A DNA stretch of 63,740 nucleotides, the filler included, from Anaerolineae bacterium (lineage in GTDB: Bacteria > Chloroflexota > Anaerolineae > Epilineales > Epilineaceae), in the NCBI GenBank assembly GCA_029262755.1. It is 8 parts of 8 records of this genome, joined end to end, with 100 filler letters (N's around TTAATTAATTAA, not from the genome) between each part and the next. Parts side by side here need not be neighbours in the genome. Positions count along the whole stretch, not along the records: positions 47,412 to 60,443 come from JAJCYU010000369.1; 7 more parts are not named here. One strand, 5' to 3'. The notes below the pieces were generated by a model, which searched no databases, had not been told where the DNA came from, and saw only the letters and a program-made list of their open reading frames with translations. Of the stretch, positions 1-63,740 are shown piece after piece. The translations under genes were made by a program, and so were the position numbers. The stretch's first letter is position 1. Every line of letters begins with the position of its first letter.

Positions 1-3000
1 ACGGCGACGACGGTCCGGCCGGATCGCCCAACGTCCACGCCGTGGTCGCGAGCGCTTCGGTCGAGTTGCTCGCACCATCGGTCGACAAGCTGGCGCCGAG
101 CCCGAGCTCCGCCACGATCGGCGCTCTCGTCACGTGGACGATCGCCGTCAGCCTGCCGGAGGGCACGACCTCGAGCCTGGTCGTTAGCGATGTGTTGCCC
201 GCCGGCTTGATCGCGGTGGGTACCTCCGTGGTCACCGCCGCCGCGGACAGCGGCGGGCTGCTTGCGGCCGATTACAGCGGGACGCTGCCGGTTCCCACCA
301 CGGACACCGCGGCCGGTGACGGCAACGATGTCGAGTGGGACTTCGGCGACGTGGTGACACCCGCGGACAACGACGGCACGAACAACCGATTCCTCCTGCG
401 GGTCGTCTCCCGCGTCGAGAACGTGATCGGCAACCAGAACGGGGTACCGCTGTTCAATGCGGCGCGGCTCGGCTACGAGGATCCGGACGCACCCGGCGTG
501 CTGACCGAGGTGCCGGACCCGACGCCAGAGTCCATGACGGTTGTCGAGCCGGTGCTGGCGGTGAGCAAGACGATCCCGACGCCGCCCGTGCCTTCGGACG
601 CCGGATCCACGGTGATCTACCAAGTGGTGATCGAGCACGCCGGCGGCAGCGCGAGCGACGCCTTCGATGCGGTCTTCACCGACACGATTCCCGCGGCGCT
701 GACGGGGGCGTCCATCGACAGCGTTACGGCATCGCCGATCGCGGCGCCCTCCGCTGAGATCAGCGGCGGCACGTTGCGCGTGCCGACCGCCGCCGACGGC
801 ACCTTCGACCTGCCTCAGGGCGCGGTCGTCACGGTGACCTTCCGCGCCGACGTCGCGGCCGGCGTTGCGCCCTACCAGGTCATCACCAACACCGGCGTTG
901 TCACGTGGACGACGCTCGACGGGGTGGACCCCAACGAGCGCACGGCCGGCGATGGGCCGCTGGACGGCGGCGGGCTGAACGACTACGAGACGGACGACAG
1001 CGCCGGGTTCGCGATCGACCCGCCGAGCATCGCCAAAGCGCTCGAAACGACTTCGGCCGGCCACACCACCGGCAGCGATGTCACGATCGGTGAGGTCGTG
1101 ACCTACACCGTGGCCATCACGCTACCCGAGGGCATCACGCCCTCGATGACGATCACCGACGATCTGCCGGCCGGTATGGCCTACGTCGCGGGCTCCGCGA
1201 GCGCAGACCTCAGCGGCTTCAACGGCACCCTCACCGGCGGCGACCCGGTCGTGAGCACGACGGGCTCCGGCGGCGACGGGGACGACCTCGTCCTCAGCTT
1301 CGGGCCGATCACGGTCGTGGGCGACAACGACCCGTCGAACAACGGTTTCCTGCTGCGCTACGCCGCCGTAGTGCTCAACGTGCCCGGCAACGTCGGGCTA
1401 CCGCCCTCGCGCACGGATCTCGACAACCTTGCCTCCGTACAGATCGGCGCCAACCCGCCCGTCACGGCGGGCGAGACGGTGACCGTAGCGGAGCCGCGGA
1501 TGGTGATCGCGAAGGACATCGACAAGGACGCGGCCTGGCCCAACGACACAGTGCGCATCACGCTCACGGTGTCCAACACAGGGACGTCGGACGCCTTCGA
1601 CGTTACGATCCAAGATCCTATCAGCACCACGACCTTCAGCGCGCTGACGCCGGTCACGACGCCGGCCGGGTTCAGCTACGGCACGGCGGTCAGCGGCCCG
1701 AACACCATCGTCAGCTACACGGGTGGTTCGATCCCGGCGGGCGCAGCGCGTTCGTTCGTGTTCGATCTGACCTTGGACGGCAGCTTGCCGCCCAGCCCGC
1801 CCGACCTGCTCAACGAAGCCACCGTCACCCAGGCCACGACTCTCGACAGCACCGCGAACGACGGCGACGACACGCAGGAACGCGAAGCCCCGGACGTATC
1901 GGGCGACGACACGCTCACGATCATCGTGCCCGAGATCGAGATGACGAAGACGAGCGCGCGCGAAACGGTTGTTCCAGGGCAGTTGGTGACCTACACCCTT
2001 ACGATCACGAACAACGGTACCGCGCCGGCTGCCGGCGTCACGGTCACCGACACGATCCCAATCAACACGACCTTCGACCTCGTGAACAGCACGCCGGTAT
2101 GGACGCTCCCTGGTGGTGGCCCCCCCTGCCCGCCCGGCTTGCCCGGCGGCCTGTCGTGCGAGCTCGACCTGACGCCCTTGTTGCCCGGCGGTGAGCTGGC
2201 GGCCAACGGCGGGACGATCGACGTGGTCTTCGCGGTCCTGGTCAACCCGGTGCTGCCACCCGGAACCACATCGATTACGAACACGGCGATCGCCGCGGAC
2301 GACGGCTCGCGCGGCATCGACCCCGTGCCCGGAAACAACGACGGGCAGCACGCGGATCCCGTGCTGACGGACTGGTCCGACAACCCCGACTCCTACGCAA
2401 CGACCGCCGGAGCCGGTGGCGCGTTCCACTACATCGACGGCCTCACCTTCCTCGGCCTCTTGGTCGATGCAGAAGCAGATGGGCTCCCGACCAACTCAGC
2501 GTTGGGCGACGATCTGGACGGCGCCCTGGACGACGAGGACGGCGTGCTCTTCAGCAGCCCGATCCTTGCCGGCCAGCCGGCCACGATCACCGTGGTGGCG
2601 GCGCTCGGAGGCTTCCTGAACGCGTGGATCGATTTCGACGGCAACGGAGCCTTTGATCCGGGCGAGCAGGTCGCCGCGGATTTGGCGCTTGCGCCGGGTC
2701 CCAATGCGGTCACGCTCACCGCGCCGGGGGCGATCACCGACACGCTCTACACGCGCTTCCGTTTGACGAGCTACGACACGGGCGGCGCTCTCGGACCGAC
2801 AGGGCCCGCGAGCGACGGCGAGGTCGAGGACTACGTGCTGATGGCGTTGGGCAATCGGGTCTGGTTGGACAACGGGCTCGGCGGCGGCCTGGGCAACAAC
2901 GGCATCCAGGACGGGGCTGAGCTCGGCATCGAGAATGCGGTGGTGGAACTCTACGGGCTTGCGCAGGTGCCTGGCGTTGACACGCCGATCGCGACGACAA

Positions 3001-6000
3001 CGACGGACGCAAGCGGCGACTACCTGTTCACGGGTCTGGCGCCCGGCAACTACGTGGTGCACCTACCGGCGTCCAATTTCGATCCGGCTGCGCCGCTAGA
3101 GGGCTTGCTGTCCTCGCAGGGCGCGGGCGTGCCGAACGATGACCTGGACGAGGACGTCGACGAGAACGGGATCGACTCACCGATTCCGGCGACGACGGGC
3201 ATCTCGACGGCGCCGGTCTCGCTGGCGCTCGGCTTGGAGCCGACCGGCGAGGACGGCAACCCGAACACGAACTTGACGATCGATCTAGGCCTGGTCGAAT
3301 TCGACTGGGGCGATCTGCCCGAGGTTCCCTATCCGACCTCGAGTACGCTCAACGGCGCCCGCCACATCGTGGACGGCGTGACGTTCCTGGGCGCCGGAGT
3401 GGACGCGGAGCCGGACGGCGCGCCGACGGTGAATGCCGACGGTGACGATACGGCTGCACCCTTCGATGACGAGGACGGCGTGAGCTTCCTGACGCCGATC
3501 ATGCCGGGCGCGGTCTATACGATCAGCGTTGTGGCATCCGCCGACAGCTTCCTGAACGCGTGGATCGACTTCGACGCGAACGGCGTGATGTCGCCATTCG
3601 AGCAGATCGCAGCGGACACGGCGCTCACGGCCGGAGCGAACCTGCTCACGGGCACGGCGCCGATCTCGACGACGGGCTCGCTGTACAGCCGGTTCCGGGT
3701 GACGGCGGACGCGGGTGACGCGACGACGCCGACGGGCGCGGCCAACAGCGGCGAGGTGGAGGACTACGTGCTGCTTGCGCTGGGCAACCGGATCTTCCTG
3801 GACGATTCGTCGGGCGGCGCAACGGCCGACGACGGAGCGCAGGGTGGCGCGGAGCCGGGTATCGAGAACGTGGTAGTGGAGTTGTATACGTCGGCGCAGA
3901 CGCCGGGGGTGGACGCCCCCATCGCGACAACCACGACGGATGTCAACGGCGACTACCTGTTCACGGGCTTGACCCCGGATGGCTACGTGGTGTTCGTACC
4001 GCAGGCGAACTTCGCGCCGGCGGGTCCGTTGGCCGGGATGCTGAGCTCGACCGGTGCAGGAGCGCCCGACAGCGATCTGGATCAAGACGTGGACGAACAC
4101 GGAATCGACGACCCGGATCCGGCCGCCAACGGTATTGCGACGGCGCCGATCACGCTCAGCGTGGGCGACGAGCCGAACGGCAATGGCAGCGTCAACCTGA
4201 CGCTGGACCTTGGCTTCGTTGCCTTCGATCTCGGCGACCTGCCGGATCTCTATGGCACGACCATCGGCGCCGGCGGCGCCAGCCACATTATCGACGGTAC
4301 CTTCTTGGGCGCCGCGGTCGATGCCGATTCGGACGGGCAGCCGACGAACGCGGCGAACGGCGACGACGGCGCGGGCACGGACGACGAGGACGGCGTGACC
4401 TTCCTCTCACCGCTGACCCCTGGACAAGCTGCAACCATCACGATCCAAGCCGGGACACCGGGCTTCCTCAACGGCTTCATCGACTTCGACGGTGACGGCA
4501 CGTTGGATCCGGTCACGGTCGTCTCCGCGAGCGCCGGCGCGGTCGTGCCCGGCAGCGGCCTGCTGGCCGATGTCGAGCTTACGTCGAGCGGGCTCTACAC
4601 GCTTACCATCGACGTGCCCGCAGGGATCAGCCCTGCGTCGGTCTACAGCCGTTTCCGCTACACCGCGGCCGCGGGACAAGCGACGAGCCCCGTCGGCCCC
4701 GCGCCGACAGGCGAGGTCGAGGACTACGTGCTCGGCTCTCTGGGCAGTCGGGTCTTCTTGGACGACGGTACGGGCGGCGCCACGGTTGCAGATGGAGCGC
4801 AGACAGGCGGTGAGGCCGGGGTGCCCGGTGTCGTGGTCGAGCTGCTGGACGCGGGCGGTGCGGTCATCGCGACGACCACGACCGACGGCCTTGGCGATTA
4901 CTTCTTCGGGGGCCTACCGACGGGTGACTACCGGGTCCGGATTCCGGCCGGCGAGTTCCTGAGCGGCGAGCCACTCTACGGCCTCGCCAGCTCGCCCGGT
5001 GCGGGCGACCCCAACGCCGACATCGACCAGGACACGGACGAGAACGGCATCGACAGCATCGATCCGCCTTCCACCGGCCTCGTGTCGGGCACGATCAATC
5101 TCGTGCCGGGCAGCGCGCCGACCAGCGAGGACGGCGACGCGAACTCCAACCTGACGATTGACTTCGGCGTCGCGCGCCGAGACTTGGGCGATCTACCGGA
5201 TATCTATGGCACCACCGATAGCGTGAACGGCGCGAGCCATGTGATCGACGACGCGACCTTCTTGGGCGCCGGCGTGGACTCGGAGTCCGATGGCCAGCCG
5301 TCTGCGGCCGCGAACGCGGACGACAGCGCGGCGAGCGATGACGAGGACGGAATTCAGCTCTTGGATCCGCTGGTCCCCGGCTCGACGGCGCGCATCAAGG
5401 TGACGGCTTCGACTGCAGGCTTCCTGAGCGGCTTCCTTGACTTCGACAACGACGGCACGCTCGATTCGGTCGGCGTGACGGCCGTGTCGGCCGGCGCGAT
5501 CCTGCCCGGCAGCGGCCTGCTCGAGGATCTACAGATCACGGGCGGCGGTATGGTGACGATCACGATTGCGGTGCCCGCGGTGGTTTCGACCACGGTGTAC
5601 AGCCGCTTCCGCTTCGCGGCCGACACGGGCCAGGCGAACACGCCCACCGGCGACGCCGACAGCGGTGAGGTCGAGGACTACCTCTTCGGTGCGCTCGGGA
5701 ACCGCGTGTTCCTGGACGACGGCCTGGGGGGCGGCGTCATCGCGGACGGTGCACAGAACGGCACCGAGGCCGGGATTCCGGGCGTGACGGTTGAGCTCTA
5801 CACGGCCGGCCAAACGCCTGGCGTCGACACGCCCTTCGGGACGACGACAACGGACGGCAACGGCGACTATGTCTTCCTTGGGCTGATGGACGGCGACTAC
5901 ATCCTGCATCTTCCCGCCGGTAACTTCGCTTCAGGGCAGCCCCTCTTCGAGCTCTTCTCGACCCCCGGCGCGGGTGATCCCGAGGCGGGCATCGATCAGG

Positions 6001-9000
6001 ACGTCGACGAGAACGGACTCGATGAACTCGACCCGGCTACGACCGGCATCTCGACGGCCACGGTCAACCTGACCGTCGGCGCGGAGACGGCCGCCGAGGA
6101 CGGTGATCCGAACAGCGACCTCACGATCGACTTCGCCCTCGTCGAGGGCGTGACGATCGGCAACTACGTGTGGGAAGACCTCAACGGCAACGGCGAGCAG
6201 GACGAACCGCCGAGCTCCGGCGTCAACGGCGTGCGCGTCATCTTGATCGACGCGACGACGGGTCTGCCGGTGGACGATCCGGCGAACCCCGGCAACCCGC
6301 TGACCGCGGTCACCATGGACGACTCCTTCGGCAATCCCGGCTACTACCTGTTCGCCGGGCTCGGTCAGGGCGACTACGCGGTCCGCTTCGATCTAGTGAC
6401 GCTGCCGCCTGGCTACGTCCCGACGACACAGGACGCCGGCGGCGTCGGCGACGACGTCGATTCCGACGCGGACCCGACGACCGGCCTGACGGCCAACACG
6501 GGTCCGCTCCTCAACGGCGAGCTCGATCTCACCTTGGACATGGGCATTGTCCGGCCGGTGCTCGTCAGCGGCACCTTGTGGCATGACGCCGACCGGGACG
6601 ATGTCATCGACGGCGCAGAGCCCGGGCTCGGCGGCATCGTCGTGACGATCTTCCGCGACGACGACGGCGTCCCCGGCCCCTCGCCCGGCGACACGCCGGT
6701 CGACATCGCCGTGACCGATGCGTTCGGCAACTACGTTTTCGACAACCTGCCCCCCGGCTCGTACTACATCGACGTCGACGATGCGACGGTGCCGCCGGGC
6801 ATGGCGCCCACAGCGCCGGGCAACGATCCGTCGCCGGTGGTCACCCTCGGCCCAGGCGAGTCCGCGACCGACCTCGACGTCGGCTACAGCTCGGACGACC
6901 CGACGCGCGGCATCTTGGGCGACACGGTGTGGTACGACGCCGACGGCGACGGCATCCACGATCCGGGCGAGCCCGGCATCGAGGGGGTGCGCGTCGTCGT
7001 GAGCGGTCCGGGCGGCGCCTTCCAGACCTTCACGGGTCCGGACGGATCGTGGTACGTGCCCAACCTGATTCCCGGAAGCTACGCGGTAGCCGTCGACACC
7101 TCGACGTTGCCGCCGGGCTACAACAGCACACCGACAAACGGTGCCCCGGTGCGCACGTTGCTGCTGCCGGCAGGCGTGGACGTGCTCTACGGTGACTTCG
7201 GCTTCACCAGCGTGGCCGGCACGACGGCTTCGATTGGCGACACCGTCTTCCTCGATGCGAACGGCGACGGAGTGCAGGATGCCGGGGAGCCGGGGATCGC
7301 CGGCGTCTCGATCAACCTGCTAGACGGCACGACCGGGGACCTGATCGGCACGACCATCACGGGCCCCGACGGCTCCTACGATTTCGTCGGGCTGCCCGCG
7401 GGCGATTACGACGTGGTCGTGACGGACGTAGACGACGTGCTCGGCACGCTCGGGCTCACGACGCCGCTTGCGCCGACCACGGGTATCGTGGTCGCGGGCG
7501 GCGATAACTACGACGGCGCCGACTTCGGCTACGGCAATCCGGGCGGCGTGGCCGGCGTGGGCGCTGCAGGCCTGATCGGCACGACCATCTGGCACGATCT
7601 GGATGGCGATGGCGTCCGCGATCCGGAGGAGAGCGGCATCGGCGGCGTCGCGGTCGATCTGTGGCGCGACGTGGATGGGGACGGGGTGCTGAGCCCGGGC
7701 ACCGACATGCTGCTCAGCTCGACGACGACCAACGGCTTGGGCGAGTACATCTTCAACAACCTGCCCTTCGACGACTACCTCGTGGTCGTGGACGAAGGCT
7801 CGCCGTCTCTCACCGGGATGAGCCGCACCGCAGGCGCGCCCTTCACGAACGATAACAGCCAGACGACGCCCTATCCGACCACGTTGACGCCGGGCGACCC
7901 GGCCGATCTACGCGCCGACTTCGGCTACGTGGCCAACGTGGGCTATCCGATCTTCGGCGTGATCTTCATCGACTTGGACAACGACGGCATCTACGACGAA
8001 GGCGCTGAGACCGTCATCCCGCGCATTCCGGTGTCACTGTACCGCGACGACAACGGCAACGGCGTCCTCGATCCCGGCGAGCCCAAGGTGGGCATGACCG
8101 AGACCGGTGAGGATCCCCCGGACAACGGGACCTACGTCTTCCCCAACATGCCGGACGGGAACTACATCGTGGTTGTGGAGGCAGAAGGTACGCGGCTGGA
8201 AGGCTACTTCCAGACGACCCAGACGGGCACCGGTAGCACGGAGCCCGCCGAGGTGGACGGCGACCTGTCGCCGAACCACAACTTCGGCTTCCTGGCGCCC
8301 GGTGGTTCGCGCACGAACCCCGTGACGATCGCGACCTTCGGTAGCGAGCGGAGCGCGGACGGCGGGGCGCGAATCACGTGGACGACGGCGAGCGAGGCCG
8401 GCAACGCGGGCTTCGACGTGTACGTGGAGACGGCGGATGGCATCCGGCGCGTGAACGAGCAGCTGGTGCCGACGGCGTCCTCGGACGCATTCGGCCCGCA
8501 GGAGTACGTGCTGGACGTGCCGGCGGAGACGTTGGGCAACGCGGCGACGCTGTGGATCGAGGACGTGGACCTGCGCGGTGAAGCGCGGCGGCACGGTCCC
8601 TTCGAGCTGGGCACGAACACGGGCGACACGTTGGACATGCGCCCGATCGACTGGCCGACGATCGCAACGGAGCACGCGGAGCTGGGCGTGGAGCGCACGA
8701 CGGCGACGGCGGACGAGGCGGCGGCACGGCTGGACGCGCTGCGAACGGAGTTCGCGGCGGAGGGTCTGGACTTGGACGGCGCGCAGACTGACGGTGCGGA
8801 CGGCATGTTCGACGCGCAGCTGGCGGAGCGCTTCGTGGACGCGCTGACGCGCGCGGACGCATCGGGCGCGCTGGCGGATCTGCACATCGAGCAGACGGGG
8901 TTGGTGCAGGTCACGCATGCGGACCTGGCGGCGGCGGGGGTGGACCTGACGGGCCTGCCGACGGCGCTGCTCGCGGTGACGGTGGACGGACGTGCGGTGT

Positions 9001-9228
9001 CGCGCGACGTGGCCGGCGGCGCGACGTGGTCGGCGGATTCGGCGCTCGTGTTCCACGCTCGGACGCGCGATAGCGTGTACGGCGAGACGAACGTGTACCG
9101 GATCGGCCTGGATTGGGACGCGGCAACGCGGATCGCGCAGGCGGATGGTACGCCGAGCGCGGATGCGGCGGCGCCTGCCTGGTACCTGGAGACGGTGTCG
9201 ATGAACCGCGACCACGGCTACGCGCCGG
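1..9228 (+). CDS. Giant surface/adhesin protein, partial at both ends: DUF11/isopeptide-type Ig domains, 4x (GEVED + SdrD B-like) units, further SdrD B-like domains, then the start of a C25 (gingipain-like) peptidase propeptide region
   Basis: Open frame runs into the N-linker; the GTG at 42 is probably internal. GEVEDY motifs at 2817, 3750, 4710 and 5664; repeated xGNRVF/WLD...DFG SdrD-B ends; PVTIATF...ITWTTASEAGNAGFDVY; IEQTGLVQVTHADL...DSVYGETNVY typical of C25 N-terminal regions. Confidence 0.85.
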
Positions 9229-9328
9229 NNNNNNNNNNNNNNNNNNNNNNNNNNNNNNNNNNNNNNNNNNNNTTAATTAATTAANNNNNNNNNNNNNNNN
9301 NNNNNNNNNNNNNNNNNNNNNNNNNNNN
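9229..9328. other. Artificial contig linker (N44-TTAATTAATTAA-N44)
   Basis: 100 nt; six-frame stop 12-mer flanked by Ns; repeated 7 times in the window. Confidence 0.97.
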
Positions 9329-9333
9329 CAGAG

Positions 9334-11940
9334 ATGGACTCACTTCCGTTCGTGTTTGGGCCCCTGGCGTCTGCGGATTCGTTGCTACGCACCGCGCCCG
9401 TTGATACGGTCGCGCCAAGTGCAGAGTCCAACGGCGACCCGGATGCCAAACGCGACAGCGACGCGCCGGATACGCTGGACGCGGAGGAAGCACGCCGCAA
9501 GATCCCAGACATCCTACCAATCCTTCCGCTTCGCAACGTGGTCGTGTTCCCGCTCTCGTTCCTGCCTTTGTCGGTCGGGCAACCTCGTTCCATTCGGCTG
9601 ATCGAAGACGTTTCGGTGGCCGATCGCATCGTGGGCCTCGTGGCGTCCCGGGATCCCTCAGACGAAGAGCCGGGACCCGACAAGCTCAACGAAATCGGCA
9701 CGGCGGCCTACGTGCACCGGATGGTCAAGGGTTCCGACGGCAACATCGGGATCTTCGTGCAAGGCCTCGAACGCGTTCGTATCGAGTCGTGGGAGGAGAC
9801 CGATCCCTATCTGAAGGCACGCGTAACGGTGCTGCCCGACCCCCAAGAGGAGTCGGTCGAGATCGAGGCGCTGCGCCGAAGCGTCGTTGACCTCTTCCGC
9901 CGTCTCGTGGATCTTGTCCCGCATCTGCCGGAGGAGTTGACCGAGGCGATCGAGACCATGGACGATCCGCGGGCCCTGGCCTACTTCATCGCCGCCAACA
10001 CGCGCATGGAGGTCGATGAGGCCCAAGCACTGCTCGAGATGGAGACCGTGGACGGACGCCTTCGCGCGCTCACCGTGTCGCTGTCCCGCGAGCTCGAGGT
10101 CTTGGAGATCGGACGAAAGATTCAGCGCGAGGCGCGCGGCGAGATGGAGAAGGTGCAGCGAGAATACTTCTTGCGCCAGCAGCTGAAAGCGATCCGCAAG
10201 GAACTGGGTGAAACCGACGAGTCCGAGGCCGAGCTCGAAGAATTGGAAGCGCGCATCGACGCGGCCGGCATGCCCGAAGAGGCGGAGCGAGAAGCGCTGC
10301 GAGAACTCGGACGCCTGCGCAATCTTCCCGAAGCCGCTGCCGAATACGGCGTGATCCGCACCTACCTAGACTGGATGGTCGATCTGCCTTGGTCGAAATC
10401 CACCGAGGATGATCTTGACATCGCCCATGCTCGCACGGTCTTGGATGAGGATCACTACGACCTGGAGGACATCAAGGAGCGCATCCTCGAGTTTCTCGCC
10501 GTGCAGAAGCTGCGGCGGGATCGCGGCATGGAGGCCGAGGCGGACGGGGGGCGCCCGGGAGAGCGGCGGGAGTCCGGTGGGGGAATCCTTGCCTTTACCG
10601 GTCCACCCGGCACGGGCAAGACAAGCCTTGGCCGCTCGATCGCGCGCGCGTTGGGACGGGAGTTCATTCGGATGAGCCTCGGCGGAATGCGGGACGAGGC
10701 GGAGATCCGCGGTCACCGACGAACCTACATCGGAGCGATGCCGGGCCGAATCGTACAGGGACTCAAGCGTGCCGGTACCCGCAATCCCGTGTTCATCCTC
10801 GACGAGATCGACAAAGTCGGAGCTTCCTTTCGAGGCGATCCGGAGAGCGCGCTGCTCGAGGTGCTCGATCCGCAACAGAATCACGAGTTTCGCGATCTCT
10901 ATCTCGATGTGCCATTCGATCTTTCGGATGTCCTGTTCATCGCGACGGCGAACGAGATCGCGCAGATTTCGGGTCCGCTACGAGACCGTCTGGAGATCAT
11001 TGAGCTATCGGGTTATACCGAGACCGACAAAGTTCATATTGCCCGCGGCTATCTTATCCCGAGGCAGCAGCGGGCTAACGGCCTTCGCGACGGTGAGCTA
11101 ACAATCGACGACGCGGCGCTTCGACGCGTGATCGGCCGTTATACACGCGAGGCGGGCGTGCGAAACCTGGAGCGTCAGATCGCCAAGATAGCGCGCAAGG
11201 TGGCGGTCCACGTGGCGGAGTCGGGCGACGAGCCCACCACGCGCTCGGTCGGTATCGACGATGTGATCGACTATCTCGGCGCGCCGCGATTCAGCCACGA
11301 GGCAGCGGAGCGAACGTCCATCCCCGGCGTGGCCACCGGATTGGCCTACACGCCCTACGGTGGCGACGTGCTCTTCATCGAGGCGAGCGCGGCACCGGGC
11401 GGCAAGGGCTTCTTGGTGACCGGCCAACTCGGGGACGTGATGAAGGAGAGCGCGCAGGCAGCGTTGTCGTATGTCCGCGCTCGCCATGCGGATCTTGGGA
11501 TCGATGCAGAGTTCTTTGCTTCACAGGACCTGCACGTACACGTACCGGCAGGCGCGACACCGAAGGATGGTCCGTCGGCCGGCGTGACGATCGCCACAGC
11601 GTTGGCGTCGCTCCTCACCGGTCGCGCCGTGCGCGCCGATGTCGGGATGACCGGTGAGATCACCCTCCGCGGCAAGGTGCTCCCTGTGGGGGGCATCAAG
11701 GAAAAGGTGCTCGCGGCCCACCGGGCGGGATTGCGCACGATCATCCTTCCGGCACGCAACGAACCCGACTTGGACGAGGTGCCCGACGAAGTGCGCGAAG
11801 CCATGCGCTTCTACTTGGCCGATACGATCAGCGAGGTTTGGGGCTGGGCCTTCGAAGACAGCCGTTCGGCCACGGATGCGCGCAACGCCCTTGAAGATGG
11901 CGTCCTAGACCCCGTAGGTGGCAGCACGCAAGGGGCGTAG
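9334..11940 (+). CDS. lon: ATP-dependent Lon protease (LonA)
   Basis: [13 protein letters not shown]on N-domain, Walker [22 protein letters not shown], catalytic PKDGPSAG and GGIKEK. Confidence 0.97.
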
Positions 11941-12009
11941 GTACCAAGACCCGCACGGGGGGCATGAGACAGTCGGTTCGCCACGTCGGCTTCCTGGTGA
12001 ATCGTGCGC

Positions 12010-13105
12010 CTACGCATCCGGCTCGGATGCCTCCGGTTCGCCCGAAACTCGCGATCGCAGCTGTGGGAACAAGACGACCTCGCGAATGTTCGTCGTTCCG
12101 GTCAGGAGCATCACGAGCCGATCGATGCCGATGCCGAGTCCGCCCGTTGGCGGCATGCCGTAGGCGAGCGCTTCCAGAAAGTCCTCGTCGAGGGGATGCG
12201 CCTCGTCGTCGCCGGCGTCGCGCTGGCGGTTCATGTCCTCGAAACGCGCGCGTTGTTCGTCGGGATCGTTGAGTTCGCTGAACGCGTTGCCCAACTCGAA
12301 GCCCGCAACCAGCGGCTCGAAGCGCTCCGCGTAGCGCGGGTCATCCGGCTTGGCCTTGGCCAAGGGGCTCAGAGGCACAGGGTGGTCGGTCAAGAACGTC
12401 GGCTGGACGATGCCGGGCTCGACGAATGCACCGATCAACCCGTCGACCGTCTTGGCCCAGGTTGGCTCCTCTGCGACGCTGAGCTTGCGTTGTGCAATGG
12501 CCGCACGCAGTGCTGGAAGCTCGTCTGCCTCGCCGATGTCGATACCGGTCGCCTCCAGAATCGCGTCGCGCACGGTCACGCGTCGCCACGGGGGGCTGAG
12601 GTCGATGTCATGACCATCGTAGTGCACCGTCATCGTACCCAGTGCGCTCTGCGCCACCTCCGAGACCATGTGTTCCGTGAGACGCATCATGTCCCGATAG
12701 TCCGCATAGGCCCAATAGCACTCCATCATGGTGAATTCGGGCAGATGGGTGCGATCTACGCCCTCGTTGCGGAAGTCTTTGCAGATCTCGTAGACCTTGT
12801 CGAAGCCGCCGACGAGGAGACGTTTGAGATAGAGTTCGTCCGCGATGCGCAGATACATCGTCTGATCCAGGGCGTGGTAGTGCGTCGTGAAGGGGCGCGC
12901 CGCGCCGCCACCGTACAAGGGCTGCAACGTGGGCGTCTCCACTTCAAGAAAGCCACGCTCATCTAAGAAGGATCGGATCCCGCGAATAATGCGGCTGCGC
13001 GCGGCAAACCGGAGCCGGCTCTCCTCGTTTGCGATCAGGTCAAGGTAGCGCTGGCGCAGGCGCGTCTCTACGTCGCCCAAGCCCGCGTGTTTGTCGGGCA
13101 TAGGG
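12010..13105 (-). CDS. lysS: Lysyl-tRNA synthetase, class II (5' part lost at contig edge)
   Basis: RLRQRYLDL, EVETPTLQ, GGAARPF, FRNEG, ELGNAFSELNDP, GMPPTGGLGIGIDRL. Confidence 0.97.
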
Positions 13106-13205
13106 NNNNNNNNNNNNNNNNNNNNNNNNNNNNNNNNNNNNNNNNNNNNTTAATTAATTAANNNNNNNNNNNNNNNNNNNNNNNNNNNNNNNNNNNNNNN
13201 NNNNN
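13106..13205. other. Artificial contig linker
   Basis: N44-TTAATTAATTAA-N44. Confidence 0.97.
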
Positions 13206-13496
13206 CATCGGTGGGCCCTAAGGTTCGTTCCGATGCGACCCACCGATGCCTCCCATCGCACAATCGTTCGCTGGAGCGCGCTCCCCGAACTTCGTGAAAA
13301 ACAAACGGGTTTCGCGTGGATCGTGTTAGAATCGGTCGGACGCGAAACGTTTGTAACCTTCGCGTGTCTTTAGACCGTGCGAACCAACAGGCCGAGCTTC
13401 TGCGCGACGGCGCCATGGAGCCGGTCCGATCCGATTGCCCTCGGCTCGCGGTCCGCACAACATCCGCACCCATCTCTACTAAGGAGCGTGCCTGTC

Positions 13497-14993
13497 ATGT
13501 CCGTACTTTCCCTTCGCCGCTGGTTCGTCGCGGCTGCTGCCGCGGCCGCCGCGGTAGCCATCCTGGGCACCGCCACGGCGCCCGGTAGCAGCCTCTCAGC
13601 CGCGCCCGCTGCGCTGGTCTGTGAGTGGACCACCGCTGATCGTCAGAACACCGGCCACTACCATGCGGCTAACGCCTACGACAGCCAGAACAATGCCATC
13701 TACTACTTCGGTGGCGTCGATCAGAGTGGCGACGCGTCCTCGTTCCTCGGCGCGCTGGACACCACGGATCCCGACATCACGAAAGCCAGCATGGCCACCA
13801 AGCGCCCATCGGGTCTGCCCCAGATTTACGGCGCGGCAGGCTTCTTCCGCGTAGACGGCACCGATGCCGACAAGTCAGCGGCCTACTTCGTCGGCGGCAG
13901 CAAGAACGGCCAATTGGACGAGGGCGAGGGTGAGAACAGCGTGTATCGCTACACGCCCGCGAGCAACGTCGTTGACATCCTGACCGTGAGCGGCAACCTG
14001 CCCGACGTACTCCACGGGGCCGTTGCTTACGATCCGGACAACAACCAGGCCGTATTCTATGGCGGCACGAGCCAGTGCAGCGCCGTTAACGAGCCGGACA
14101 GCAATCAGTGTGCGGGCGCCAACCAGTTGGCCCAGACCCGCGTGTTGAAGTTTGACGACATGGGCGGCGCCACCTGGACGCAGGTGCAGGCCGGCTCGCG
14201 GCCGGGTTCGGTCTACGGCCACTCGATGGTCTACGACTCGGCCAACAAGCAAATGCTGCTCTTCGGCGGCACCACCGACGGCGGCCGTGCCAACGGCGAC
14301 GTGTACGCGTTGGCGCTCGCGCCGGCCATCGGCACGTGGACGCGCATCGCGCAGGGCGGCCCCCGGGCGCGCTTCTTCCACAGTGCGGCCTATGACAGCA
14401 ACCAGAATTGGATGATCATCAGCGGCGGTATCGCGAGTGGTCTGCACACGAACCGCGAGAACACCTTTGACGACACGTGGGCCCTCGACATGACGGATCC
14501 CGCGATGCCGACCTGGGTTGACCTGGATACCAGCCCGCTCGGTGTCAAGGATCGTGTCGGCGCCTCGATGGCCTTCGCGGCCAACGCGATGTCGGCCGTG
14601 GTGCACGGCGGTCGCTCGAAGTTCCAGGCCGGCGGCAACCGCCCGACCGGTAACAGCGACGGTTTGATCTGCGTGGACCTGCCTGACACGCCGACGCCGC
14701 CTCCGGCGACGGCGCGCCCAACGGCCGGGCCGCGCCCGACCGGTGGCGCTGGTGGCGACCCGTGGGTTCCGCCGGCAGCCGAGCCGGCCAGTTGTCCGCA
14801 GCTGCAGGGTCGCGTGCCCGACGCCGCTGTCGCGGCCGCTCTGGCCAACCCGCCGCAGGACTACATGCTCTGCAACCCGAACGTTCCGATCGGTCCGGAC
14901 AACCTGTATCGCGACAAGCTGTCGCTGCAGGACGGCAACAAGCCGTACCACCCGATCTTCAACCGCTTGCAGTGGAAGTGCGGCTGTCAATAG
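13497..14993 (+). CDS. Secreted Kelch-type beta-propeller protein with Pro/Thr linker and Cys-containing C-terminal domain
   Basis: AAGGAG upstream of ATG 13497; Ala-rich signal peptide; repeats like YGHSMVYDSANKQMLLFGG and RFFHSAAYDSNQNWMIISGG; PTPPP linker; C-terminus ends WKCGCQ. Confidence 0.8.
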   Translation: MSVLSLRRWFVAAAAAAAAVAILGTATAPGSSLSAAPAALVCEWTTADRQNTGHYHAANAYDSQNNAIYYFGGVDQSGDASSFLGALDTTDPDITKASMATKRPSGLPQIYGAAGFFRVDGTDADKSAAYFVGGSKNGQLDEGEGENSVYRYTPASNVVDILTVSGNLPDVLHGAVAYDPDNNQAVFYGGTSQCSAVNEPDSNQCAGANQLAQTRVLKFDDMGGATWTQVQAGSRPGSVYGHSMVYDSANKQMLLFGGTTDGGRANGDVYALALAPAIGTWTRIAQGGPRARFFHSAAYDSNQNWMIISGGIASGLHTNRENTFDDTWALDMTDPAMPTWVDLDTSPLGVKDRVGASMAFAANAMSAVVHGGRSKFQAGGNRPTGNSDGLICVDLPDTPTPPPATARPTAGPRPTGGAGGDPWVPPAAEPASCPQLQGRVPDAAVAAALANPPQDYMLCNPNVPIGPDNLYRDKLSLQDGNKPYHPIFNRLQWKCGCQ

Positions 14994-15042
14994 GTTGAAC
15001 CTCGCCGTCGCGCGGCTTTTCTAAGCACGACGACAACGTTTA

Positions 15043-15085
15043 GAAACGCCCCGCCCGGAGATTCCGGGCGGGGCGTTTTCGTTTC
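15043..15085. terminator. Intrinsic terminator, probably bidirectional
   Basis: AAACGCCCCGCCCGGA-GAT-TCCGGGCGGGGCGTTT: 16-bp perfect stem with a T-rich tail, between convergent genes. Confidence 0.85.
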
Positions 15086-15121
15086 CCTGTGTAGATCACG
15101 TCGATCATTCCCGCGACAGAT

Positions 15122-15937
15122 CTATGTGGAACGCAGCCGCTCGATCTCTGTTCGAGTCGCCGCCGGATCGTTCGTGAGCACCGCGTCGACGTTCTGACGC
15201 AGGTAGCGCGGCAATCGCCGGTGCAGGTCGGGGTCGAGCGGCGCCACCCAGCGTCCCCGCCACCGTGCCATGCGCGAATAGAGGGGGTTGGCCGCCAAGA
15301 TCGGCCACGACACCCCCACGAGCTCGGTCCATTGTGTCGGCAAAGGGTTGCGCATCGAGATGTGACCCACGATTACGTCCGGGGCAACCGTCTTCAACGC
15401 ACGGAGCTGGGAAAGGCTAAACGACAGCGCGAACACGCGACGACCTTCGACGCGCTCAGCGATCAGCTGCGCTAACTCCCATGCGGCGTCCGGGTCCGCC
15501 AACCGCGGATCTTTGAGCTCCAGGGCGAGCACGACATCCGACGGCGCGAGTTGCTGAAGCTCATCCAATGTGAGAATGCGCTCGTGGGGATAGTCCGCAT
15601 CGAAGCGCGAGTGCAAGCGCAGTGATTGGACCTCGGCCAACGTCATCGAATCGAGGCGCCGTGGGTCCCCCGTCATGCGCTCGGCAGTCGCATCATGGTG
15701 GCATACCAAGTGGCCGTCGGTCGTGCGCCACAGGTCCGTCTCCAGCACGTCGGCTCCGGCTTGCACTGCCAGCTCGAACGCGGCCGCGCTGTTCTCCGGT
15801 CCATGTGCGCTATCCCCCCGATGCGCCATGATCCACGGCCTTGGCCGCGCCAGAAGTCCGGGGGGAGCCGCGGGTCGTTTCGGTACAGCGATTGAAGATG
15901 CCTGTGCGGGTTGTGCCGCGTCGATATTCGATGTCAT
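15122..15937 (-). CDS. Glycerophosphodiester phosphodiesterase
   Basis: AHRG, PENS, ETDL, CHHD, LELK and TNDP motifs. Confidence 0.92.
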   Translation of the reverse strand: MTSNIDAAQPAQASSIAVPKRPAAPPGLLARPRPWIMAHRGDSAHGPENSAAAFELAVQAGADVLETDLWRTTDGHLVCHHDATAERMTGDPRRLDSMTLAEVQSLRLHSRFDADYPHERILTLDELQQLAPSDVVLALELKDPRLADPDAAWELAQLIAERVEGRRVFALSFSLSQLRALKTVAPDVIVGHISMRNPLPTQWTELVGVSWPILAANPLYSRMARWRGRWVAPLDPDLHRRLPRYLRQNVDAVLTNDPAATRTEIERLRST

Positions 15938-16079
15938 GGCGCGGCATCATACCCTACAATCGGCCCCGACCGCAGTGGATTCGACTCTCCGTTATGTCGC
16001 GTTGAGAGTGCTCTGCGCGCCGACACGATGTCAGCCCCCATGGAGACGTCGCGCAGCGCAACACCGGCTCGCCTACAGG

Positions 16080-16414
16080 ATGCCCATGACCGCAACGACG
16101 GCGTTTGAGTCCCGAATGACAGCGCTCCAAGCCCGTTTGGAGACGAGCGCTCTTCCTGGACCGGCGGCGCACGGGCAGATGGCTGTCGAAGGCCGTCCCG
16201 CGCACGACCCCGCCCGTGTTGCCGCAAGCCGGCGCGCGGCCGCGTTGGTCTTGATCTACCCCAATGCCGATGGACCGTACGTAGCGCTCACCGAACGGCA
16301 TGCGAATCTGCGCGATCATGCCGGGCAGATCTCGTTACCGGGGGGTCGTATTGATACCGGCGAGACGGTAGTCGATGCAGCGCTGCGGGAGGCGTGGGAA
16401 GAGCTGGCCATCAT
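16080..16414 (+). CDS. Nudix hydrolase, CoA pyrophosphatase (NudL-like), 3' truncated
   Basis: AAALVLIY, LTER...LRDHAGQISLPGG, Nudix box ALREAWEE. Confidence 0.9.
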
Positions 16415-16514
16415 NNNNNNNNNNNNNNNNNNNNNNNNNNNNNNNNNNNNNNNNNNNNTTAATTAATTAANNNNNNNNNNNNNNNNNNNNNNNNNNNNNN
16501 NNNNNNNNNNNNNN
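16415..16514. other. Artificial contig linker
   Basis: N44-TTAATTAATTAA-N44. Confidence 0.97.
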
Positions 16515-17000
16515 CCATCGTCCGCCGCGCGCCGCCACGTGAAGCGCCGGCCGTCGGTCGCGACGCGCGGCGCTAGCGGCGCGGGGGATGCGGGGGGCGC
16601 GGGCGCAGGTGGCGTCGCGGTCGCAGGAAGCGACGCGGGAGTCGCGGGCCTCGCGATCGTTGCGGGCGACGAATCGGATCGATGCGCCGGAGTTCGGGTG
16701 ACGGCGATGGCGGCTCGCCTCCTGGCCATGGGGCGAAGGGCCGCGCCCCGCGGGTGTGATGTACTAAGTATCTTGTGACGAACTACGTAAGGTGTGACGC
16801 ACCAAGTATAGCGGGGCGCTGTGGGCCGTTCGGGGCGGCCGTCCGCACCCATTCCGCACCCGGACGGTGTGGCGCTGGGCTCAGGCCGAGGCGTCGAGAG
16901 GCGCGTCTGGATGCAGCGACCCTCGTTCGCTCGACCCTGGCGGCGACCGCGCTCGCCTTCTACAATCGAGCCGCGCGATTCGGTGGTTCTCGATGAGCGC

Positions 17001-17084
17001 GGGGCGGTGGCGGAACTGGCAGACGCGACGGACTTAAACTCCGTTGGGGTCAAACCCGTCCGGGTTCGAATCCCGGCCGCCCTA
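17001..17084 (+). tRNA. tRNA-Leu(UAA); CCA end not encoded
   Basis: Acceptor stem GGGGCGG/CCGCCCT plus discriminator A; D-arm TGGCGGAACTGGCAGACGC; anticodon stem ACGGA/TCCGT with loop CTTAAAC; long variable arm GGG-TCAAA-CCC; T-loop GGTTCGAATCC; TACAAT -10-like box at 16961. Confidence 0.95.
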
Positions 17085-17285
17085 TGTGTAGTTTCTGGCG
17101 GGCGGCCTCCGTCTGATAATCGACGGACGCCTGGTCCTGGCTCACATTAACGCGGAAACGGTGTCCGCCCTCGTGCAGGTCTCACTGCCTGACGGCAGGT
17201 ACGACCTGGTCATCGAGAGCGAACACCGTACTCCAGCGCACACCGTGGTCCAGCGAATCTCCGGCGCGAACCTTAGATCCGAACC

Positions 17286-17888
17286 TTAGGCTTTGGGCCG
17301 CAGCAGCTTGGAAAGCACCACGCCGATGCCGATGCCGGCGATGACGGCCTTGACCGGATGCTTGCGGGCCGTGGTCGCAGCGTCGCGAAGGATTGCGTCC
17401 GGTGGTGTGGAGCGCAGATAGTCGGCGCTTCGGTCGACCTGCTCGGCACCCGTCTCCGCCCAATCCTCGGGATCGATCTTGCGTGCACCGGTGCGGATCT
17501 TTTCTGCGAGCTGCGCGGCCTTCTCGCCGGCGTAGTCCGTGATATTGTCGGTGCGCCGCTCGACCTTGCGCGTGGTCGTCTCGAAGCCGTTCTGCAGGCT
17601 GTTGCCCGCGGACGTTGCGCTCGCCTCGACTCGGTCCGTAGCCCGATCCGCCACATCGTGGGCACGCTCGGTGACCTCGTGTGCGCGCTCACCGACGACG
17701 TTTGCGGCCTTCGCGAGCTTGTCGGCGGTGCGTTCCGTCCAACGCTTGGTCTTGCGCGCCCCGTCCTCGACTGCGACGACGGTCGTTTCCTTCGCGCGAT
17801 CGATCTTGTTCTCCGCGGCGTCCGCGGCATCGGCGACACGATCCTTGAATTCGTTCATGTTGGAATCGCGCTTCGTCTTGATCTTCAT
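17286..17888 (-). CDS. ElaB/YqjD(DUF883)-like tail-anchored protein with LEA-like helical repeats
   Basis: GGAGG before ATG 17888; hydrophilic helical repeats; C-terminal ARKHPVKAVIAGIGIGVVLSKLLR anchor. Confidence 0.7.
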   Translation of the reverse strand: MKIKTKRDSNMNEFKDRVADAADAAENKIDRAKETTVVAVEDGARKTKRWTERTADKLAKAANVVGERAHEVTERAHDVADRATDRVEASATSAGNSLQNGFETTTRKVERRTDNITDYAGEKAAQLAEKIRTGARKIDPEDWAETGAEQVDRSADYLRSTPPDAILRDAATTARKHPVKAVIAGIGIGVVLSKLLRPKA

Positions 17889-18088
17889 GAGTACCTCCAA
17901 AGTTCCATGGGAAGCGACGCCCGGCAATGTAGCAGCCCTCGCGGGGCTCGCATGCGGATCACCGCTCTATTCGAAACATCGTCTGCTTTCAGCCTAACCG
18001 AATCCGATGCGCAGGGTAACGGACCTTCGGACAGCGTCACCCCGTACGCGTCGGCTACGGCGACCTGTCGTGGTCGACAGGATGGTCC

Positions 18089-18499
18089 TTAGCGGGAGTC
18101 GGCCGCGAAGGTCTCGAGCCTCACCGCAACGTCGGGAAAGCCGCGCGCAACTCGCCTATCCGAAGTGACCAACGGCACCCCAAGATCCACCGCGAGGGCT
18201 GCAAACTCGGCGTCGTACGAGGAACAACCGCTCTCCGTGGCCGCCAAGAGCGCGCGGGCCGGAGCCACCTCGTATTCGCGACCATGCATTCGATCTAGCG
18301 CGGCGGCTTGAATTGCCAACGCATCATCGACGCTCAGCCCGTCATTGCGGACGTACGTGGCCAGGATGTTGGATAGCTCGCTACGCCAAAGCCATGGGGC
18401 CGCCCAGTCCGGATCCCGCCGCAAAACGGCTTCGGCAGCCGCGGACCGCTCACCAGGGAGAAACAAGTATGCGATCACGTTCGTATCGACGACGATCAC
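18089..18499 (-). CDS. vapC: PIN-domain toxin (VapC/FitB family)
   Basis: GTG start overlaps the antitoxin stop (GTGA); IVVDTNV, SEL, SSYDAEF, LVTSD PIN motifs. Confidence 0.9.
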   Translation of the reverse strand: MIVVDTNVIAYLFLPGERSAAAEAVLRRDPDWAAPWLWRSELSNILATYVRNDGLSVDDALAIQAAALDRMHGREYEVAPARALLAATESGCSSYDAEFAALAVDLGVPLVTSDRRVARGFPDVAVRLETFAADSR

Positions 18500-18738
18500 G
18501 GCCGTCCTGCGCGCTTCGCAGCGTCCAGACTTTCGTCGTCTACGATGTACATGGCCGTCCGTTCGCGGATCATACGCGCCTCGGCCAGGGTCGTCTCGAC
18601 GTCCTTGCGGCGGCTGCCGACGGCGCGCTCGAGACATACGATGATCTCGCTGTTGATACTGCGCCGGTTCGCGTTCGCGAGGTGGCGCACCCGCTCGTAC
18701 AGCGCTTCCGGGATGTTCTTTACAGTTATGTTGGTCAT
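18496..18738 (-). CDS. Arc/FitA-like ribbon-helix-helix antitoxin (80 aa)
   Basis: MTNITVKNIPEALYERVRHLANANRRSINSEII; GGAG RBS; directly upstream of the PIN toxin. Confidence 0.88.
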   Translation of the reverse strand: MTNITVKNIPEALYERVRHLANANRRSINSEIIVCLERAVGSRRKDVETTLAEARMIRERTAMYIVDDESLDAAKRAGRP

Positions 18739-18899
18739 CTTGAGGCTCCATGCCGAGCGGTTCCATTTCGGTTGCACCATGATACCATGCCATCGTGAGA
18801 CTTGCCCTCGCCATCCCCCACACCCCTGCATCCGGTTCCCGCGCCCACGTTCCCGTGCTATCATCCCCCGCTTGCAATTTCGGGAGCCGGATGGCTCTC

Positions 18900-18946
18900 G
18901 TCCTTTCCGCTCCGGGCACGGTTCCGGGGCGACTCCGAGGAAAGGC
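18900..18946 (+). promoter_or_regulatory. Putative S6:S18-responsive rpsF leader hairpin sequestering the RBS
   Basis: CCTTTCC (18902-08) pairs with GGAAAGG (18939-45); inner stem GCTCCGG/CCGGGGC; CCG-containing internal loop; TGCTATCAT extended -10 near 18856. Confidence 0.55.
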
Positions 18947-18954
18947 ACACCTCC

Positions 18955-19284
18955 ATGAGACAGTACGAACTGTTGATGGTCCTGCAGCCGCAGCTCGACG
19001 ACGACGGTGTCAACACCGTGATCACGAACGTCAACGAGCGGCTGCAGAAGGATGGTGGCGAGATGGTGCTGACCGGACAGTTGTCCGATCGTAAGGGCAC
19101 CGTCAGTGAGGTCACGGAAGGGTGGAAGACCCGCCGGCTGGCCTACCCGATCGCCAACCACCGCGAGGGCTACTACGTGGTCCTGCGCTTCCAGTCGCCC
19201 CCCACGTACATCGATGAGTTGGAGCGCGGTCTGCGTCTCGACGAAGACGTGCTGCGCTACCTCACGGTGCGCGAGGACGAGTAG
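18955..19284 (+). CDS. rpsF: 30S ribosomal protein bS6
   Basis: MRQYELLMVLQP, W..RRLAYPI, EGYY, VLRYL. Confidence 0.95.
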   Translation: MRQYELLMVLQPQLDDDGVNTVITNVNERLQKDGGEMVLTGQLSDRKGTVSEVTEGWKTRRLAYPIANHREGYYVVLRFQSPPTYIDELERGLRLDEDVLRYLTVREDE

Positions 19285-19455
19285 GGCGACGGTACGGCGC
19301 GCCGTCCATGCCGGCCTCTAGGCCGAGCGGACACCGAGGTGCGCCCGCGAAGGGTTTCCCCCAAGCACGTGTAACCAACCCGCCGACGCCATCCGGCGCG
19401 CGGGAACGGCGAACCGACCACGACGGTCGCTCGCCCGATCGATTAGGAGAACATC

Positions 19456-19761
19456 ATGGGTAGACGAAGTGATCGCAGTGGCGGCGGCGGAGACGATGGC
19501 GGCGGTGGCGGCCGGGGTAGAGGCCGTCGACCAGCCGACCTCCTCAAGGGCGTCGACAAGATCGATTACAAGAACATCGAGCTGCTCGAGCGTTTTCTCG
19601 AGAACGGCGGCCGGTTGCGCTCGCGGCGCCGGACGCGCACGGCGGCCATCGACCAGCGTAAGGTGACCCGTGCGGTAAAGCGCGCACGTCACGTGGGGCT
19701 GTTGCCGTACACGGCGGAGCAGGAACGCTTGACCCGCCGCAGCAGCCGCCGCCGCGACTGA
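19456..19761 (+). CDS. rpsR: 30S ribosomal protein bS18 (Cys-free form)
   Basis: IDYKNIELLERFL, QRKVTRAVKRARHVGLLPY; AGGAG RBS. Confidence 0.95.
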   Translation: MGRRSDRSGGGGDDGGGGGRGRGRRPADLLKGVDKIDYKNIELLERFLENGGRLRSRRRTRTAAIDQRKVTRAVKRARHVGLLPYTAEQERLTRRSSRRRD

Positions 19762-19885
19762 TCCGCGGGGCTCCTTCGTCCGCCCGATCGGCGCGCGACG
19801 GAGCCCACCACGCGGCCTCTTGGACCCTCACTCGCGCCGGTGTCCCACGTAGGACGTCCGATCGCGCGCAACTGCATGGAGAGCG

Positions 19886-22030
19886 ATGATGGCCCGTCGC
19901 CGACGGAATCGAGCCGAAGACGAAGCCGCCCAGCTACGCAAGGCGCGTCGCGAGATGCTGCGCGACCGCAAGATTGCCCAAGAACGTCGCAAGCTGACGG
20001 CCGCGCTGGCGCCGATCATCCTCTTTGTCGTAGGTCTGGTTGCCTACGGCTGGTTCCGGCTGGAGTACTGGCAGCCGCGCCAACCGGTTGCGCGTGTGGT
20101 CGGCACGGCTATCCAAGCAGACGACTACGGCAAGCGCGTTCAGTTCGCACGTAGGCAGACGCTCAACAACCTCAGCAACTTGCTCGGCTTCCTGCAATCG
20201 ACCGACCCAAGCTTCATCCAGAGCTACGTCGAGCAGCAGCGGACCGGCATTGCGCAGCAGACCCTCGACACGATGATCGACGAGGTGCTGATCCAGGCCG
20301 AGGCCAACGAGCGCGGCATTACCGTGACCGATGACGAGGTCGAGGAGCGCATCTGCGCAGAGCTCTCGACGGCCGTCGGCGCGACCGCCGACGACGGCGA
20401 CGATGCTACGGACGAAGACGCCGCGGAGGGCGAGGACGAGGCCGGCGACGGCGAGGAGGCCGCGGAAGACGCAGCTGAGGTCGCCGAGGAGGCGGAGGAC
20501 GCCGCGGACGAAGCGGCGGACGAGGTCGCCGACGCGGCGGAAGAGCAGGCCGAGGAAGACGCGGACGCAGCCGGCGATGACGAGGGCGCGGCGGAGCTCG
20601 TGGCCGAGGCCGCGGATGAGGCGGGCGACGCGGGTGAAGAGATCGCGGAGGAAGCGGAGGACGCTGCCGACGAGATCGCGGACGAGGTGGCCGACGCCGG
20701 TGATGCCTTGACAGACGACGGTGAATCCGACGAGGACGCAGCGAGCGAGGACGAGCCCGAGGACGACACGCTGGCCACTATCCCGGACGAGCCGGTGTGC
20801 GCGCTCGAGGGCGCTGAGTTGGACCGCACCTTCGAGCGAATCCTCGATCCGCAGCTCGAGCAGGCGGGCATGAACCGCCGCGACTACGAGAAGCTCGTTC
20901 GTGCGCAGCTGTTCAGCACGAAGTTCGCCGAGTCGCTGGGCGAAGAGCTTGACACCACGGCCGAGCAGGCCGAGATCGAGTACATGCTCTTCATCGATGA
21001 CGGCGTCGCCGACCAGGCCAGCGCGGCCCTCGCCGCCGGTGACGACTGGGACGATGTCGTCGCGCGCTTCCAGCGCCCTGAGGAACCGGACGTAGACGCC
21101 GACGAGCTAGGGGTCGATCCGGCGGCCGAGTTGGATGGTGTCGAGGTCGGAGATGAGGACGGCGCGGCGGACGATGCAGAGGCTGTCGACGACGAGGCTG
21201 CCGACGCAGCCGAGGAAGCAGCCGAGGAAGCGGAAGACGCCGCCGACGAGGCTGCGGATGAAGCAGCGGATGCAGAGGACGAAGCAGCCGACGAGGCCGC
21301 GGACGCCGCCGAAGAGCAGGCCGAGGGCGACGAGGGCCTGGTTGACGAGGTGGCCGACGAGGTCGGCGACGCCGCCGAGGAAATCGCGGAAGAGGCGGAG
21401 GACGCCGCGGAAGAGATCGCGGAAGAAGCAGCCGACGCAGCGGACGAAGTAGGCGACGAGCTTGCCGACGCGGCCGAAGAAATCGACGAAGCGCTCGAAG
21501 GCGACGAGGATGGCGACGAGGAAGGCGATGCAGAGGGTGATGACGCAGCCGAGGAGGCAGCAGAGGGCGATGAGGAGCCCGAGGCCGCGCCGACGCCGAT
21601 GCCGACCCCCGAACCGGAGCCCTTCTTCTACGAGATGAGCGAGGCTTCCTGGTACACGGCCGAGCAGATTCGCACGCGCTTGGGCCTGACGCAGGCCGAG
21701 GTCGACGCGGCCTTCGCGATGGAGCCGGGCTCGGTCACCGAACCGCTCGACGGCAGCCAGGGCGCTTACATCCTGCGCGTCCTCGATGTCGCGGAAGATC
21801 GTGAGATCGACGAAGCCGAGCTGCAGCGGCTCAAGGACGGTGCGCTCGAGGGTTGGTTGGCCGACGCGCGGCTCGAGAAGAGCAGCGAGATCAGCCGCTT
21901 CCCGACTACCGGCCTCGTGCCGGCCGAACCGGATTGGTTCGTGCAGGGCTACAACCAGCTCACGTCGAGCCTCGGCAGCGCTCCGCCTTTGGACTTGGGT
22001 GGTACAACCGGCGGCAGCCAGAGCCCCTGA
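19886..22030 (+). CDS. Membrane-anchored SurA/PrsA-like chaperone with two very large acidic insertions
   Basis: Basic N-terminus plus one TM helix; VARVVGTAI; LDTMIDEVLIQAEANERGITVTDDEV (SurA-N); AAFAMEPGSVTEPLDGSQGAYILRV (parvulin C-terminal half). Confidence 0.75.
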   Translation: MMARRRRNRAEDEAAQLRKARREMLRDRKIAQERRKLTAALAPIILFVVGLVAYGWFRLEYWQPRQPVARVVGTAIQADDYGKRVQFARRQTLNNLSNLLGFLQSTDPSFIQSYVEQQRTGIAQQTLDTMIDEVLIQAEANERGITVTDDEVEERICAELSTAVGATADDGDDATDEDAAEGEDEAGDGEEAAEDAAEVAEEAEDAADEAADEVADAAEEQAEEDADAAGDDEGAAELVAEAADEAGDAGEEIAEEAEDAADEIADEVADAGDALTDDGESDEDAASEDEPEDDTLATIPDEPVCALEGAELDRTFERILDPQLEQAGMNRRDYEKLVRAQLFSTKFAESLGEELDTTAEQAEIEYMLFIDDGVADQASAALAAGDDWDDVVARFQRPEEPDVDADELGVDPAAELDGVEVGDEDGAADDAEAVDDEAADAAEEAAEEAEDAADEAADEAADAEDEAADEAADAAEEQAEGDEGLVDEVADEVGDAAEEIAEEAEDAAEEIAEEAADAADEVGDELADAAEEIDEALEGDEDGDEEGDAEGDDAAEEAAEGDEEPEAAPTPMPTPEPEPFFYEMSEASWYTAEQIRTRLGLTQAEVDAAFAMEPGSVTEPLDGSQGAYILRVLDVAEDREIDEAELQRLKDGALEGWLADARLEKSSEISRFPTTGLVPAEPDWFVQGYNQLTSSLGSAPPLDLGGTTGGSQSP

Positions 22031-22158
22031 TCGCGTTTTTGTTCACCCATTATTCCGGCAAGTAAGGTCCAGCCGCCCCCGGCCGTCTCTTTGAGGCACC
22101 CGGGGGCGGCTCTATGCTTGCACGCCCCATCCCACGGGCTGAAACGAGGCTTCGGACG

Positions 22159-23982
<1,824 letters not shown>

Positions 23983-24270
23983 TAGGTTGGATTGGGGGGT
24001 TCGTAACCGGCAGCGCCCGGGGTCCGGCTTCCGCAGGGCTCGCGGACTGCGGAAATGCGGCGAAGCTCGTGCGTACGCGTTCAGCGCGTTTGCCAAGGGG
24101 ACGCACGATCGTCGGACCTGATCAAGGGGCGCCACCGCGACATCCACCACGCGCCGGGCTACCCGTCCCTGCCTGGCCACAAGGAAGTGGCCACGCTGCG
24201 GTGACTGCTCAGCGGCAATGGCTGCCGTATGGCGTAGGCGGACCCGAACACGCTACAAGAGGCGACACGG

Positions 24271-24885
24271 ATGGAGACTAATGACACGATCGTCGTCGTG
24301 CCCGCCAACGAGGCGAGCTGGCAGGACATCAGGGCGGTCTTCGGCACGCGCGGCGAGGCGTTCGGGTGCCAATGCCAACGATACAAGCTGCTACCAGGTG
24401 AGTCGTTCGCTTCGCTCCCCGTCGAGTCACGTGCCGACCGCTTGTATGAGCAGACACACTGCGGCCAACGGCGATCGGGTACGACGAGCGGCCTCGTCGC
24501 GTACCTTGACGGCGAGCCCATCGGTTGGTGCGCGGTCGAGCCCCGGACGGCGTATGTCGGGCTGGTGCGCGTGTACCGCGTTCCGTGGCTGGGACGCACC
24601 GAGGATCGATCTGATGACACGATCTGGGCTGTGACGTGCGTTTTTGCGCGCGCGGGTTTCCGCAAGCGCGGTGTCAGTCGCGCCCTCGCCCGCGCGGCGG
24701 TCGACTTCGCCCGAGAGCGCGGCGCTCGTGCCCTCGAAGCCTACCCGTTGCTCACGCAGCCGGGTCAAGGCGTTGTCTCGGGGGAGATGCATGTCGGCAG
24801 CCACACAATCTTCGCGGCCGCCGGTTTCAAGGAGGTCAGTCGACCCACACTTAGGCGGGTCGTAATGCGGATCGACTTTGAGTGA
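24271..24885 (+). CDS. GNAT-family N-acetyltransferase
   Basis: CQCQ, GWCAVEPR, WAVTCVF, FRKRGVSRAL acetyl-CoA motif, LEAYP. Confidence 0.88.
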   Translation: METNDTIVVVPANEASWQDIRAVFGTRGEAFGCQCQRYKLLPGESFASLPVESRADRLYEQTHCGQRRSGTTSGLVAYLDGEPIGWCAVEPRTAYVGLVRVYRVPWLGRTEDRSDDTIWAVTCVFARAGFRKRGVSRALARAAVDFARERGARALEAYPLLTQPGQGVVSGEMHVGSHTIFAAAGFKEVSRPTLRRVVMRIDFE

Positions 24886-25217
24886 CTCCCGAGCGAACGG
24901 GACAGCGGAACGCGAGACCCGTTCCACGGCTCGACGCCTACGCCTGAACCAATCGCTTGCCCTCTACCCCGGTGGGGCACGCGCTCGGCCCGCAAACGAG
25001 GGAGCCAATGGACTTCCACCCGGCACCGACCACATTCCCATCCCTCTTCCCGACATCCTGGCCACGTTCGTCGCAACCGGCGCGGGTTGGCCGGCGAGCG
25101 AGGCGGACCGGCTTGCCATTGGTACGCTCGATTCCGATGTCGTAGCCTCGTAGTAAACATTAAGGCGCCGTCGGTCGGCCAGGCGTAGCCGGCCGCCGTA
25201 GGATCGTCGTCCCCGCG

Positions 25218-26798
25218 CTAGCCGGCCGTGCCTGCCAACGCTCGTAGCGCGTCCGCGAGGGCGGCGACGGAGCGAGCGCGGTGGCTGAGCGTGCTCTTTT
25301 CGTCCGGGCTCAGCTCGGCCATCGTGCAGGTGCCGTCGTGGCCGCCGTCTTCCACGAGGAAGACTGGGTCGTAGCCGAAGCCGGCGTCGCCGCGGCGCAC
25401 GCGAGCGATACGGCCCTCGACCGCGCCCGCGGCCGATGCGACCTCCGTCGCGCCGGGCAGCGCGAGCGCCGCCACCGCCCGGTAGCGCGCGCCCCGCTCG
25501 GCGTCCGGTGTCGCGACGAGCCGGTCGAGCAGCGCTTGGACGCGGTCGTCATCGGTGCCCGCGACCCAACGTGCCGACGTTACGCCCGGCCCGCCGTCCA
25601 TCGCATCGACCACGATGCCGGAATCGTCCGCCAGCGCGGGCAACCCGGACGCGTCGGCGAAGGCCCGCGCCTTGATCGCCGCGTTCTCCGCGAAGGTCGA
25701 GCCGGTCTCCTCGACGTCCAGGTCCAGCCCCACCTCGGCCGGGGAAACGAGCGCGAGCCCCGGTGCCAGCCGCCCCACGAGCAGGCGCAGCTCGCGCAGC
25801 TTGCCGGCGTTCGTGGTGGCGAGCAGGAGACGGGGGGAAGTAGACGAAGCGGGAGGGATAGGTTCGACGGCGGTGCTTGCGACGCGCGTGACGCGATCGA
25901 CGTCCGGTTCACGGACGACGTCCGTCTCGCGGTCGACGTCCGTCTCGCGGTCGACGTCTGGTTTGCGATCGACGTCCGGTTCGCGGTCGACGTTCGCCTC
26001 GCGATCGACCTCCGGTTTGCGATCGACGTCCCTCTCGTGGTCGACGTCCGTCTCGCGGTCGACGTCCTGCCCGGCTTCACCGCCCGATCCACCGTCCTCA
26101 CCAGCGTACAGTCCGTGCGCTTCCACGTACTCCGCGACGGCGCGGGGCGTGTAGTAGCGGAGCGTGCGGCCTTCCTGCGCGCGTCGCCGGAGCGAAGTCG
26201 CGGAGATCTCGATGCGCGGGGCGTCGACGCGGTCGAGGCGGTCGGTCAGGGCGGGGAGCACGTCGAACAGCGGTGCCAGTGCTTCGTCCGTCAGCGGCGA
26301 TCCGGGGCGCTCGACGACGGCGATGCGTGCTTGCGCCACGATGCCGGCCGGGTCGCGCCAATGCGGCAGGCTCAGGAGGCTGTCCGCGCCAAGCAGCAGA
26401 TAAAGCGAGAGACCGACGTCGTCGGCCCGACGCACATCCGAGCCGGAGCGAATCCAATCCCCGCGCACGCTCGCTTCACCCTTCCGCTTTTCGCGCTCCC
26501 GCCTTTCATGCTCCCACTCCTCACGCAACAGCCGGAGCGTGTCCACCGTGTAGCTTGGGGCGGCGCGGTCTAGGTCGACGCTGTGAACCGCCATGCGGGG
26601 ATCGCCTTCGATCGCGCGGGCGAGCATGGCGGCGCGGTGAGCGCCCGACGCGCGTGTGGCGTCGGCCTTGAGGGGATTGCGGCGGGCGGGGACCAGCAAG
26701 AGCCGATCGAGACCGAGGGCCTCGATGGCGGCGTCGGCCATGATCAGGTGGCCGAGGTGCACGGGATCGAAGCTACCGCCGAAGACGCCGACGCGCAC
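25218..26798 (-). CDS. nadD-rdgB: Fusion of nicotinate-nucleotide adenylyltransferase (NadD), a repeat linker, and RdgB/HAM1 non-canonical purine NTP pyrophosphatase
   Basis: GTG 26798 lies 1 nt after the obg stop. NadD: GGSFDPVHLGH, SYTVDTL, GADS, ISATSLR. RdgB: LATTNAGKLRE, EETGSTFAENA, ADDSG, FGYDPVF, SHR. No stop codon between the two halves. Confidence 0.88.
   Translation of the reverse strand: MRVGVFGGSFDPVHLGHLIMADAAIEALGLDRLLLVPARRNPLKADATRASGAHRAAMLARAIEGDPRMAVHSVDLDRAAPSYTVDTLRLLREEWEHERREREKRKGEASVRGDWIRSGSDVRRADDVGLSLYLLLGADSLLSLPHWRDPAGIVAQARIAVVERPGSPLTDEALAPLFDVLPALTDRLDRVDAPRIEISATSLRRRAQEGRTLRYYTPRAVAEYVEAHGLYAGEDGGSGGEAGQDVDRETDVDHERDVDRKPEVDREANVDREPDVDRKPDVDRETDVDRETDVVREPDVDRVTRVASTAVEPIPPASSTSPRLLLATTNAGKLRELRLLVGRLAPGLALVSPAEVGLDLDVEETGSTFAENAAIKARAFADASGLPALADDSGIVVDAMDGGPGVTSARWVAGTDDDRVQALLDRLVATPDAERGARYRAVAALALPGATEVASAAGAVEGRIARVRRGDAGFGYDPVFLVEDGGHDGTCTMAELSPDEKSTLSHRARSVAALADALRALAGTAG
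25887..26066 (-). repeat. In-frame 18-bp tandem repeat x10 (DVDRE[T/P]-like hexapeptide)
   Basis: DVDRET DVDHER DVDRKP EVDREA NVDREP DVDRKP DVDRET DVDRET DVVREP DVDRVT. Confidence 0.92.
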
Positions 26799-26799
26799 C

Positions 26800-28065
26800 T
26801 TAGAGCACCCACTCCAGCTCGTGCTCGCCGACCCGGACCATGTCACCCTCCTCGAGATCGTGCTCGCGCAGGGCGGACATGATGCCCATCGCTTCGAGGA
26901 TGCGTTGGAAGCGCTCGATGGCGTGTTCGTTCGACCAATCGGTCATGGTGGCCGTGCGTTCGACGCGGATGCCCGTCACGCGCCACACGCCGTCCTTCTC
27001 CTGCTCGATCTCGAACGCGTCTTCGTCGCCCTCTACCAGGCGCAGGATGGGCAGCTCGGCTTCGGCCTCCTCGGGGGCGGGCAGCTCCTTCACGCGCTGC
27101 GCAACCAGCTCGAGCAGCGACTGCAGGCCGACACGGCTCACGGCGCTGAGCGAGATCACCTCGGCGGCGCCGGCCTCGAGCAAGGCCTCCTTCAGCGACG
27201 GCCATGCCTCGCGCGCCTCCGTGAGGTCGAGCTTGGTCACGGCGACGATCTGCGGGCGGGCGGCGAGGGCCGCGCTGAAGGCGGACAGCTCTTCGTTGAT
27301 CGTGTGATAGTCCGCGATCGGGTCCTCGGTTGCGCCGTCCACCAGGTGCAGCAGCAGGCGTGTGCGCTCGACGTGACGTAGGAATCGGTCACCCAAGCCT
27401 AAGCCCTCGCTGGCACCCTCGATGAGCCCGGGGATGTCGGCGAACACGATCTGGGTGTAGCCGACGTCCGCCACACCGAGGTTGGGTACGAGCGTGGTGA
27501 AGGGATAGTCCGCGATCTTCGGCCGCGCCCCGCTGATCACAGACAGTAAGGTGCTCTTGCCGGCGTTGGGCAAGCCGACGATGCCGATATCGGCGATCAG
27601 CTTCAGCTCCAGCTGCAGCCGAAAGGCCTGTCCCGGCTCGCCCAGCTCCGAAACGCGCGGAGCCTGGTTGGTCGAGCTCTTGAAGGCGGCGTTGCCGCGG
27701 CCACCGCGTCCGCCGCGGGCCACGACCACCTCTTGCCCGTCCTCAACTAGGTCTGCCAGCACGGTTCCGTCCTCGGTGCGCACGATGGTCCCAACGGGCA
27801 AGGTGACCACGAGGTCGTCACCACGTTTGCCGTGCTTGTCCGAGCCACCGCCGTGGCCGCCACGACCGGCCTCGTAGCGCTTTGTGAAGCGGAATTTGTG
27901 GAGTGTGTTGAGCCCCTCGTCCGCCACGAAGATCACGTTGCCGCCGTTGCCGCCGTGGCCGCCGTTGGGCCCCCCACGCGGTACGAACTTCTCACGGCGG
28001 AAGGACACGGCGCCCTTGCCGCCGTCGCCGCCCTTCACATCCACATTGGCTTCGTCGAGAAACAT
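26800..28065 (-). CDS. obgE: GTPase ObgE/CgtA with C-terminal OCT domain
   Basis: Gly-rich Obg fold FRREKFVPRGGP, GLPNAGKS, YPFTT, DIPG, TKLD, C-terminal GDMVRVG. Confidence 0.97.
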   Translation of the reverse strand: MFLDEANVDVKGGDGGKGAVSFRREKFVPRGGPNGGHGGNGGNVIFVADEGLNTLHKFRFTKRYEAGRGGHGGGSDKHGKRGDDLVVTLPVGTIVRTEDGTVLADLVEDGQEVVVARGGRGGRGNAAFKSSTNQAPRVSELGEPGQAFRLQLELKLIADIGIVGLPNAGKSTLLSVISGARPKIADYPFTTLVPNLGVADVGYTQIVFADIPGLIEGASEGLGLGDRFLRHVERTRLLLHLVDGATEDPIADYHTINEELSAFSAALAARPQIVAVTKLDLTEAREAWPSLKEALLEAGAAEVISLSAVSRVGLQSLLELVAQRVKELPAPEEAEAELPILRLVEGDEDAFEIEQEKDGVWRVTGIRVERTATMTDWSNEHAIERFQRILEAMGIMSALREHDLEEGDMVRVGEHELEWVL

Positions 28066-28814
28066 CAGTCACCGCCCCTGCTAGGTTCGTGGACGGCGCC
28101 GATGCGCGCGTCATGCTCTTGCGTGTCCGGCGCGGCGAAGCGCGCCTCCATGCGTTCCAGGGCGTCTTGCAACGCTTCCTGGCGCACGGCCGTGGTGAGG
28201 TCGCCGCGCGTGCGCTCCGTGACGCCGCGCACCATGTCGTTCGTGCGCTTCACGTTGCCCGTGATCGCATGCGGCAGATCGACCGACGATAGGAAGACGT
28301 GGATCTCCTGCATGCGCTCCAAGACCTGCTCGGCCAGCGCGATGTCGCCCACGCGGATCAGGTCGAGGGCCGCGCGGCGCAACTCGCCGCCCGCCTCGCC
28401 CAGCCCGTTGAGCCACGCGGCATCCGGCACGCCCAGCTGCTCCGGGCCGGAGAGGATCTCGTCGGCACGGCCGGTTCCTGCCGCACGGTCCGCGCCTTCC
28501 CCCTTGCCTTCGACGACCGCGCGTACGAGGTCGCGGGTGAGGTAGGCCTCGGCGTATTCCTTCTCCGCGTCCAGCCGGTAGCCGGCCGACGCGATGTCGG
28601 CGTGCCCCTCCGCCGCCGCGCGCATCTCGGCGACGATGCCGTCCGCCGCCTCGAGCAGCTCCGCTGCCTCGTCCCAGTCGCGCCGATGGACGGCGCGGAT
28701 CGCGCGCGCGGCGTGGCGCACGACGCGCCGGCTGAGGCCGAGCACGATCTCCCGCCGCTCGTGCTTGGCTTCCAAGCGGGCCATGAGGGCCGTGCCCACG
28801 CTGTCGAGGTTCAT
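28065..28814 (-). CDS. Translin/TRAX (C3PO-like) family protein
   Basis: All-helical; RREIVLGLSR...AIRAVHR, KEYAEA, WLNGLGEAGGELRR, KRTNDMVR match translin/TRAX conserved blocks; stop overlaps the obgE start (TGATG). Confidence 0.85.
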   Translation of the reverse strand: MNLDSVGTALMARLEAKHERREIVLGLSRRVVRHAARAIRAVHRRDWDEAAELLEAADGIVAEMRAAAEGHADIASAGYRLDAEKEYAEAYLTRDLVRAVVEGKGEGADRAAGTGRADEILSGPEQLGVPDAAWLNGLGEAGGELRRAALDLIRVGDIALAEQVLERMQEIHVFLSSVDLPHAITGNVKRTNDMVRGVTERTRGDLTTAVRQEALQDALERMEARFAAPDTQEHDARIGAVHEPSRGGD

Positions 28815-29264
28815 GCGGCGCCCCTGGAAGGCGCCAATTCCGCGAGGCGGATCGCCCTCGGCGCCCGTTCGGGTAGCGCATCGTGTCGGGTGGTCATGAC
28901 CGTCTCCTGAGGCGTCCGGAGGGCGCCAAACGCCGTGGCAGCATGGAATGGATGGGGCATCGATAGGGCAACTATGCGGCACCGGAGTGACAATCGCCGT
29001 GCCGCAAGGGGATTGCCTGGACGCAGCATCCGATCGCCGACAGCCGTAGTCGACACCGGAGCGACCGTGCCGTGAACCTGTTGCCCCCCGGCGCCGTGAC
29101 CCTGCTGCGACACCGGTTGCTCGCCATCATGATACCGGGCCGTTGGGTGGATCGACATCGCCCTCAAGCATACCAACCACCGCAGCGAGCCCGAAGATTC
29201 CGCGCTTTCCGGCGGTCTATCGGCGCCCAGCCGTCGGGAACCCGCGGGATGCTGCATGCTATAA

Positions 29265-29364
29265 NNNNNNNNNNNNNNNNNNNNNNNNNNNNNNNNNNNN
29301 NNNNNNNNTTAATTAATTAANNNNNNNNNNNNNNNNNNNNNNNNNNNNNNNNNNNNNNNNNNNN
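29265..29364. other. Artificial contig linker
   Basis: N44-TTAATTAATTAA-N44. Confidence 0.97.
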
Positions 29365-29365
29365 C

Positions 29366-29635
29366 TGCCATATTCGAGTACTGCTGCAGAGCGACGCGAA
29401 CTTTGCCAGGGCCTTCGAACTGCTGGACGCCAAAGGCGAGAAACTGCACCTCAGCTTCATGCGTGGCGGCGTCAATCTGGGCGCGCAGTCGGTGGGCATC
29501 GAGAAGGGCGAATCCCCCCTGACGCAAACCGACGAGTCCGCGGTGACTATCGTTCTCTTTGGCGATCAGGGGACTGAGGTGCACCGGGAATCGATCAGTC
29601 TGAAGGCGGGCCAGGTAAATGAGATCCGGTTCTGA
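29366..29635 (+). CDS. 3' end (89 aa) of a paralog of the adjacent ECF-sigma fusion protein; not in the ORF track
   Basis: CHIRVLL...ELLDAKGEKL...GESPL...VLFGDQGTEVHRESISLKAGQV aligns by eye with CRFRVEL...GLLDGQGERV...GRTPI...LLLDAAGKEIERLPIRVRPGEV. Confidence 0.75.
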   Translation, partial: CHIRVLLQSDANFARAFELLDAKGEKLHLSFMRGGVNLGAQSVGIEKGESPLTQTDESAVTIVLFGDQGTEVHRESISLKAGQVNEIRF

Positions 29636-29673
29636 GAGCATGAGCGTCGACGCGGAGGACCCGAAGGGATGAG

Positions 29674-32178
29674 CTAGTTCCCCACGTAGCTCACTTCCCC
29701 CGGGCGCACGCGAATCGGTAAGCGTTCGATCTCCTTCCCGGCCGCATCCAGCAGGAGAACCCAATGCACGATCTCGCTGCAGAGCAGAATCGGCGTGCGC
29801 CCATCGGTGAGGGGAAAGTTGCGATGCCCGGAATTGGTCTTGCCCTTGCGCTCCCAGATCTCCACCCGCTCGCCCTGCCCGTCTAGCAAGCCGATCTCCT
29901 GCACGTTCGCGTTGCTCAATTCCACGCGAAAGCGACAGAGCCGATCCACGGTCAGCAGCAGGTCACCGAGGAGCTCCGCCTTCTCGAACTGCTGCATGTG
30001 GACGATGATCTCCTTGCCGGACACAACCACCAAGATCTTGTCCGCCACCGGCACCTGCTCGAGCACAAAGCGACCATCCCTGTCGCTGCGCGGCTTTTCC
30101 TGGGGACCACTCCATGAATTGGTCCGCGGCGAATGATGCTTCTGCACGCTGTACTCCACCTGCACATCGGCGACGGGTTGCCCATCCCGGCCGACCACGC
30201 GCCCATTCACCCGCGGCAAGATCTCCTTCGTCGGCGCGAGGATCTCCAAGTCTCGCCGCCCCGCCTGCACCGGCCCAACGGTCCAGGACAGCCAGGTCTC
30301 CGGTTGACGCACTCGGATCTGGTACTCCTTGTCCTGCAAGCCTCGCAGTTCGAAGAAGCCCTGTGCATCGGTAATGGCATAGACCCGCGGATTCGCCACC
30401 TCCATCTTCTGCGGTTCGGCAATCCCATCGAGGGCGAGATCGGCTCCGGTCTCGTTGCCGTAGATCTCGTGCTCCATCCAGAGTCGAAGGTGCAAGCCAG
30501 GCATCGGCTCGCCCTCACCATCGATGACGCGACCGGCGATAGTCTTTGCCTCTCCAGCGAGTCGGATATCGAACTCCAGATCCACATTCTCCGAGAAGAG
30601 CGCTCTTGGCGACTCGTGCACCCAAGTCTGCATCGCTGGCATGCTCGCATAGAGCGAACGATCCGTATCAAGGATCGATTCGTCCAACTCGAGGCGATAG
30701 GCACCCCTTTCATCGGCCTGCACCTGAATCCGGCCAAGACCCACCCGTGCTCCCGGCAACAGACGACCGCGATGATCAGAGACCGTCCCGCGCAGGATGA
30801 ATCGCCCCTCCTCCAGGATCGCGAGCACCACGTTCTCGCCGCGGTGTAGACCTGGCTCTACGGACATGCTGACGCGTTCATAGCCGGGCCTGGTAAAGAC
30901 AAGGCGAGATTGCTCGGCCGGCAAGCCCTGCATATCAAAGAGCCCATCGGCAGCTGTGAGCATCGCTTCGAAGGTCACGGGCACGGTGGGGTCGAGGGGC
31001 ATGGGCAGTTCGGCAAGACGCTTCACGACCGCGCGCACTCGCACCCCTGCCAAGGGCAAACCCGCTTCGTCCGTCACCCGTCCGGCAATCCCCCCCGCCG
31101 CAGCCACGACCGCAAGCATCTCATCTTCCCGGTCGAGCAATGCCGACTTGGCAGGAGCCCGCAACATGACATAGGGCGGCAGGACGCGCAGTTCTTGCAC
31201 AGGCTCAGAGCTCTCGATGCTAAAAAGCCCGGCGCTGTCGGAACGGGCAAGCACGGGCTTCACCGGCTCCTCGACCGCTGCATCGATCCGGACCCGGCCT
31301 TCGAACTCCACTCCAGTCAGTGGCCGGCCACGAACATCGACCACCAAGCCTCTGAATGGCGCCAGCTCGGAAGCACTCAGCGGCAAGGTCTCGGCCAGGC
31401 GCTGTCGCACGCTAGAACTTGCATGCACCTCCTCCTCACCAGGGATCACGCTGCTCTCGATTTCGCTCGCCCCAGCCACTTCTCCAACCGGCACCGACTC
31501 GAGCTCGGCGGAAGCCACCCAGGAACGCACGGAAAAGAAGGCCACGCTGAGGATCACCACAGCTGCAAGACCGCGAAGTAATCGACTCATCGCCCACACT
31601 CCAAAACCGGTTTCTGTCAGGACCAAAGGAGGGGACACAGGTTCCGCGCGCAGCAAGGTCAAGACCGCAGCACCGCGCTGCCAATCCCGACCGCGCTCGC
31701 CTGCCATCGCATGACGCAAGCGATCCAGGCCGCGCTTCACCCGCTGGCGTGCGTTCTCCGCAGTGATGCCCTGCAGCCTGGCGACCTCCGCGCTGGAACA
31801 GCCATCGTGAAAGCGCAGAATGATCGCCTCCCGATACGGCTCATCGAGCTCGGCCACCGACTTGGCCAGGGCCGCCTGCAGGTGAAGTTTCTCCACGGTC
31901 TCTACCGTGGACGGCTGGGCCTCAGAGCGAGATGCGATGGCCTCGCGGTGCTGCCGCCGACGTTCTCGACGACGCCGCATGCGCGCAAGGTTGACCGCCA
32001 CACGAGCCAACCAAGCGCGGATGGATCCGGCCCTAGGTGGCTTGTGCATGGCGGCGAGCCATGTGTCCTGGAGCACGTCGTCAACCTGGTCCTCCGCAAC
32101 GAGCGAACGAACCATCGGCCGCAGCCACTCATCGTGGGCGATCAGGTCGACAGGGGGTGGATTCACGGGTTTACGCAC
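29674..32178 (-). CDS. ECF sigma-70 factor fused via a TM helix to repeated carboxypeptidase-regulatory-like beta-sandwich domains
   Basis: Sigma2 DDVLQDTW...AWLARVAVN; sigma4 LDEPYREAIILRFHDGCSSAEVA; TM GLAAVVILSVAFF; about 5 G.V.D..G.P repeats. Confidence 0.88.
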   Translation of the reverse strand: MRKPVNPPPVDLIAHDEWLRPMVRSLVAEDQVDDVLQDTWLAAMHKPPRAGSIRAWLARVAVNLARMRRRRERRRQHREAIASRSEAQPSTVETVEKLHLQAALAKSVAELDEPYREAIILRFHDGCSSAEVARLQGITAENARQRVKRGLDRLRHAMAGERGRDWQRGAAVLTLLRAEPVSPPLVLTETGFGVWAMSRLLRGLAAVVILSVAFFSVRSWVASAELESVPVGEVAGASEIESSVIPGEEEVHASSSVRQRLAETLPLSASELAPFRGLVVDVRGRPLTGVEFEGRVRIDAAVEEPVKPVLARSDSAGLFSIESSEPVQELRVLPPYVMLRAPAKSALLDREDEMLAVVAAAGGIAGRVTDEAGLPLAGVRVRAVVKRLAELPMPLDPTVPVTFEAMLTAADGLFDMQGLPAEQSRLVFTRPGYERVSMSVEPGLHRGENVVLAILEEGRFILRGTVSDHRGRLLPGARVGLGRIQVQADERGAYRLELDESILDTDRSLYASMPAMQTWVHESPRALFSENVDLEFDIRLAGEAKTIAGRVIDGEGEPMPGLHLRLWMEHEIYGNETGADLALDGIAEPQKMEVANPRVYAITDAQGFFELRGLQDKEYQIRVRQPETWLSWTVGPVQAGRRDLEILAPTKEILPRVNGRVVGRDGQPVADVQVEYSVQKHHSPRTNSWSGPQEKPRSDRDGRFVLEQVPVADKILVVVSGKEIIVHMQQFEKAELLGDLLLTVDRLCRFRVELSNANVQEIGLLDGQGERVEIWERKGKTNSGHRNFPLTDGRTPILLCSEIVHWVLLLDAAGKEIERLPIRVRPGEVSYVGN

Positions 32179-32186
32179 TCCTTGGG

Positions 32187-32286
32187 NNNNNNNNNNNNNN
32201 NNNNNNNNNNNNNNNNNNNNNNNNNNNNNNTTAATTAATTAANNNNNNNNNNNNNNNNNNNNNNNNNNNNNNNNNNNNNNNNNNNN
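32187..32286. other. Artificial contig linker
   Basis: N44-TTAATTAATTAA-N44. Confidence 0.97.
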
Positions 32287-32822
32287 GCGACCAGAACCAG
32301 CGATGACACGAGGTCGGCGAGCGACGCTGCGAAGCGCGGCCCTTCCGCTCGCGGCGCGTTGACCGCCAGCATCGCGAGCAGCTTCGCCGCGCCCACGCCA
32401 GCCAGGATCGTCGCGAACGGCCCAAACCGCTGCACGGCGACCACGACCGCGGCCCAGATCGCCGCGGAGCACAGGGCCAGCAGCACGGTGATAGCACGTG
32501 CCGCGCGCAACCGGCCCCGTCCCGCCACGAAGGGCAGCCCGTGCTGAACGGCCCCCACGAGCGCCGCCGCCCCGAGCATCACGAGGGCCGCTGTCCACAA
32601 CGAGAGCCAGCTCGAGGCGATGCCGATCTCTATCTCAAGCGGATGGTCCTCGAAGGCGACGGCGGCCACCCGGTAGCCATCGACGACGCGATAGGCCGCC
32701 CAGATCCACCACGCGCAGCCGAAGGCCACCACGGCCAAAAGCACATCGGTCAACGACGTGGCTGGCTCGGCTAGGCGCGAGAACAGACGGCGGCCCGTAG
32801 GTTTAGCGGTGTCGAGCGTCAT
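32287..32822 (-). CDS. Polytopic membrane protein, paralog 1 (DUF6962-like), 3' truncated
   Basis: LAEPATSLTDVLL, GAVQHG, KLLAMLAVN blocks shared with the two neighbours. Confidence 0.7.
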
Positions 32823-32878
32823 CCCCTCGGTCTCCTTTGCTTCACGCAAGCCGTGCTCTTCGGCATCGCAGCCATCGC

Positions 32879-33748
32879 CTACCCCAGCAGGCCGTGCCCC
32901 ACCGCCTGCAGCGCACCCTCCAGCAACATCCATAACGCCGGTAGCAGCAGCAGATGGAAGGCCGCATTGTGATCCACCTTCGGATGCGGCGCGATCCTCA
33001 GTCGTTGCACGGCACCGGCCGTCACCGCGACCGCCACGCCGCCGGCGAGCCACGCGAGGGCCGGCCCGGCCTCCGCGGTCAGGCCGCCGCCCGGGTTGAA
33101 GGAGAAGCTCGCAACGTACACCAGCGCCAGGAGGCTGACGAGCAGATCGAACACCGTGGCACCGAAGCTGGGGATGGGGCGGCGGAGGGCATTGGCCACC
33201 ATCAGCAGCAGCTTGACGGCAGCGACAAAGAACAAGAAGGGGAAGATGGGATGGCTGGGGATATCCAGCCCAGGTGAGTCGTTGACCCACAATCCGGCGT
33301 CGCGGACGAGTCCGGCCGAGAGCGCGATGAGCATGGCCGCCCACAGTCCGGCCGACGTGATCGCAAGCAGCAGCGTGATCACCCGTGCGGCCGCGATGCG
33401 CAGCCGGATCCGGGTCAGGGGCAGTGCATGTTCCAACGCGCCGAAGAACGCGGCCCCGAAGAACGCGACGAGCGCGACCCACCACGCGGGCAGCCAGAAA
33501 ACCGAGACGAAGATGTCATAGGCGCGAGATCCGCTTTGGAGGTTTCCGTACTCCTCCCGCTGCGCCAGCTCGACCATCACCCGACCGATCCGCCACGCCC
33601 CCGCCCATGCCGCGATGCCGACGAGCAGTTCCGTCCATGCGGCCGCAGGCTCTTCCACGCGGATCCGCGTCCGCGCTCCTACTTCGCTCCAAGCGGTCAG
33701 GTGTCCTCCTTCGCCGGCGACAGCGCTTCGTCGATACGCCATGCGCAC
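32879..33748 (-). CDS. Polytopic membrane protein, paralog 2 (DUF6962-like); start uncertain
   Basis: EEPAAAWTELLV, GALEHA, HPKVDHNAAFH; about 7 hydrophobic segments. Confidence 0.72.
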   Translation of the reverse strand: MRMAYRRSAVAGEGGHLTAWSEVGARTRIRVEEPAAAWTELLVGIAAWAGAWRIGRVMVELAQREEYGNLQSGSRAYDIFVSVFWLPAWWVALVAFFGAAFFGALEHALPLTRIRLRIAAARVITLLLAITSAGLWAAMLIALSAGLVRDAGLWVNDSPGLDIPSHPIFPFLFFVAAVKLLLMVANALRRPIPSFGATVFDLLVSLLALVYVASFSFNPGGGLTAEAGPALAWLAGGVAVAVTAGAVQRLRIAPHPKVDHNAAFHLLLLPALWMLLEGALQAVGHGLLG

Positions 33749-34085
33749 GCGAACGCGGTTCCCGCCAGAAGCAGGCCGCTTAGGACCGTAGCCGGCTCGG
33801 AGATTGCGCGGTCAGGGTACTTGTTGAGAAATGCGCGTTGGGATCGGGGCATAAGGCGTATGTTGCCAGCACGACGCGAGCCATCAACTCCGGCGCGGGG
33901 ACGTCCATCCTCCCCGATCTCCGCACATCCCACGAGCCCCGCCCCGCCACCCGTCCACCGCCGCCCGACCGATATCGCCGCCCGGACTATACTTGGTGCG
34001 CAGCGGTCGAACGCGTGCAGAACGCCGGCGGGGCGTGACCGAGGCTCTCGGCAACCAGTGCGCGCAACCAGAATGGGAGGGGTAG

Positions 34086-34595
34086 ATGAGCGAGCGTGCG
34101 TCCAAGCAAGGCTTCCCCGGCGTCGGCATTCGCGACTACGCGGACGGTGCGAAGGCCGGGATCGCCGGCGGTATCGCGATGGGCATCCTGGCCCTTGTGA
34201 TCGCCGCTTTTTCGCCCGAGATCGATCCCTGGGAGCCCGTCAAGCACGTTGCCGCGACCTTCTACGGCGAGGCTGCGATTGCGCCCGGCTTCCAGTTGGT
34301 CCCCATCTTGGTCGGGACGATCGTCCACCTGTTGGCTTCGGCCGTGTTGGGCATGATCTTCGTTGGCCTCTTCCGCTTCGTGATGCACCTGCCCTTCGAC
34401 TTCGGCCTGCCTGCGCTGGTCGGAGGTGTGTACGGCATGGTCGTGTACTTCGTAGCCAACGCCGGCATCGAGCGCTTCAACCCGCTCATGTCCGCGTCCG
34501 ACAAGCCGGCCTTCCTGATGGCCCACGGCCTCTTCGGCATCGTCACCGGCCTGGCCTACGCGCAGCTACGAAAGCGGACGGCGAAGAGCGCGTAG
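34086..34595 (+). CDS. Small 4-TM membrane protein of unknown function
   Basis: GGGAGG RBS; GIAGGIAM, GTIVHLLAS, GGVYG, AHGLFG; His residues in TM2 and TM4. Confidence 0.75.
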   Translation: MSERASKQGFPGVGIRDYADGAKAGIAGGIAMGILALVIAAFSPEIDPWEPVKHVAATFYGEAAIAPGFQLVPILVGTIVHLLASAVLGMIFVGLFRFVMHLPFDFGLPALVGGVYGMVVYFVANAGIERFNPLMSASDKPAFLMAHGLFGIVTGLAYAQLRKRTAKSA

Positions 34596-34631
34596 GTCGA
34601 GCAGGCTACGCTTGCACGCACACACCGCGCC

Positions 34632-34685
34632 TCAGTCGCACCCCAGCGAGAACGGGGCGCTGGCGATGCCCGGCACGGGCACGCC
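34632..34685 (-). repeat. Duplicated 3' end of panD (orphan copy)
   Basis: 52/54 nt identical to 35950-36003 (GVPVP[G/D][11 protein letters not shown]). Confidence 0.92.
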
Positions 34686-34707
34686 CCTACGCGGCTGAGT
34701 CACTGCC

Positions 34708-35592
34708 CTACGCGCCCACCGCGCGCAACGCTCCCTCCAACAGCAACCACAGCGCCGGGAGCAGCAGCACGTAGCAGAGCGCGTTGTGGTCGAAGCGCGG
34801 GTGCGGCGCGATGCGCCACAGCTGCACGGAGGTCGCCGCGGCCGCCAACCCCACGCCGCCCGCGAGCCAGGGCAGGGTCGAGCGCGCCGACGAGGTGAGG
34901 CCACCGCCGGGCTCCGACGCGAGCGCCACTGCGACGAGTACGGCAAGGAGGGACGCGACGAGGTCGAGCATCGACCACCCCAGGCGTGGCCGGGGACGTC
35001 GTAGCGTATTGAGGAGCATCAGCAAGAGCTTCGCGCCTCCGAGCGCGGCCAGGAGCGGATAGAGCGGGCGGTCGGGAAGGGCGACGTGTGGGTAGTCGGA
35101 TACGCCGACCATGGCACCGAGGTCCGCCTGTGTATTCGGCAGCCCCCGAACCGCGTCCGCTAGGCCCGCCGCCAGCATCGCCGACCAGACGAACGCGGCC
35201 GAGACGGCGATCAGCAGGGTGATGCCTCGCGTGATCCACGACCGGGATCGCGCGCGCTCAAAAGAATGGCTGTGGAAGACAGCGCCGAGCAGCGCCGCCA
35301 GCCCCAGCGCCACGAACGCGACCAACCAAGATGGCAGCCAGCGGAGGAGGACCGCGGCATCAAGCTGCTCGACCGCGTTCGGCGCGACGACCGCGAAGAG
35401 CTCCGACCATTCCTCCTCCCAGATCGCCATCGCGCGCCAGGTCGCACTCGCGCATGCCAGCGCCGCCACCCCGACCAACAGGCTTGTCGCGGCGGCCGCG
35501 GGCTCGGCGAGCCTGGACCACTCCGCCCCGCCCTCGTTCCTGACCCGTGCTACACGATCCGGCGTCTCCGCGGCGACGGTCCTGTCGTCCAT
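34708..35592 (-). CDS. Polytopic membrane protein, paralog 3 (DUF6962-like)
   Basis: GAGGAG before ATG 35592; LAEPAAAATSLLV, GAVFHS, HPRFDHNALCY. Confidence 0.72.
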   Translation of the reverse strand: MDDRTVAAETPDRVARVRNEGGAEWSRLAEPAAAATSLLVGVAALACASATWRAMAIWEEEWSELFAVVAPNAVEQLDAAVLLRWLPSWLVAFVALGLAALLGAVFHSHSFERARSRSWITRGITLLIAVSAAFVWSAMLAAGLADAVRGLPNTQADLGAMVGVSDYPHVALPDRPLYPLLAALGGAKLLLMLLNTLRRPRPRLGWSMLDLVASLLAVLVAVALASEPGGGLTSSARSTLPWLAGGVGLAAAATSVQLWRIAPHPRFDHNALCYVLLLPALWLLLEGALRAVGA

Positions 35593-35739
35593 GGTCCGGC
35601 TCCTCGGCGGCGATGGAATCTTCGAACCTACCAGTGCGGTTTGGACCCGCAATTCGGATGCCGTAGGAGCCGGATCCGCTCCGGAACGCGGAGGAGGAAC
35701 GGCGCGCCCCCTAAGCGCCCCGTCCATACTTGGCCACGC

Positions 35740-35909
35740 GGCGCCTCGTAGGCGTCGTTGTCTACTTCGTGGCCACCTTCGGCATCGAACGCTTCAACCC
35801 GACCGTGGCCACGGCGGACAAGCCGGCCTTCGTGATCGCGAACCTGCTGTACGGGGACGTGGCGGGTGTGGCCAACGCACAGCTGCGCATGCGCGCCGGC
35901 GCGAGCTGA
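35740..35909 (+). pseudogene. 3' remnant of a copy of the 34086-34595 membrane-protein gene
   Basis: VVYFVATFGIERFNPTVATADKPAFVIANLLYG...AQLR versus VVYFVANAGIERFNPLMSASDKPAFLMAHGLFG...AQLR; no start codon; apparent 1-nt deletion near 35750. Confidence 0.85.
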
Positions 35910-35949
35910 GCGCGCCGCGCACGCCTGCCTGCGTCGCAGCCGAGCGAGA

Positions 35950-36387
35950 TCAGTCGCACCCCAGCGAGAACGGCGCGCTGGCGATGTCCGGCACGGGCAC
36001 GCCGTCGACATAGCGGCCCGGCTCGACCTTGCCCCGCACCTCGGTGATGTGGTTCTCGCCGTCGACCAGCACGACCTTGGGGTGCCAGTCACGCGCCTTG
36101 TGATCGTCGAGCTGGACGTAGCTCATGATGATCACCAGATCGCCCACCTCCACCAGGTGCGCCGCGGCGCCGTTGAGCTGGATCGTGCCGCCGCCCTCCA
36201 CGCCGGGGATGGCGTAGGTCTCCAGGCGCGAACCGTTGTTTACGTCGACGATCTGCACCCGTTCGTGGGGCAGGATGCCCGCGGCGTCCAGCAGCAACGG
36301 GTCGATGGTCACGCTGCCGACGTAGTCGACGTCGGCGCCGGTGACCGTCGCGCGGTGGATCTTGCCGCCTAGAATCGTGCGCATCAT
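35950..36387 (-). CDS. panD: Aspartate 1-decarboxylase proenzyme
   Basis: [16 protein letters not shown] (Gly-Ser cleavage site), [15 protein letters not shown]. Confidence 0.97.
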
Positions 36388-37295
36388 GGCCGCACCTCTT
36401 TCGTCGTGACGCGCGCGACGCGTTCGTCGCTCGCGCTAGGTTGTTCTTGCTTCGCCGCGGTCCACGGCAGGTTGTCGATCAAACGCACCGGGCCGACGTG
36501 CACCGCCATGCTCAGCAGCGCACCCGCCGCCGGGTCCACGGTCTCCAGTTCCCGCAGCGTGATGCGGTCCGCGACGCTCACGTAGTCGATCCGCGCCAAC
36601 GGCTCCGCCTCGATCACCGCGCGCATCCGTGCGCGCACGGCCTCGGCGTCGCGCTCACCGGCGGCAAGCGCGTCCGCCGCCGCGCCCAGCGCGCGGTGCA
36701 GCACGGGCGCCGCGGCGCGCTCGGCCGGCCCGAGCCGCGCGTTGCGGCTGCTCATCGCAAGCCCGTCCGCATCGCGCAGGGTGGGGCAAGGCACGACTGT
36801 GGTCGGCACGTTCAGATCGCGCACCATCGTGGAGATTACGGCCACCTGCTGGGCGTCCTTCTGCCCAAAGTAGGCGTTCGTGGGCTGCACGAGCAGAAAC
36901 AGCTTGAGCACGATCGTATCGACCCCGACGAAATGCCCCGCACGCGAAGCGCCTTCTAAGGGCTCGGCAACCGCGCCGGGCATCACCCACGTCTCGTAGC
37001 CCTCGGGATAGAGCTCCTCCGGCGTCGGAAGGAAGAGCAGATCGCAGCCCGCACCGTGCAGCATCGCCGCGTCGCGCTCGGGATCGCGCGGATAGGCAGC
37101 CAGATCGCCCTCGTCATCGAATTGCGCCGGGTTGACGAAGATGCTCGCCGCCACGACGTCGTTCTCCGCCACGGCGCGCTGCACGAGGGACAGATGCCCT
37201 TCGTGCAAGGAACCCATCGTGGGCACGAAGCCCACGGTCCCCGCCACATCGCCCCGCCAGGCGCGCAGTTCCGCCATCGTCCGCACGGTCTTCAT
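36384..37295 (-). CDS. panC: Pantoate-beta-alanine ligase
   Basis: [40 protein letters not shown]. Confidence 0.97.
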
Positions 37296-38584
37296 GACAC
37301 GCGCTCCCCGACGGGACTCGTGTCTTCGGCTGAGTCGGAGGCCGGGTCCGCGGCCGAGTCTCGAGGCGGGGTGGGATCGTCTCTTCGCGCAGGATCGCGA
37401 ACCCTGTCGATCCCAGTGCTGTCACGCGGATCATCCTCTCTACGAACGGTCGTCCTGCGCGCGCCTTCGCCGAAGCTCGGCCCACGCACCGCATGCTCAC
37501 TCGCGCGTTCGTTCTCGCGCCCGCCGTCGCCGTCGCCGTCGCCTGCGCGCTCACCGTCGCGCTCACGGTCGACCAACGGTGCCGGCTTCAGCTCACCCGT
37601 TTGCAAGCCGAGCTGTTTGCCGAAATCGGTCTGGCGTAACGTCGTGCCCGTGCCGTCGACGACCTCGCCGCCCAACTCGGACACGGCGCGCCACAGGCGC
37701 AGGTTCACCGGCGTGTCGATGCCTAGTCGGCGGCCGATGCGTACCACGGCGCCGCAGATGGCGTCGATCTCGGTCAGGCCGCCGCGGGTCACGTCTTGCA
37801 GCATGGAGGAGCGGTTGTCCGCGGTCATTGAGGCAACCTCGCGCGCGAGCGAGACGGGATCGGCGCCGAGCACCACGCCCGCCGCCTCGGCGACGCGCCC
37901 GACCTCGCGCGCCGCTGCCGCCATGCGCGTGGTCAGCTTCGGATCCTCCAACAACGCGCCGTTGGGCACCATGTGCAGCGCGGTGAGCGGGTTGATGGCC
38001 GCGTTCACCGCGAGCTTGCGCCACAGGAGCGCGTCGATGTCGTCGCTGGTCTCCACGGTGAGGCCCGCTTCGCGCAGCCACATGGCTGCCCGCCGCGCCG
38101 CCCGCGCCGTGTCGCCCGCCGTGCCCACGGTGGTCACGCCGGCGCCCGCGATACGCACGTAGCCGGGGCCGAGCACCGACGCGCCTTCACTCGTCACGCC
38201 CGCGCTCACGCGTTCGGGACCGGCCGCATCAGCCAGCGTCTCGCGGTTGCCGAGCCCGTTCTGCAGCGTGAGGATCAATCCGTCCGGCGTTGCCAACGCC
38301 GCAGCGTGCGGTGCGACGGCGCGCGTCTGATGCGCCTTGACCAACACGAGCACCAGGGGCGCAGGTGCGAGCCCATCGCCAAGCCGCGATGCGCTCGCCG
38401 GCACCGTCCACACCGTGCTCCCGGCATCGACCGCGATGCCCCCGGCCTGGATCGCGGCCAACCCGTCCGGCCAGGTGCCCACCAGGGTGACGCGACGGCC
38501 GGAGCGCGCCAGCGCCGCGCCAAAGCGCATCGCCAACGCCCCGGTCCCCAGAATCGTCACCGGGCTCGTGTCTCGCCCGACCAT
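37292..38584 (-). CDS. panE: 2-dehydropantoate 2-reductase with a disordered C-terminal extension of about 100 aa
   Basis: GTGALA, LVKA, LQNG, WRKLAVNAAINP, NRSSMLQD, TEIDAICG; start chosen at ATG 38584. Confidence 0.9.
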   Translation of the reverse strand: MVGRDTSPVTILGTGALAMRFGAALARSGRRVTLVGTWPDGLAAIQAGGIAVDAGSTVWTVPASASRLGDGLAPAPLVLVLVKAHQTRAVAPHAAALATPDGLILTLQNGLGNRETLADAAGPERVSAGVTSEGASVLGPGYVRIAGAGVTTVGTAGDTARAARRAAMWLREAGLTVETSDDIDALLWRKLAVNAAINPLTALHMVPNGALLEDPKLTTRMAAAAREVGRVAEAAGVVLGADPVSLAREVASMTADNRSSMLQDVTRGGLTEIDAICGAVVRIGRRLGIDTPVNLRLWRAVSELGGEVVDGTGTTLRQTDFGKQLGLQTGELKPAPLVDRERDGERAGDGDGDGGRENERASEHAVRGPSFGEGARRTTVRREDDPRDSTGIDRVRDPARRDDPTPPRDSAADPASDSAEDTSPVGERVS

Positions 38585-38705
38585 CGCTTCCCCCTCACTG
38601 TGAATCCAACACGTTCGTCTGTCCAACAAGGCTTGCTGCGGATCCCGCGTACTGCCAATGCCGCCCTGCATCCTGCCGATGCCGCGTGATTTGCCGAACT
38701 CTGCG

Positions 38706-39755
38706 CTACTTGGAGCGGTCGGGCCCGCGATCGAGGCCGGCGCCCTCCGTATCCGTACGATTCGTACGCCCTGTACCGTTCCGTTCGCCACTCTGTGCCT
38801 CGCCCCGTTGTTCCTCGCCCCTCCCAGCCGTTTCCAACTCGAAGCCGGCCCACGCTTCATCCGTCATCGCGTAGCCGTGCTCCGGGCCGGGGAAGGTGCG
38901 CGCGACGACCTCGTCGCGGTAGGCCGCCAGCGCCGTTCGCGCATCGGCGCCGAGCAGCGCGAAACGCTTGACGAACTTGGGCTGGAAGCGGTCGAAGAGG
39001 CCGAGCAGGTCATGGATCACCAGCACCTGGCCGCTCGTATGCGGTCCGGCGCCGATGCCGATCGTGGGGATATCCAGCCGCTCCGTAATGGCGGTAGCAA
39101 GCCGTGTAGGCACGCTCTCCAAGACGATCGAGAAACAACCCGCCGCCTGCAGCGCCAAGGCATCCTCCAGCAACGCGCTCGCGGCTTCGGGCGAGCGGCC
39201 CTGCACGCGCCAGCCGCCCAGGGCGTGGACGCTCTGCGGCGTAAGGCCGATGTGCCCCATCACGGGGATGCCGGCAGCCACGATCGCGCGCACCTGCGGC
39301 ACGACCGTCCGTCCGCCCTCGAGCTTCACGGCGTCCATGCCGGCCTCTTGCAAGAAGCGACCGGCGCTACGTAGCGCGTCCTCCGGCCCGACCTGGTAGC
39401 TCATGAACGGCAGGTCGCCCACCAGCAGCGGCGTCCGCGCGCCGCGGCGCACGGCCTTCGCGTGGTGGATCATCTCGTCCATGGTCACCGAGAGCGTCGT
39501 CTCGTGCCCCAGGATGACCATGGCCAGCGAATCGCCGACGAGGATGGAATCGATGCCGCTGTCCTCGGCCAACTCCGCGGTGGGGAAGTCGTAGGCGGTG
39601 ACCATCGTGATGGCCTCTCCGCGATCCCGCATCTTCTGGAAGGTGCGTACCGTGACCTTCTTCTTGCGGCTCGCGCCATCCGCGCTGCTCGTTGCAACTT
39701 CGGCCTTCGATCCCGCGGGCGCACCTGTCGTACCCGTACCCATCTGCGTGCTCAC
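38706..39755 (-). CDS. panB: 3-methyl-2-oxobutanoate hydroxymethyltransferase
   Basis: TAYD, LVGDSL, DLPFMSY, VKLEGG, HIGLTPQ, IGIGAG; AGAGGAG before GTG 39755. Confidence 0.97.
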   Translation of the reverse strand: MSTQMGTGTTGAPAGSKAEVATSSADGASRKKKVTVRTFQKMRDRGEAITMVTAYDFPTAELAEDSGIDSILVGDSLAMVILGHETTLSVTMDEMIHHAKAVRRGARTPLLVGDLPFMSYQVGPEDALRSAGRFLQEAGMDAVKLEGGRTVVPQVRAIVAAGIPVMGHIGLTPQSVHALGGWRVQGRSPEAASALLEDALALQAAGCFSIVLESVPTRLATAITERLDIPTIGIGAGPHTSGQVLVIHDLLGLFDRFQPKFVKRFALLGADARTALAAYRDEVVARTFPGPEHGYAMTDEAWAGFELETAGRGEEQRGEAQSGERNGTGRTNRTDTEGAGLDRGPDRSK

Positions 39756-39848
39756 GTGTATCTCCTCTGCCCAGGGCGAGCGCTTCCTCGGCCAACGCAT
39801 TGTCGAACGTTCTGCGCGCGACGCCGAAGCGCGCACGTCCACAACGGT

Positions 39849-39880
39849 CAACAAAAATGCCGTCCACATGTGCGGACGGC
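39849..39880 (-). terminator. Intrinsic terminator (attenuator) in the panB leader
   Basis: Minus strand GCCGTCCGCA-CA-TGTGGACGGC-ATTTTTGTTG, between the promoter and panB. Confidence 0.8.
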
Positions 39881-39948
39881 GTGCACGGCGGCCGCGTCCA
39901 CGTACGGACTCGGTCCCGCGCTCGTCGGCGAGTCGAGCTCACCCACGT

Positions 39949-39982
39949 GCCGTCCCGGCCTCTTGCGAGAGGTCCAGGCGAC
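39949..39982 (-). ncRNA. pan RNA motif-like cis-regulatory hairpin
   Basis: GUCG-CCUGG-A-CCUCU-CGCA-AGAGG-CCGGG-A-CGGC: a stem with two bulged A's upstream of panB, as described for the pan motif. Confidence 0.7.
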
Positions 39983-40084
39983 GGGTGGAGATCTGCGCCT
40001 GGCAGATCTGCGATTGTTCATCGGTGCTGACCGCCCGGTCCAAACTGTGGGTCGATACTGTGGGTCGATCGCTCCGACCCCCGA

Positions 40085-40113
40085 ATTGTAGGCCCGTCCG
40101 CACACGCCTTCAA
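40085..40113 (-). promoter_or_regulatory. Sigma70-type promoter of the pan operon
   Basis: TTGAAG-N17-TACAAT on the minus strand. Confidence 0.75.
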
Positions 40114-40226
40114 GGCCGAGCGGCAGCCGTCTAGTGTACGATACCCGCCGCCTACCGGACGGTGTTCTTCTCTCCGCGAAGCACTGCGATCCCCGCACCC
40201 CGCACCCTGCGCCAGGAGCCTGGACG

Positions 40227-41588
40227 ATGAAGCCCAACCACCCCTTCGCCGCCACCCCGACCGAAGGCCCGTCCAGCCTCGCTTTCGCTCGCCTGCTCGC
40301 GCCCACGCTCGTACCGGTCGTCGCCGCCGCCGCGCTCGTCGCGCTCGCGGCGGCCGTGGCGCTCGCGCCCGGCAGGACGGTGCGTGCCGCGCCAAGCGCG
40401 GCGCCCGCACGCGCGCCGCTGGCCGCGCCGGTCGCGGCCCCGCACGCGGCCAATCCGCTCGCCCCGTCGGGTTCCCCTTCGCTCGCCCCTGCCGCACAAG
40501 GAGCCTGGGAGGCCATCGCGCCGGAGGGTGCAACGTGCGGACGCGGCGCGCCCTTCGAGTTCTACCTAAGCCAAGGTGCTTCCGCCGACGCGGGCATCGT
40601 CCTCTATCTCAACGGCGGTGGCGCGTGCGTGAAGGAAGGCCCCGCGCCGGCCGGTGCTACCGGCCCCGCGCAGGCCCTGCATTGCATGGACTTCGGCAAC
40701 TTCCAGGACATCATCCTGAACCGCATCACGGTCGGCATCGCCGCCAACCTCTTCGCCTTCGGCAACCGGGCGGATGAGGCCAACCCCTTTCGCGCCGATC
40801 ATCACGTGATCGTGCCCTACTGCACAGGCGACGTGCACGTCGGCCGCATGACCGAGAGCTACGACTACGATCCCACGCCGGACGGCGAGTTCCCGGTCAC
40901 GCACCGCGGCCACCTCAACGTCCTGGCCGTGCTCGACGAGCTGGAGACGCGCCTGCCGGAAGCGGCGGCTTCCCGCTTCGTGCTCACCGGCGCCTCGGCC
41001 GGCGCGATCGGCGCGATCTTCAACTTCCCCTATGTGATCGAGCGCTGGCCCAACACGGTCCTGCTACCGGACGCCGGCATCGCGCCCGGCCACCCGGACT
41101 CGCTCCTGGTGCGTGAGGGCGTGGACATCGCCGCCCGCTGGAGCGCAGACGTGCACCTGCCCGCCTACTGCCCCACCGACGACTGCATGACCGACACGCA
41201 ACGCCTCCTGCGCTCCCACGCCCAGCACTATGACGGCGAGACCGCGCCGTGGCGCCCCTTCGGCTACCTGCAAGCCCAACAAGACGGCACGCTGAGCGAC
41301 TACTTCGAGATCACCCCCTGCGGATACCAGGTCGGCCTGCGCGCCGGCGTGAGCGCCGCCCAGCGCCAGCCCAACCTGCGCGCCTTCATCCCCGCATCGG
41401 CCCAGCACGTGCTCAGCAACCGCGGCTTCGACGGCTCCGTCGTCACCGCGGCGGACGGCACCACCGCACCGGCCTTCTACGCCGCCGTCGGATCCGCCCT
41501 CTCCGAAGCCGAGCTACCACCCGACGTGATCGATCCGTGGCTGCGCTGCAACGACATCACGCTGCCATGGATGTCCGGGCGGAGGTAG
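40227..41588 (+). CDS. Secreted pectinacetylesterase/Notum-family hydrolase
   Basis: Signal peptide; LYLNGGGAC, NPF, VPYCTGDVH.G, LTGASAG nucleophile elbow, PDAG. Confidence 0.85.
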   Translation: MKPNHPFAATPTEGPSSLAFARLLAPTLVPVVAAAALVALAAAVALAPGRTVRAAPSAAPARAPLAAPVAAPHAANPLAPSGSPSLAPAAQGAWEAIAPEGATCGRGAPFEFYLSQGASADAGIVLYLNGGGACVKEGPAPAGATGPAQALHCMDFGNFQDIILNRITVGIAANLFAFGNRADEANPFRADHHVIVPYCTGDVHVGRMTESYDYDPTPDGEFPVTHRGHLNVLAVLDELETRLPEAAASRFVLTGASAGAIGAIFNFPYVIERWPNTVLLPDAGIAPGHPDSLLVREGVDIAARWSADVHLPAYCPTDDCMTDTQRLLRSHAQHYDGETAPWRPFGYLQAQQDGTLSDYFEITPCGYQVGLRAGVSAAQRQPNLRAFIPASAQHVLSNRGFDGSVVTAADGTTAPAFYAAVGSALSEAELPPDVIDPWLRCNDITLPWMSGRR

Positions 41589-42012
41589 GCGCAGGTATTG
41601 GGGTCGGCGTAGGGACTAGGTCGCGGGGGCCGGCCGGCCCCCCGGTTATCGCCCCTCCCGTTGCTCCGCATAGCCCGCCACCCGACGATCCTCTCGTCCG
41701 CGCCCTTCAGCGCCCGGCCATGCGCCCGCCGCGCGCCATCGACCGATGACTTCGGCCTCCGGGCCGACGGTGCGCGCGGTAAGGCGGCGGGCAGGAAAAG
41801 ACGGGATCCGCGAGTACGCGGGGCGAGAAACGAAAACGTCAGTAAGGGATCGTGTCAACGTAAGTAGGGGAACGGGGCGAATGCAGTAAGGGATCGACCC
41901 GGACGTAGTCGAGGACCCTCGGGCCCTCCTTGGACCTAGGTTGCGATAGTATCTCGCACTCTATTGTCCGCCGCCATGTTGTTTGGTCGGCTACGAACAG
42001 GATGGACTGTCT

Positions 42013-43425
42013 ATGGCGCGTTCGAACGTGGAGGCTACCACCACCCTCACCCCCTACCCCGACCACGTGGTCGTCAACCCCGCCACCGGTGCGGAGATCG
42101 CGCGCCACCCCGCGCACGACGACGCCGCCGTCGAGGCCGCGCTCGTCGCGGCGGCCGGCGCGTGGCCCGCGTGGTCCGCGCGTCCGATCGGGGAGCGCGT
42201 GGCGCCCCTGCGGGCCGCCGCCGCGCTGCTGCGCGCGGAGGCCGAGCCGCTCGCGGCGCTCATGGCGCGCGAGATGGGCAAGCCCTTGGCCGAGGGCAGG
42301 TCCGAGGCCGAGAAGTGCGCCGGGGTATGCGAGTACTACGCGGAGCACGCGGCGGCGCACCTGGCCGATGAGGCGACTGCCACCGACGCCGCGCGAAGCT
42401 ACGTTGCGTATCGGCCGCTCGGCGCGGTGCTGGCCGTGATGCCGTGGAACTTTCCGCTTTGGCAGGTCTTTCGCTTCGCGGCGCCGGCGCTGGCCGCGGG
42501 CAACGTCGGGCTGCTCAAGCACGCCGCGAACGTGCCCGGCTGTGCCTTGGCCATCGCTGACATATTGGCTCGCGCAGGTGTGCCCGACGGCGTCTTCGCC
42601 ACGCTGCTCGTGGGCAGCGACCGCGTGGCGGACCTGATCGCCGATCCGCGTATCGCCGCGGTCACGCTCACGGGCAGCACTCCCGCCGGTCGCGCCGTGG
42701 CGGCGGAGGCCGGGCGGCATCTGAAGCCGACCGTGCTCGAGCTGGGCGGTAGCGATCCCTACGTCATCCTCGCCGACGCCGATCTCGACATGGCGGCCGA
42801 GGCATGCGTCACGAGCCGTCTCATCAACTCGGGCCAGAGCTGCATCGCGGCCAAGCGCTTTATCGTCGACGCCTCATGCTTCGACCCCTTCGTCGAGCGG
42901 GTCACGGCTCGCATGGCCGCAGCGGTCGTGGGCGATCCCTTCGATCCCGCGACCACGGTCGGCCCCGTGGCCCGCCGCGATCTGCGCGACGAGCTCCACG
43001 CGCAGGTCACGGCCAGCGTCGCCGCCGGCGCCCGCGTGCTCCTGGGCGGAGAGCTCCCCGACGGCCCCGGCGCCTTCTACCCGCCGACGGTTCTGGCCGA
43101 CGTGCAGCCCGGCATGCCCGCCTACGACGACGAGCTCTTCGGGCCCGTCGCCACGATCATTGCCGCCGCAGACGAGAACGACGCGATCCGCATCGCCAAC
43201 GACACGCCCTTCGGCCTGGGCGCGGCGGTCTTCACCGCCGACGTCGAGCGCGGCGAACGTATCGCCCGCACTCAGCTACGCGCCGGCGCGGCCTTCGTCA
43301 ACGCCTTCGTGCGAAGCGACCCCCGCTTGCCCTTCGGCGGCATCGGCGACAGCGGCTATGGCCGCGAGCTCGGCCGTGCAGGAATCCGCGCCTTCGTCAA
43401 CGCGAAGACCGTATACGTGGCGTAA
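42013..43425 (+). CDS. NAD(P)-dependent succinate-semialdehyde dehydrogenase (Sad/GabD1 type)
   Basis: VMPWNFPLWQVFRF, LTGS, LELGGSD, NSGQSCIAAKRF, ELFGP, SGYGREL. Confidence 0.92.
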   Translation: MARSNVEATTTLTPYPDHVVVNPATGAEIARHPAHDDAAVEAALVAAAGAWPAWSARPIGERVAPLRAAAALLRAEAEPLAALMAREMGKPLAEGRSEAEKCAGVCEYYAEHAAAHLADEATATDAARSYVAYRPLGAVLAVMPWNFPLWQVFRFAAPALAAGNVGLLKHAANVPGCALAIADILARAGVPDGVFATLLVGSDRVADLIADPRIAAVTLTGSTPAGRAVAAEAGRHLKPTVLELGGSDPYVILADADLDMAAEACVTSRLINSGQSCIAAKRFIVDASCFDPFVERVTARMAAAVVGDPFDPATTVGPVARRDLRDELHAQVTASVAAGARVLLGGELPDGPGAFYPPTVLADVQPGMPAYDDELFGPVATIIAAADENDAIRIANDTPFGLGAAVFTADVERGERIARTQLRAGAAFVNAFVRSDPRLPFGGIGDSGYGRELGRAGIRAFVNAKTVYVA

Positions 43426-43570
43426 GTAAGGCTCAAGCGGAGGTTCCTGCCCCTCGCGATCGCCGAGTCTCCGGCGCCCAAACGGCGGGTTTTCCTAAGT
43501 CAACCGTTGGTCACGCCTAAGCTTTCACTCATCCTCGAGCCCCATCATGCCGTACGCACACGGTCCTCCT

Positions 43571-43636
43571 TGTGCAACTTCGATCCGGAATTCTCGTTTA
43601 CTGGGGCGGTGCGAGAGTTCCGGATCGGCTGTTAAC
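43571..43636. repeat. Palindromic intergenic repeat, copy 1
   Basis: TGTGCAA..GATCCGGAATTCTCG-loop-CGAGAGTTCCGGATC..GTTAAC. Confidence 0.85.
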
Positions 43637-43854
43637 GCGTAGACGTCGCGAACGTTCAAGGTCGCGAGCGCCTAACATCACGATCGCCCAACGTCGCGAC
43701 CCGCGTCCCACGACCCGCGACCGGCGACCGGCGACCCCAAACCCAGCGCAACGTCATCCCCGACACCACGCGCAGGCCTTCAGCGACCTCTTGGTCCTTG
43801 TTCAGGCTTCCCTCAGGCGGCGTGCCTATCCTGGGAACCAGTCACAGTTCTCCC

Positions 43855-43918
43855 TGTGCAAGTTGATCCGGATTTCTCGTTACTGGGGCGGTGCGAGAGG
43901 TCCGGATCGCTCGTTAAC
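43855..43918. repeat. Palindromic intergenic repeat, copy 2
   Basis: TGTGCAA..GATCCGGATTTCTCG-loop-CGAGAGGTCCGGATC..GTTAAC. Confidence 0.85.
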
Positions 43919-44131
43919 CGCCGAGCGAGTTGGTCAACGTCGCCGCACAACGCCCCGTGCAGCGTCGCCGCACAATCACCCCTCGCTGCGCAACTCCCCG
44001 TTGCAGCCCTCGCCGCGCAACCTCGCTGCAAGCATGATCGCCCTGCCTCCGTCCGACGCGCGAGGATCCCGCGACAACGTCGGAACGTTTGCGCGACGAA
44101 GGCTCGTCGCACGCGCACCCGGAGAACGATC

Positions 44132-46888
44132 ATGCTCCCGCTCCCGCTCCTGCACCCGTCCCCGCCCCGCCCCCGCCCCCGCCAACGCCCCCTGCGCCCA
44201 CGCCCCCACGGGCCCGCCATCGGCATCCTGCCTCCGATCCTCCTCGCCCTCGTCCTCGCGCTCCTCGCCGTACTCGCGCGCCCCGTCCCCGCGTCCGCGG
44301 ATGACCCCGCGCCCCCGTCGTTGGCCGGACCCGCGGCGCCCGCGCGGCTCGCGTTCTCTGTGCGTCCGCCGGGCGAGGCGCTCGACGCGCTCTCCGAGGT
44401 GCGCGACCTTGCGGTGGGGCCGGACGGGACGCTCTATGTGGCGGATCCGGGCGGGTGCCGCGTGATCCGGGTGGCGCCGGATGGCCGGACGCTCGGCGCT
44501 TGGGGCGGCTGCGGGCACGCGGACGGCCGGTTCTTCGTCCCATCCGCGCTGGCCGTCGCGCCGGACGGCAGGGTGGCCGTGGCGGATGCCGGGCTCGGCC
44601 GCATTCAGATCTTCGACGCGCGGGGGTCGTGGCTGCGCACGATCGACGCGCGCGGGATCGACTGTCGCCAAGCGCATGGAGTATGTCCGGCCCGGCCTTG
44701 GGACGGCCTACTCGGGCTCACCTTCGACCGGTCCGGCGACCTTCACGTGATCGACATGCTCCAGGAGCGCCGCCCATCCACGTTGCATGTGCGCACATGG
44801 GCGCGCATCGGCGCGGATGGCAGTGTGCAGGCGAAGGAGCAGCTGAGCTGGCAACCGACTTCGATCAAGCTCGCCAGCCTCACCACCACGCGCCGCGGAA
44901 CGCTGATGGGCCTCACGAATTCGGGCGCCATCATTCGCATCGTCCCGGGTTCGGGCGACGAACCGATGCTCACCCTTTCGCCGCGTCGCGTCACGTCGGA
45001 CCTGGACGTCGGCCCGGACGATGGCATCTGGGCCGTCGCGCATCGCGAGATCGTGCTGCACGATCCCACGGGCCGCGTTCGTCGTACGTGGCCCGTCGCC
45101 GAAACCGAGGGCTTCACCGCGGTGGCCGTGGCCCCAGACGGCACGGTCTACGCCGCGGCTACGCTCATCCGCGCTTCGCTGTTGGCATCGGTGGGTCAGG
45201 CGTTGGCGTCGACGCCGTCCGCCATTTGGCGGCTGAGGCCGGACGCGCTTGAAGAGGGGCCGGAGCCGTTCTGGGGCCGGCCGACTACGTCCGCAGCATC
45301 GCAGGCCATGTCGCTGCGCGCTGTCGCGGCGGGCGGCGGCCGTGTGCACTTGCTTCACAACGCTCGATACTGGGTGGACGCGACTTCGGGGGGCGGATCG
45401 CTTGTGCTGCCACCCCAGGTGGTGACACTCGACGCCGCCGGCCAGGAGATCGCCCAGTGGGGCGGCCGCGGCCTCGAGCCCGGCTCCTTCGCGTGGCTTC
45501 AGCGCTATAGCGGAGGCCCCAAGGGCCCGCTCGATCTCGCGGTGGGGCCGGACGGCGACGTGCATGTGGCCGACACGGAGGCCGACCGCGTCCAGCGCTT
45601 CGACCGCAACGGCCGGCTCAAGGGGCTTTCCACCCGGTCGGACTATGGCCCGCTCCCGCTCCCGATCGGCGTCGCGGTCGCGGACGACGGCACCGTGGCG
45701 GTCCTGAACGACCGACTGCGGATCTTCCGCTTCGGCCCCGATGGCGAGCCGTTTCCCACGACGCTCGACACATCGGACGTCCCTACGCTGGCGGGGTCAC
45801 CGCCGGAGTGGCATCCGCTCGCCATGACGCGCGACGGCAGCGCCGTGGACCTCGTGGCCTGGGGCTACAACAATTCGAACGAGTACCAATTCGTCGTGCG
45901 CCGGTCGTTGCACGACGGCGCGGAGCTCGCGCGGCGCAGGCTGCCCAACTTCAACGTAGGAATGAGCCCGCCAAGCAGCATGGCCATCGATCCATGGAGC
46001 GGGCCCGTGGTCATCGTAGACGGCCACATCCTCGCGGACGCGTCACCGGACGGCTGGCGCGCGGCGATCCCCGTGCAGCAGCCGCCGTACCAAGAGTATC
46101 CGATGCTGTCGATGGACCTGGACGAGAACGGCGACGCGTGGGTGGCGGGACTCGCGTATCGGAATATCGGACCTCAGAGCGACCAGGTGCCCGTGATACA
46201 ACGCCGGCTGCATCGCTACACCCGCGTCTGGCCGACCACGTGGCGCGCCGAACTCTCGGCCGACCCGCACTTCGGCGGCCGCCCCCTCGTCGTGACAATG
46301 ACCGAGGGCCTCGCCTTGGCGGAAGCGCCCGCTGCGATACTCGCCGACGGATCCGCTGACACGCCCGCCGAGATGTCCCGCGATGCGCTCACCCGTGCGC
46401 AATCCAGCGCCATCGCGGACGCGCTCGCCGCCACCTCCGCCGTGCGCTTCGAGCGCGTCCTTAGCGCCGCGGATCTCGCGCCGCCCGCACGTCCGGGCGA
46501 TCCGGACGACCCGGACGACCCGCCGGATCCTGCTGATCCATCCTCCGCCGCGTTGCGGGCCGCCGGGGGAACCTTCCGCTTCCACCTGCGCGTGGCCGGC
46601 GGCGCGCGCCTGTGGGTCGATGACGCGATCGTGGTCGACGATTGGGACGCGCCGCAGGTCGACGTCGCCCTCGACCGCTTCCTATCCGCCACGTGGGGCC
46701 ACCGCATCGTCGTAGAGGCGCGGACGGCGCCGGTGGAGGGCGCCGTCGCGCTCGACATCAGCCCGATCGGCGGCGCGCACCGCATCCACATTCCGATCGC
46801 CCACGGCGCGGGCCGTCTGGCCGACGCGCCGCCACCACCTCCGACACCGACCCCGTTGCCGGGATACCCAGGGCCCTCGGGTCCGTGA
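44132..46888 (+). CDS. Secreted NHL-repeat beta-propeller protein with a PA14-like C-terminal domain
   Basis: Hydrophobic N-terminus; LAVGPDGTLYVAD and DLAVGPDGDVHVADTEADRVQRF repeats; GTFRFHLRVAGGARLWVDDAIVVDDW (PA14-like). Confidence 0.8.
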   Translation: MLPLPLLHPSPPRPRPRQRPLRPRPHGPAIGILPPILLALVLALLAVLARPVPASADDPAPPSLAGPAAPARLAFSVRPPGEALDALSEVRDLAVGPDGTLYVADPGGCRVIRVAPDGRTLGAWGGCGHADGRFFVPSALAVAPDGRVAVADAGLGRIQIFDARGSWLRTIDARGIDCRQAHGVCPARPWDGLLGLTFDRSGDLHVIDMLQERRPSTLHVRTWARIGADGSVQAKEQLSWQPTSIKLASLTTTRRGTLMGLTNSGAIIRIVPGSGDEPMLTLSPRRVTSDLDVGPDDGIWAVAHREIVLHDPTGRVRRTWPVAETEGFTAVAVAPDGTVYAAATLIRASLLASVGQALASTPSAIWRLRPDALEEGPEPFWGRPTTSAASQAMSLRAVAAGGGRVHLLHNARYWVDATSGGGSLVLPPQVVTLDAAGQEIAQWGGRGLEPGSFAWLQRYSGGPKGPLDLAVGPDGDVHVADTEADRVQRFDRNGRLKGLSTRSDYGPLPLPIGVAVADDGTVAVLNDRLRIFRFGPDGEPFPTTLDTSDVPTLAGSPPEWHPLAMTRDGSAVDLVAWGYNNSNEYQFVVRRSLHDGAELARRRLPNFNVGMSPPSSMAIDPWSGPVVIVDGHILADASPDGWRAAIPVQQPPYQEYPMLSMDLDENGDAWVAGLAYRNIGPQSDQVPVIQRRLHRYTRVWPTTWRAELSADPHFGGRPLVVTMTEGLALAEAPAAILADGSADTPAEMSRDALTRAQSSAIADALAATSAVRFERVLSAADLAPPARPGDPDDPDDPPDPADPSSAALRAAGGTFRFHLRVAGGARLWVDDAIVVDDWDAPQVDVALDRFLSATWGHRIVVEARTAPVEGAVALDISPIGGAHRIHIPIAHGAGRLADAPPPPPTPTPLPGYPGPSGP

Positions 46889-47166
46889 GCGACACGATTG
46901 CGTTCCAATATCGCTCGCCAGCAACGGCCGACGACATTGCTCGCGACCACCGGTCGCCAGCACCGGTCGCCAGCACCGCTCGCAACTCGCCGCCTACCCG
47001 CGTGCTCGCGACGACGGTCGAGTCCGGGCGATTCATCGGCTGCTGTATCCTTCGCGCGTCCGTCGTGGTCGCCGCGCAACAAGCGACCTCGCGGGTCTTG
47101 GCAACCACCGTTGTCCGTCGCGACCTGAGTCGCCCGAGTTGCCCGAGCCCGCGAGACCCAAGCTAG

Positions 47167-47311
<145 letters not shown>

Positions 47312-47411
47312 NNNNNNNNNNNNNNNNNNNNNNNNNNNNNNNNNNNNNNNNNNNNTTAATTAATTAANNNNNNNNNNNNNNNNNNNNNNNNNNNNNNNNN
47401 NNNNNNNNNNN
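47312..47411. other. Artificial contig linker
   Basis: N44-TTAATTAATTAA-N44. Confidence 0.97.
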
Positions 47412-47801
47412 CGGGCGATCCCGTAGCCGAGGCCGTGCTGAGCTGGCTGGATGCGCGGATGCGGTAGGGGGGTGCGACGGCGCGGCGCGCTGGACCCGGC
47501 CCCCTGGATCACGCGGGGACCGCGAACCGCTCTCACCGCAGCTTGCCAAGGCTGTGGACCGTGTACTGCAAATTGTCACGGTTGGGATCGACGTGACGAG
47601 CCGCTGGATGAACCCTGACGAGCCGCTAAACGGATGCTGACGAGGGGCACGACAGCATCCGCCGAGCGGCTGTGCAAGCAGGTGGAATGAGGCGAACACG
47701 CACGAATGAGGCGGCTCCCCGCGAGGGAGAGCCGCCTCGGATCTCGTCGGTCGCGCGTCGTGGCGGCCGGAGCAGATCCGCTCCGCGCGCCGCGCTGCGC
47801 G

Positions 47802-48224
47802 CTAGGCCGCGAGATCCACCCCCGGCGGCAGCTCGACCGGGTCTTCCGGGTGCGCTTCGTCCCACATCGCGACGAGCTCGGCGGTGCTCAGGCCGATGTT
47901 CTCGCGCAGGACGACGTCGCCCTTGAATGCGCCCGGGGTGGCCAGCGCGTTGCGCAGCTCGGAGGCGGCGCGGATGTTGGGCCGCAGCCGGCCGTCGGTG
48001 CCCATGGAGACGCTGAAGCGCCCGACGCCGGGAAGGCTCACGGGGTGCCCCTCCAACAGGGCGATGCGAATCTGCTCGGCGAGGTCGTAGAGCACCATCT
48101 GCGCGATGGAGGTCTTGACCAACGAGCCGTGGGTCAGGCGCACCGTAAGGGTATCGAGACCGATGGTGTCCTTAGATGCGACGCGGGGTCGGAAGGCGGT
48201 GACGGCTTGAATCAACGTGGCCAT
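47802..48224 (-). CDS. HU/IHF-like DNA-binding domain protein (divergent type)
   Basis: AAGGAG RBS; LLEGHPVSLPGVGRFSV resembles the HU G..V.L.GFG.F motif. Confidence 0.7.
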   Translation of the reverse strand: MATLIQAVTAFRPRVASKDTIGLDTLTVRLTHGSLVKTSIAQMVLYDLAEQIRIALLEGHPVSLPGVGRFSVSMGTDGRLRPNIRAASELRNALATPGAFKGDVVLRENIGLSTAELVAMWDEAHPEDPVELPPGVDLAA

Positions 48225-48453
48225 AGCAATCTCCTTTCACGATCTAGAGGCCAAACAAGAAGGAAAAGCGGTCGGGGCGGTGGGTGAAGGGCGGTCCTGG
48301 TGGGGCGGATCTGGAGGGCGGGTGCGGGGCGGATTTGGGTAAGGAGGTTGAAGCGCTTCGGGGGAGGGAACGTGGCAGCAAGGCGAGCGGTTCCTCGTGT
48401 TTGATGAGGGTTTGGTGAGGGGGCGTAGGGGGGCGGGGAGGACGGGCGTGCCT

Positions 48454-49320
48454 TCAGGCGCGCGCGATGGTCACAACGCAGCCCGTGTGATCGCTCAACC
48501 GCCGGCCGTCCGCGTCACGGTTGCCGAAGCCCTCGACCGACGTGGCGCGCAGCCCGCCGGAAACGGCGAGGTGGTCGATCAGCGGCCGCGCCGGGTCGTC
48601 GTCCCGCGTCGCGGTGGCGCCGGCCGTCACGATGGACCACGGCGACGCGAAGACCTGTGCGAGCCGATCGGTAGGCGCGAGCGGCTGGCCCTTCGCGCGT
48701 GGTACGGTCTGGTTGAAGTCGCCGCCGGCGATGGTGGGGATCGAGGCGTCGGCAACGCTGTCGGCGAGGATGGGTGCGAGCGCGTCCAGGTAGGCCATAT
48801 GGTCCTGCCACGGCCGCCGGCGGACGGGGCTCCAGCGCACGCGAGCAAAGTGCCACGAGATGCACAGGCCGTGAACGCGCACAGGGCCGAGCACGGTCGT
48901 GGTGGTGCCGGAGACCATGCGGCCGGCGAGAACGGCGCGCGGGTCTTCGTGGTCGTCGGGGCCGAAGGTGGTGGCGGTACCGTCCGTGTCGCCGGATGCG
49001 CTTTCGTCGGTATGCGCACTCGGCAGGCTCAGCCGAAGCCGCTCAAACGCCGCGTAGTCTTCGACCTCCGTCCACGGCTCGCGGCTCCAGGCGAGCACGC
49101 GTCGCTCGGCCGGACGGAAATACGCGTCGGGCAGCGGCCGGGCGGTGATGACGTGCCCGCCCGGCGGCAAGAGCCCCGTCTCGCCCTCCGTGAGGAGCAC
49201 GATGTCCGGCGCATACCGGGCGAGGAACGCGGGGATGCGCGAGCCGGTGGGGCCGCGGGGGGACTTGCGCTCGGCGTTCCAGACGAGGATGCGGGGGGAA
49301 GGGCCCGGGCTCAAGGTCAT
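48454..49320 (-). CDS. Endonuclease/exonuclease/phosphatase (EEP) family protein
   Basis: ILVWN, PDIVLLTE, AGGDFN, IDHLAV, LSDH. Confidence 0.88.
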   Translation of the reverse strand: MTLSPGPSPRILVWNAERKSPRGPTGSRIPAFLARYAPDIVLLTEGETGLLPPGGHVITARPLPDAYFRPAERRVLAWSREPWTEVEDYAAFERLRLSLPSAHTDESASGDTDGTATTFGPDDHEDPRAVLAGRMVSGTTTTVLGPVRVHGLCISWHFARVRWSPVRRRPWQDHMAYLDALAPILADSVADASIPTIAGGDFNQTVPRAKGQPLAPTDRLAQVFASPWSIVTAGATATRDDDPARPLIDHLAVSGGLRATSVEGFGNRDADGRRLSDHTGCVVTIARA

Positions 49321-49467
49321 GGCAGATCGTCCTGGGGGAGGGCTGGAGTGCGTGCCCAGGATGTATGCTCCAGCGTGGCCGTGGAAGCGGCAGCGTGCCA
49401 TGCGCCTGCCATGCGCGTGCGATCGGCCCTGATGGGATCTTTCCGAGGAATCCGTGGAGCGCGAAGA

Positions 49468-50088
49468 ATGAGCAAGCCCCAGCGGCGGAATGCCGGCGAA
49501 CCCAGCGCGGTTGCGTCGCGCCGGTCGGAGCGCGTCGTGCTCATCGGGCCGATGAAGGCGGGCAAGACGACGGTCGGACGGCTGGTGGCCGAGCGGCTCG
49601 TGCTGCCTTTCGTGTCGCTGGACGAGCTGGAGCGGGACTATGTGATGGCGGCCGGCTTCGACGAGCAGCGCGCGGCTTTCATACGCGAGCGCGAGGGCGA
49701 CTGGGCGTGGTATGGGTACCGTCGCCGCTTCTTCATGGCCGCCGTCGAGCGTTTCTTGGCCGAGCACACAACGGGCGTTCTCGAGCTGGGAAGAGGCCAC
49801 CCGATCGTGCCGGACGCGGAGGATCAGGCGCGTATCGTCCGCGCGCTGGAGGCGGCGCGGCCCGTGGTGTTGCTGCTGCCCGCGCGTGACCGTGCCGAGT
49901 GCTTGCGCGTCCTACGCGCGCGCCAGCGTCCAGAACACCTGGCGCAGGGAGACTGGAACGAGGACTTCCTCGCGGACGACCGCTACGAGCGACTGGCAAC
50001 GCACGTGGTGTTGACCGAAGGACGCTCGGCGGAGACGGTTGCGGAGGTTGTGGTGGCGGTAGTGCGGGGTGGCGGCGCCGGAAGTTGA
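49468..50088 (+). CDS. Shikimate-kinase-like P-loop kinase
   Basis: VLIGPMKAGKTTVG, FVSLD, VLELGRG, YERLATHVV.T. Confidence 0.75.
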   Translation: MSKPQRRNAGEPSAVASRRSERVVLIGPMKAGKTTVGRLVAERLVLPFVSLDELERDYVMAAGFDEQRAAFIREREGDWAWYGYRRRFFMAAVERFLAEHTTGVLELGRGHPIVPDAEDQARIVRALEAARPVVLLLPARDRAECLRVLRARQRPEHLAQGDWNEDFLADDRYERLATHVVLTEGRSAETVAEVVVAVVRGGGAGS

Positions 50089-50173
50089 GGGATATTCTCG
50101 ATGAGAGACGCTGGGCGCATGCGCGCGCGATACGTAATGTGCGCTTCTCCGCACACCCCGTAGGAGGAACATC

Positions 50174-51133
50174 ATCGACCTCATTCACGACGTTCTCCGT
50201 CAGGTGCCGGGCTTCCGAACCGGACGACCATGGAAGAAATTCCTTGCATCGAGCGTGTATGGGTTTGTCGCCCTCCTCGTGCTAACCGGGGACGCGGTTG
50301 GATTCGTGCTTGGCGCCGGCTTGCTCTTCGGCTCAGCCCTCCTCACAAACTTCAAGGGACTGCGTGATCGTGTTCCGCTCGTCCGATCGAAGAATCTGTT
50401 CGGCAAGCTTAGCGGCTGGATCCTGCTTTTCTTTGGCGGGATGATCGCCTTGGGGGCGGTGGTGCCGGCCGTGCAGCCGGACGACGCGGCGTTGCAAGAC
50501 CCCATACGCGAGGCACGGACCGGTACAGACGAAGACGCTGTCAGCCCGTTGCTATCGAGTAAAGTGGACTCGGAAGATCAGGTCCCCGATGTGCCCCCAA
50601 CACAGCCGCCGGAGGTTGCTCCGACTGCGACTGATCGCCCTACCGAGACCGATGTGCCGCCTACTACCGCTCCTCCGACGGCCACCGTGTTGCCGGCTAC
50701 CGCGACGCCCGTGCCCCCGACGATCGCGCCGACCGAGCCACCGCCTCCGCCTCCGACCGACGTGCCACCGCAGCCGACAGCAGTGCCGCCTCCACCGGCG
50801 CCGGTGCCCGGCGTGGTCGTGATCTCGTACGTCTACTTTGATGGAGCCGTGTCTCGCACCGAGGATGATGAATACGCTCAGATCACCAATCAAGGTGGTA
50901 GCCCGGTGAATCTCGCCGGTTGGCGTCTGAATGCCGGGGATGACGGCCAGGACTTCCGGTTTCCAGGGTTTGACCTGGCACCTGGTCAATCCTGTCGCGT
51001 GTACACCAACGAACATCACCCTGAGTCGTGCGGTTTCAGCTTCGGCAGTGGCAAAGCACTCTGGAACAACAAGGGCGACTGTGGGCACCTGTACGATGCG
51101 CAGGGGCAAGAGGTCTCGTCGTACTGTTTTTGA
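50174..51133 (+). CDS. Membrane-anchored protein with a Pro/Thr stalk and C-terminal lamin-tail domain (start uncertain: ATC 50174 or GTG 50204)
   Basis: N-terminal TM helices; PT-rich linker; DEYAQITNQGGSPVNLAGWRL...LAPGQ...WNNKGD..LYD..G (LTD). Confidence 0.82.
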   Translation: MDLIHDVLRQVPGFRTGRPWKKFLASSVYGFVALLVLTGDAVGFVLGAGLLFGSALLTNFKGLRDRVPLVRSKNLFGKLSGWILLFFGGMIALGAVVPAVQPDDAALQDPIREARTGTDEDAVSPLLSSKVDSEDQVPDVPPTQPPEVAPTATDRPTETDVPPTTAPPTATVLPATATPVPPTIAPTEPPPPPPTDVPPQPTAVPPPPAPVPGVVVISYVYFDGAVSRTEDDEYAQITNQGGSPVNLAGWRLNAGDDGQDFRFPGFDLAPGQSCRVYTNEHHPESCGFSFGSGKALWNNKGDCGHLYDAQGQEVSSYCF

Positions 51134-51353
51134 GTCTAGGGACGGCGCGGGGGGTATGGCCGGCGTCCGAACCGCGGAACGGACAACTCTGAATGGCCAG
51201 GTCGCGCCAACAACAAAAGCTACTGGAGAGGGCTAAATCGTGCTGTTCGCGCTTGCTTCCACCGCGTGGGTGGGCGCTCTCCAGGCTCCTGAGCGGGCGA
51301 GAAAATGCGTCGGTGCCTTGGCAGCGACTGCCCCTGTAGCAAAGGACGGCAAG

Positions 51354-51911
51354 TTGGACGACCGCATAGTGTGCAGCCAATGTAAACGTTCTCTGGACGC
51401 CGAGAACGATTTCAACTGTTGCGGCTGGCTACATTGCCCCATCTGCGGTACAAGCGTCTCGTTCGACGGGGACTGCTGCCAGCACATTGTCGCATGGTCT
51501 TCCATGGTGGAAGGGGCTGGGCTACTGGTCGATTCGGGTCCTGTATCGGGCTTGGATTCGTTGATGACGTTCGAGGTCGATTTCAATGACCCACCTGAGT
51601 CGGTGAAGGGAGCCTTCCGTGGGCTATGGGTAGATCTTGATGGAAGCTACGAAGGGTGGGGAGAAATGCTCAATGACTTCCTTGAGCAACCGGCTGTGGA
51701 CTCCACTCTTGCTAGCCCGATCGTCTCGCAGATGTTCGAGCGAATTCGAGATGTGGCCGGCGTCGTGCTGCTAGAGCATTCCGAAGGGGCCCTTTGCGCG
51801 TTTGCGCCGGACGACAAGGTCTGCAAGTGCGTGGATTTGGTGGTGCGCGATGTCATGTCCGCCATCGAGAAAGGATTGCGAAGCGCCAGTGGGCGGCCGG
51901 CTCTGCGATGA
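51354..51911 (+). CDS. Hypothetical protein with an N-terminal Cys-rich putative Zn ribbon (start uncertain)
   Basis: CSQC, CCGWLHCPICG, CCQH; AAGGA before TTG 51354. Confidence 0.5.
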   Translation: MDDRIVCSQCKRSLDAENDFNCCGWLHCPICGTSVSFDGDCCQHIVAWSSMVEGAGLLVDSGPVSGLDSLMTFEVDFNDPPESVKGAFRGLWVDLDGSYEGWGEMLNDFLEQPAVDSTLASPIVSQMFERIRDVAGVVLLEHSEGALCAFAPDDKVCKCVDLVVRDVMSAIEKGLRSASGRPALR

Positions 51912-51938
51912 TTACGATCTTGTCTTTCTGGTGATCGA

Positions 51939-52094
51939 TTACACCCGCCTCTCCCATTCCGCATTCTTGAGTCGCCATTCATGCCTACCTCGCTGCCACT
52001 GAGAGAATAATGTCGCGAGAATGCTGAGCCCACCGCCTACCAGCGCGCCAATGATCACCATGACAATATCCTTGTCGATGGCAAACCCAAGCAC
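51939..52094 (-). CDS. Small (51 aa) single-TM ORF or truncated gene; below the ORF-track cutoff
   Basis: VLGFAIDKDIVMVIIGALVGGGLSILATLFSQWQRGRHEWRLKNAEWERRV*. Confidence 0.4.
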   Translation of the reverse strand: MLGFAIDKDIVMVIIGALVGGGLSILATLFSQWQRGRHEWRLKNAEWERRV

Positions 52095-52589
52095 ATCAAC
52101 AGCAATCTGCTGAGAAGCCTACAGTGGTATTCGTGGTCGTGCGCCAAGGAATTCCATCGTGTGGTCCGAGTCGGCGGCTATTCGCGTTAGAGAGAATAGT
52201 GAGGAGCGTTGTTCGCAGAGACGTACGTTATCGCGAACGTGGCGGTGGTGCGATCCGAAATGAACTCACCGCAAGATCACGGCGTTCCGATCGAGTCCCG
52301 ATCACCTGACGCCGCCCCCTCCCACCGCACCGACCGCCGGAAGTGTCCCGGCGCCCGATCCAATGACCGCCGATAGCTCAGCGTCGCATCGTTCACGCGC
52401 CAGAGTGCCCGCCGACGATCTCGCTACCGACTGAGCCCAACTGACTATGCGACCCATGAGCTCGCTCTCCACGCCTGCTGACAGATCCGCACGTGTCGGT
52501 CATGGCCGACGATCTCATGTCGACGCTCGGGCGACGGTTGAAAACGTCGGCGCCGAGGACAATGAAGCGATCGCCGGCAAGGCTAGTCC

Positions 52590-53120
52590 TCACCAGCAGA
52601 ACCAGGGGTTGGCAAGGTCGTCGATGCGGGGATCCTCGGTTAGTCGATGGCCCCTTGCGGCGAGAACGCGAAGGACCGCGTCTCTGGATGCGGCGGCGAT
52701 CGTGGCGTAGATGCCGTTGAGCCCCGTGGCTCCGAACGCTCCATGCGCATTCAGGACCTCCATGGGCACATCGTCATAGACAAGCGCCGCCAACGCCGGC
52801 GGCCAGTCCCCTTCTTCGAATGCCGTGATGTCGGACGTGCCGTCGAAGGGGGTGTCATCCGAAGGGGGTGCATCGTCAGGATTGCCGGGGTCCGCGTCAA
52901 GTGCGGAATCGAAGCCGCAGAGATCGCAAATCTCCGTGAACAGCTCCGGTGCTAGAGACGTGCGAAGCTCTCCCCATGTGGAGCACTCGAACACTTGATG
53001 CCGGGCAATCCAATGCTCAAGCGTATCGCGGCGCACGATGCCAAGCACCTGCTGGCCGTCCCATCGCTGCTCAATGACAGCCCAACAGAATTCGACGGGA
53101 CTGGTTGGGTCGTCGGCCAT
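52590..53120 (-). CDS. Hypothetical acidic protein, divergent from mcrB
   Basis: GGAGG RBS before ATG 53120; 176 aa with globular-like composition. Confidence 0.6.
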   Translation of the reverse strand: MADDPTSPVEFCWAVIEQRWDGQQVLGIVRRDTLEHWIARHQVFECSTWGELRTSLAPELFTEICDLCGFDSALDADPGNPDDAPPSDDTPFDGTSDITAFEEGDWPPALAALVYDDVPMEVLNAHGAFGATGLNGIYATIAAASRDAVLRVLAARGHRLTEDPRIDDLANPWFCW

Positions 53121-53259
53121 TCGTAGTCCTCCGGCGGATGAAGGCTGCCCGGACATCGTAAGCGCCGCAATGATCCAACTGCGACCGAGCGCATTGTACG
53201 TGCCCGTCTCCAGTTTCCCAGTACCATGTGTGTTCGCACTCATATCTGCCGGGCTATCA

Positions 53260-55710
53260 ATGCTGGAGCCAACTACCGTGAGCCTCGAATCCCAGTTCAA
53301 GACGCTGAAGGAACGCGAGATCGAGCAGCATCTCGAAGAGCACTTCGGCGCGATGGAGCCGCTCGGCACGCAGTACTACCAACTGGAGGACGGCCGGCGG
53401 CTCATGTTCTCCTATGCCAACGGCAACACCTGGTTCTCGGTGCGGGAGAAGTACCTCGAGGAGCGTCTGGCGGAGAACGACCTCTACCTCTTCGTCTGGA
53501 CGGACGAGGTGAACGAACGGATGTGGATTTTCGGGGTCCCGCTGGGCGAGATCGTCGCGGCCTTCGAGCGCGCGGAGCTGAGCCCGACCAAGAACCGGGG
53601 CTTCTACAACCTTCACTTGATGGACGAAACCGAAGACGGACACCGCTTCCGCCAGCTCGATCTAGACCTGGATCGCTATCTGATCCTGGAGACGGAATCG
53701 ACCCTCACCGGTCCGCGCTTGGGGCTTGACGACCCGCCCGATTCGATGAGGGATTCAGGACTGCCTGAAGACAAGCTGCGGAGGCTCCTCCGGTGGGGAT
53801 TGGAGGGCAGAGCGGACCAAGGGGACAACTTCGACTTCGTGATGGTGCGGCGAAGATTGGCGGCCATTCAGCCCGTGCTGGAGCTCCTCTCGTCCAAAGA
53901 GGAAGAATTTACAGAGGCCGGATTGCAGACAGTGCTCGAGAGCGTCCATTCCGCGCAGAGGCAGAAAACCAACATCCTGCGCCACAACACGATCGAGGAC
54001 GTGCGTAGCGAGCTGTCGACCTTCCTGACCGACCACTATAAGCCGGTCGAGAAGCGCATCGGCGAGCTCAAACTGAAACATGTGGGCAAGTCCATTGCCG
54101 GCGAGTTGGTGGCTTGGCATGACCCGGAGCGCTATCCCCTGCACAACGGGTGCGCCGAAGAAGGGCTGCGCTTCTTCGGATACGATCCCGGCCAGGACTA
54201 CGCAGACTTCCGTGAGGCGTTTCTTCAGTTCCGCGGCGTGTATGAGGCCACTGTGGGACGACTTCACGCGGATGTACCCATCAACATGGAGATCGATCAG
54301 CTCTTCAATCAGGTACACAAGGGCGACCTTCGTCAGAACGACGAAGAGCCCGCTGGTCGTGCAGCTCGCGCATGGCGCATCACCTTGCCGGACCAGAAAG
54401 AGTACGGGACCGTGTGGCCGACATGCTTGGAGCAGGGAATCGCAGCCGTGGGCCTAGCGGAGGTCGACCCTGACAACTGGCAATTGCGCGAGTTCTCCTC
54501 GATCCGACCCGGCGACTGGGTCGTGGCCTTCCTGCGTCAGAAGCGCATTGGAGGCATTGGACGCGTGCTGGAAGCCTACGATCTTGACAGCGAACTGGAG
54601 ATTCCGCCGGCCGAAGACTATTGGGACGGCAAGTTCCTCCGCCGCCTTCGCGTAGAGTGGTTCGAGCGCGAACTCTCCGTAGAAAGCCTTTCGCCGTCCG
54701 CGCGCAACCGCTTCTTCGGCGGTACGGTGCAGACGATTCCAGCAGCGGACTTCGACGAGATTCGCAGTCACTTCCCGGAGACACTGGAGTCCGACGACCC
54801 AGATGCAGACGTGGCGGATGCGGTCGAATACACCGTGGACGACTTCCTCCGCAACGCCTATCAGGCTGATCGCCGGCGGCACGATGAGGTCACGGAGCTG
54901 CTCCGCGAGAAGGGGCAGGTGGTCTTCTATGGCCCGCCCGGCACGGGCAAGACATTCCTGGCGCGGGAGCTGGCCAAATCGCTGATCGGCACGGCGCGAC
55001 CGGAAGAGAGCCGGTTGCAGATCGTGCAGTTCCACCCCGCATACAGCTACGAAGAGTTTATCGAGGGCATCCGGCCCGAGAGCAAGGAACACGATGGACG
55101 CAGGATGGTCGAGTATCCCATTCGATCCGGCTCCTTCGCCCAGTTCTGCCGCAACGCCGAGGAACAGGACGGCCCGTGTGTCTTCGTGATCGACGAGATC
55201 AATCGCGGCAACATCGCCAGCATCTTCGGCGAGCTCATGTACGCCTTGGAATACCGTGATGACGCGGCACTTGTGCGCCTTCCCTACTCCGGCAAGACAT
55301 TCAGAATCCCCAGGAACGTGTACATCATCGGCACGATGAACACAGCCGATCGCTCCATCTCCCTGATGGACTTCGCCCTGCGGCGGCGATTCCACTTCAT
55401 TCGCTGCCCGGCCGACGTCGGGATCCTGGAACGTTGGGTGGAACGGAACGAGCCGGACATGCCCTATCTGCTGCCCTACTTCAGGCTTCTCAAAGAGACC
55501 ATCGACGAAGAGGACTACCAGATCGGCGTCAGCTACTTCATGGACCAGGCCTTGACGGAGGAACGCCTGCGGCGCATCTGGCGACGGAGCATCGAGCCCT
55601 ACCTGGAGACTTATTTCGTCGGGGACCCCGGCCGCATGGCCGAGCTTCGCTGGGACAGTCCGCGCATGAAGCGACTGCGCCGGCCGGATGTACCGTCCAG
55701 CGATGGATGA
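53260..55710 (+). CDS. mcrB: McrB-family AAA+ GTPase with three N-terminal modules
   Basis: GPPGTGKT (54931), VQFHPAYSYEEFIEG, IDEINRG, MNTADRS signature, ALRRRF. Confidence 0.93.
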   Translation: MLEPTTVSLESQFKTLKEREIEQHLEEHFGAMEPLGTQYYQLEDGRRLMFSYANGNTWFSVREKYLEERLAENDLYLFVWTDEVNERMWIFGVPLGEIVAAFERAELSPTKNRGFYNLHLMDETEDGHRFRQLDLDLDRYLILETESTLTGPRLGLDDPPDSMRDSGLPEDKLRRLLRWGLEGRADQGDNFDFVMVRRRLAAIQPVLELLSSKEEEFTEAGLQTVLESVHSAQRQKTNILRHNTIEDVRSELSTFLTDHYKPVEKRIGELKLKHVGKSIAGELVAWHDPERYPLHNGCAEEGLRFFGYDPGQDYADFREAFLQFRGVYEATVGRLHADVPINMEIDQLFNQVHKGDLRQNDEEPAGRAARAWRITLPDQKEYGTVWPTCLEQGIAAVGLAEVDPDNWQLREFSSIRPGDWVVAFLRQKRIGGIGRVLEAYDLDSELEIPPAEDYWDGKFLRRLRVEWFERELSVESLSPSARNRFFGGTVQTIPAADFDEIRSHFPETLESDDPDADVADAVEYTVDDFLRNAYQADRRRHDEVTELLREKGQVVFYGPPGTGKTFLARELAKSLIGTARPEESRLQIVQFHPAYSYEEFIEGIRPESKEHDGRRMVEYPIRSGSFAQFCRNAEEQDGPCVFVIDEINRGNIASIFGELMYALEYRDDAALVRLPYSGKTFRIPRNVYIIGTMNTADRSISLMDFALRRRFHFIRCPADVGILERWVERNEPDMPYLLPYFRLLKETIDEEDYQIGVSYFMDQALTEERLRRIWRRSIEPYLETYFVGDPGRMAELRWDSPRMKRLRRPDVPSSDG

Positions 55711-56956
55711 GGTCGCGCGGGTCATCCGGATGGTCGAGTACCGCAAGAGCAGCGCGCCCGTCGCCTTGCCCCGGGACGAGGCGGAGACGATCGCGGAGCG
55801 TTTGTCCAAGTACCTCCGGATCGACCCGGCTTGGGAGGCGCCCGGAACGTACTGGCTGACGGCACGCCAGTTCATCGGCGACCTGGTTATCGGGACTACG
55901 CACATCCACATTCGATCCGCGAAGGCCCCGCTGCCCAACGTGATGTGGATGCTCGGCTACGTGGGCAATCTCGCGCACTTCCGACACGACCTTCGAGCCT
56001 ACGACAAAGACGTTGGACTGCTGGAGTACCTGGTCGCGGCCTTCGCCTCGCAGGTAGAGAACCTGGAGCGGCACGGGCTTCACCGCGCCTACGTGCAGCA
56101 TCGCGGCGACCAATCCAGGCTGCGCGGCCGACTCGACCTGCTGCGGCACGTGCGCGGACAGATCGTTCACCCGGAGCGCTTCGCCGTGCGCTGGTCTCAG
56201 CACACGGCCGACGTTGCGGAGAACCAGCTGCTGAAGCATGTACTTATCTCGCTGGCCGGGATTCGCTACCGCTCGATCCCGCGACTCCGGCAACGCGTGC
56301 ACCACATCGTGCGCGCGTTCGATCACGTGGAGTACGTACCGATCGCTGAGCGCGACTTTGATGCTGTTCGCTTCCACCCGTTGAATCGGCACTACGAAGG
56401 GCCCTTGGCCCTGGCTCGCCTACTGTGGCGTCACCTGCATGTTCGATTCTCGCAAGGCAGCGTGCCGTTCGCCACCTTCCTGGTCGACCTCAACCGGCTC
56501 TTCGAGGCCTTCATCGCTGCCTACCTGTCCAGCTACCTGCGAAGGATCGATGCTGCCTCCGAGCTTCGCGCCATCCCCCAATACACCCTGACCCTCGATG
56601 AGAAGGGATTGGAGCAAGCCTACGTAGATATTGTGCTTGCCGAAGGCGAGCACGATGTCCTGGCCGTCGACACGAAGTTCAAGAAGTACAAGGACGGCCC
56701 CGCCAGGGCGGATCTCTATCAGATGTATACCTACTGCCGGGCTCTCGGTATCCAGTCCGGAATTCTCTTGTACCCCGCGGCAAGCTCGATTCGCGATGCA
56801 CGGCACATTCGGGGCGTCGCGGTCCGTGCACGCTCGGTCTGGCTCGGCGGAACGACCGACGACCTCGAGCGGAACATGAAGGAGATGGCGCGCGAGTTGT
56901 GCGAAGAAGCGGAGCTGCAGCGGGTGTACCTACGAGCGGCGCATAGCAATGCCTAG
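55703..56956 (+). CDS. mcrC: McrC-family PD-(D/E)XK restriction nuclease subunit
   Basis: Overlaps the mcrB stop; GL...Y, LRGRLD, ENQLLK, DLNRLFEAFI, VDI...DTKFK, DLYQMYTY. Confidence 0.92.
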   Translation: MDEVARVIRMVEYRKSSAPVALPRDEAETIAERLSKYLRIDPAWEAPGTYWLTARQFIGDLVIGTTHIHIRSAKAPLPNVMWMLGYVGNLAHFRHDLRAYDKDVGLLEYLVAAFASQVENLERHGLHRAYVQHRGDQSRLRGRLDLLRHVRGQIVHPERFAVRWSQHTADVAENQLLKHVLISLAGIRYRSIPRLRQRVHHIVRAFDHVEYVPIAERDFDAVRFHPLNRHYEGPLALARLLWRHLHVRFSQGSVPFATFLVDLNRLFEAFIAAYLSSYLRRIDAASELRAIPQYTLTLDEKGLEQAYVDIVLAEGEHDVLAVDTKFKKYKDGPARADLYQMYTYCRALGIQSGILLYPAASSIRDARHIRGVAVRARSVWLGGTTDDLERNMKEMARELCEEAELQRVYLRAAHSNA

Positions 56957-57056
56957 CGCAAGGTCATTGGTGATGGTACGGTGAGAATCGTCTAGTTTTC
57001 ATTGAGCAATCGCATATGAATGCGAGTTGACGGCTCGTTTCGCGAGGTGGTGTTCT

Positions 57057-59612
57057 ATGTCCTACAACAGCCTGACCATCTCATCCGCCATGCGACAGAT
57101 CCGTGATGGGCAACTTTTGTTGCCGGCAATCCAGCGCGATTTCGTTTGGTCGTCTGATCGCATCTACTTGTTCCTCGACTCGCTCATGCGCGGCTATCCG
57201 GTGGGCACCTTGCTGTTCTGGAACACACGCCAGCGGGTTCAGTACCGCGCCTTCGAGTCGTCCTGGACGGACACCATTCGCCATACGTTCAGGGTCAAAC
57301 CCAACGGCCAGCCCGGTACATTGGTGCTCGACGGTCAGCAGCGGCTGCAGTCGCTCTATCTTGCCTTGGAAGGCGAGCGAGATCGGGCCCGTCTCTTTTT
57401 CGACGTGCTCAGTGGCTCCTCCGGTCGCAACGGCGCTGAAGAGCTCCATGGCTTCGAATTCCTGACGGACGAGGCAGCCGCGAAGCGTAACCAGGAGTCG
57501 GATACAGAAGGCTATTGGGTGCCTTTGAGTGAGATATACGGATGCCAGGGCATACCGCAGCGCCGGCATCTGGTCGGTCGCTACTCGGAGGCCGCGGGAA
57601 TCGACGACAGCGCACGTATAGCGGTGATCGACATCAACGTCGACACGGCCTTCTCCAAGCTCAAGGCCGAGCCGGTACTGAACCACTACACCATTGATCA
57701 GAACTACGGTGATGATGCGGCGGTGACGCCTATCAATGAGATCCTCGAGATCTTCGTGCGAATCAATTCCGGGGGCGAGGTGCTCAGCAAGAGCGACTTG
57801 ATGTTTTCGCTGATGCAGCTCGGCTGGGAAGGGGCTTCCGATAGCATCGACGATCTTATTGAGGACCTGAACAGCAAGGGGCGGTTCGATTTCAGCAAGG
57901 ACTTCGTACTTCGTTGCGCACTGGTTTGTTGCGGCCGCGGGGCGCGCTATAGCGTCGACCGGCTCCGCGAGGGAGAGACGATCGAGCAGATCGAGAAAGA
58001 GTTTCCGACGATAGCCACGGCGCTACGAAGCACCGTCGACTTTCTCGTCGAGCACGCCAGAATTCTCGACGGACGCGTGCTTGGTTCCTACAACAGTCTC
58101 GTTCCCTTCACCTATTACTTCTACTTGAATGGAGGCAAGCGGCCACGGGGAGAGGAGAACTCCCAGTCGATCAAGCACGCGATGTACCTCGCGCTTCTCT
58201 CGTCGGCCTTCTCCCGGCACGCCGACAGCCGAACGAACGGCGTGACCCGATACACGCTCATGCCGGCGCATGCTGCCGACCCGGGTGAGTTCCCGCTCGA
58301 CGGCTTCCGAGAGTTCATTCGTCAACGCACCGGCCACGACCGAATCGACAATGCACTGCTACAGCGCAACCCGATGCTTCTGATGAACATACTCGAGCGA
58401 GGAGTGCTTCTCCCCATCGGCAAGCGCCGGCATCGTCCGGAGGTCGATCATATCTTCCCGCAGAAGGGCTTGCGCGACCGAGGATATAGCCGGCAGATGA
58501 TGGACGACTTCGCGAATCTTCGGCTGGTGTCCAAGGAGGACAACATCTGGAAGCGCGACCAGGATCCAGGCACGTACTTCGCGCAGCATCCCGGCACGAT
58601 GGGCGACTACCTGATTCCGGAAGAACTGCTCGACTACGATGCCTACGAAGGCTTTCTGCGTGCTCGCCGCAAGCGGATCTGGCGGAGCGTTCAGGATTTT
58701 CTCGGGATTCCGGACGAGCTCGTCCCGCAAGACGATCGTTTAGCGCCAGGGGAAGAGAACGCGGCCTTGGATGCATTCGAGAAACGCTTTCGCACTCTGC
58801 TGGACACGGTGTTGCTGGAGGCGGTCGGCGCAGACTATTGGGCGCGCGTGGTGCCGTCCGGCTTGGCCGAGCGGGTCGACCGGCATGTGGCCGCCGCGCT
58901 GAAGCGGGAGCCGGGCAAGACGGAGGCGGACTTTGCCGCAGGCCGTGCCCGCCTTCCATTGTGCGACCTCGGCGGCTACGAGTCGATCGTAAGCAAGAAG
59001 GCGAATTGGCCCTACTTCGAGCACGTTTTCAGGAGCCGTGAGGACTTTCTAAGGCATATGACAGCCGTCCGCGAACTGCGCAACGCGGTCAAGCACTTAC
59101 GCGAGCCCAGCCTTGTCGAGCGGCTCAACGGCGAAGCAGGCCTCGTTTGGCTGGGTGATTCCATCGATGCAGCGATCGGCAACGATGGCGCCGCGCGTGC
59201 GTCGAACCCAGCCGCGATGGACCTCGCGGACGGCGAGGATGATGTGCCTACCATCGATGACTACGTCCGGTTGCTGACGCGCAGGGGAGTCCCACGCGGC
59301 CAACAACAGCTCTACCGCGAGCTGTATGCAGCGGGAGACGTTGGGGTCAGCCCGGATGATCTCGTAGCGCAAATGCCGCGGCGGGACCGCAAGGACTTGG
59401 GTGGGGTCATCGGCGCTTTCGGCACCCGAATCAATTACACCCCCGGTTACTGCAAACGGACGAAGCCAGGAATCGGCTTCGCGCTAGAGTGGTTTCAACC
59501 GATTGGCGACGACGCCGACGCCGATCCCCGGTATCGACTGCGCCCGCTCATGAGGGAGGCGCTCAAGAAGCTGGACCCAGAGTGGCTGGGTTCGGGGGGT
59601 AGTGCGGAGTGA
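57057..59612 (+). CDS. GmrSD-type (DUF262 + DUF1524/HNH) nuclease fused to a Swt1-like HEPN domain and a C-terminal wHTH-like domain
   Basis: LPAIQRDFVW, DSLMRGYPVG, LDGQQR, FVRINSGG; EVDHIFP..FANL..N; FEKRFR...NWPYFEHVF...RNAVKH (RxxxxH at 59079-59096); GAGGTGG RBS. Confidence 0.88.
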   Translation: MSYNSLTISSAMRQIRDGQLLLPAIQRDFVWSSDRIYLFLDSLMRGYPVGTLLFWNTRQRVQYRAFESSWTDTIRHTFRVKPNGQPGTLVLDGQQRLQSLYLALEGERDRARLFFDVLSGSSGRNGAEELHGFEFLTDEAAAKRNQESDTEGYWVPLSEIYGCQGIPQRRHLVGRYSEAAGIDDSARIAVIDINVDTAFSKLKAEPVLNHYTIDQNYGDDAAVTPINEILEIFVRINSGGEVLSKSDLMFSLMQLGWEGASDSIDDLIEDLNSKGRFDFSKDFVLRCALVCCGRGARYSVDRLREGETIEQIEKEFPTIATALRSTVDFLVEHARILDGRVLGSYNSLVPFTYYFYLNGGKRPRGEENSQSIKHAMYLALLSSAFSRHADSRTNGVTRYTLMPAHAADPGEFPLDGFREFIRQRTGHDRIDNALLQRNPMLLMNILERGVLLPIGKRRHRPEVDHIFPQKGLRDRGYSRQMMDDFANLRLVSKEDNIWKRDQDPGTYFAQHPGTMGDYLIPEELLDYDAYEGFLRARRKRIWRSVQDFLGIPDELVPQDDRLAPGEENAALDAFEKRFRTLLDTVLLEAVGADYWARVVPSGLAERVDRHVAAALKREPGKTEADFAAGRARLPLCDLGGYESIVSKKANWPYFEHVFRSREDFLRHMTAVRELRNAVKHLREPSLVERLNGEAGLVWLGDSIDAAIGNDGAARASNPAAMDLADGEDDVPTIDDYVRLLTRRGVPRGQQQLYRELYAAGDVGVSPDDLVAQMPRRDRKDLGGVIGAFGTRINYTPGYCKRTKPGIGFALEWFQPIGDDADADPRYRLRPLMREALKKLDPEWLGSGGSAE

Positions 59613-59715
59613 TGCCCACGGTGAGCCATTCGACGAATCTTGCTGCGCGGAGTGGATGATCCGGATTGGAGCAAGGCCGAATTCATGTTGGGCAATGCCG
59701 AGAACCGAGTCGCGA

Positions 59716-60443
59716 TTACCCCCCCCCGCCACCCGCCGCCCGCCGCCCGATCCGCTCCACCACCGCCGCCAGCCCCATCGCCGCCCCTTCGCGGCGGGCC
59801 GCCTCGTGCTCGGGCCCGTCCAGTGCGGACAGCGTGTTCGTGGCGTCCTCGGGCGCGAGGTCGAGCACGCCCTCGGAGGCGCCCACGATCCACGCGGCCT
59901 CGTCGGTCCAGACTAGGTCGAGGTAGACGGCGGCGAGGGCGGCCAACGCGAGATCGTCTCTATCGTCTTGCGTATTCGTCGACTGCGTAGGGAGGATCAC
60001 CTCCAGGCAGGAAAGCAGCGGTGCCGGCGCGTCTCGTGGCCGGCCGAGGCGCTGGAGCGCGGCTCCCTCCAAGGCCTCCACCTTCGCGGCCTCGGGGCGG
60101 ATGCCCGCGCTCGTGAAGACGTCGCGCGCGGGCCGCGCATGCTCGACGACGCCCGGCCAGTCCCCGGTCAGCCAGCAGGTCTGGGCGATCATGGCCAACG
60201 ATTCGCCCAGATACTCCTTGTGACCGACGTCCTGGAAGCAACGTGCCGCCTCGTGGAACGCAGACTTCGCCGCTGGGAAGCCGCCTCGCATCATGTGCAG
60301 GTAGCCCATTGCCGAGAGGCAGGCTCCCCGCACGAGCACGTCCGGGTGCTCGGACTCGCTCTGAAGCGACGGCTGCAGCCAACGATCGGCCTCGTGCATG
60401 GCAGCGTTCTGCACGGCGCGCATGCCCGCCATCTGCAGCGCGA
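59716..60443 (-). CDS. C-terminal TPR-like region of a large regulator/ATPase (5' part lost)
   Basis: Helical TPR-like repeats; AAWIVGASE and AARREGAAMGLAAVV tail typical of STAND/LuxR-type proteins. Confidence 0.6.
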
Positions 60444-60543
60444 NNNNNNNNNNNNNNNNNNNNNNNNNNNNNNNNNNNNNNNNNNNNTTAATTAATTAAN
60501 NNNNNNNNNNNNNNNNNNNNNNNNNNNNNNNNNNNNNNNNNNN
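60444..60543. other. Artificial contig linker
   Basis: N44-TTAATTAATTAA-N44. Confidence 0.97.
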
Positions 60544-60723
60544 CGATCGTGCCGGCGCGGGTACTCCACGGGACGAGCGGCCGGCGCCTGACCCGCCGCG
60601 CATCGTCTCCGCCGAACCGGGATCCGCGCTTAACGCGTCGGCGGCGCCGAGATCCGGCAGCCGGGGCTGGCGGATCATCGGCGCCGTCGCCGTGATCGGA
60701 ATGCGAAGCAGTGGCGTCGGAGA

Positions 60724-61131
60724 CTACGCGTCCCCGGACGCACCCTTCTTGTCGCTGGCAGAGACGAACCGGCGCTTCTCGCGCAGACGGGCCTTCTTGC
60801 CGGTGCGTTCGCGCAGGTAGTAGAGCTTTGCCCGGCGCACATGGGCGTGCCGGATGATCTCCACCTTTTCCAGGCGATCGGAGTGGAGCGGAAACGTACG
60901 CTCGACGCCGACGCCGTGGGCTCCGGTACGACGCACCGTGATCGAAGCATCCGCGGAGCCGCGGTGCTGCTTGATGATCACACCCTGGAAAGGCTGAAGG
61001 CGCTCGCGCTTACCCTCGACGATGCGGAAGTGACAGCGCACCGAGTCGCCGACGCGCAGCTCGCCGAGCGGAACGTCCTTGGTGGCTTCACGCAACTGCT
61101 CGCGGTCGAGCGAGCGGATCAGTTCGGACAT
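60724..61131 (-). CDS. rplS: 50S ribosomal protein bL19
   Basis: EGKRERLQPFQG, GVGVERTFP, VRRAKLYYLR. Confidence 0.97.
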   Translation of the reverse strand: MSELIRSLDREQLREATKDVPLGELRVGDSVRCHFRIVEGKRERLQPFQGVIIKQHRGSADASITVRRTGAHGVGVERTFPLHSDRLEKVEIIRHAHVRRAKLYYLRERTGKKARLREKRRFVSASDKKGASGDA

Positions 61132-61219
61132 GGCTTCGTTTCCTTAGGGTCCCGGGCGGGACCGGTCTGCCGAGGTTCAAACGCGAAGATGATACAGGGA
61201 GGGGGTCCTTCTGGCAAGA

Positions 61220-62092
61220 CTATGGCGCGTTTTCGGCCCATCCGAGGCTGAGCAGAAAGCTGCGATCTTGTGCATCGAGTTCCAGGTGTTCCAGCAGGTC
61301 GGGCCGGCGTTGGAATGTGCGTTCCAGCGCCCGATCGCGACGCCAACGGGCCACCTTTCCGTGATCGCCTGAGCGTAGCACGTCGGGCACGGCCCAGTCG
61401 CGAAACTCGGCGGGACGAGTGTAGTGCGGATGCTCCAGCATCCCGGTGGCGAAGGAGTCGGTCTGCGTCGCGGTTTCTAGGCCCACGACGCCGGGTCGCA
61501 AGCGCGCGACGGCGTCCGCGACGATCATGGCGGGCAGCTCGCCTCCGGTCAGCACGAAGTCGCCGACCGATACCTCGTGGGTCGCCAGATGGGCGCGAAT
61601 TCGTTCGTCGAAGCCCTCGTAGTGGCCGCACAGCAACACGATGCGCTCGTGCCCCGCGAAGTCGGTCGCCATCGCGTGGTCGAAGCGCGTGCCTTGGGGC
61701 GTGAGAAGGATGACCGGATGCGGGGGGCCGGGGCCGTCCGCGGCCAGCGGCGCGATCGCAAGGATCTCCTCGACGGCTGCAAATGCGGGTTCGGGTTTGA
61801 GCACCATGCCGCCGCCGCCGCCAAAGGCGTAGTCGTCGCTGGTGCGATGACGGTCTTTCGTCCAATCGCGGAGATTGTGAATCCGGATGTCGACCAATCC
61901 TGCTTCCTGGGCCCGCGCGATCATGCTGTGGTCGAAAGGGCCGGCGAACATTTCGGGGAACAGGCTCAGGATGTCGATCCGTAGCGCGGGGGCATTTGAT
62001 GAGGCTTGTGCCGGCCTTTCCTCGACCAAAGCATCGGACTTCGAAGCCCCGCTATCGCCAAGTAGCTCTTCTCGGTACACTTCGCCGCTCAT
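61220..62092 (-). CDS. trmD: tRNA (guanine37-N1)-methyltransferase (start uncertain: 62092, 62080 or 62029)
   Basis: RIDILSLFPEMF, GGGGGMV, LTPQG, CGHYEGFDER, GDFVLTGGE, HYTRP. Confidence 0.95.
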   Translation of the reverse strand: MSGEVYREELLGDSGASKSDALVEERPAQASSNAPALRIDILSLFPEMFAGPFDHSMIARAQEAGLVDIRIHNLRDWTKDRHRTSDDYAFGGGGGMVLKPEPAFAAVEEILAIAPLAADGPGPPHPVILLTPQGTRFDHAMATDFAGHERIVLLCGHYEGFDERIRAHLATHEVSVGDFVLTGGELPAMIVADAVARLRPGVVGLETATQTDSFATGMLEHPHYTRPAEFRDWAVPDVLRSGDHGKVARWRRDRALERTFQRRPDLLEHLELDAQDRSFLLSLGWAENAP

Positions 62093-63347
62093 GAATGCGT
62101 GCTCCCTGTACTCATCGCTCGAAATCCGGACACTGCTTCGAACCGTCGTCTTCGTCGGCGCGGTCGCGACGCTCTCCGGCTGCGTGATTCCGCCCGCCGA
62201 CGATGCGCCTCGTACCAGCGTGGCGCTGCGCGACTCGTCGACGGCGCAGCCGAGCGCTGCCGGCACGCGCGTCGCGAGCGATCGGGTGCGCGGTGGCAGC
62301 GGCGATTCCGCGGCAACACCCGATGTGCGTGCCTCCGCGAGCGATACGCGACGAGGCAGCGCGGGCGACGAAGGTGCGGGCGAGGGACCGACGGCCGAGG
62401 GCACAACGCCGACACCGCGGGCCACCGCCACCGAGCAAGCGACTCCCGGCCCGTCGAGCACGCCGACGCTCACGTCGCCGCCGAGTGAAACGCCGACGGT
62501 CACTCCCGCGCCTAGCGCGACCGACACACCGCTCTTCCTCGACGCCTTGCCCGACGGCATCCACAACCCGCCGCCGCCCTTCCTGCGCCTCGGTCGGCCT
62601 TTCCTGCCGGCCAACGACGTTGGGGCGAGCGCGACGTATCCCTATGGCAGCGATGGGGGCGGATGGTTGTTGTTGCATCACGGGTTGGACCTTGGAGCGG
62701 GCGCCGGCGTGCCCGTGACGGCGATCGCGGACGGGCAGGTGGTGTACGCCGGGGATGACAGCGCCGATGCCTTCGGACCGCAACTCGACTTCTACGGCAA
62801 CTTGGTTGTGGTGCGGCATGGGGCTCGGCTGGATGGGCGCAACCTGCTAAGTCTCTACGGCCACCTGGCAACGGTCAACGTGGCACAAGGTGACGTGGTG
62901 CGCGAGGCCGATGAACTGGGCACGGTCGGCGGCACCGGTATCGCGCTCGGACCGCACCTTCATCTGGAGATACGCGACGACGTACGCGACTACGGACGGA
63001 CCTTCAACCCGGCCCTCTTCACACGGCCGCGCGAAGGCGCCGGCGCGATCGCCGGCCGCCGGGTCGGCGCGTATGGACGCGCGGAACCAGGGATCACGGT
63101 GGCCCTGTTTCGCGAGAGTGATGAGGCCGGCGCCGGCACGACGTGGATCGCCGAGACCCGCAGCTATCTGTGGGGGCCCATCAACCGCACGTCTGCGTTG
63201 CAAGAGAACTTCACCTTTCCCGATCTGCCTGCCGGCCGCTACGTGGTCGAGCGGGTGGACGGCGGCCCGCGGTCACGGGCGTCGGTGCGCGTCGAGCCTG
63301 GCGCCCTGAGCGTAGTAACCTTGCGACCCGGTCAATCCAACCCTTGA
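62091..63347 (+). CDS. Lipoprotein M23-family metallopeptidase
   Basis: Lipobox LSGC; Pro/Thr linker; HHGLD, YGNLVVVRH, SLYGHL, GPHLHLEIR. Confidence 0.88.
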   Translation: MNACSLYSSLEIRTLLRTVVFVGAVATLSGCVIPPADDAPRTSVALRDSSTAQPSAAGTRVASDRVRGGSGDSAATPDVRASASDTRRGSAGDEGAGEGPTAEGTTPTPRATATEQATPGPSSTPTLTSPPSETPTVTPAPSATDTPLFLDALPDGIHNPPPPFLRLGRPFLPANDVGASATYPYGSDGGGWLLLHHGLDLGAGAGVPVTAIADGQVVYAGDDSADAFGPQLDFYGNLVVVRHGARLDGRNLLSLYGHLATVNVAQGDVVREADELGTVGGTGIALGPHLHLEIRDDVRDYGRTFNPALFTRPREGAGAIAGRRVGAYGRAEPGITVALFRESDEAGAGTTWIAETRSYLWGPINRTSALQENFTFPDLPAGRYVVERVDGGPRSRASVRVEPGALSVVTLRPGQSNP

Positions 63348-63362
63348 GCGAGGAGAGCAGTC

Positions 63363-63740
63363 GTGGAGATTCGTTTCGATACCTATTATGACAACCAGCA
63401 ATTGGGCGCCGCTCTGGCTCAGCTCGCGGACGAACATGCCGAGATCATGACGCTCGGTGAGTTGGGTCGCTCGCACGAAGACCGGCCGATCCCCTTGGTG
63501 ACCCTCGCGGCGCCGGGTGAGCTCGAGCCCGACGACCGTCCGGCTTTCTGGCTCGACGGCAACATCCACGCGACCGAGCTCACCGCGTCGATGGCGGCGC
63601 TTTACGTGATTCACGACTTAGCCCGGCGCTTTGGTACGGACGAGGACGTCACCCGTCTCCTGAAGACGGTGACCCTCTACATCGTCCCGCGCTTGAACCC
63701 CGACGGCGCGGCGCTGGCCCTGGCCAACCCGCCGCGCTTC
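63363..63740 (+). CDS. M14 zinc carboxypeptidase, 5' part (runs off the window)
   Basis: GAGGAG RBS and GTG 63363; LGRSHEDR, DGNIHATE (HxxE), IVPRLNPDG. Confidence 0.88.
   Translation, partial: MEIRFDTYYDNQQLGAALAQLADEHAEIMTLGELGRSHEDRPIPLVTLAAPGELEPDDRPAFWLDGNIHATELTASMAALYVIHDLARRFGTDEDVTRLLKTVTLYIVPRLNPDGAALALANPPRF

Follow-up and report, generated by a model that had tools for sequence, protein, structure and literature searches.

Positions 53278–59612 of the window (the whole 63,740-nucleotide stretch of DNA that was analysed) hold three genes, which probably make up two separate type IV restriction modules that adjoin one another as defence genes often do, rather than an obligate three-gene machine. 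The first module would be a two-gene McrBC system, and the second a one-protein BrxU-like GmrSD enzyme in which the core is joined to a likely conditional HEPN RNase. The genes mcrB, mcrC and that encoding the 851-aa fusion protein, together with the domains described below, all lie on the + strand and face in the same direction. Since each of the three has significant family matches and homologues, they can be taken as genuine genes rather than ORFs that arise by chance in GC-rich DNA. In line with the original prediction, both modules are of the type IV kind, with matches to the McrB/McrC and GmrSD-like (BrxU-like) families. The window is made up of several MAG contigs chained together, of which the one carrying this cassette is 13,032 bp long (window positions 47412–60443; G000:C369) and ends at an N/ttaattaattaa linker. 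GC content is 0.56–0.65 over 51–58.8 kb, compared with 0.67–0.72 upstream, and the region 53278–59612 probably sits on a lower-GC, acquired island of this single MAG contig.

The mcrB-like gene (53278–55710) lies in an ORF that spans 53038–55710. The gene model in the database, like five homologues, aligns best with a start at the GTG at 53278, which gives a four-part protein of 810 aa; the ATG at 53260, taken in the original prediction, is an alternative start. The C-terminal part (54823–55710) is an AAA+ GTPase domain, as indicated by matches to Pfam AAA_5 (1.1e-18) and to NCBIfam McrB (1.2e-40; 139.6 bits, under the equivalog cut-off of 637). It contains a Walker A motif, GPPGTGKT (54931–54954), a Walker B motif, VIDEINR (55186–55206), and the tetrapeptide NTAD (55339–55350), which fits the NxxD pattern that the relevant part of PMC11090510 gives as the McrB GTPase signature.

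The N-terminal pieces of McrB gave no useful match in a direct Pfam scan, and their assignments come from comparisons of predicted structure. Residues 360–500 (54355–54777) are predicted to form an EVE/YTH/ASCH-type (PUA-like) reader of modified bases. VIA-align matched this part to PH1033 (1wmm, Z 13.3), YTHDC1 (Z 12.0), VcaM4I (6yex, Z 11.6) and THYN1 in complex with 5mC DNA (5j3e, Z 10.0), as well as to the N-terminal domains of archaeal McrB proteins (6n0s, Z 9.3; 6p0g, Z 8.2). Foldseek returned 30 matches at E<=1e-3 (E 4.7e-5 for the EVE/YTH fold), the ones listed being EVE/YTH-type domains and VcaM4I, and the ESM Atlas placed the reader with DUF8426/EVE clusters at 0.90. The models thus give this McrB an N-terminal specificity domain of the predicted modified-base-reader type. 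Ahead of the reader lie two further domains. Residues 1–140 (53278–53697; model pLDDT 84.5) resemble PD-(D/E)xK restriction endonucleases, namely NhoI (8q5n, Z 8.6), PvuII (1ni0, Z 7.6) and DpnI (4esj, Z 7.1), and the acidic residues D68, D76 and E77 are kept across homologues, with no conserved Lys at the canonical position. Because these Z values are moderate, we treat the nuclease-like fold of this modelled segment as a lead only. Residues from about 160 to 355 (53755–54342) form an all-helical domain of unclear kind, whose VIA-align matches to HhH-GPD DNA glycosylases are weak (Z 7.1 for 3n0u and 4.6–5.2 for the rest), values that are under the tool's trust level for helical folds.

This McrB N-terminus is a rare sub-architecture: the same build occurs in just 5 other 90%-identity clusters among 5.8 billion proteins, and locus queries in species genomes found no relatives, either with the McrB alignment (185,579 genomes) or with McrC alone. 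The protein shares with McrBC of E. coli K-12 the Walker A/B and NxxD GTPase, the placing of mcrB upstream of and overlapping mcrC, and a PD-DxK McrC. The reader differs, being ADAM/DUF3578 in E. coli and EVE/YTH-like here, where it follows about 355 residues of nuclease-fold-like and helical domains. A specificity module of the EVE superfamily on McrB is the most frequent EVE fusion, according to the section of PMC11090510 on such fusions. An identity as a CoCoNuT was ruled out, as the protein has no coiled coils.

The downstream gene, mcrC (55688–56956; 422 aa), shares 23 nt with the end of mcrB (8 nt, should the alternative ATG at 55703 be the start), bearing out the overlap that had been claimed for this pair. 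Its product matches Pfam McrBC PF10117 well above cut-off (6.1e-44; 150.7 bits against 23.9) and NCBIfam McrC under its cut-off (3.4e-28), and carries the PD-DxK motif D314...D328-T-K330 (56621–56683). Directly downstream of mcrB, and likely to be translationally coupled to it, is therefore the gene of a separate McrC, in which an N-terminal domain that activates McrB (DUF2357) precedes a PD-(D/E)xK nuclease. On the model of E. coli McrBC, the reader would find modified bases, the GTPase ring would translocate DNA and McrC would cut it.

[quoted passage not shown] The original prediction had placed DUF262, HNH with DHIFP, an RNAVKH motif and an extra C-terminal domain in this protein, and all four are where it put them. 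PADLOC, PDB and Pfam comparisons agree on the core. It matches PADLOC HEC-05 at 2.7e-84 over residues 7–559, with the model matched to position 593 of 600, and the BrxU structure 7p9k_A at 6.2e-25, with similarity detectable over residues 7–356 only. The protein also matches GmrSD_N (PF03235; 7e-25), above cut-off at 88.7 bits against 33.2. An HNH_4 match in the core falls under its cut-off (15.4 bits against 22), and just 6 of the 18 homologues matched GmrSD_C (E<=1). The motifs FLDS (57171–57182), DGQQR (57330–57344; invariant in 18/18 aligned sequences) and DHIFP (58446–58460) resemble the RLFDS, DGQQR and DHIYP of BrxU, as listed in the part of bioRxiv 10.1101/2024.01.29.577857 in which the authors of the PADLOC candidates also describe HEC-05 as BrxU-like. 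At the sequence level the features expected of the GmrSD family are present: a predicted DUF262/ParB-like NTPase, an HNH domain with DH(I)(Y/F)P and kinship to the BrxU structure.

Comparison with BrxU from the Escherichia fergusonii pEFER defence island (7p9k), as characterised in the relevant part of PMC8565348, shows the same layout over the N-terminal ~560 residues: DUF262 with FLDS-type and DGQQR motifs, a linker, and HNH with DH(I)(F/Y)P. In both cases the gene is found among other defence genes. BrxU (587 aa) stops after the HNH domain, whereas the protein here adds about 290 residues of HEPN and wHTH. The same source reports NTP-dependent cleavage of modified-cytosine DNA by BrxU, and by analogy the core would run an NTP-dependent cycle that cleaves such DNA. 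No orthologue of the third gene was found in 40 related genomes, where the best hit had 31% identity and covered the core only.

The domain that carries RNAVKH (59079–59096) is a probable Swt1-like HEPN domain (58746–59186), in agreement with the claim that the protein contains an HEPN domain with an intact RxxxxH motif. Sub-threshold Pfam matches, fold and motif converge on this putative assignment, each being individually modest. Fifteen of 18 full-length homologues matched PF18731 (HEPN_Swt1) at E<=1, all under the 27.5-bit cut-off (best 23.3 bits), and the window's own 851-aa protein had no match to it even at E<=10. A transitive link is provided by a further protein, P0240, which matches the profile of the C-terminal region at 7.5e-25 and, with 30.7 bits, exceeds the cut-off of PF18731. 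The HEPN model (residues 1–179) was best matched by AbiF (8vz6, Z 8.6, 144 aligned), the C-terminal domain of yeast Swt1 (4pqz, Z 7.1, 109 aligned) and AbiA (8oz7, Z 6.7), with Z values of 6.7–8.6 being common among helical folds and under the tool's trust level for helical bundles. Direct Pfam scans of the C-terminal pieces gave no useful match, a Foldseek search with the C-terminal model found nothing at E<=1e-3, and the C-terminal alignment profile matched only ubiquitin among PDB sequences, at chance level (E 0.05–0.6). A homodimer prediction for the HEPN-wHTH module scored 0.01.

The R, N and H of RNxxxH, along with further columns of the HEPN region, are invariant in 19/19 close homologues, and 121 of 124 profile-selected representatives retain the motif; a count of 84/84 from the locus scan is circular, as that scan used the motif as its search pattern. 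This conservation bears on whether the HEPN-like domain might be non-catalytic, acting in dimerisation or as a nucleotide- or nucleic-acid-binding spacer between HNH and the winged helix. The sub-threshold Pfam matches, and their absence for the window protein, would be in keeping with such a role, as would the view, reported in the relevant section of PMC3710099, that the HEPN domains of eukaryotic Swt1 are inactive, and the existence of a HEPN-less sister clade, for whose core the domain is dispensable. However, given the invariant motif, and given that the survey in the same source scored fusions of DUF262 and HNH as ‘active’, we consider a non-catalytic domain highly improbable. We favour a conditionally active RNase as the most likely function of the HEPN domain.

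The 851-aa protein continues for ~170 residues beyond the HEPN region, and this C-terminal part (59244–59594) is predicted to fold as a winged helix, in keeping with the extra domain that had been noticed there. The model, with pLDDT mostly 85–95, has helices at 170–245 followed by strands at 247–250 and 262–265 (model numbering), which suggests a three-helix bundle with a beta-hairpin wing. VIA-align matched it to the wHTH of Csa3 (6wxq, Z 8.2), PagR (2zkz, Z 7.9) and members of the MarR/ArsR family (Z about 7), while Foldseek gave weak MarR/wH matches only (E 0.16–1). In 17 of the best 120 homologues the wHTH directly follows the core, and in a tree of the cores these HEPN-less forms make up a nested clade (SH-aLRT 100), so the core can be expected to work with or without HEPN. 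The HEPN-wHTH tail is likewise a rare sub-architecture. We also considered an insertion of HEPN into a core-wHTH ancestor, and set it aside as a quick midpoint-rooted tree suggests the reverse, with the HEPN+wHTH form basal and HEPN lost in the nested clade. As the winged helix is common to the HEPN-less sisters, it most likely binds nucleic acid on behalf of the whole enzyme. The HEPN RNase would then add a second, RNA-level line of defence when the DNase becomes engaged or blocked, leading to growth arrest, suicide or the cutting of phage transcripts.

PrrC-EcoprrI and RloC, anticodon nucleases that combine an ABC ATPase with HEPN, have their genes inside or next to type I/III R-M loci and are restrained by restriction systems. 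The likeness of the present protein to these enzymes is one of analogy, in that an HEPN RNase physically coupled to restriction could fire when restriction is blocked; here, by contrast, a type IV nuclease carries the HEPN in cis, with no methylase. Membership of the PrrC/RloC family was rejected, since the 851-aa protein begins with DUF262/HNH and has no ABC ATPase, and the ORFs scanned include no type I/III R-M locus. Neither hsd nor mod/res genes came up in the ORF scan of the 13-kb contig (a distant partner is possible, as the contig is short), and the contig has no BREX genes. The absence of a methyltransferase from the cassette contig, as had been noted, holds for the ORFs scanned and carries little information, given how short the contig is and that it breaks off just downstream. 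No member of PF00145, the C5-cytosine methylase family, was found in the source genome, which is 84% complete; this would fit a system that restricts modified cytosine.

The combination of a Swt1-like HEPN with ParB (DUF262) and HNH has a prototype, VNG7073, which has the same domain combination and order class by its description in PMC3710099, where this fusion family is scored as ‘active’; the winged helix present here is not given for the VNG7073-type fusion in the passages of that paper that describe it. For HEPN fusions with restriction nucleases, including DUF262+HNH+Swt1-like HEPN, the same passages proposed in 2013 a PrrC-like RNase that is set free once restriction has been neutralised, and our literature search found no experimental test of this proposal. 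PD-T4-2, a system found experimentally to act against phage, also pairs a DUF262/ParB-like NTPase with HEPN, but, as described in the part of PMC10952713 that covers it, does so in two separate proteins, with no DUF1524/HNH and with its HEPN under PF18735. PADLOC's PD-T4-2_A model matched the 851-aa protein weakly (1.5e-4), over the DUF262 motif region only (residues 22–62).

The HEPN domain might instead be a direct antiviral RNase that involves no suicide, cutting phage transcripts in the vicinity of DNA that the core and wHTH recognise, so that the cell survives. Attack on viral RNA is one documented HEPN mode, for which the relevant section of PMC3710099 cites RNase LS and LsoA, the fusion to a DNA-recognising enzyme would put the RNase at phage DNA, and RNxxxH is conserved. 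The sequence, however, does not separate this from self-directed cleavage, and that section infers self-directed action where HEPN is fused to a restriction nuclease, which makes a purely antiviral role rather unlikely in our judgement.

The original prediction went further, and suggested that mcrBC and the third gene may be a layered three-gene cassette. The two units are indeed close: the co-directional third gene begins exactly 100 nt after mcrC, as had been described (spacer 56957–57056), and a scan of this spacer found neither a terminator-like nor a sigma-70-like site, with site counts no higher than in shuffles and a method unsuited to the host organism. The spacer also holds a short palindrome, TCGCAT-N4-ATGCGA (57010–57025), and such palindromes upstream of the third gene are not common to the homologue loci L082 or L086. 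Given the shared direction, the 100-nt gap without a detectable terminator and the common lowering of GC, co-transcription and co-acquisition of the two modules are possible. These features, and the Chloroflexota/Anaerolineae labels of the nearest relatives of both modules, are also what could be said for one integrated system in which the HEPN RNase would be a suicide backup for both restriction activities. The third gene, on the other hand, has its own ribosome-binding site, GAGGTGG, ahead of the ATG at 57057.

Recurrent linkage to mcrBC, set beforehand as the test of the layered cassette, was not found. Among the ORFs scanned, McrBC was found at 0/3 loci of full-length homologues (3 of 18 homologues), where the neighbours vary and are all other defence genes: a PLD-SNF2 helicase and a type ISP-like methylase at one locus, DUF4145, Schlafen and NACHT at another, and an Eco57I-type methylase with Mrr at the remaining one. 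Searches by tblastn, profile and phmmer detected McrB or McrC at 0/164 related (foreign) DUF262 loci, 115 of them having 3.5 kb or more of flanking sequence to one side or the other. In the two genomes that carry L082 and L083, PF10117 had no match, bearing in mind that in a control it matched only 2/14 named genomes (no E. coli), so that the model may miss McrC types; for PF09823 (DUF2357), used on the same two genomes, the control had no match anywhere. A search with the GTPase domain of the window's McrB yielded nothing in one of these genomes and, in the other, only an AAA match at 26% identity (E 3.5e-4) on another contig. In addition, the longest contigs of 5 McrB homologues and of 18 GmrSD-HEPN homologues have no size in common, apart from the own-genome entries, both 13032. 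We therefore regard a single integrated system as improbable. Very doubtful, too, is a switchable dual nuclease, in which the NTP-driven dimer-monomer cycle known from BrxU would control HEPN pairing, enzyme bound through core and wHTH would turn RNase on failing to cleave, and the EVE-McrBC would share in the decision as part of a true three-gene unit.

Should our reading of two adjoining modules be correct, the locus is an ordinary defence island, and provides one more case of two well-known type IV families together with a fusion catalogued in 2013. The build of its McrB, with nuclease-fold-like and helical domains ahead of an EVE reader and GTPase, is rare and may interest those who classify McrBC specificity modules. 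The clade to which the third gene belongs would supply natural controls, since it offers the same core with HEPN and wHTH, with wHTH only, or with nothing, and the published hypothesis of ‘restriction first, RNase if restriction fails’ would therefore become testable with a single polypeptide.

Three co-directional open reading frames fill positions 53038-59612 of the window on the plus strand, and reading them bore out the reported overlap of mcrB and mcrC, the 100-nt gap and the co-directional third gene. The best start for mcrB is the GTG at 53278, giving a protein of 810 aa: the database gene model uses it, and five homologues have N-termini that align at this point. The ATG at 53260 favoured by the original prediction lies six codons further 5′. 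The mcrC gene starts at 55688 or 55703, either of which falls within the 3′ end of mcrB, and the third gene, encoding a GmrSD-like protein of 851 aa, occupies 57057-59612, exactly 100 nt after mcrC, with GAGGTGG preceding its ATG. A crude scan for E. coli-type consensus sites, ill suited to this host, found no terminator-like site in the 100-nt spacer. The spacer also holds a palindrome (TCGCAT-N4-ATGCGA, 57010-57025), which may be due to chance, because nothing similar lies upstream of the homologues at two of the loci described below (L082 and L086).

All three genes are carried by one contig of 13,032 bp (C369, window 47412-60443). Runs of N flanking a ttaattaattaa linker begin at 60444 (60444-60543), and a second boundary near 47312-47411 separates this contig from the preceding one (C368, 32287-47311). 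Gene adjacency across either boundary is artificial, because the window consists of separate metagenome-assembled contigs chained by such linkers; the neighbourhood of the cassette is therefore limited to 13 kb, and the TrmD and peptidase genes past 60443 are not its neighbours. A search of the whole assembly (428 contigs, 84% complete) placed the C-terminal part of the 851-aa gene on this contig, as well as the genome's single McrC match and single GmrSD_N match. GC content is 0.67-0.72 at 47.4-49.8 kb versus 0.56-0.65 at about 51-58.8 kb, and the lower-GC stretch, which bears all three genes, was probably acquired. At its edge lies an open reading frame (50204-51133) with a lamin-tail domain (LTD, 3.2e-17), which shows a weak similarity (5.1e-7) to the LTD portion of ‘SNc+LTD’, a PADLOC candidate.

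The first two genes encode a McrBC module. The C-terminal third of McrB matches AAA_5 (1.1e-18) and also, with a score that falls short of the strict equivalog cut-off, the McrB model of NCBIfam (1.2e-40). It carries the Walker A and B motifs and the NxxD signature, named by a McrBC census as defining for McrB GTPases (PMC11090510); McrC matches the Pfam McrBC family (6.1e-44) and keeps a D...DxK nuclease motif that includes D328 and K330. We modelled residues 1-500 of McrB from a six-sequence alignment (pLDDT 84.5). In this predicted model, residues 360-500 adopt an EVE/YTH-type fold, with VIA-align Z scores of 13.3 to PH1033, 12.0 to YTHDC1, 11.6 to the modification-dependent endonuclease VcaM4I, 10.0 to THYN1 on 5mC DNA and 8.2-9.3 to the N-terminal domains of archaeal McrB proteins. 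Foldseek returned 30 matches at E<=1e-3 for the same region, and the matches listed consist of EVE/YTH-type domains and VcaM4I. As leads from the model, residues 1-140 may resemble PD-(D/E)xK nucleases (NhoI, Z 8.6; PvuII, Z 7.6), with D68, D76 and E77 conserved and no conserved lysine at the usual position, and the helical residues 160-355 may be weakly similar to DNA glycosylases of the HhH-GPD type, with Z scores of no more than 7.1. This build of McrB is rare: only five other protein clusters share it among 5.8 billion proteins, and none was found in the species-genome collection. In a more recent version of Pfam, segments of proteins of this kind are labelled PF28529 and PF28530 (DUF8426).

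Residues 1-560 of the 851-aa protein are BrxU-like, matching the PADLOC model HEC-05 over its whole length (2.7e-84), a model which its own authors consider essentially equivalent to BrxU (bioRxiv 10.1101/2024.01.29.577857). The BrxU structure 7p9k is the only solved sequence relative of the protein (6.2e-25). Where the same preprint gives RLFDS, DGQQR and DHIYP as the BrxU motifs, the 851-aa protein has FLDS, DGQQR and DHIFP. DHIFP and the RNAVKH motif, both named by the original prediction, were located in this gene along with DGQQR; the histidine of DHIFP is H465, and R675 and H680 are the arginine and histidine of RNAVKH.

The roughly 145 residues that follow the core probably form a Swt1-like HEPN domain, an assignment for which no one test is decisive. 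A Pfam scan of the 851-aa protein gave no HEPN match, and the HEPN_Swt1 family PF18731 was matched by 15 of 18 full-length homologues, in every case with a score below the cut-off. When a profile built on the last 288 residues was used as query, 2,209 representatives were retrieved at E<=1e-3, among which one (P0240) lies above the PF18731 cut-off (30.7 bits) and another above that of the related family HEPN_SAV2148. In a fold search with a model of pLDDT 87, the best matches to this part were HEPN proteins, namely AbiF (Z 8.6), the C-terminal domain of yeast Swt1 (7.1) and AbiA (6.7), although such Z scores are common for helical folds. All 19 close homologues carry the motif R-N-x3-H without change, and it is present in 121 of the 124 profile-selected representatives that cover its position; its presence in 84 of 84 fetched loci is circular, because the motif served as the scan pattern. 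For the last ~120 residues a winged-helix fold is predicted, with Z scores of 7-8.2 to Csa3, PagR and MarR/ArsR proteins and weak support from Foldseek. The domain assignments of the original prediction are mostly borne out, that of HEPN being retained as probable, given sub-threshold Pfam scores, a transitive profile link and modest fold scores.

Both tail domains vary among relatives of the protein. The best 120 homologues comprise 19 with HEPN and winged helix, 17 with the same winged helix straight after the core (P0029 is one protein with this tail alone) and 84 with neither; the winged helix is part of the enzyme proper and not tied to HEPN. In a quick tree of 74 cores (8 of 82 were left out for a missing HNH pattern or N-terminus), 22 proteins, judged by tail length, have another tail of about 140 residues, and the remaining ones that lack HEPN and winged helix are core only. 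The BrxU-like clade (P0023-P0070) shows four tail states: HEPN plus winged helix, winged helix alone, a third, unrelated ~140-residue domain, which was aligned and has no Pfam match, and nothing. In this tree, which is midpoint-rooted and the result of a quick search only, the forms with HEPN and winged helix are basal in a clade of 65 members, within which a nested clade of 47 (SH-aLRT 100) takes in every form that lacks HEPN. Among the proteins P0132-P0272, the same HEPN type occurs on more distant DUF262/GmrSD_N proteins together with DUF5655, DUF4268, DUF4357, EVE or Mrr_N (P0132 itself combines GmrSD_N, HEPN, winged helix and DUF4268), and also on an AAA_35 ATPase, a dynamin-like GTPase, a DndB-like protein and proteins with sigma-70 region 4 and HhH motifs. 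HEPN is thus an interchangeable add-on to enzymes of the restriction type.

The original prediction joined the three genes into one layered anti-phage system, a reading that is not supported: no recurrent linkage to mcrBC appeared in the loci and genomes searched, an outcome which the prediction itself had named as refuting. Three full-length homologues of the 851-aa protein have readable flanks (L082, L083 and L086), and none of the three has McrB or McrC in its scanned ORFs. Their neighbours are other defence genes that differ at each locus: a PLD-SNF2 helicase and a type ISP-like methylase at one; DUF4145, Schlafen and NACHT proteins at another; and an Eco57I-type methylase with Mrr at the third. 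In the two genomes holding L082 and L083, whose completeness is not given, the McrC family PF10117 had no match, in a search whose control gave a signal in just 2 of the 14 genomes named for it, neither of them E. coli; the GTPase domain of the window's McrB found nothing in one of these genomes and a weak, generic AAA match on a different contig in the other. Nor was McrB or McrC detected by tblastn, a McrB-GTPase profile or phmmer with McrC at 164 foreign DUF262 loci, 115 of which have at least 3.5 kb of flank on one side or the other. No orthologue of the 851-aa gene was found in 40 related genomes, and the longest contigs recorded for the McrB and GmrSD-HEPN homologue sets share no size except that of the window's own contig. 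At L083, a 408-aa open reading frame without a Pfam match (L083:3619-4845) ends two bases 5′ of the GmrSD-HEPN-wHTH start and could be a partner gene. The co-location of complementary systems in a defence island is itself the theme of the BrxU paper (PMC8565348).

The architecture, the motifs and the absence of linkage are what the analysis shows; the mechanism is proposed from family membership. The EVE domain would read a modified base, the McrB ring would translocate and McrC would cut, while the BrxU-like core would cut modified-cytosine DNA in an NTP-dependent cycle. For BrxU itself, an ATP-dependent shift from dimer to monomer and promiscuous nucleotide use are described in the abstract of that work (PMC8565348). 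The C5-cytosine methylase family PF00145 has no match in the 84%-complete genome, which is compatible with restriction of cytosine-modified targets and proves nothing. The HEPN domain would act as a conditional RNase and a second line of defence, with cell killing, arrest or attack on phage RNA as possible outcomes.

Known families account for every part of the cassette, and both the DUF262-HNH-HEPN fusion class and the proposed logic are already in print. The 2013 HEPN survey (PMC3710099) lists ‘ParB (DUF262) with HNH ... active’ as one of the Swt1-like fusions (Table 1), puts forward the conditional-RNase second line as a hypothesis and extends the PrrC analogy to restriction nucleases with a fused HEPN. 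The PrrC-like role suggested by the original prediction is thus a published and plausible hypothesis. In the literature searched, which did not extend to subscription journals, no work was found that examines a fusion of GmrSD and HEPN by experiment. What is particular here is that two rare sub-architectures adjoin, a modest finding, and because natural HEPN-less sister proteins exist, the cassette is most useful as a test bed.
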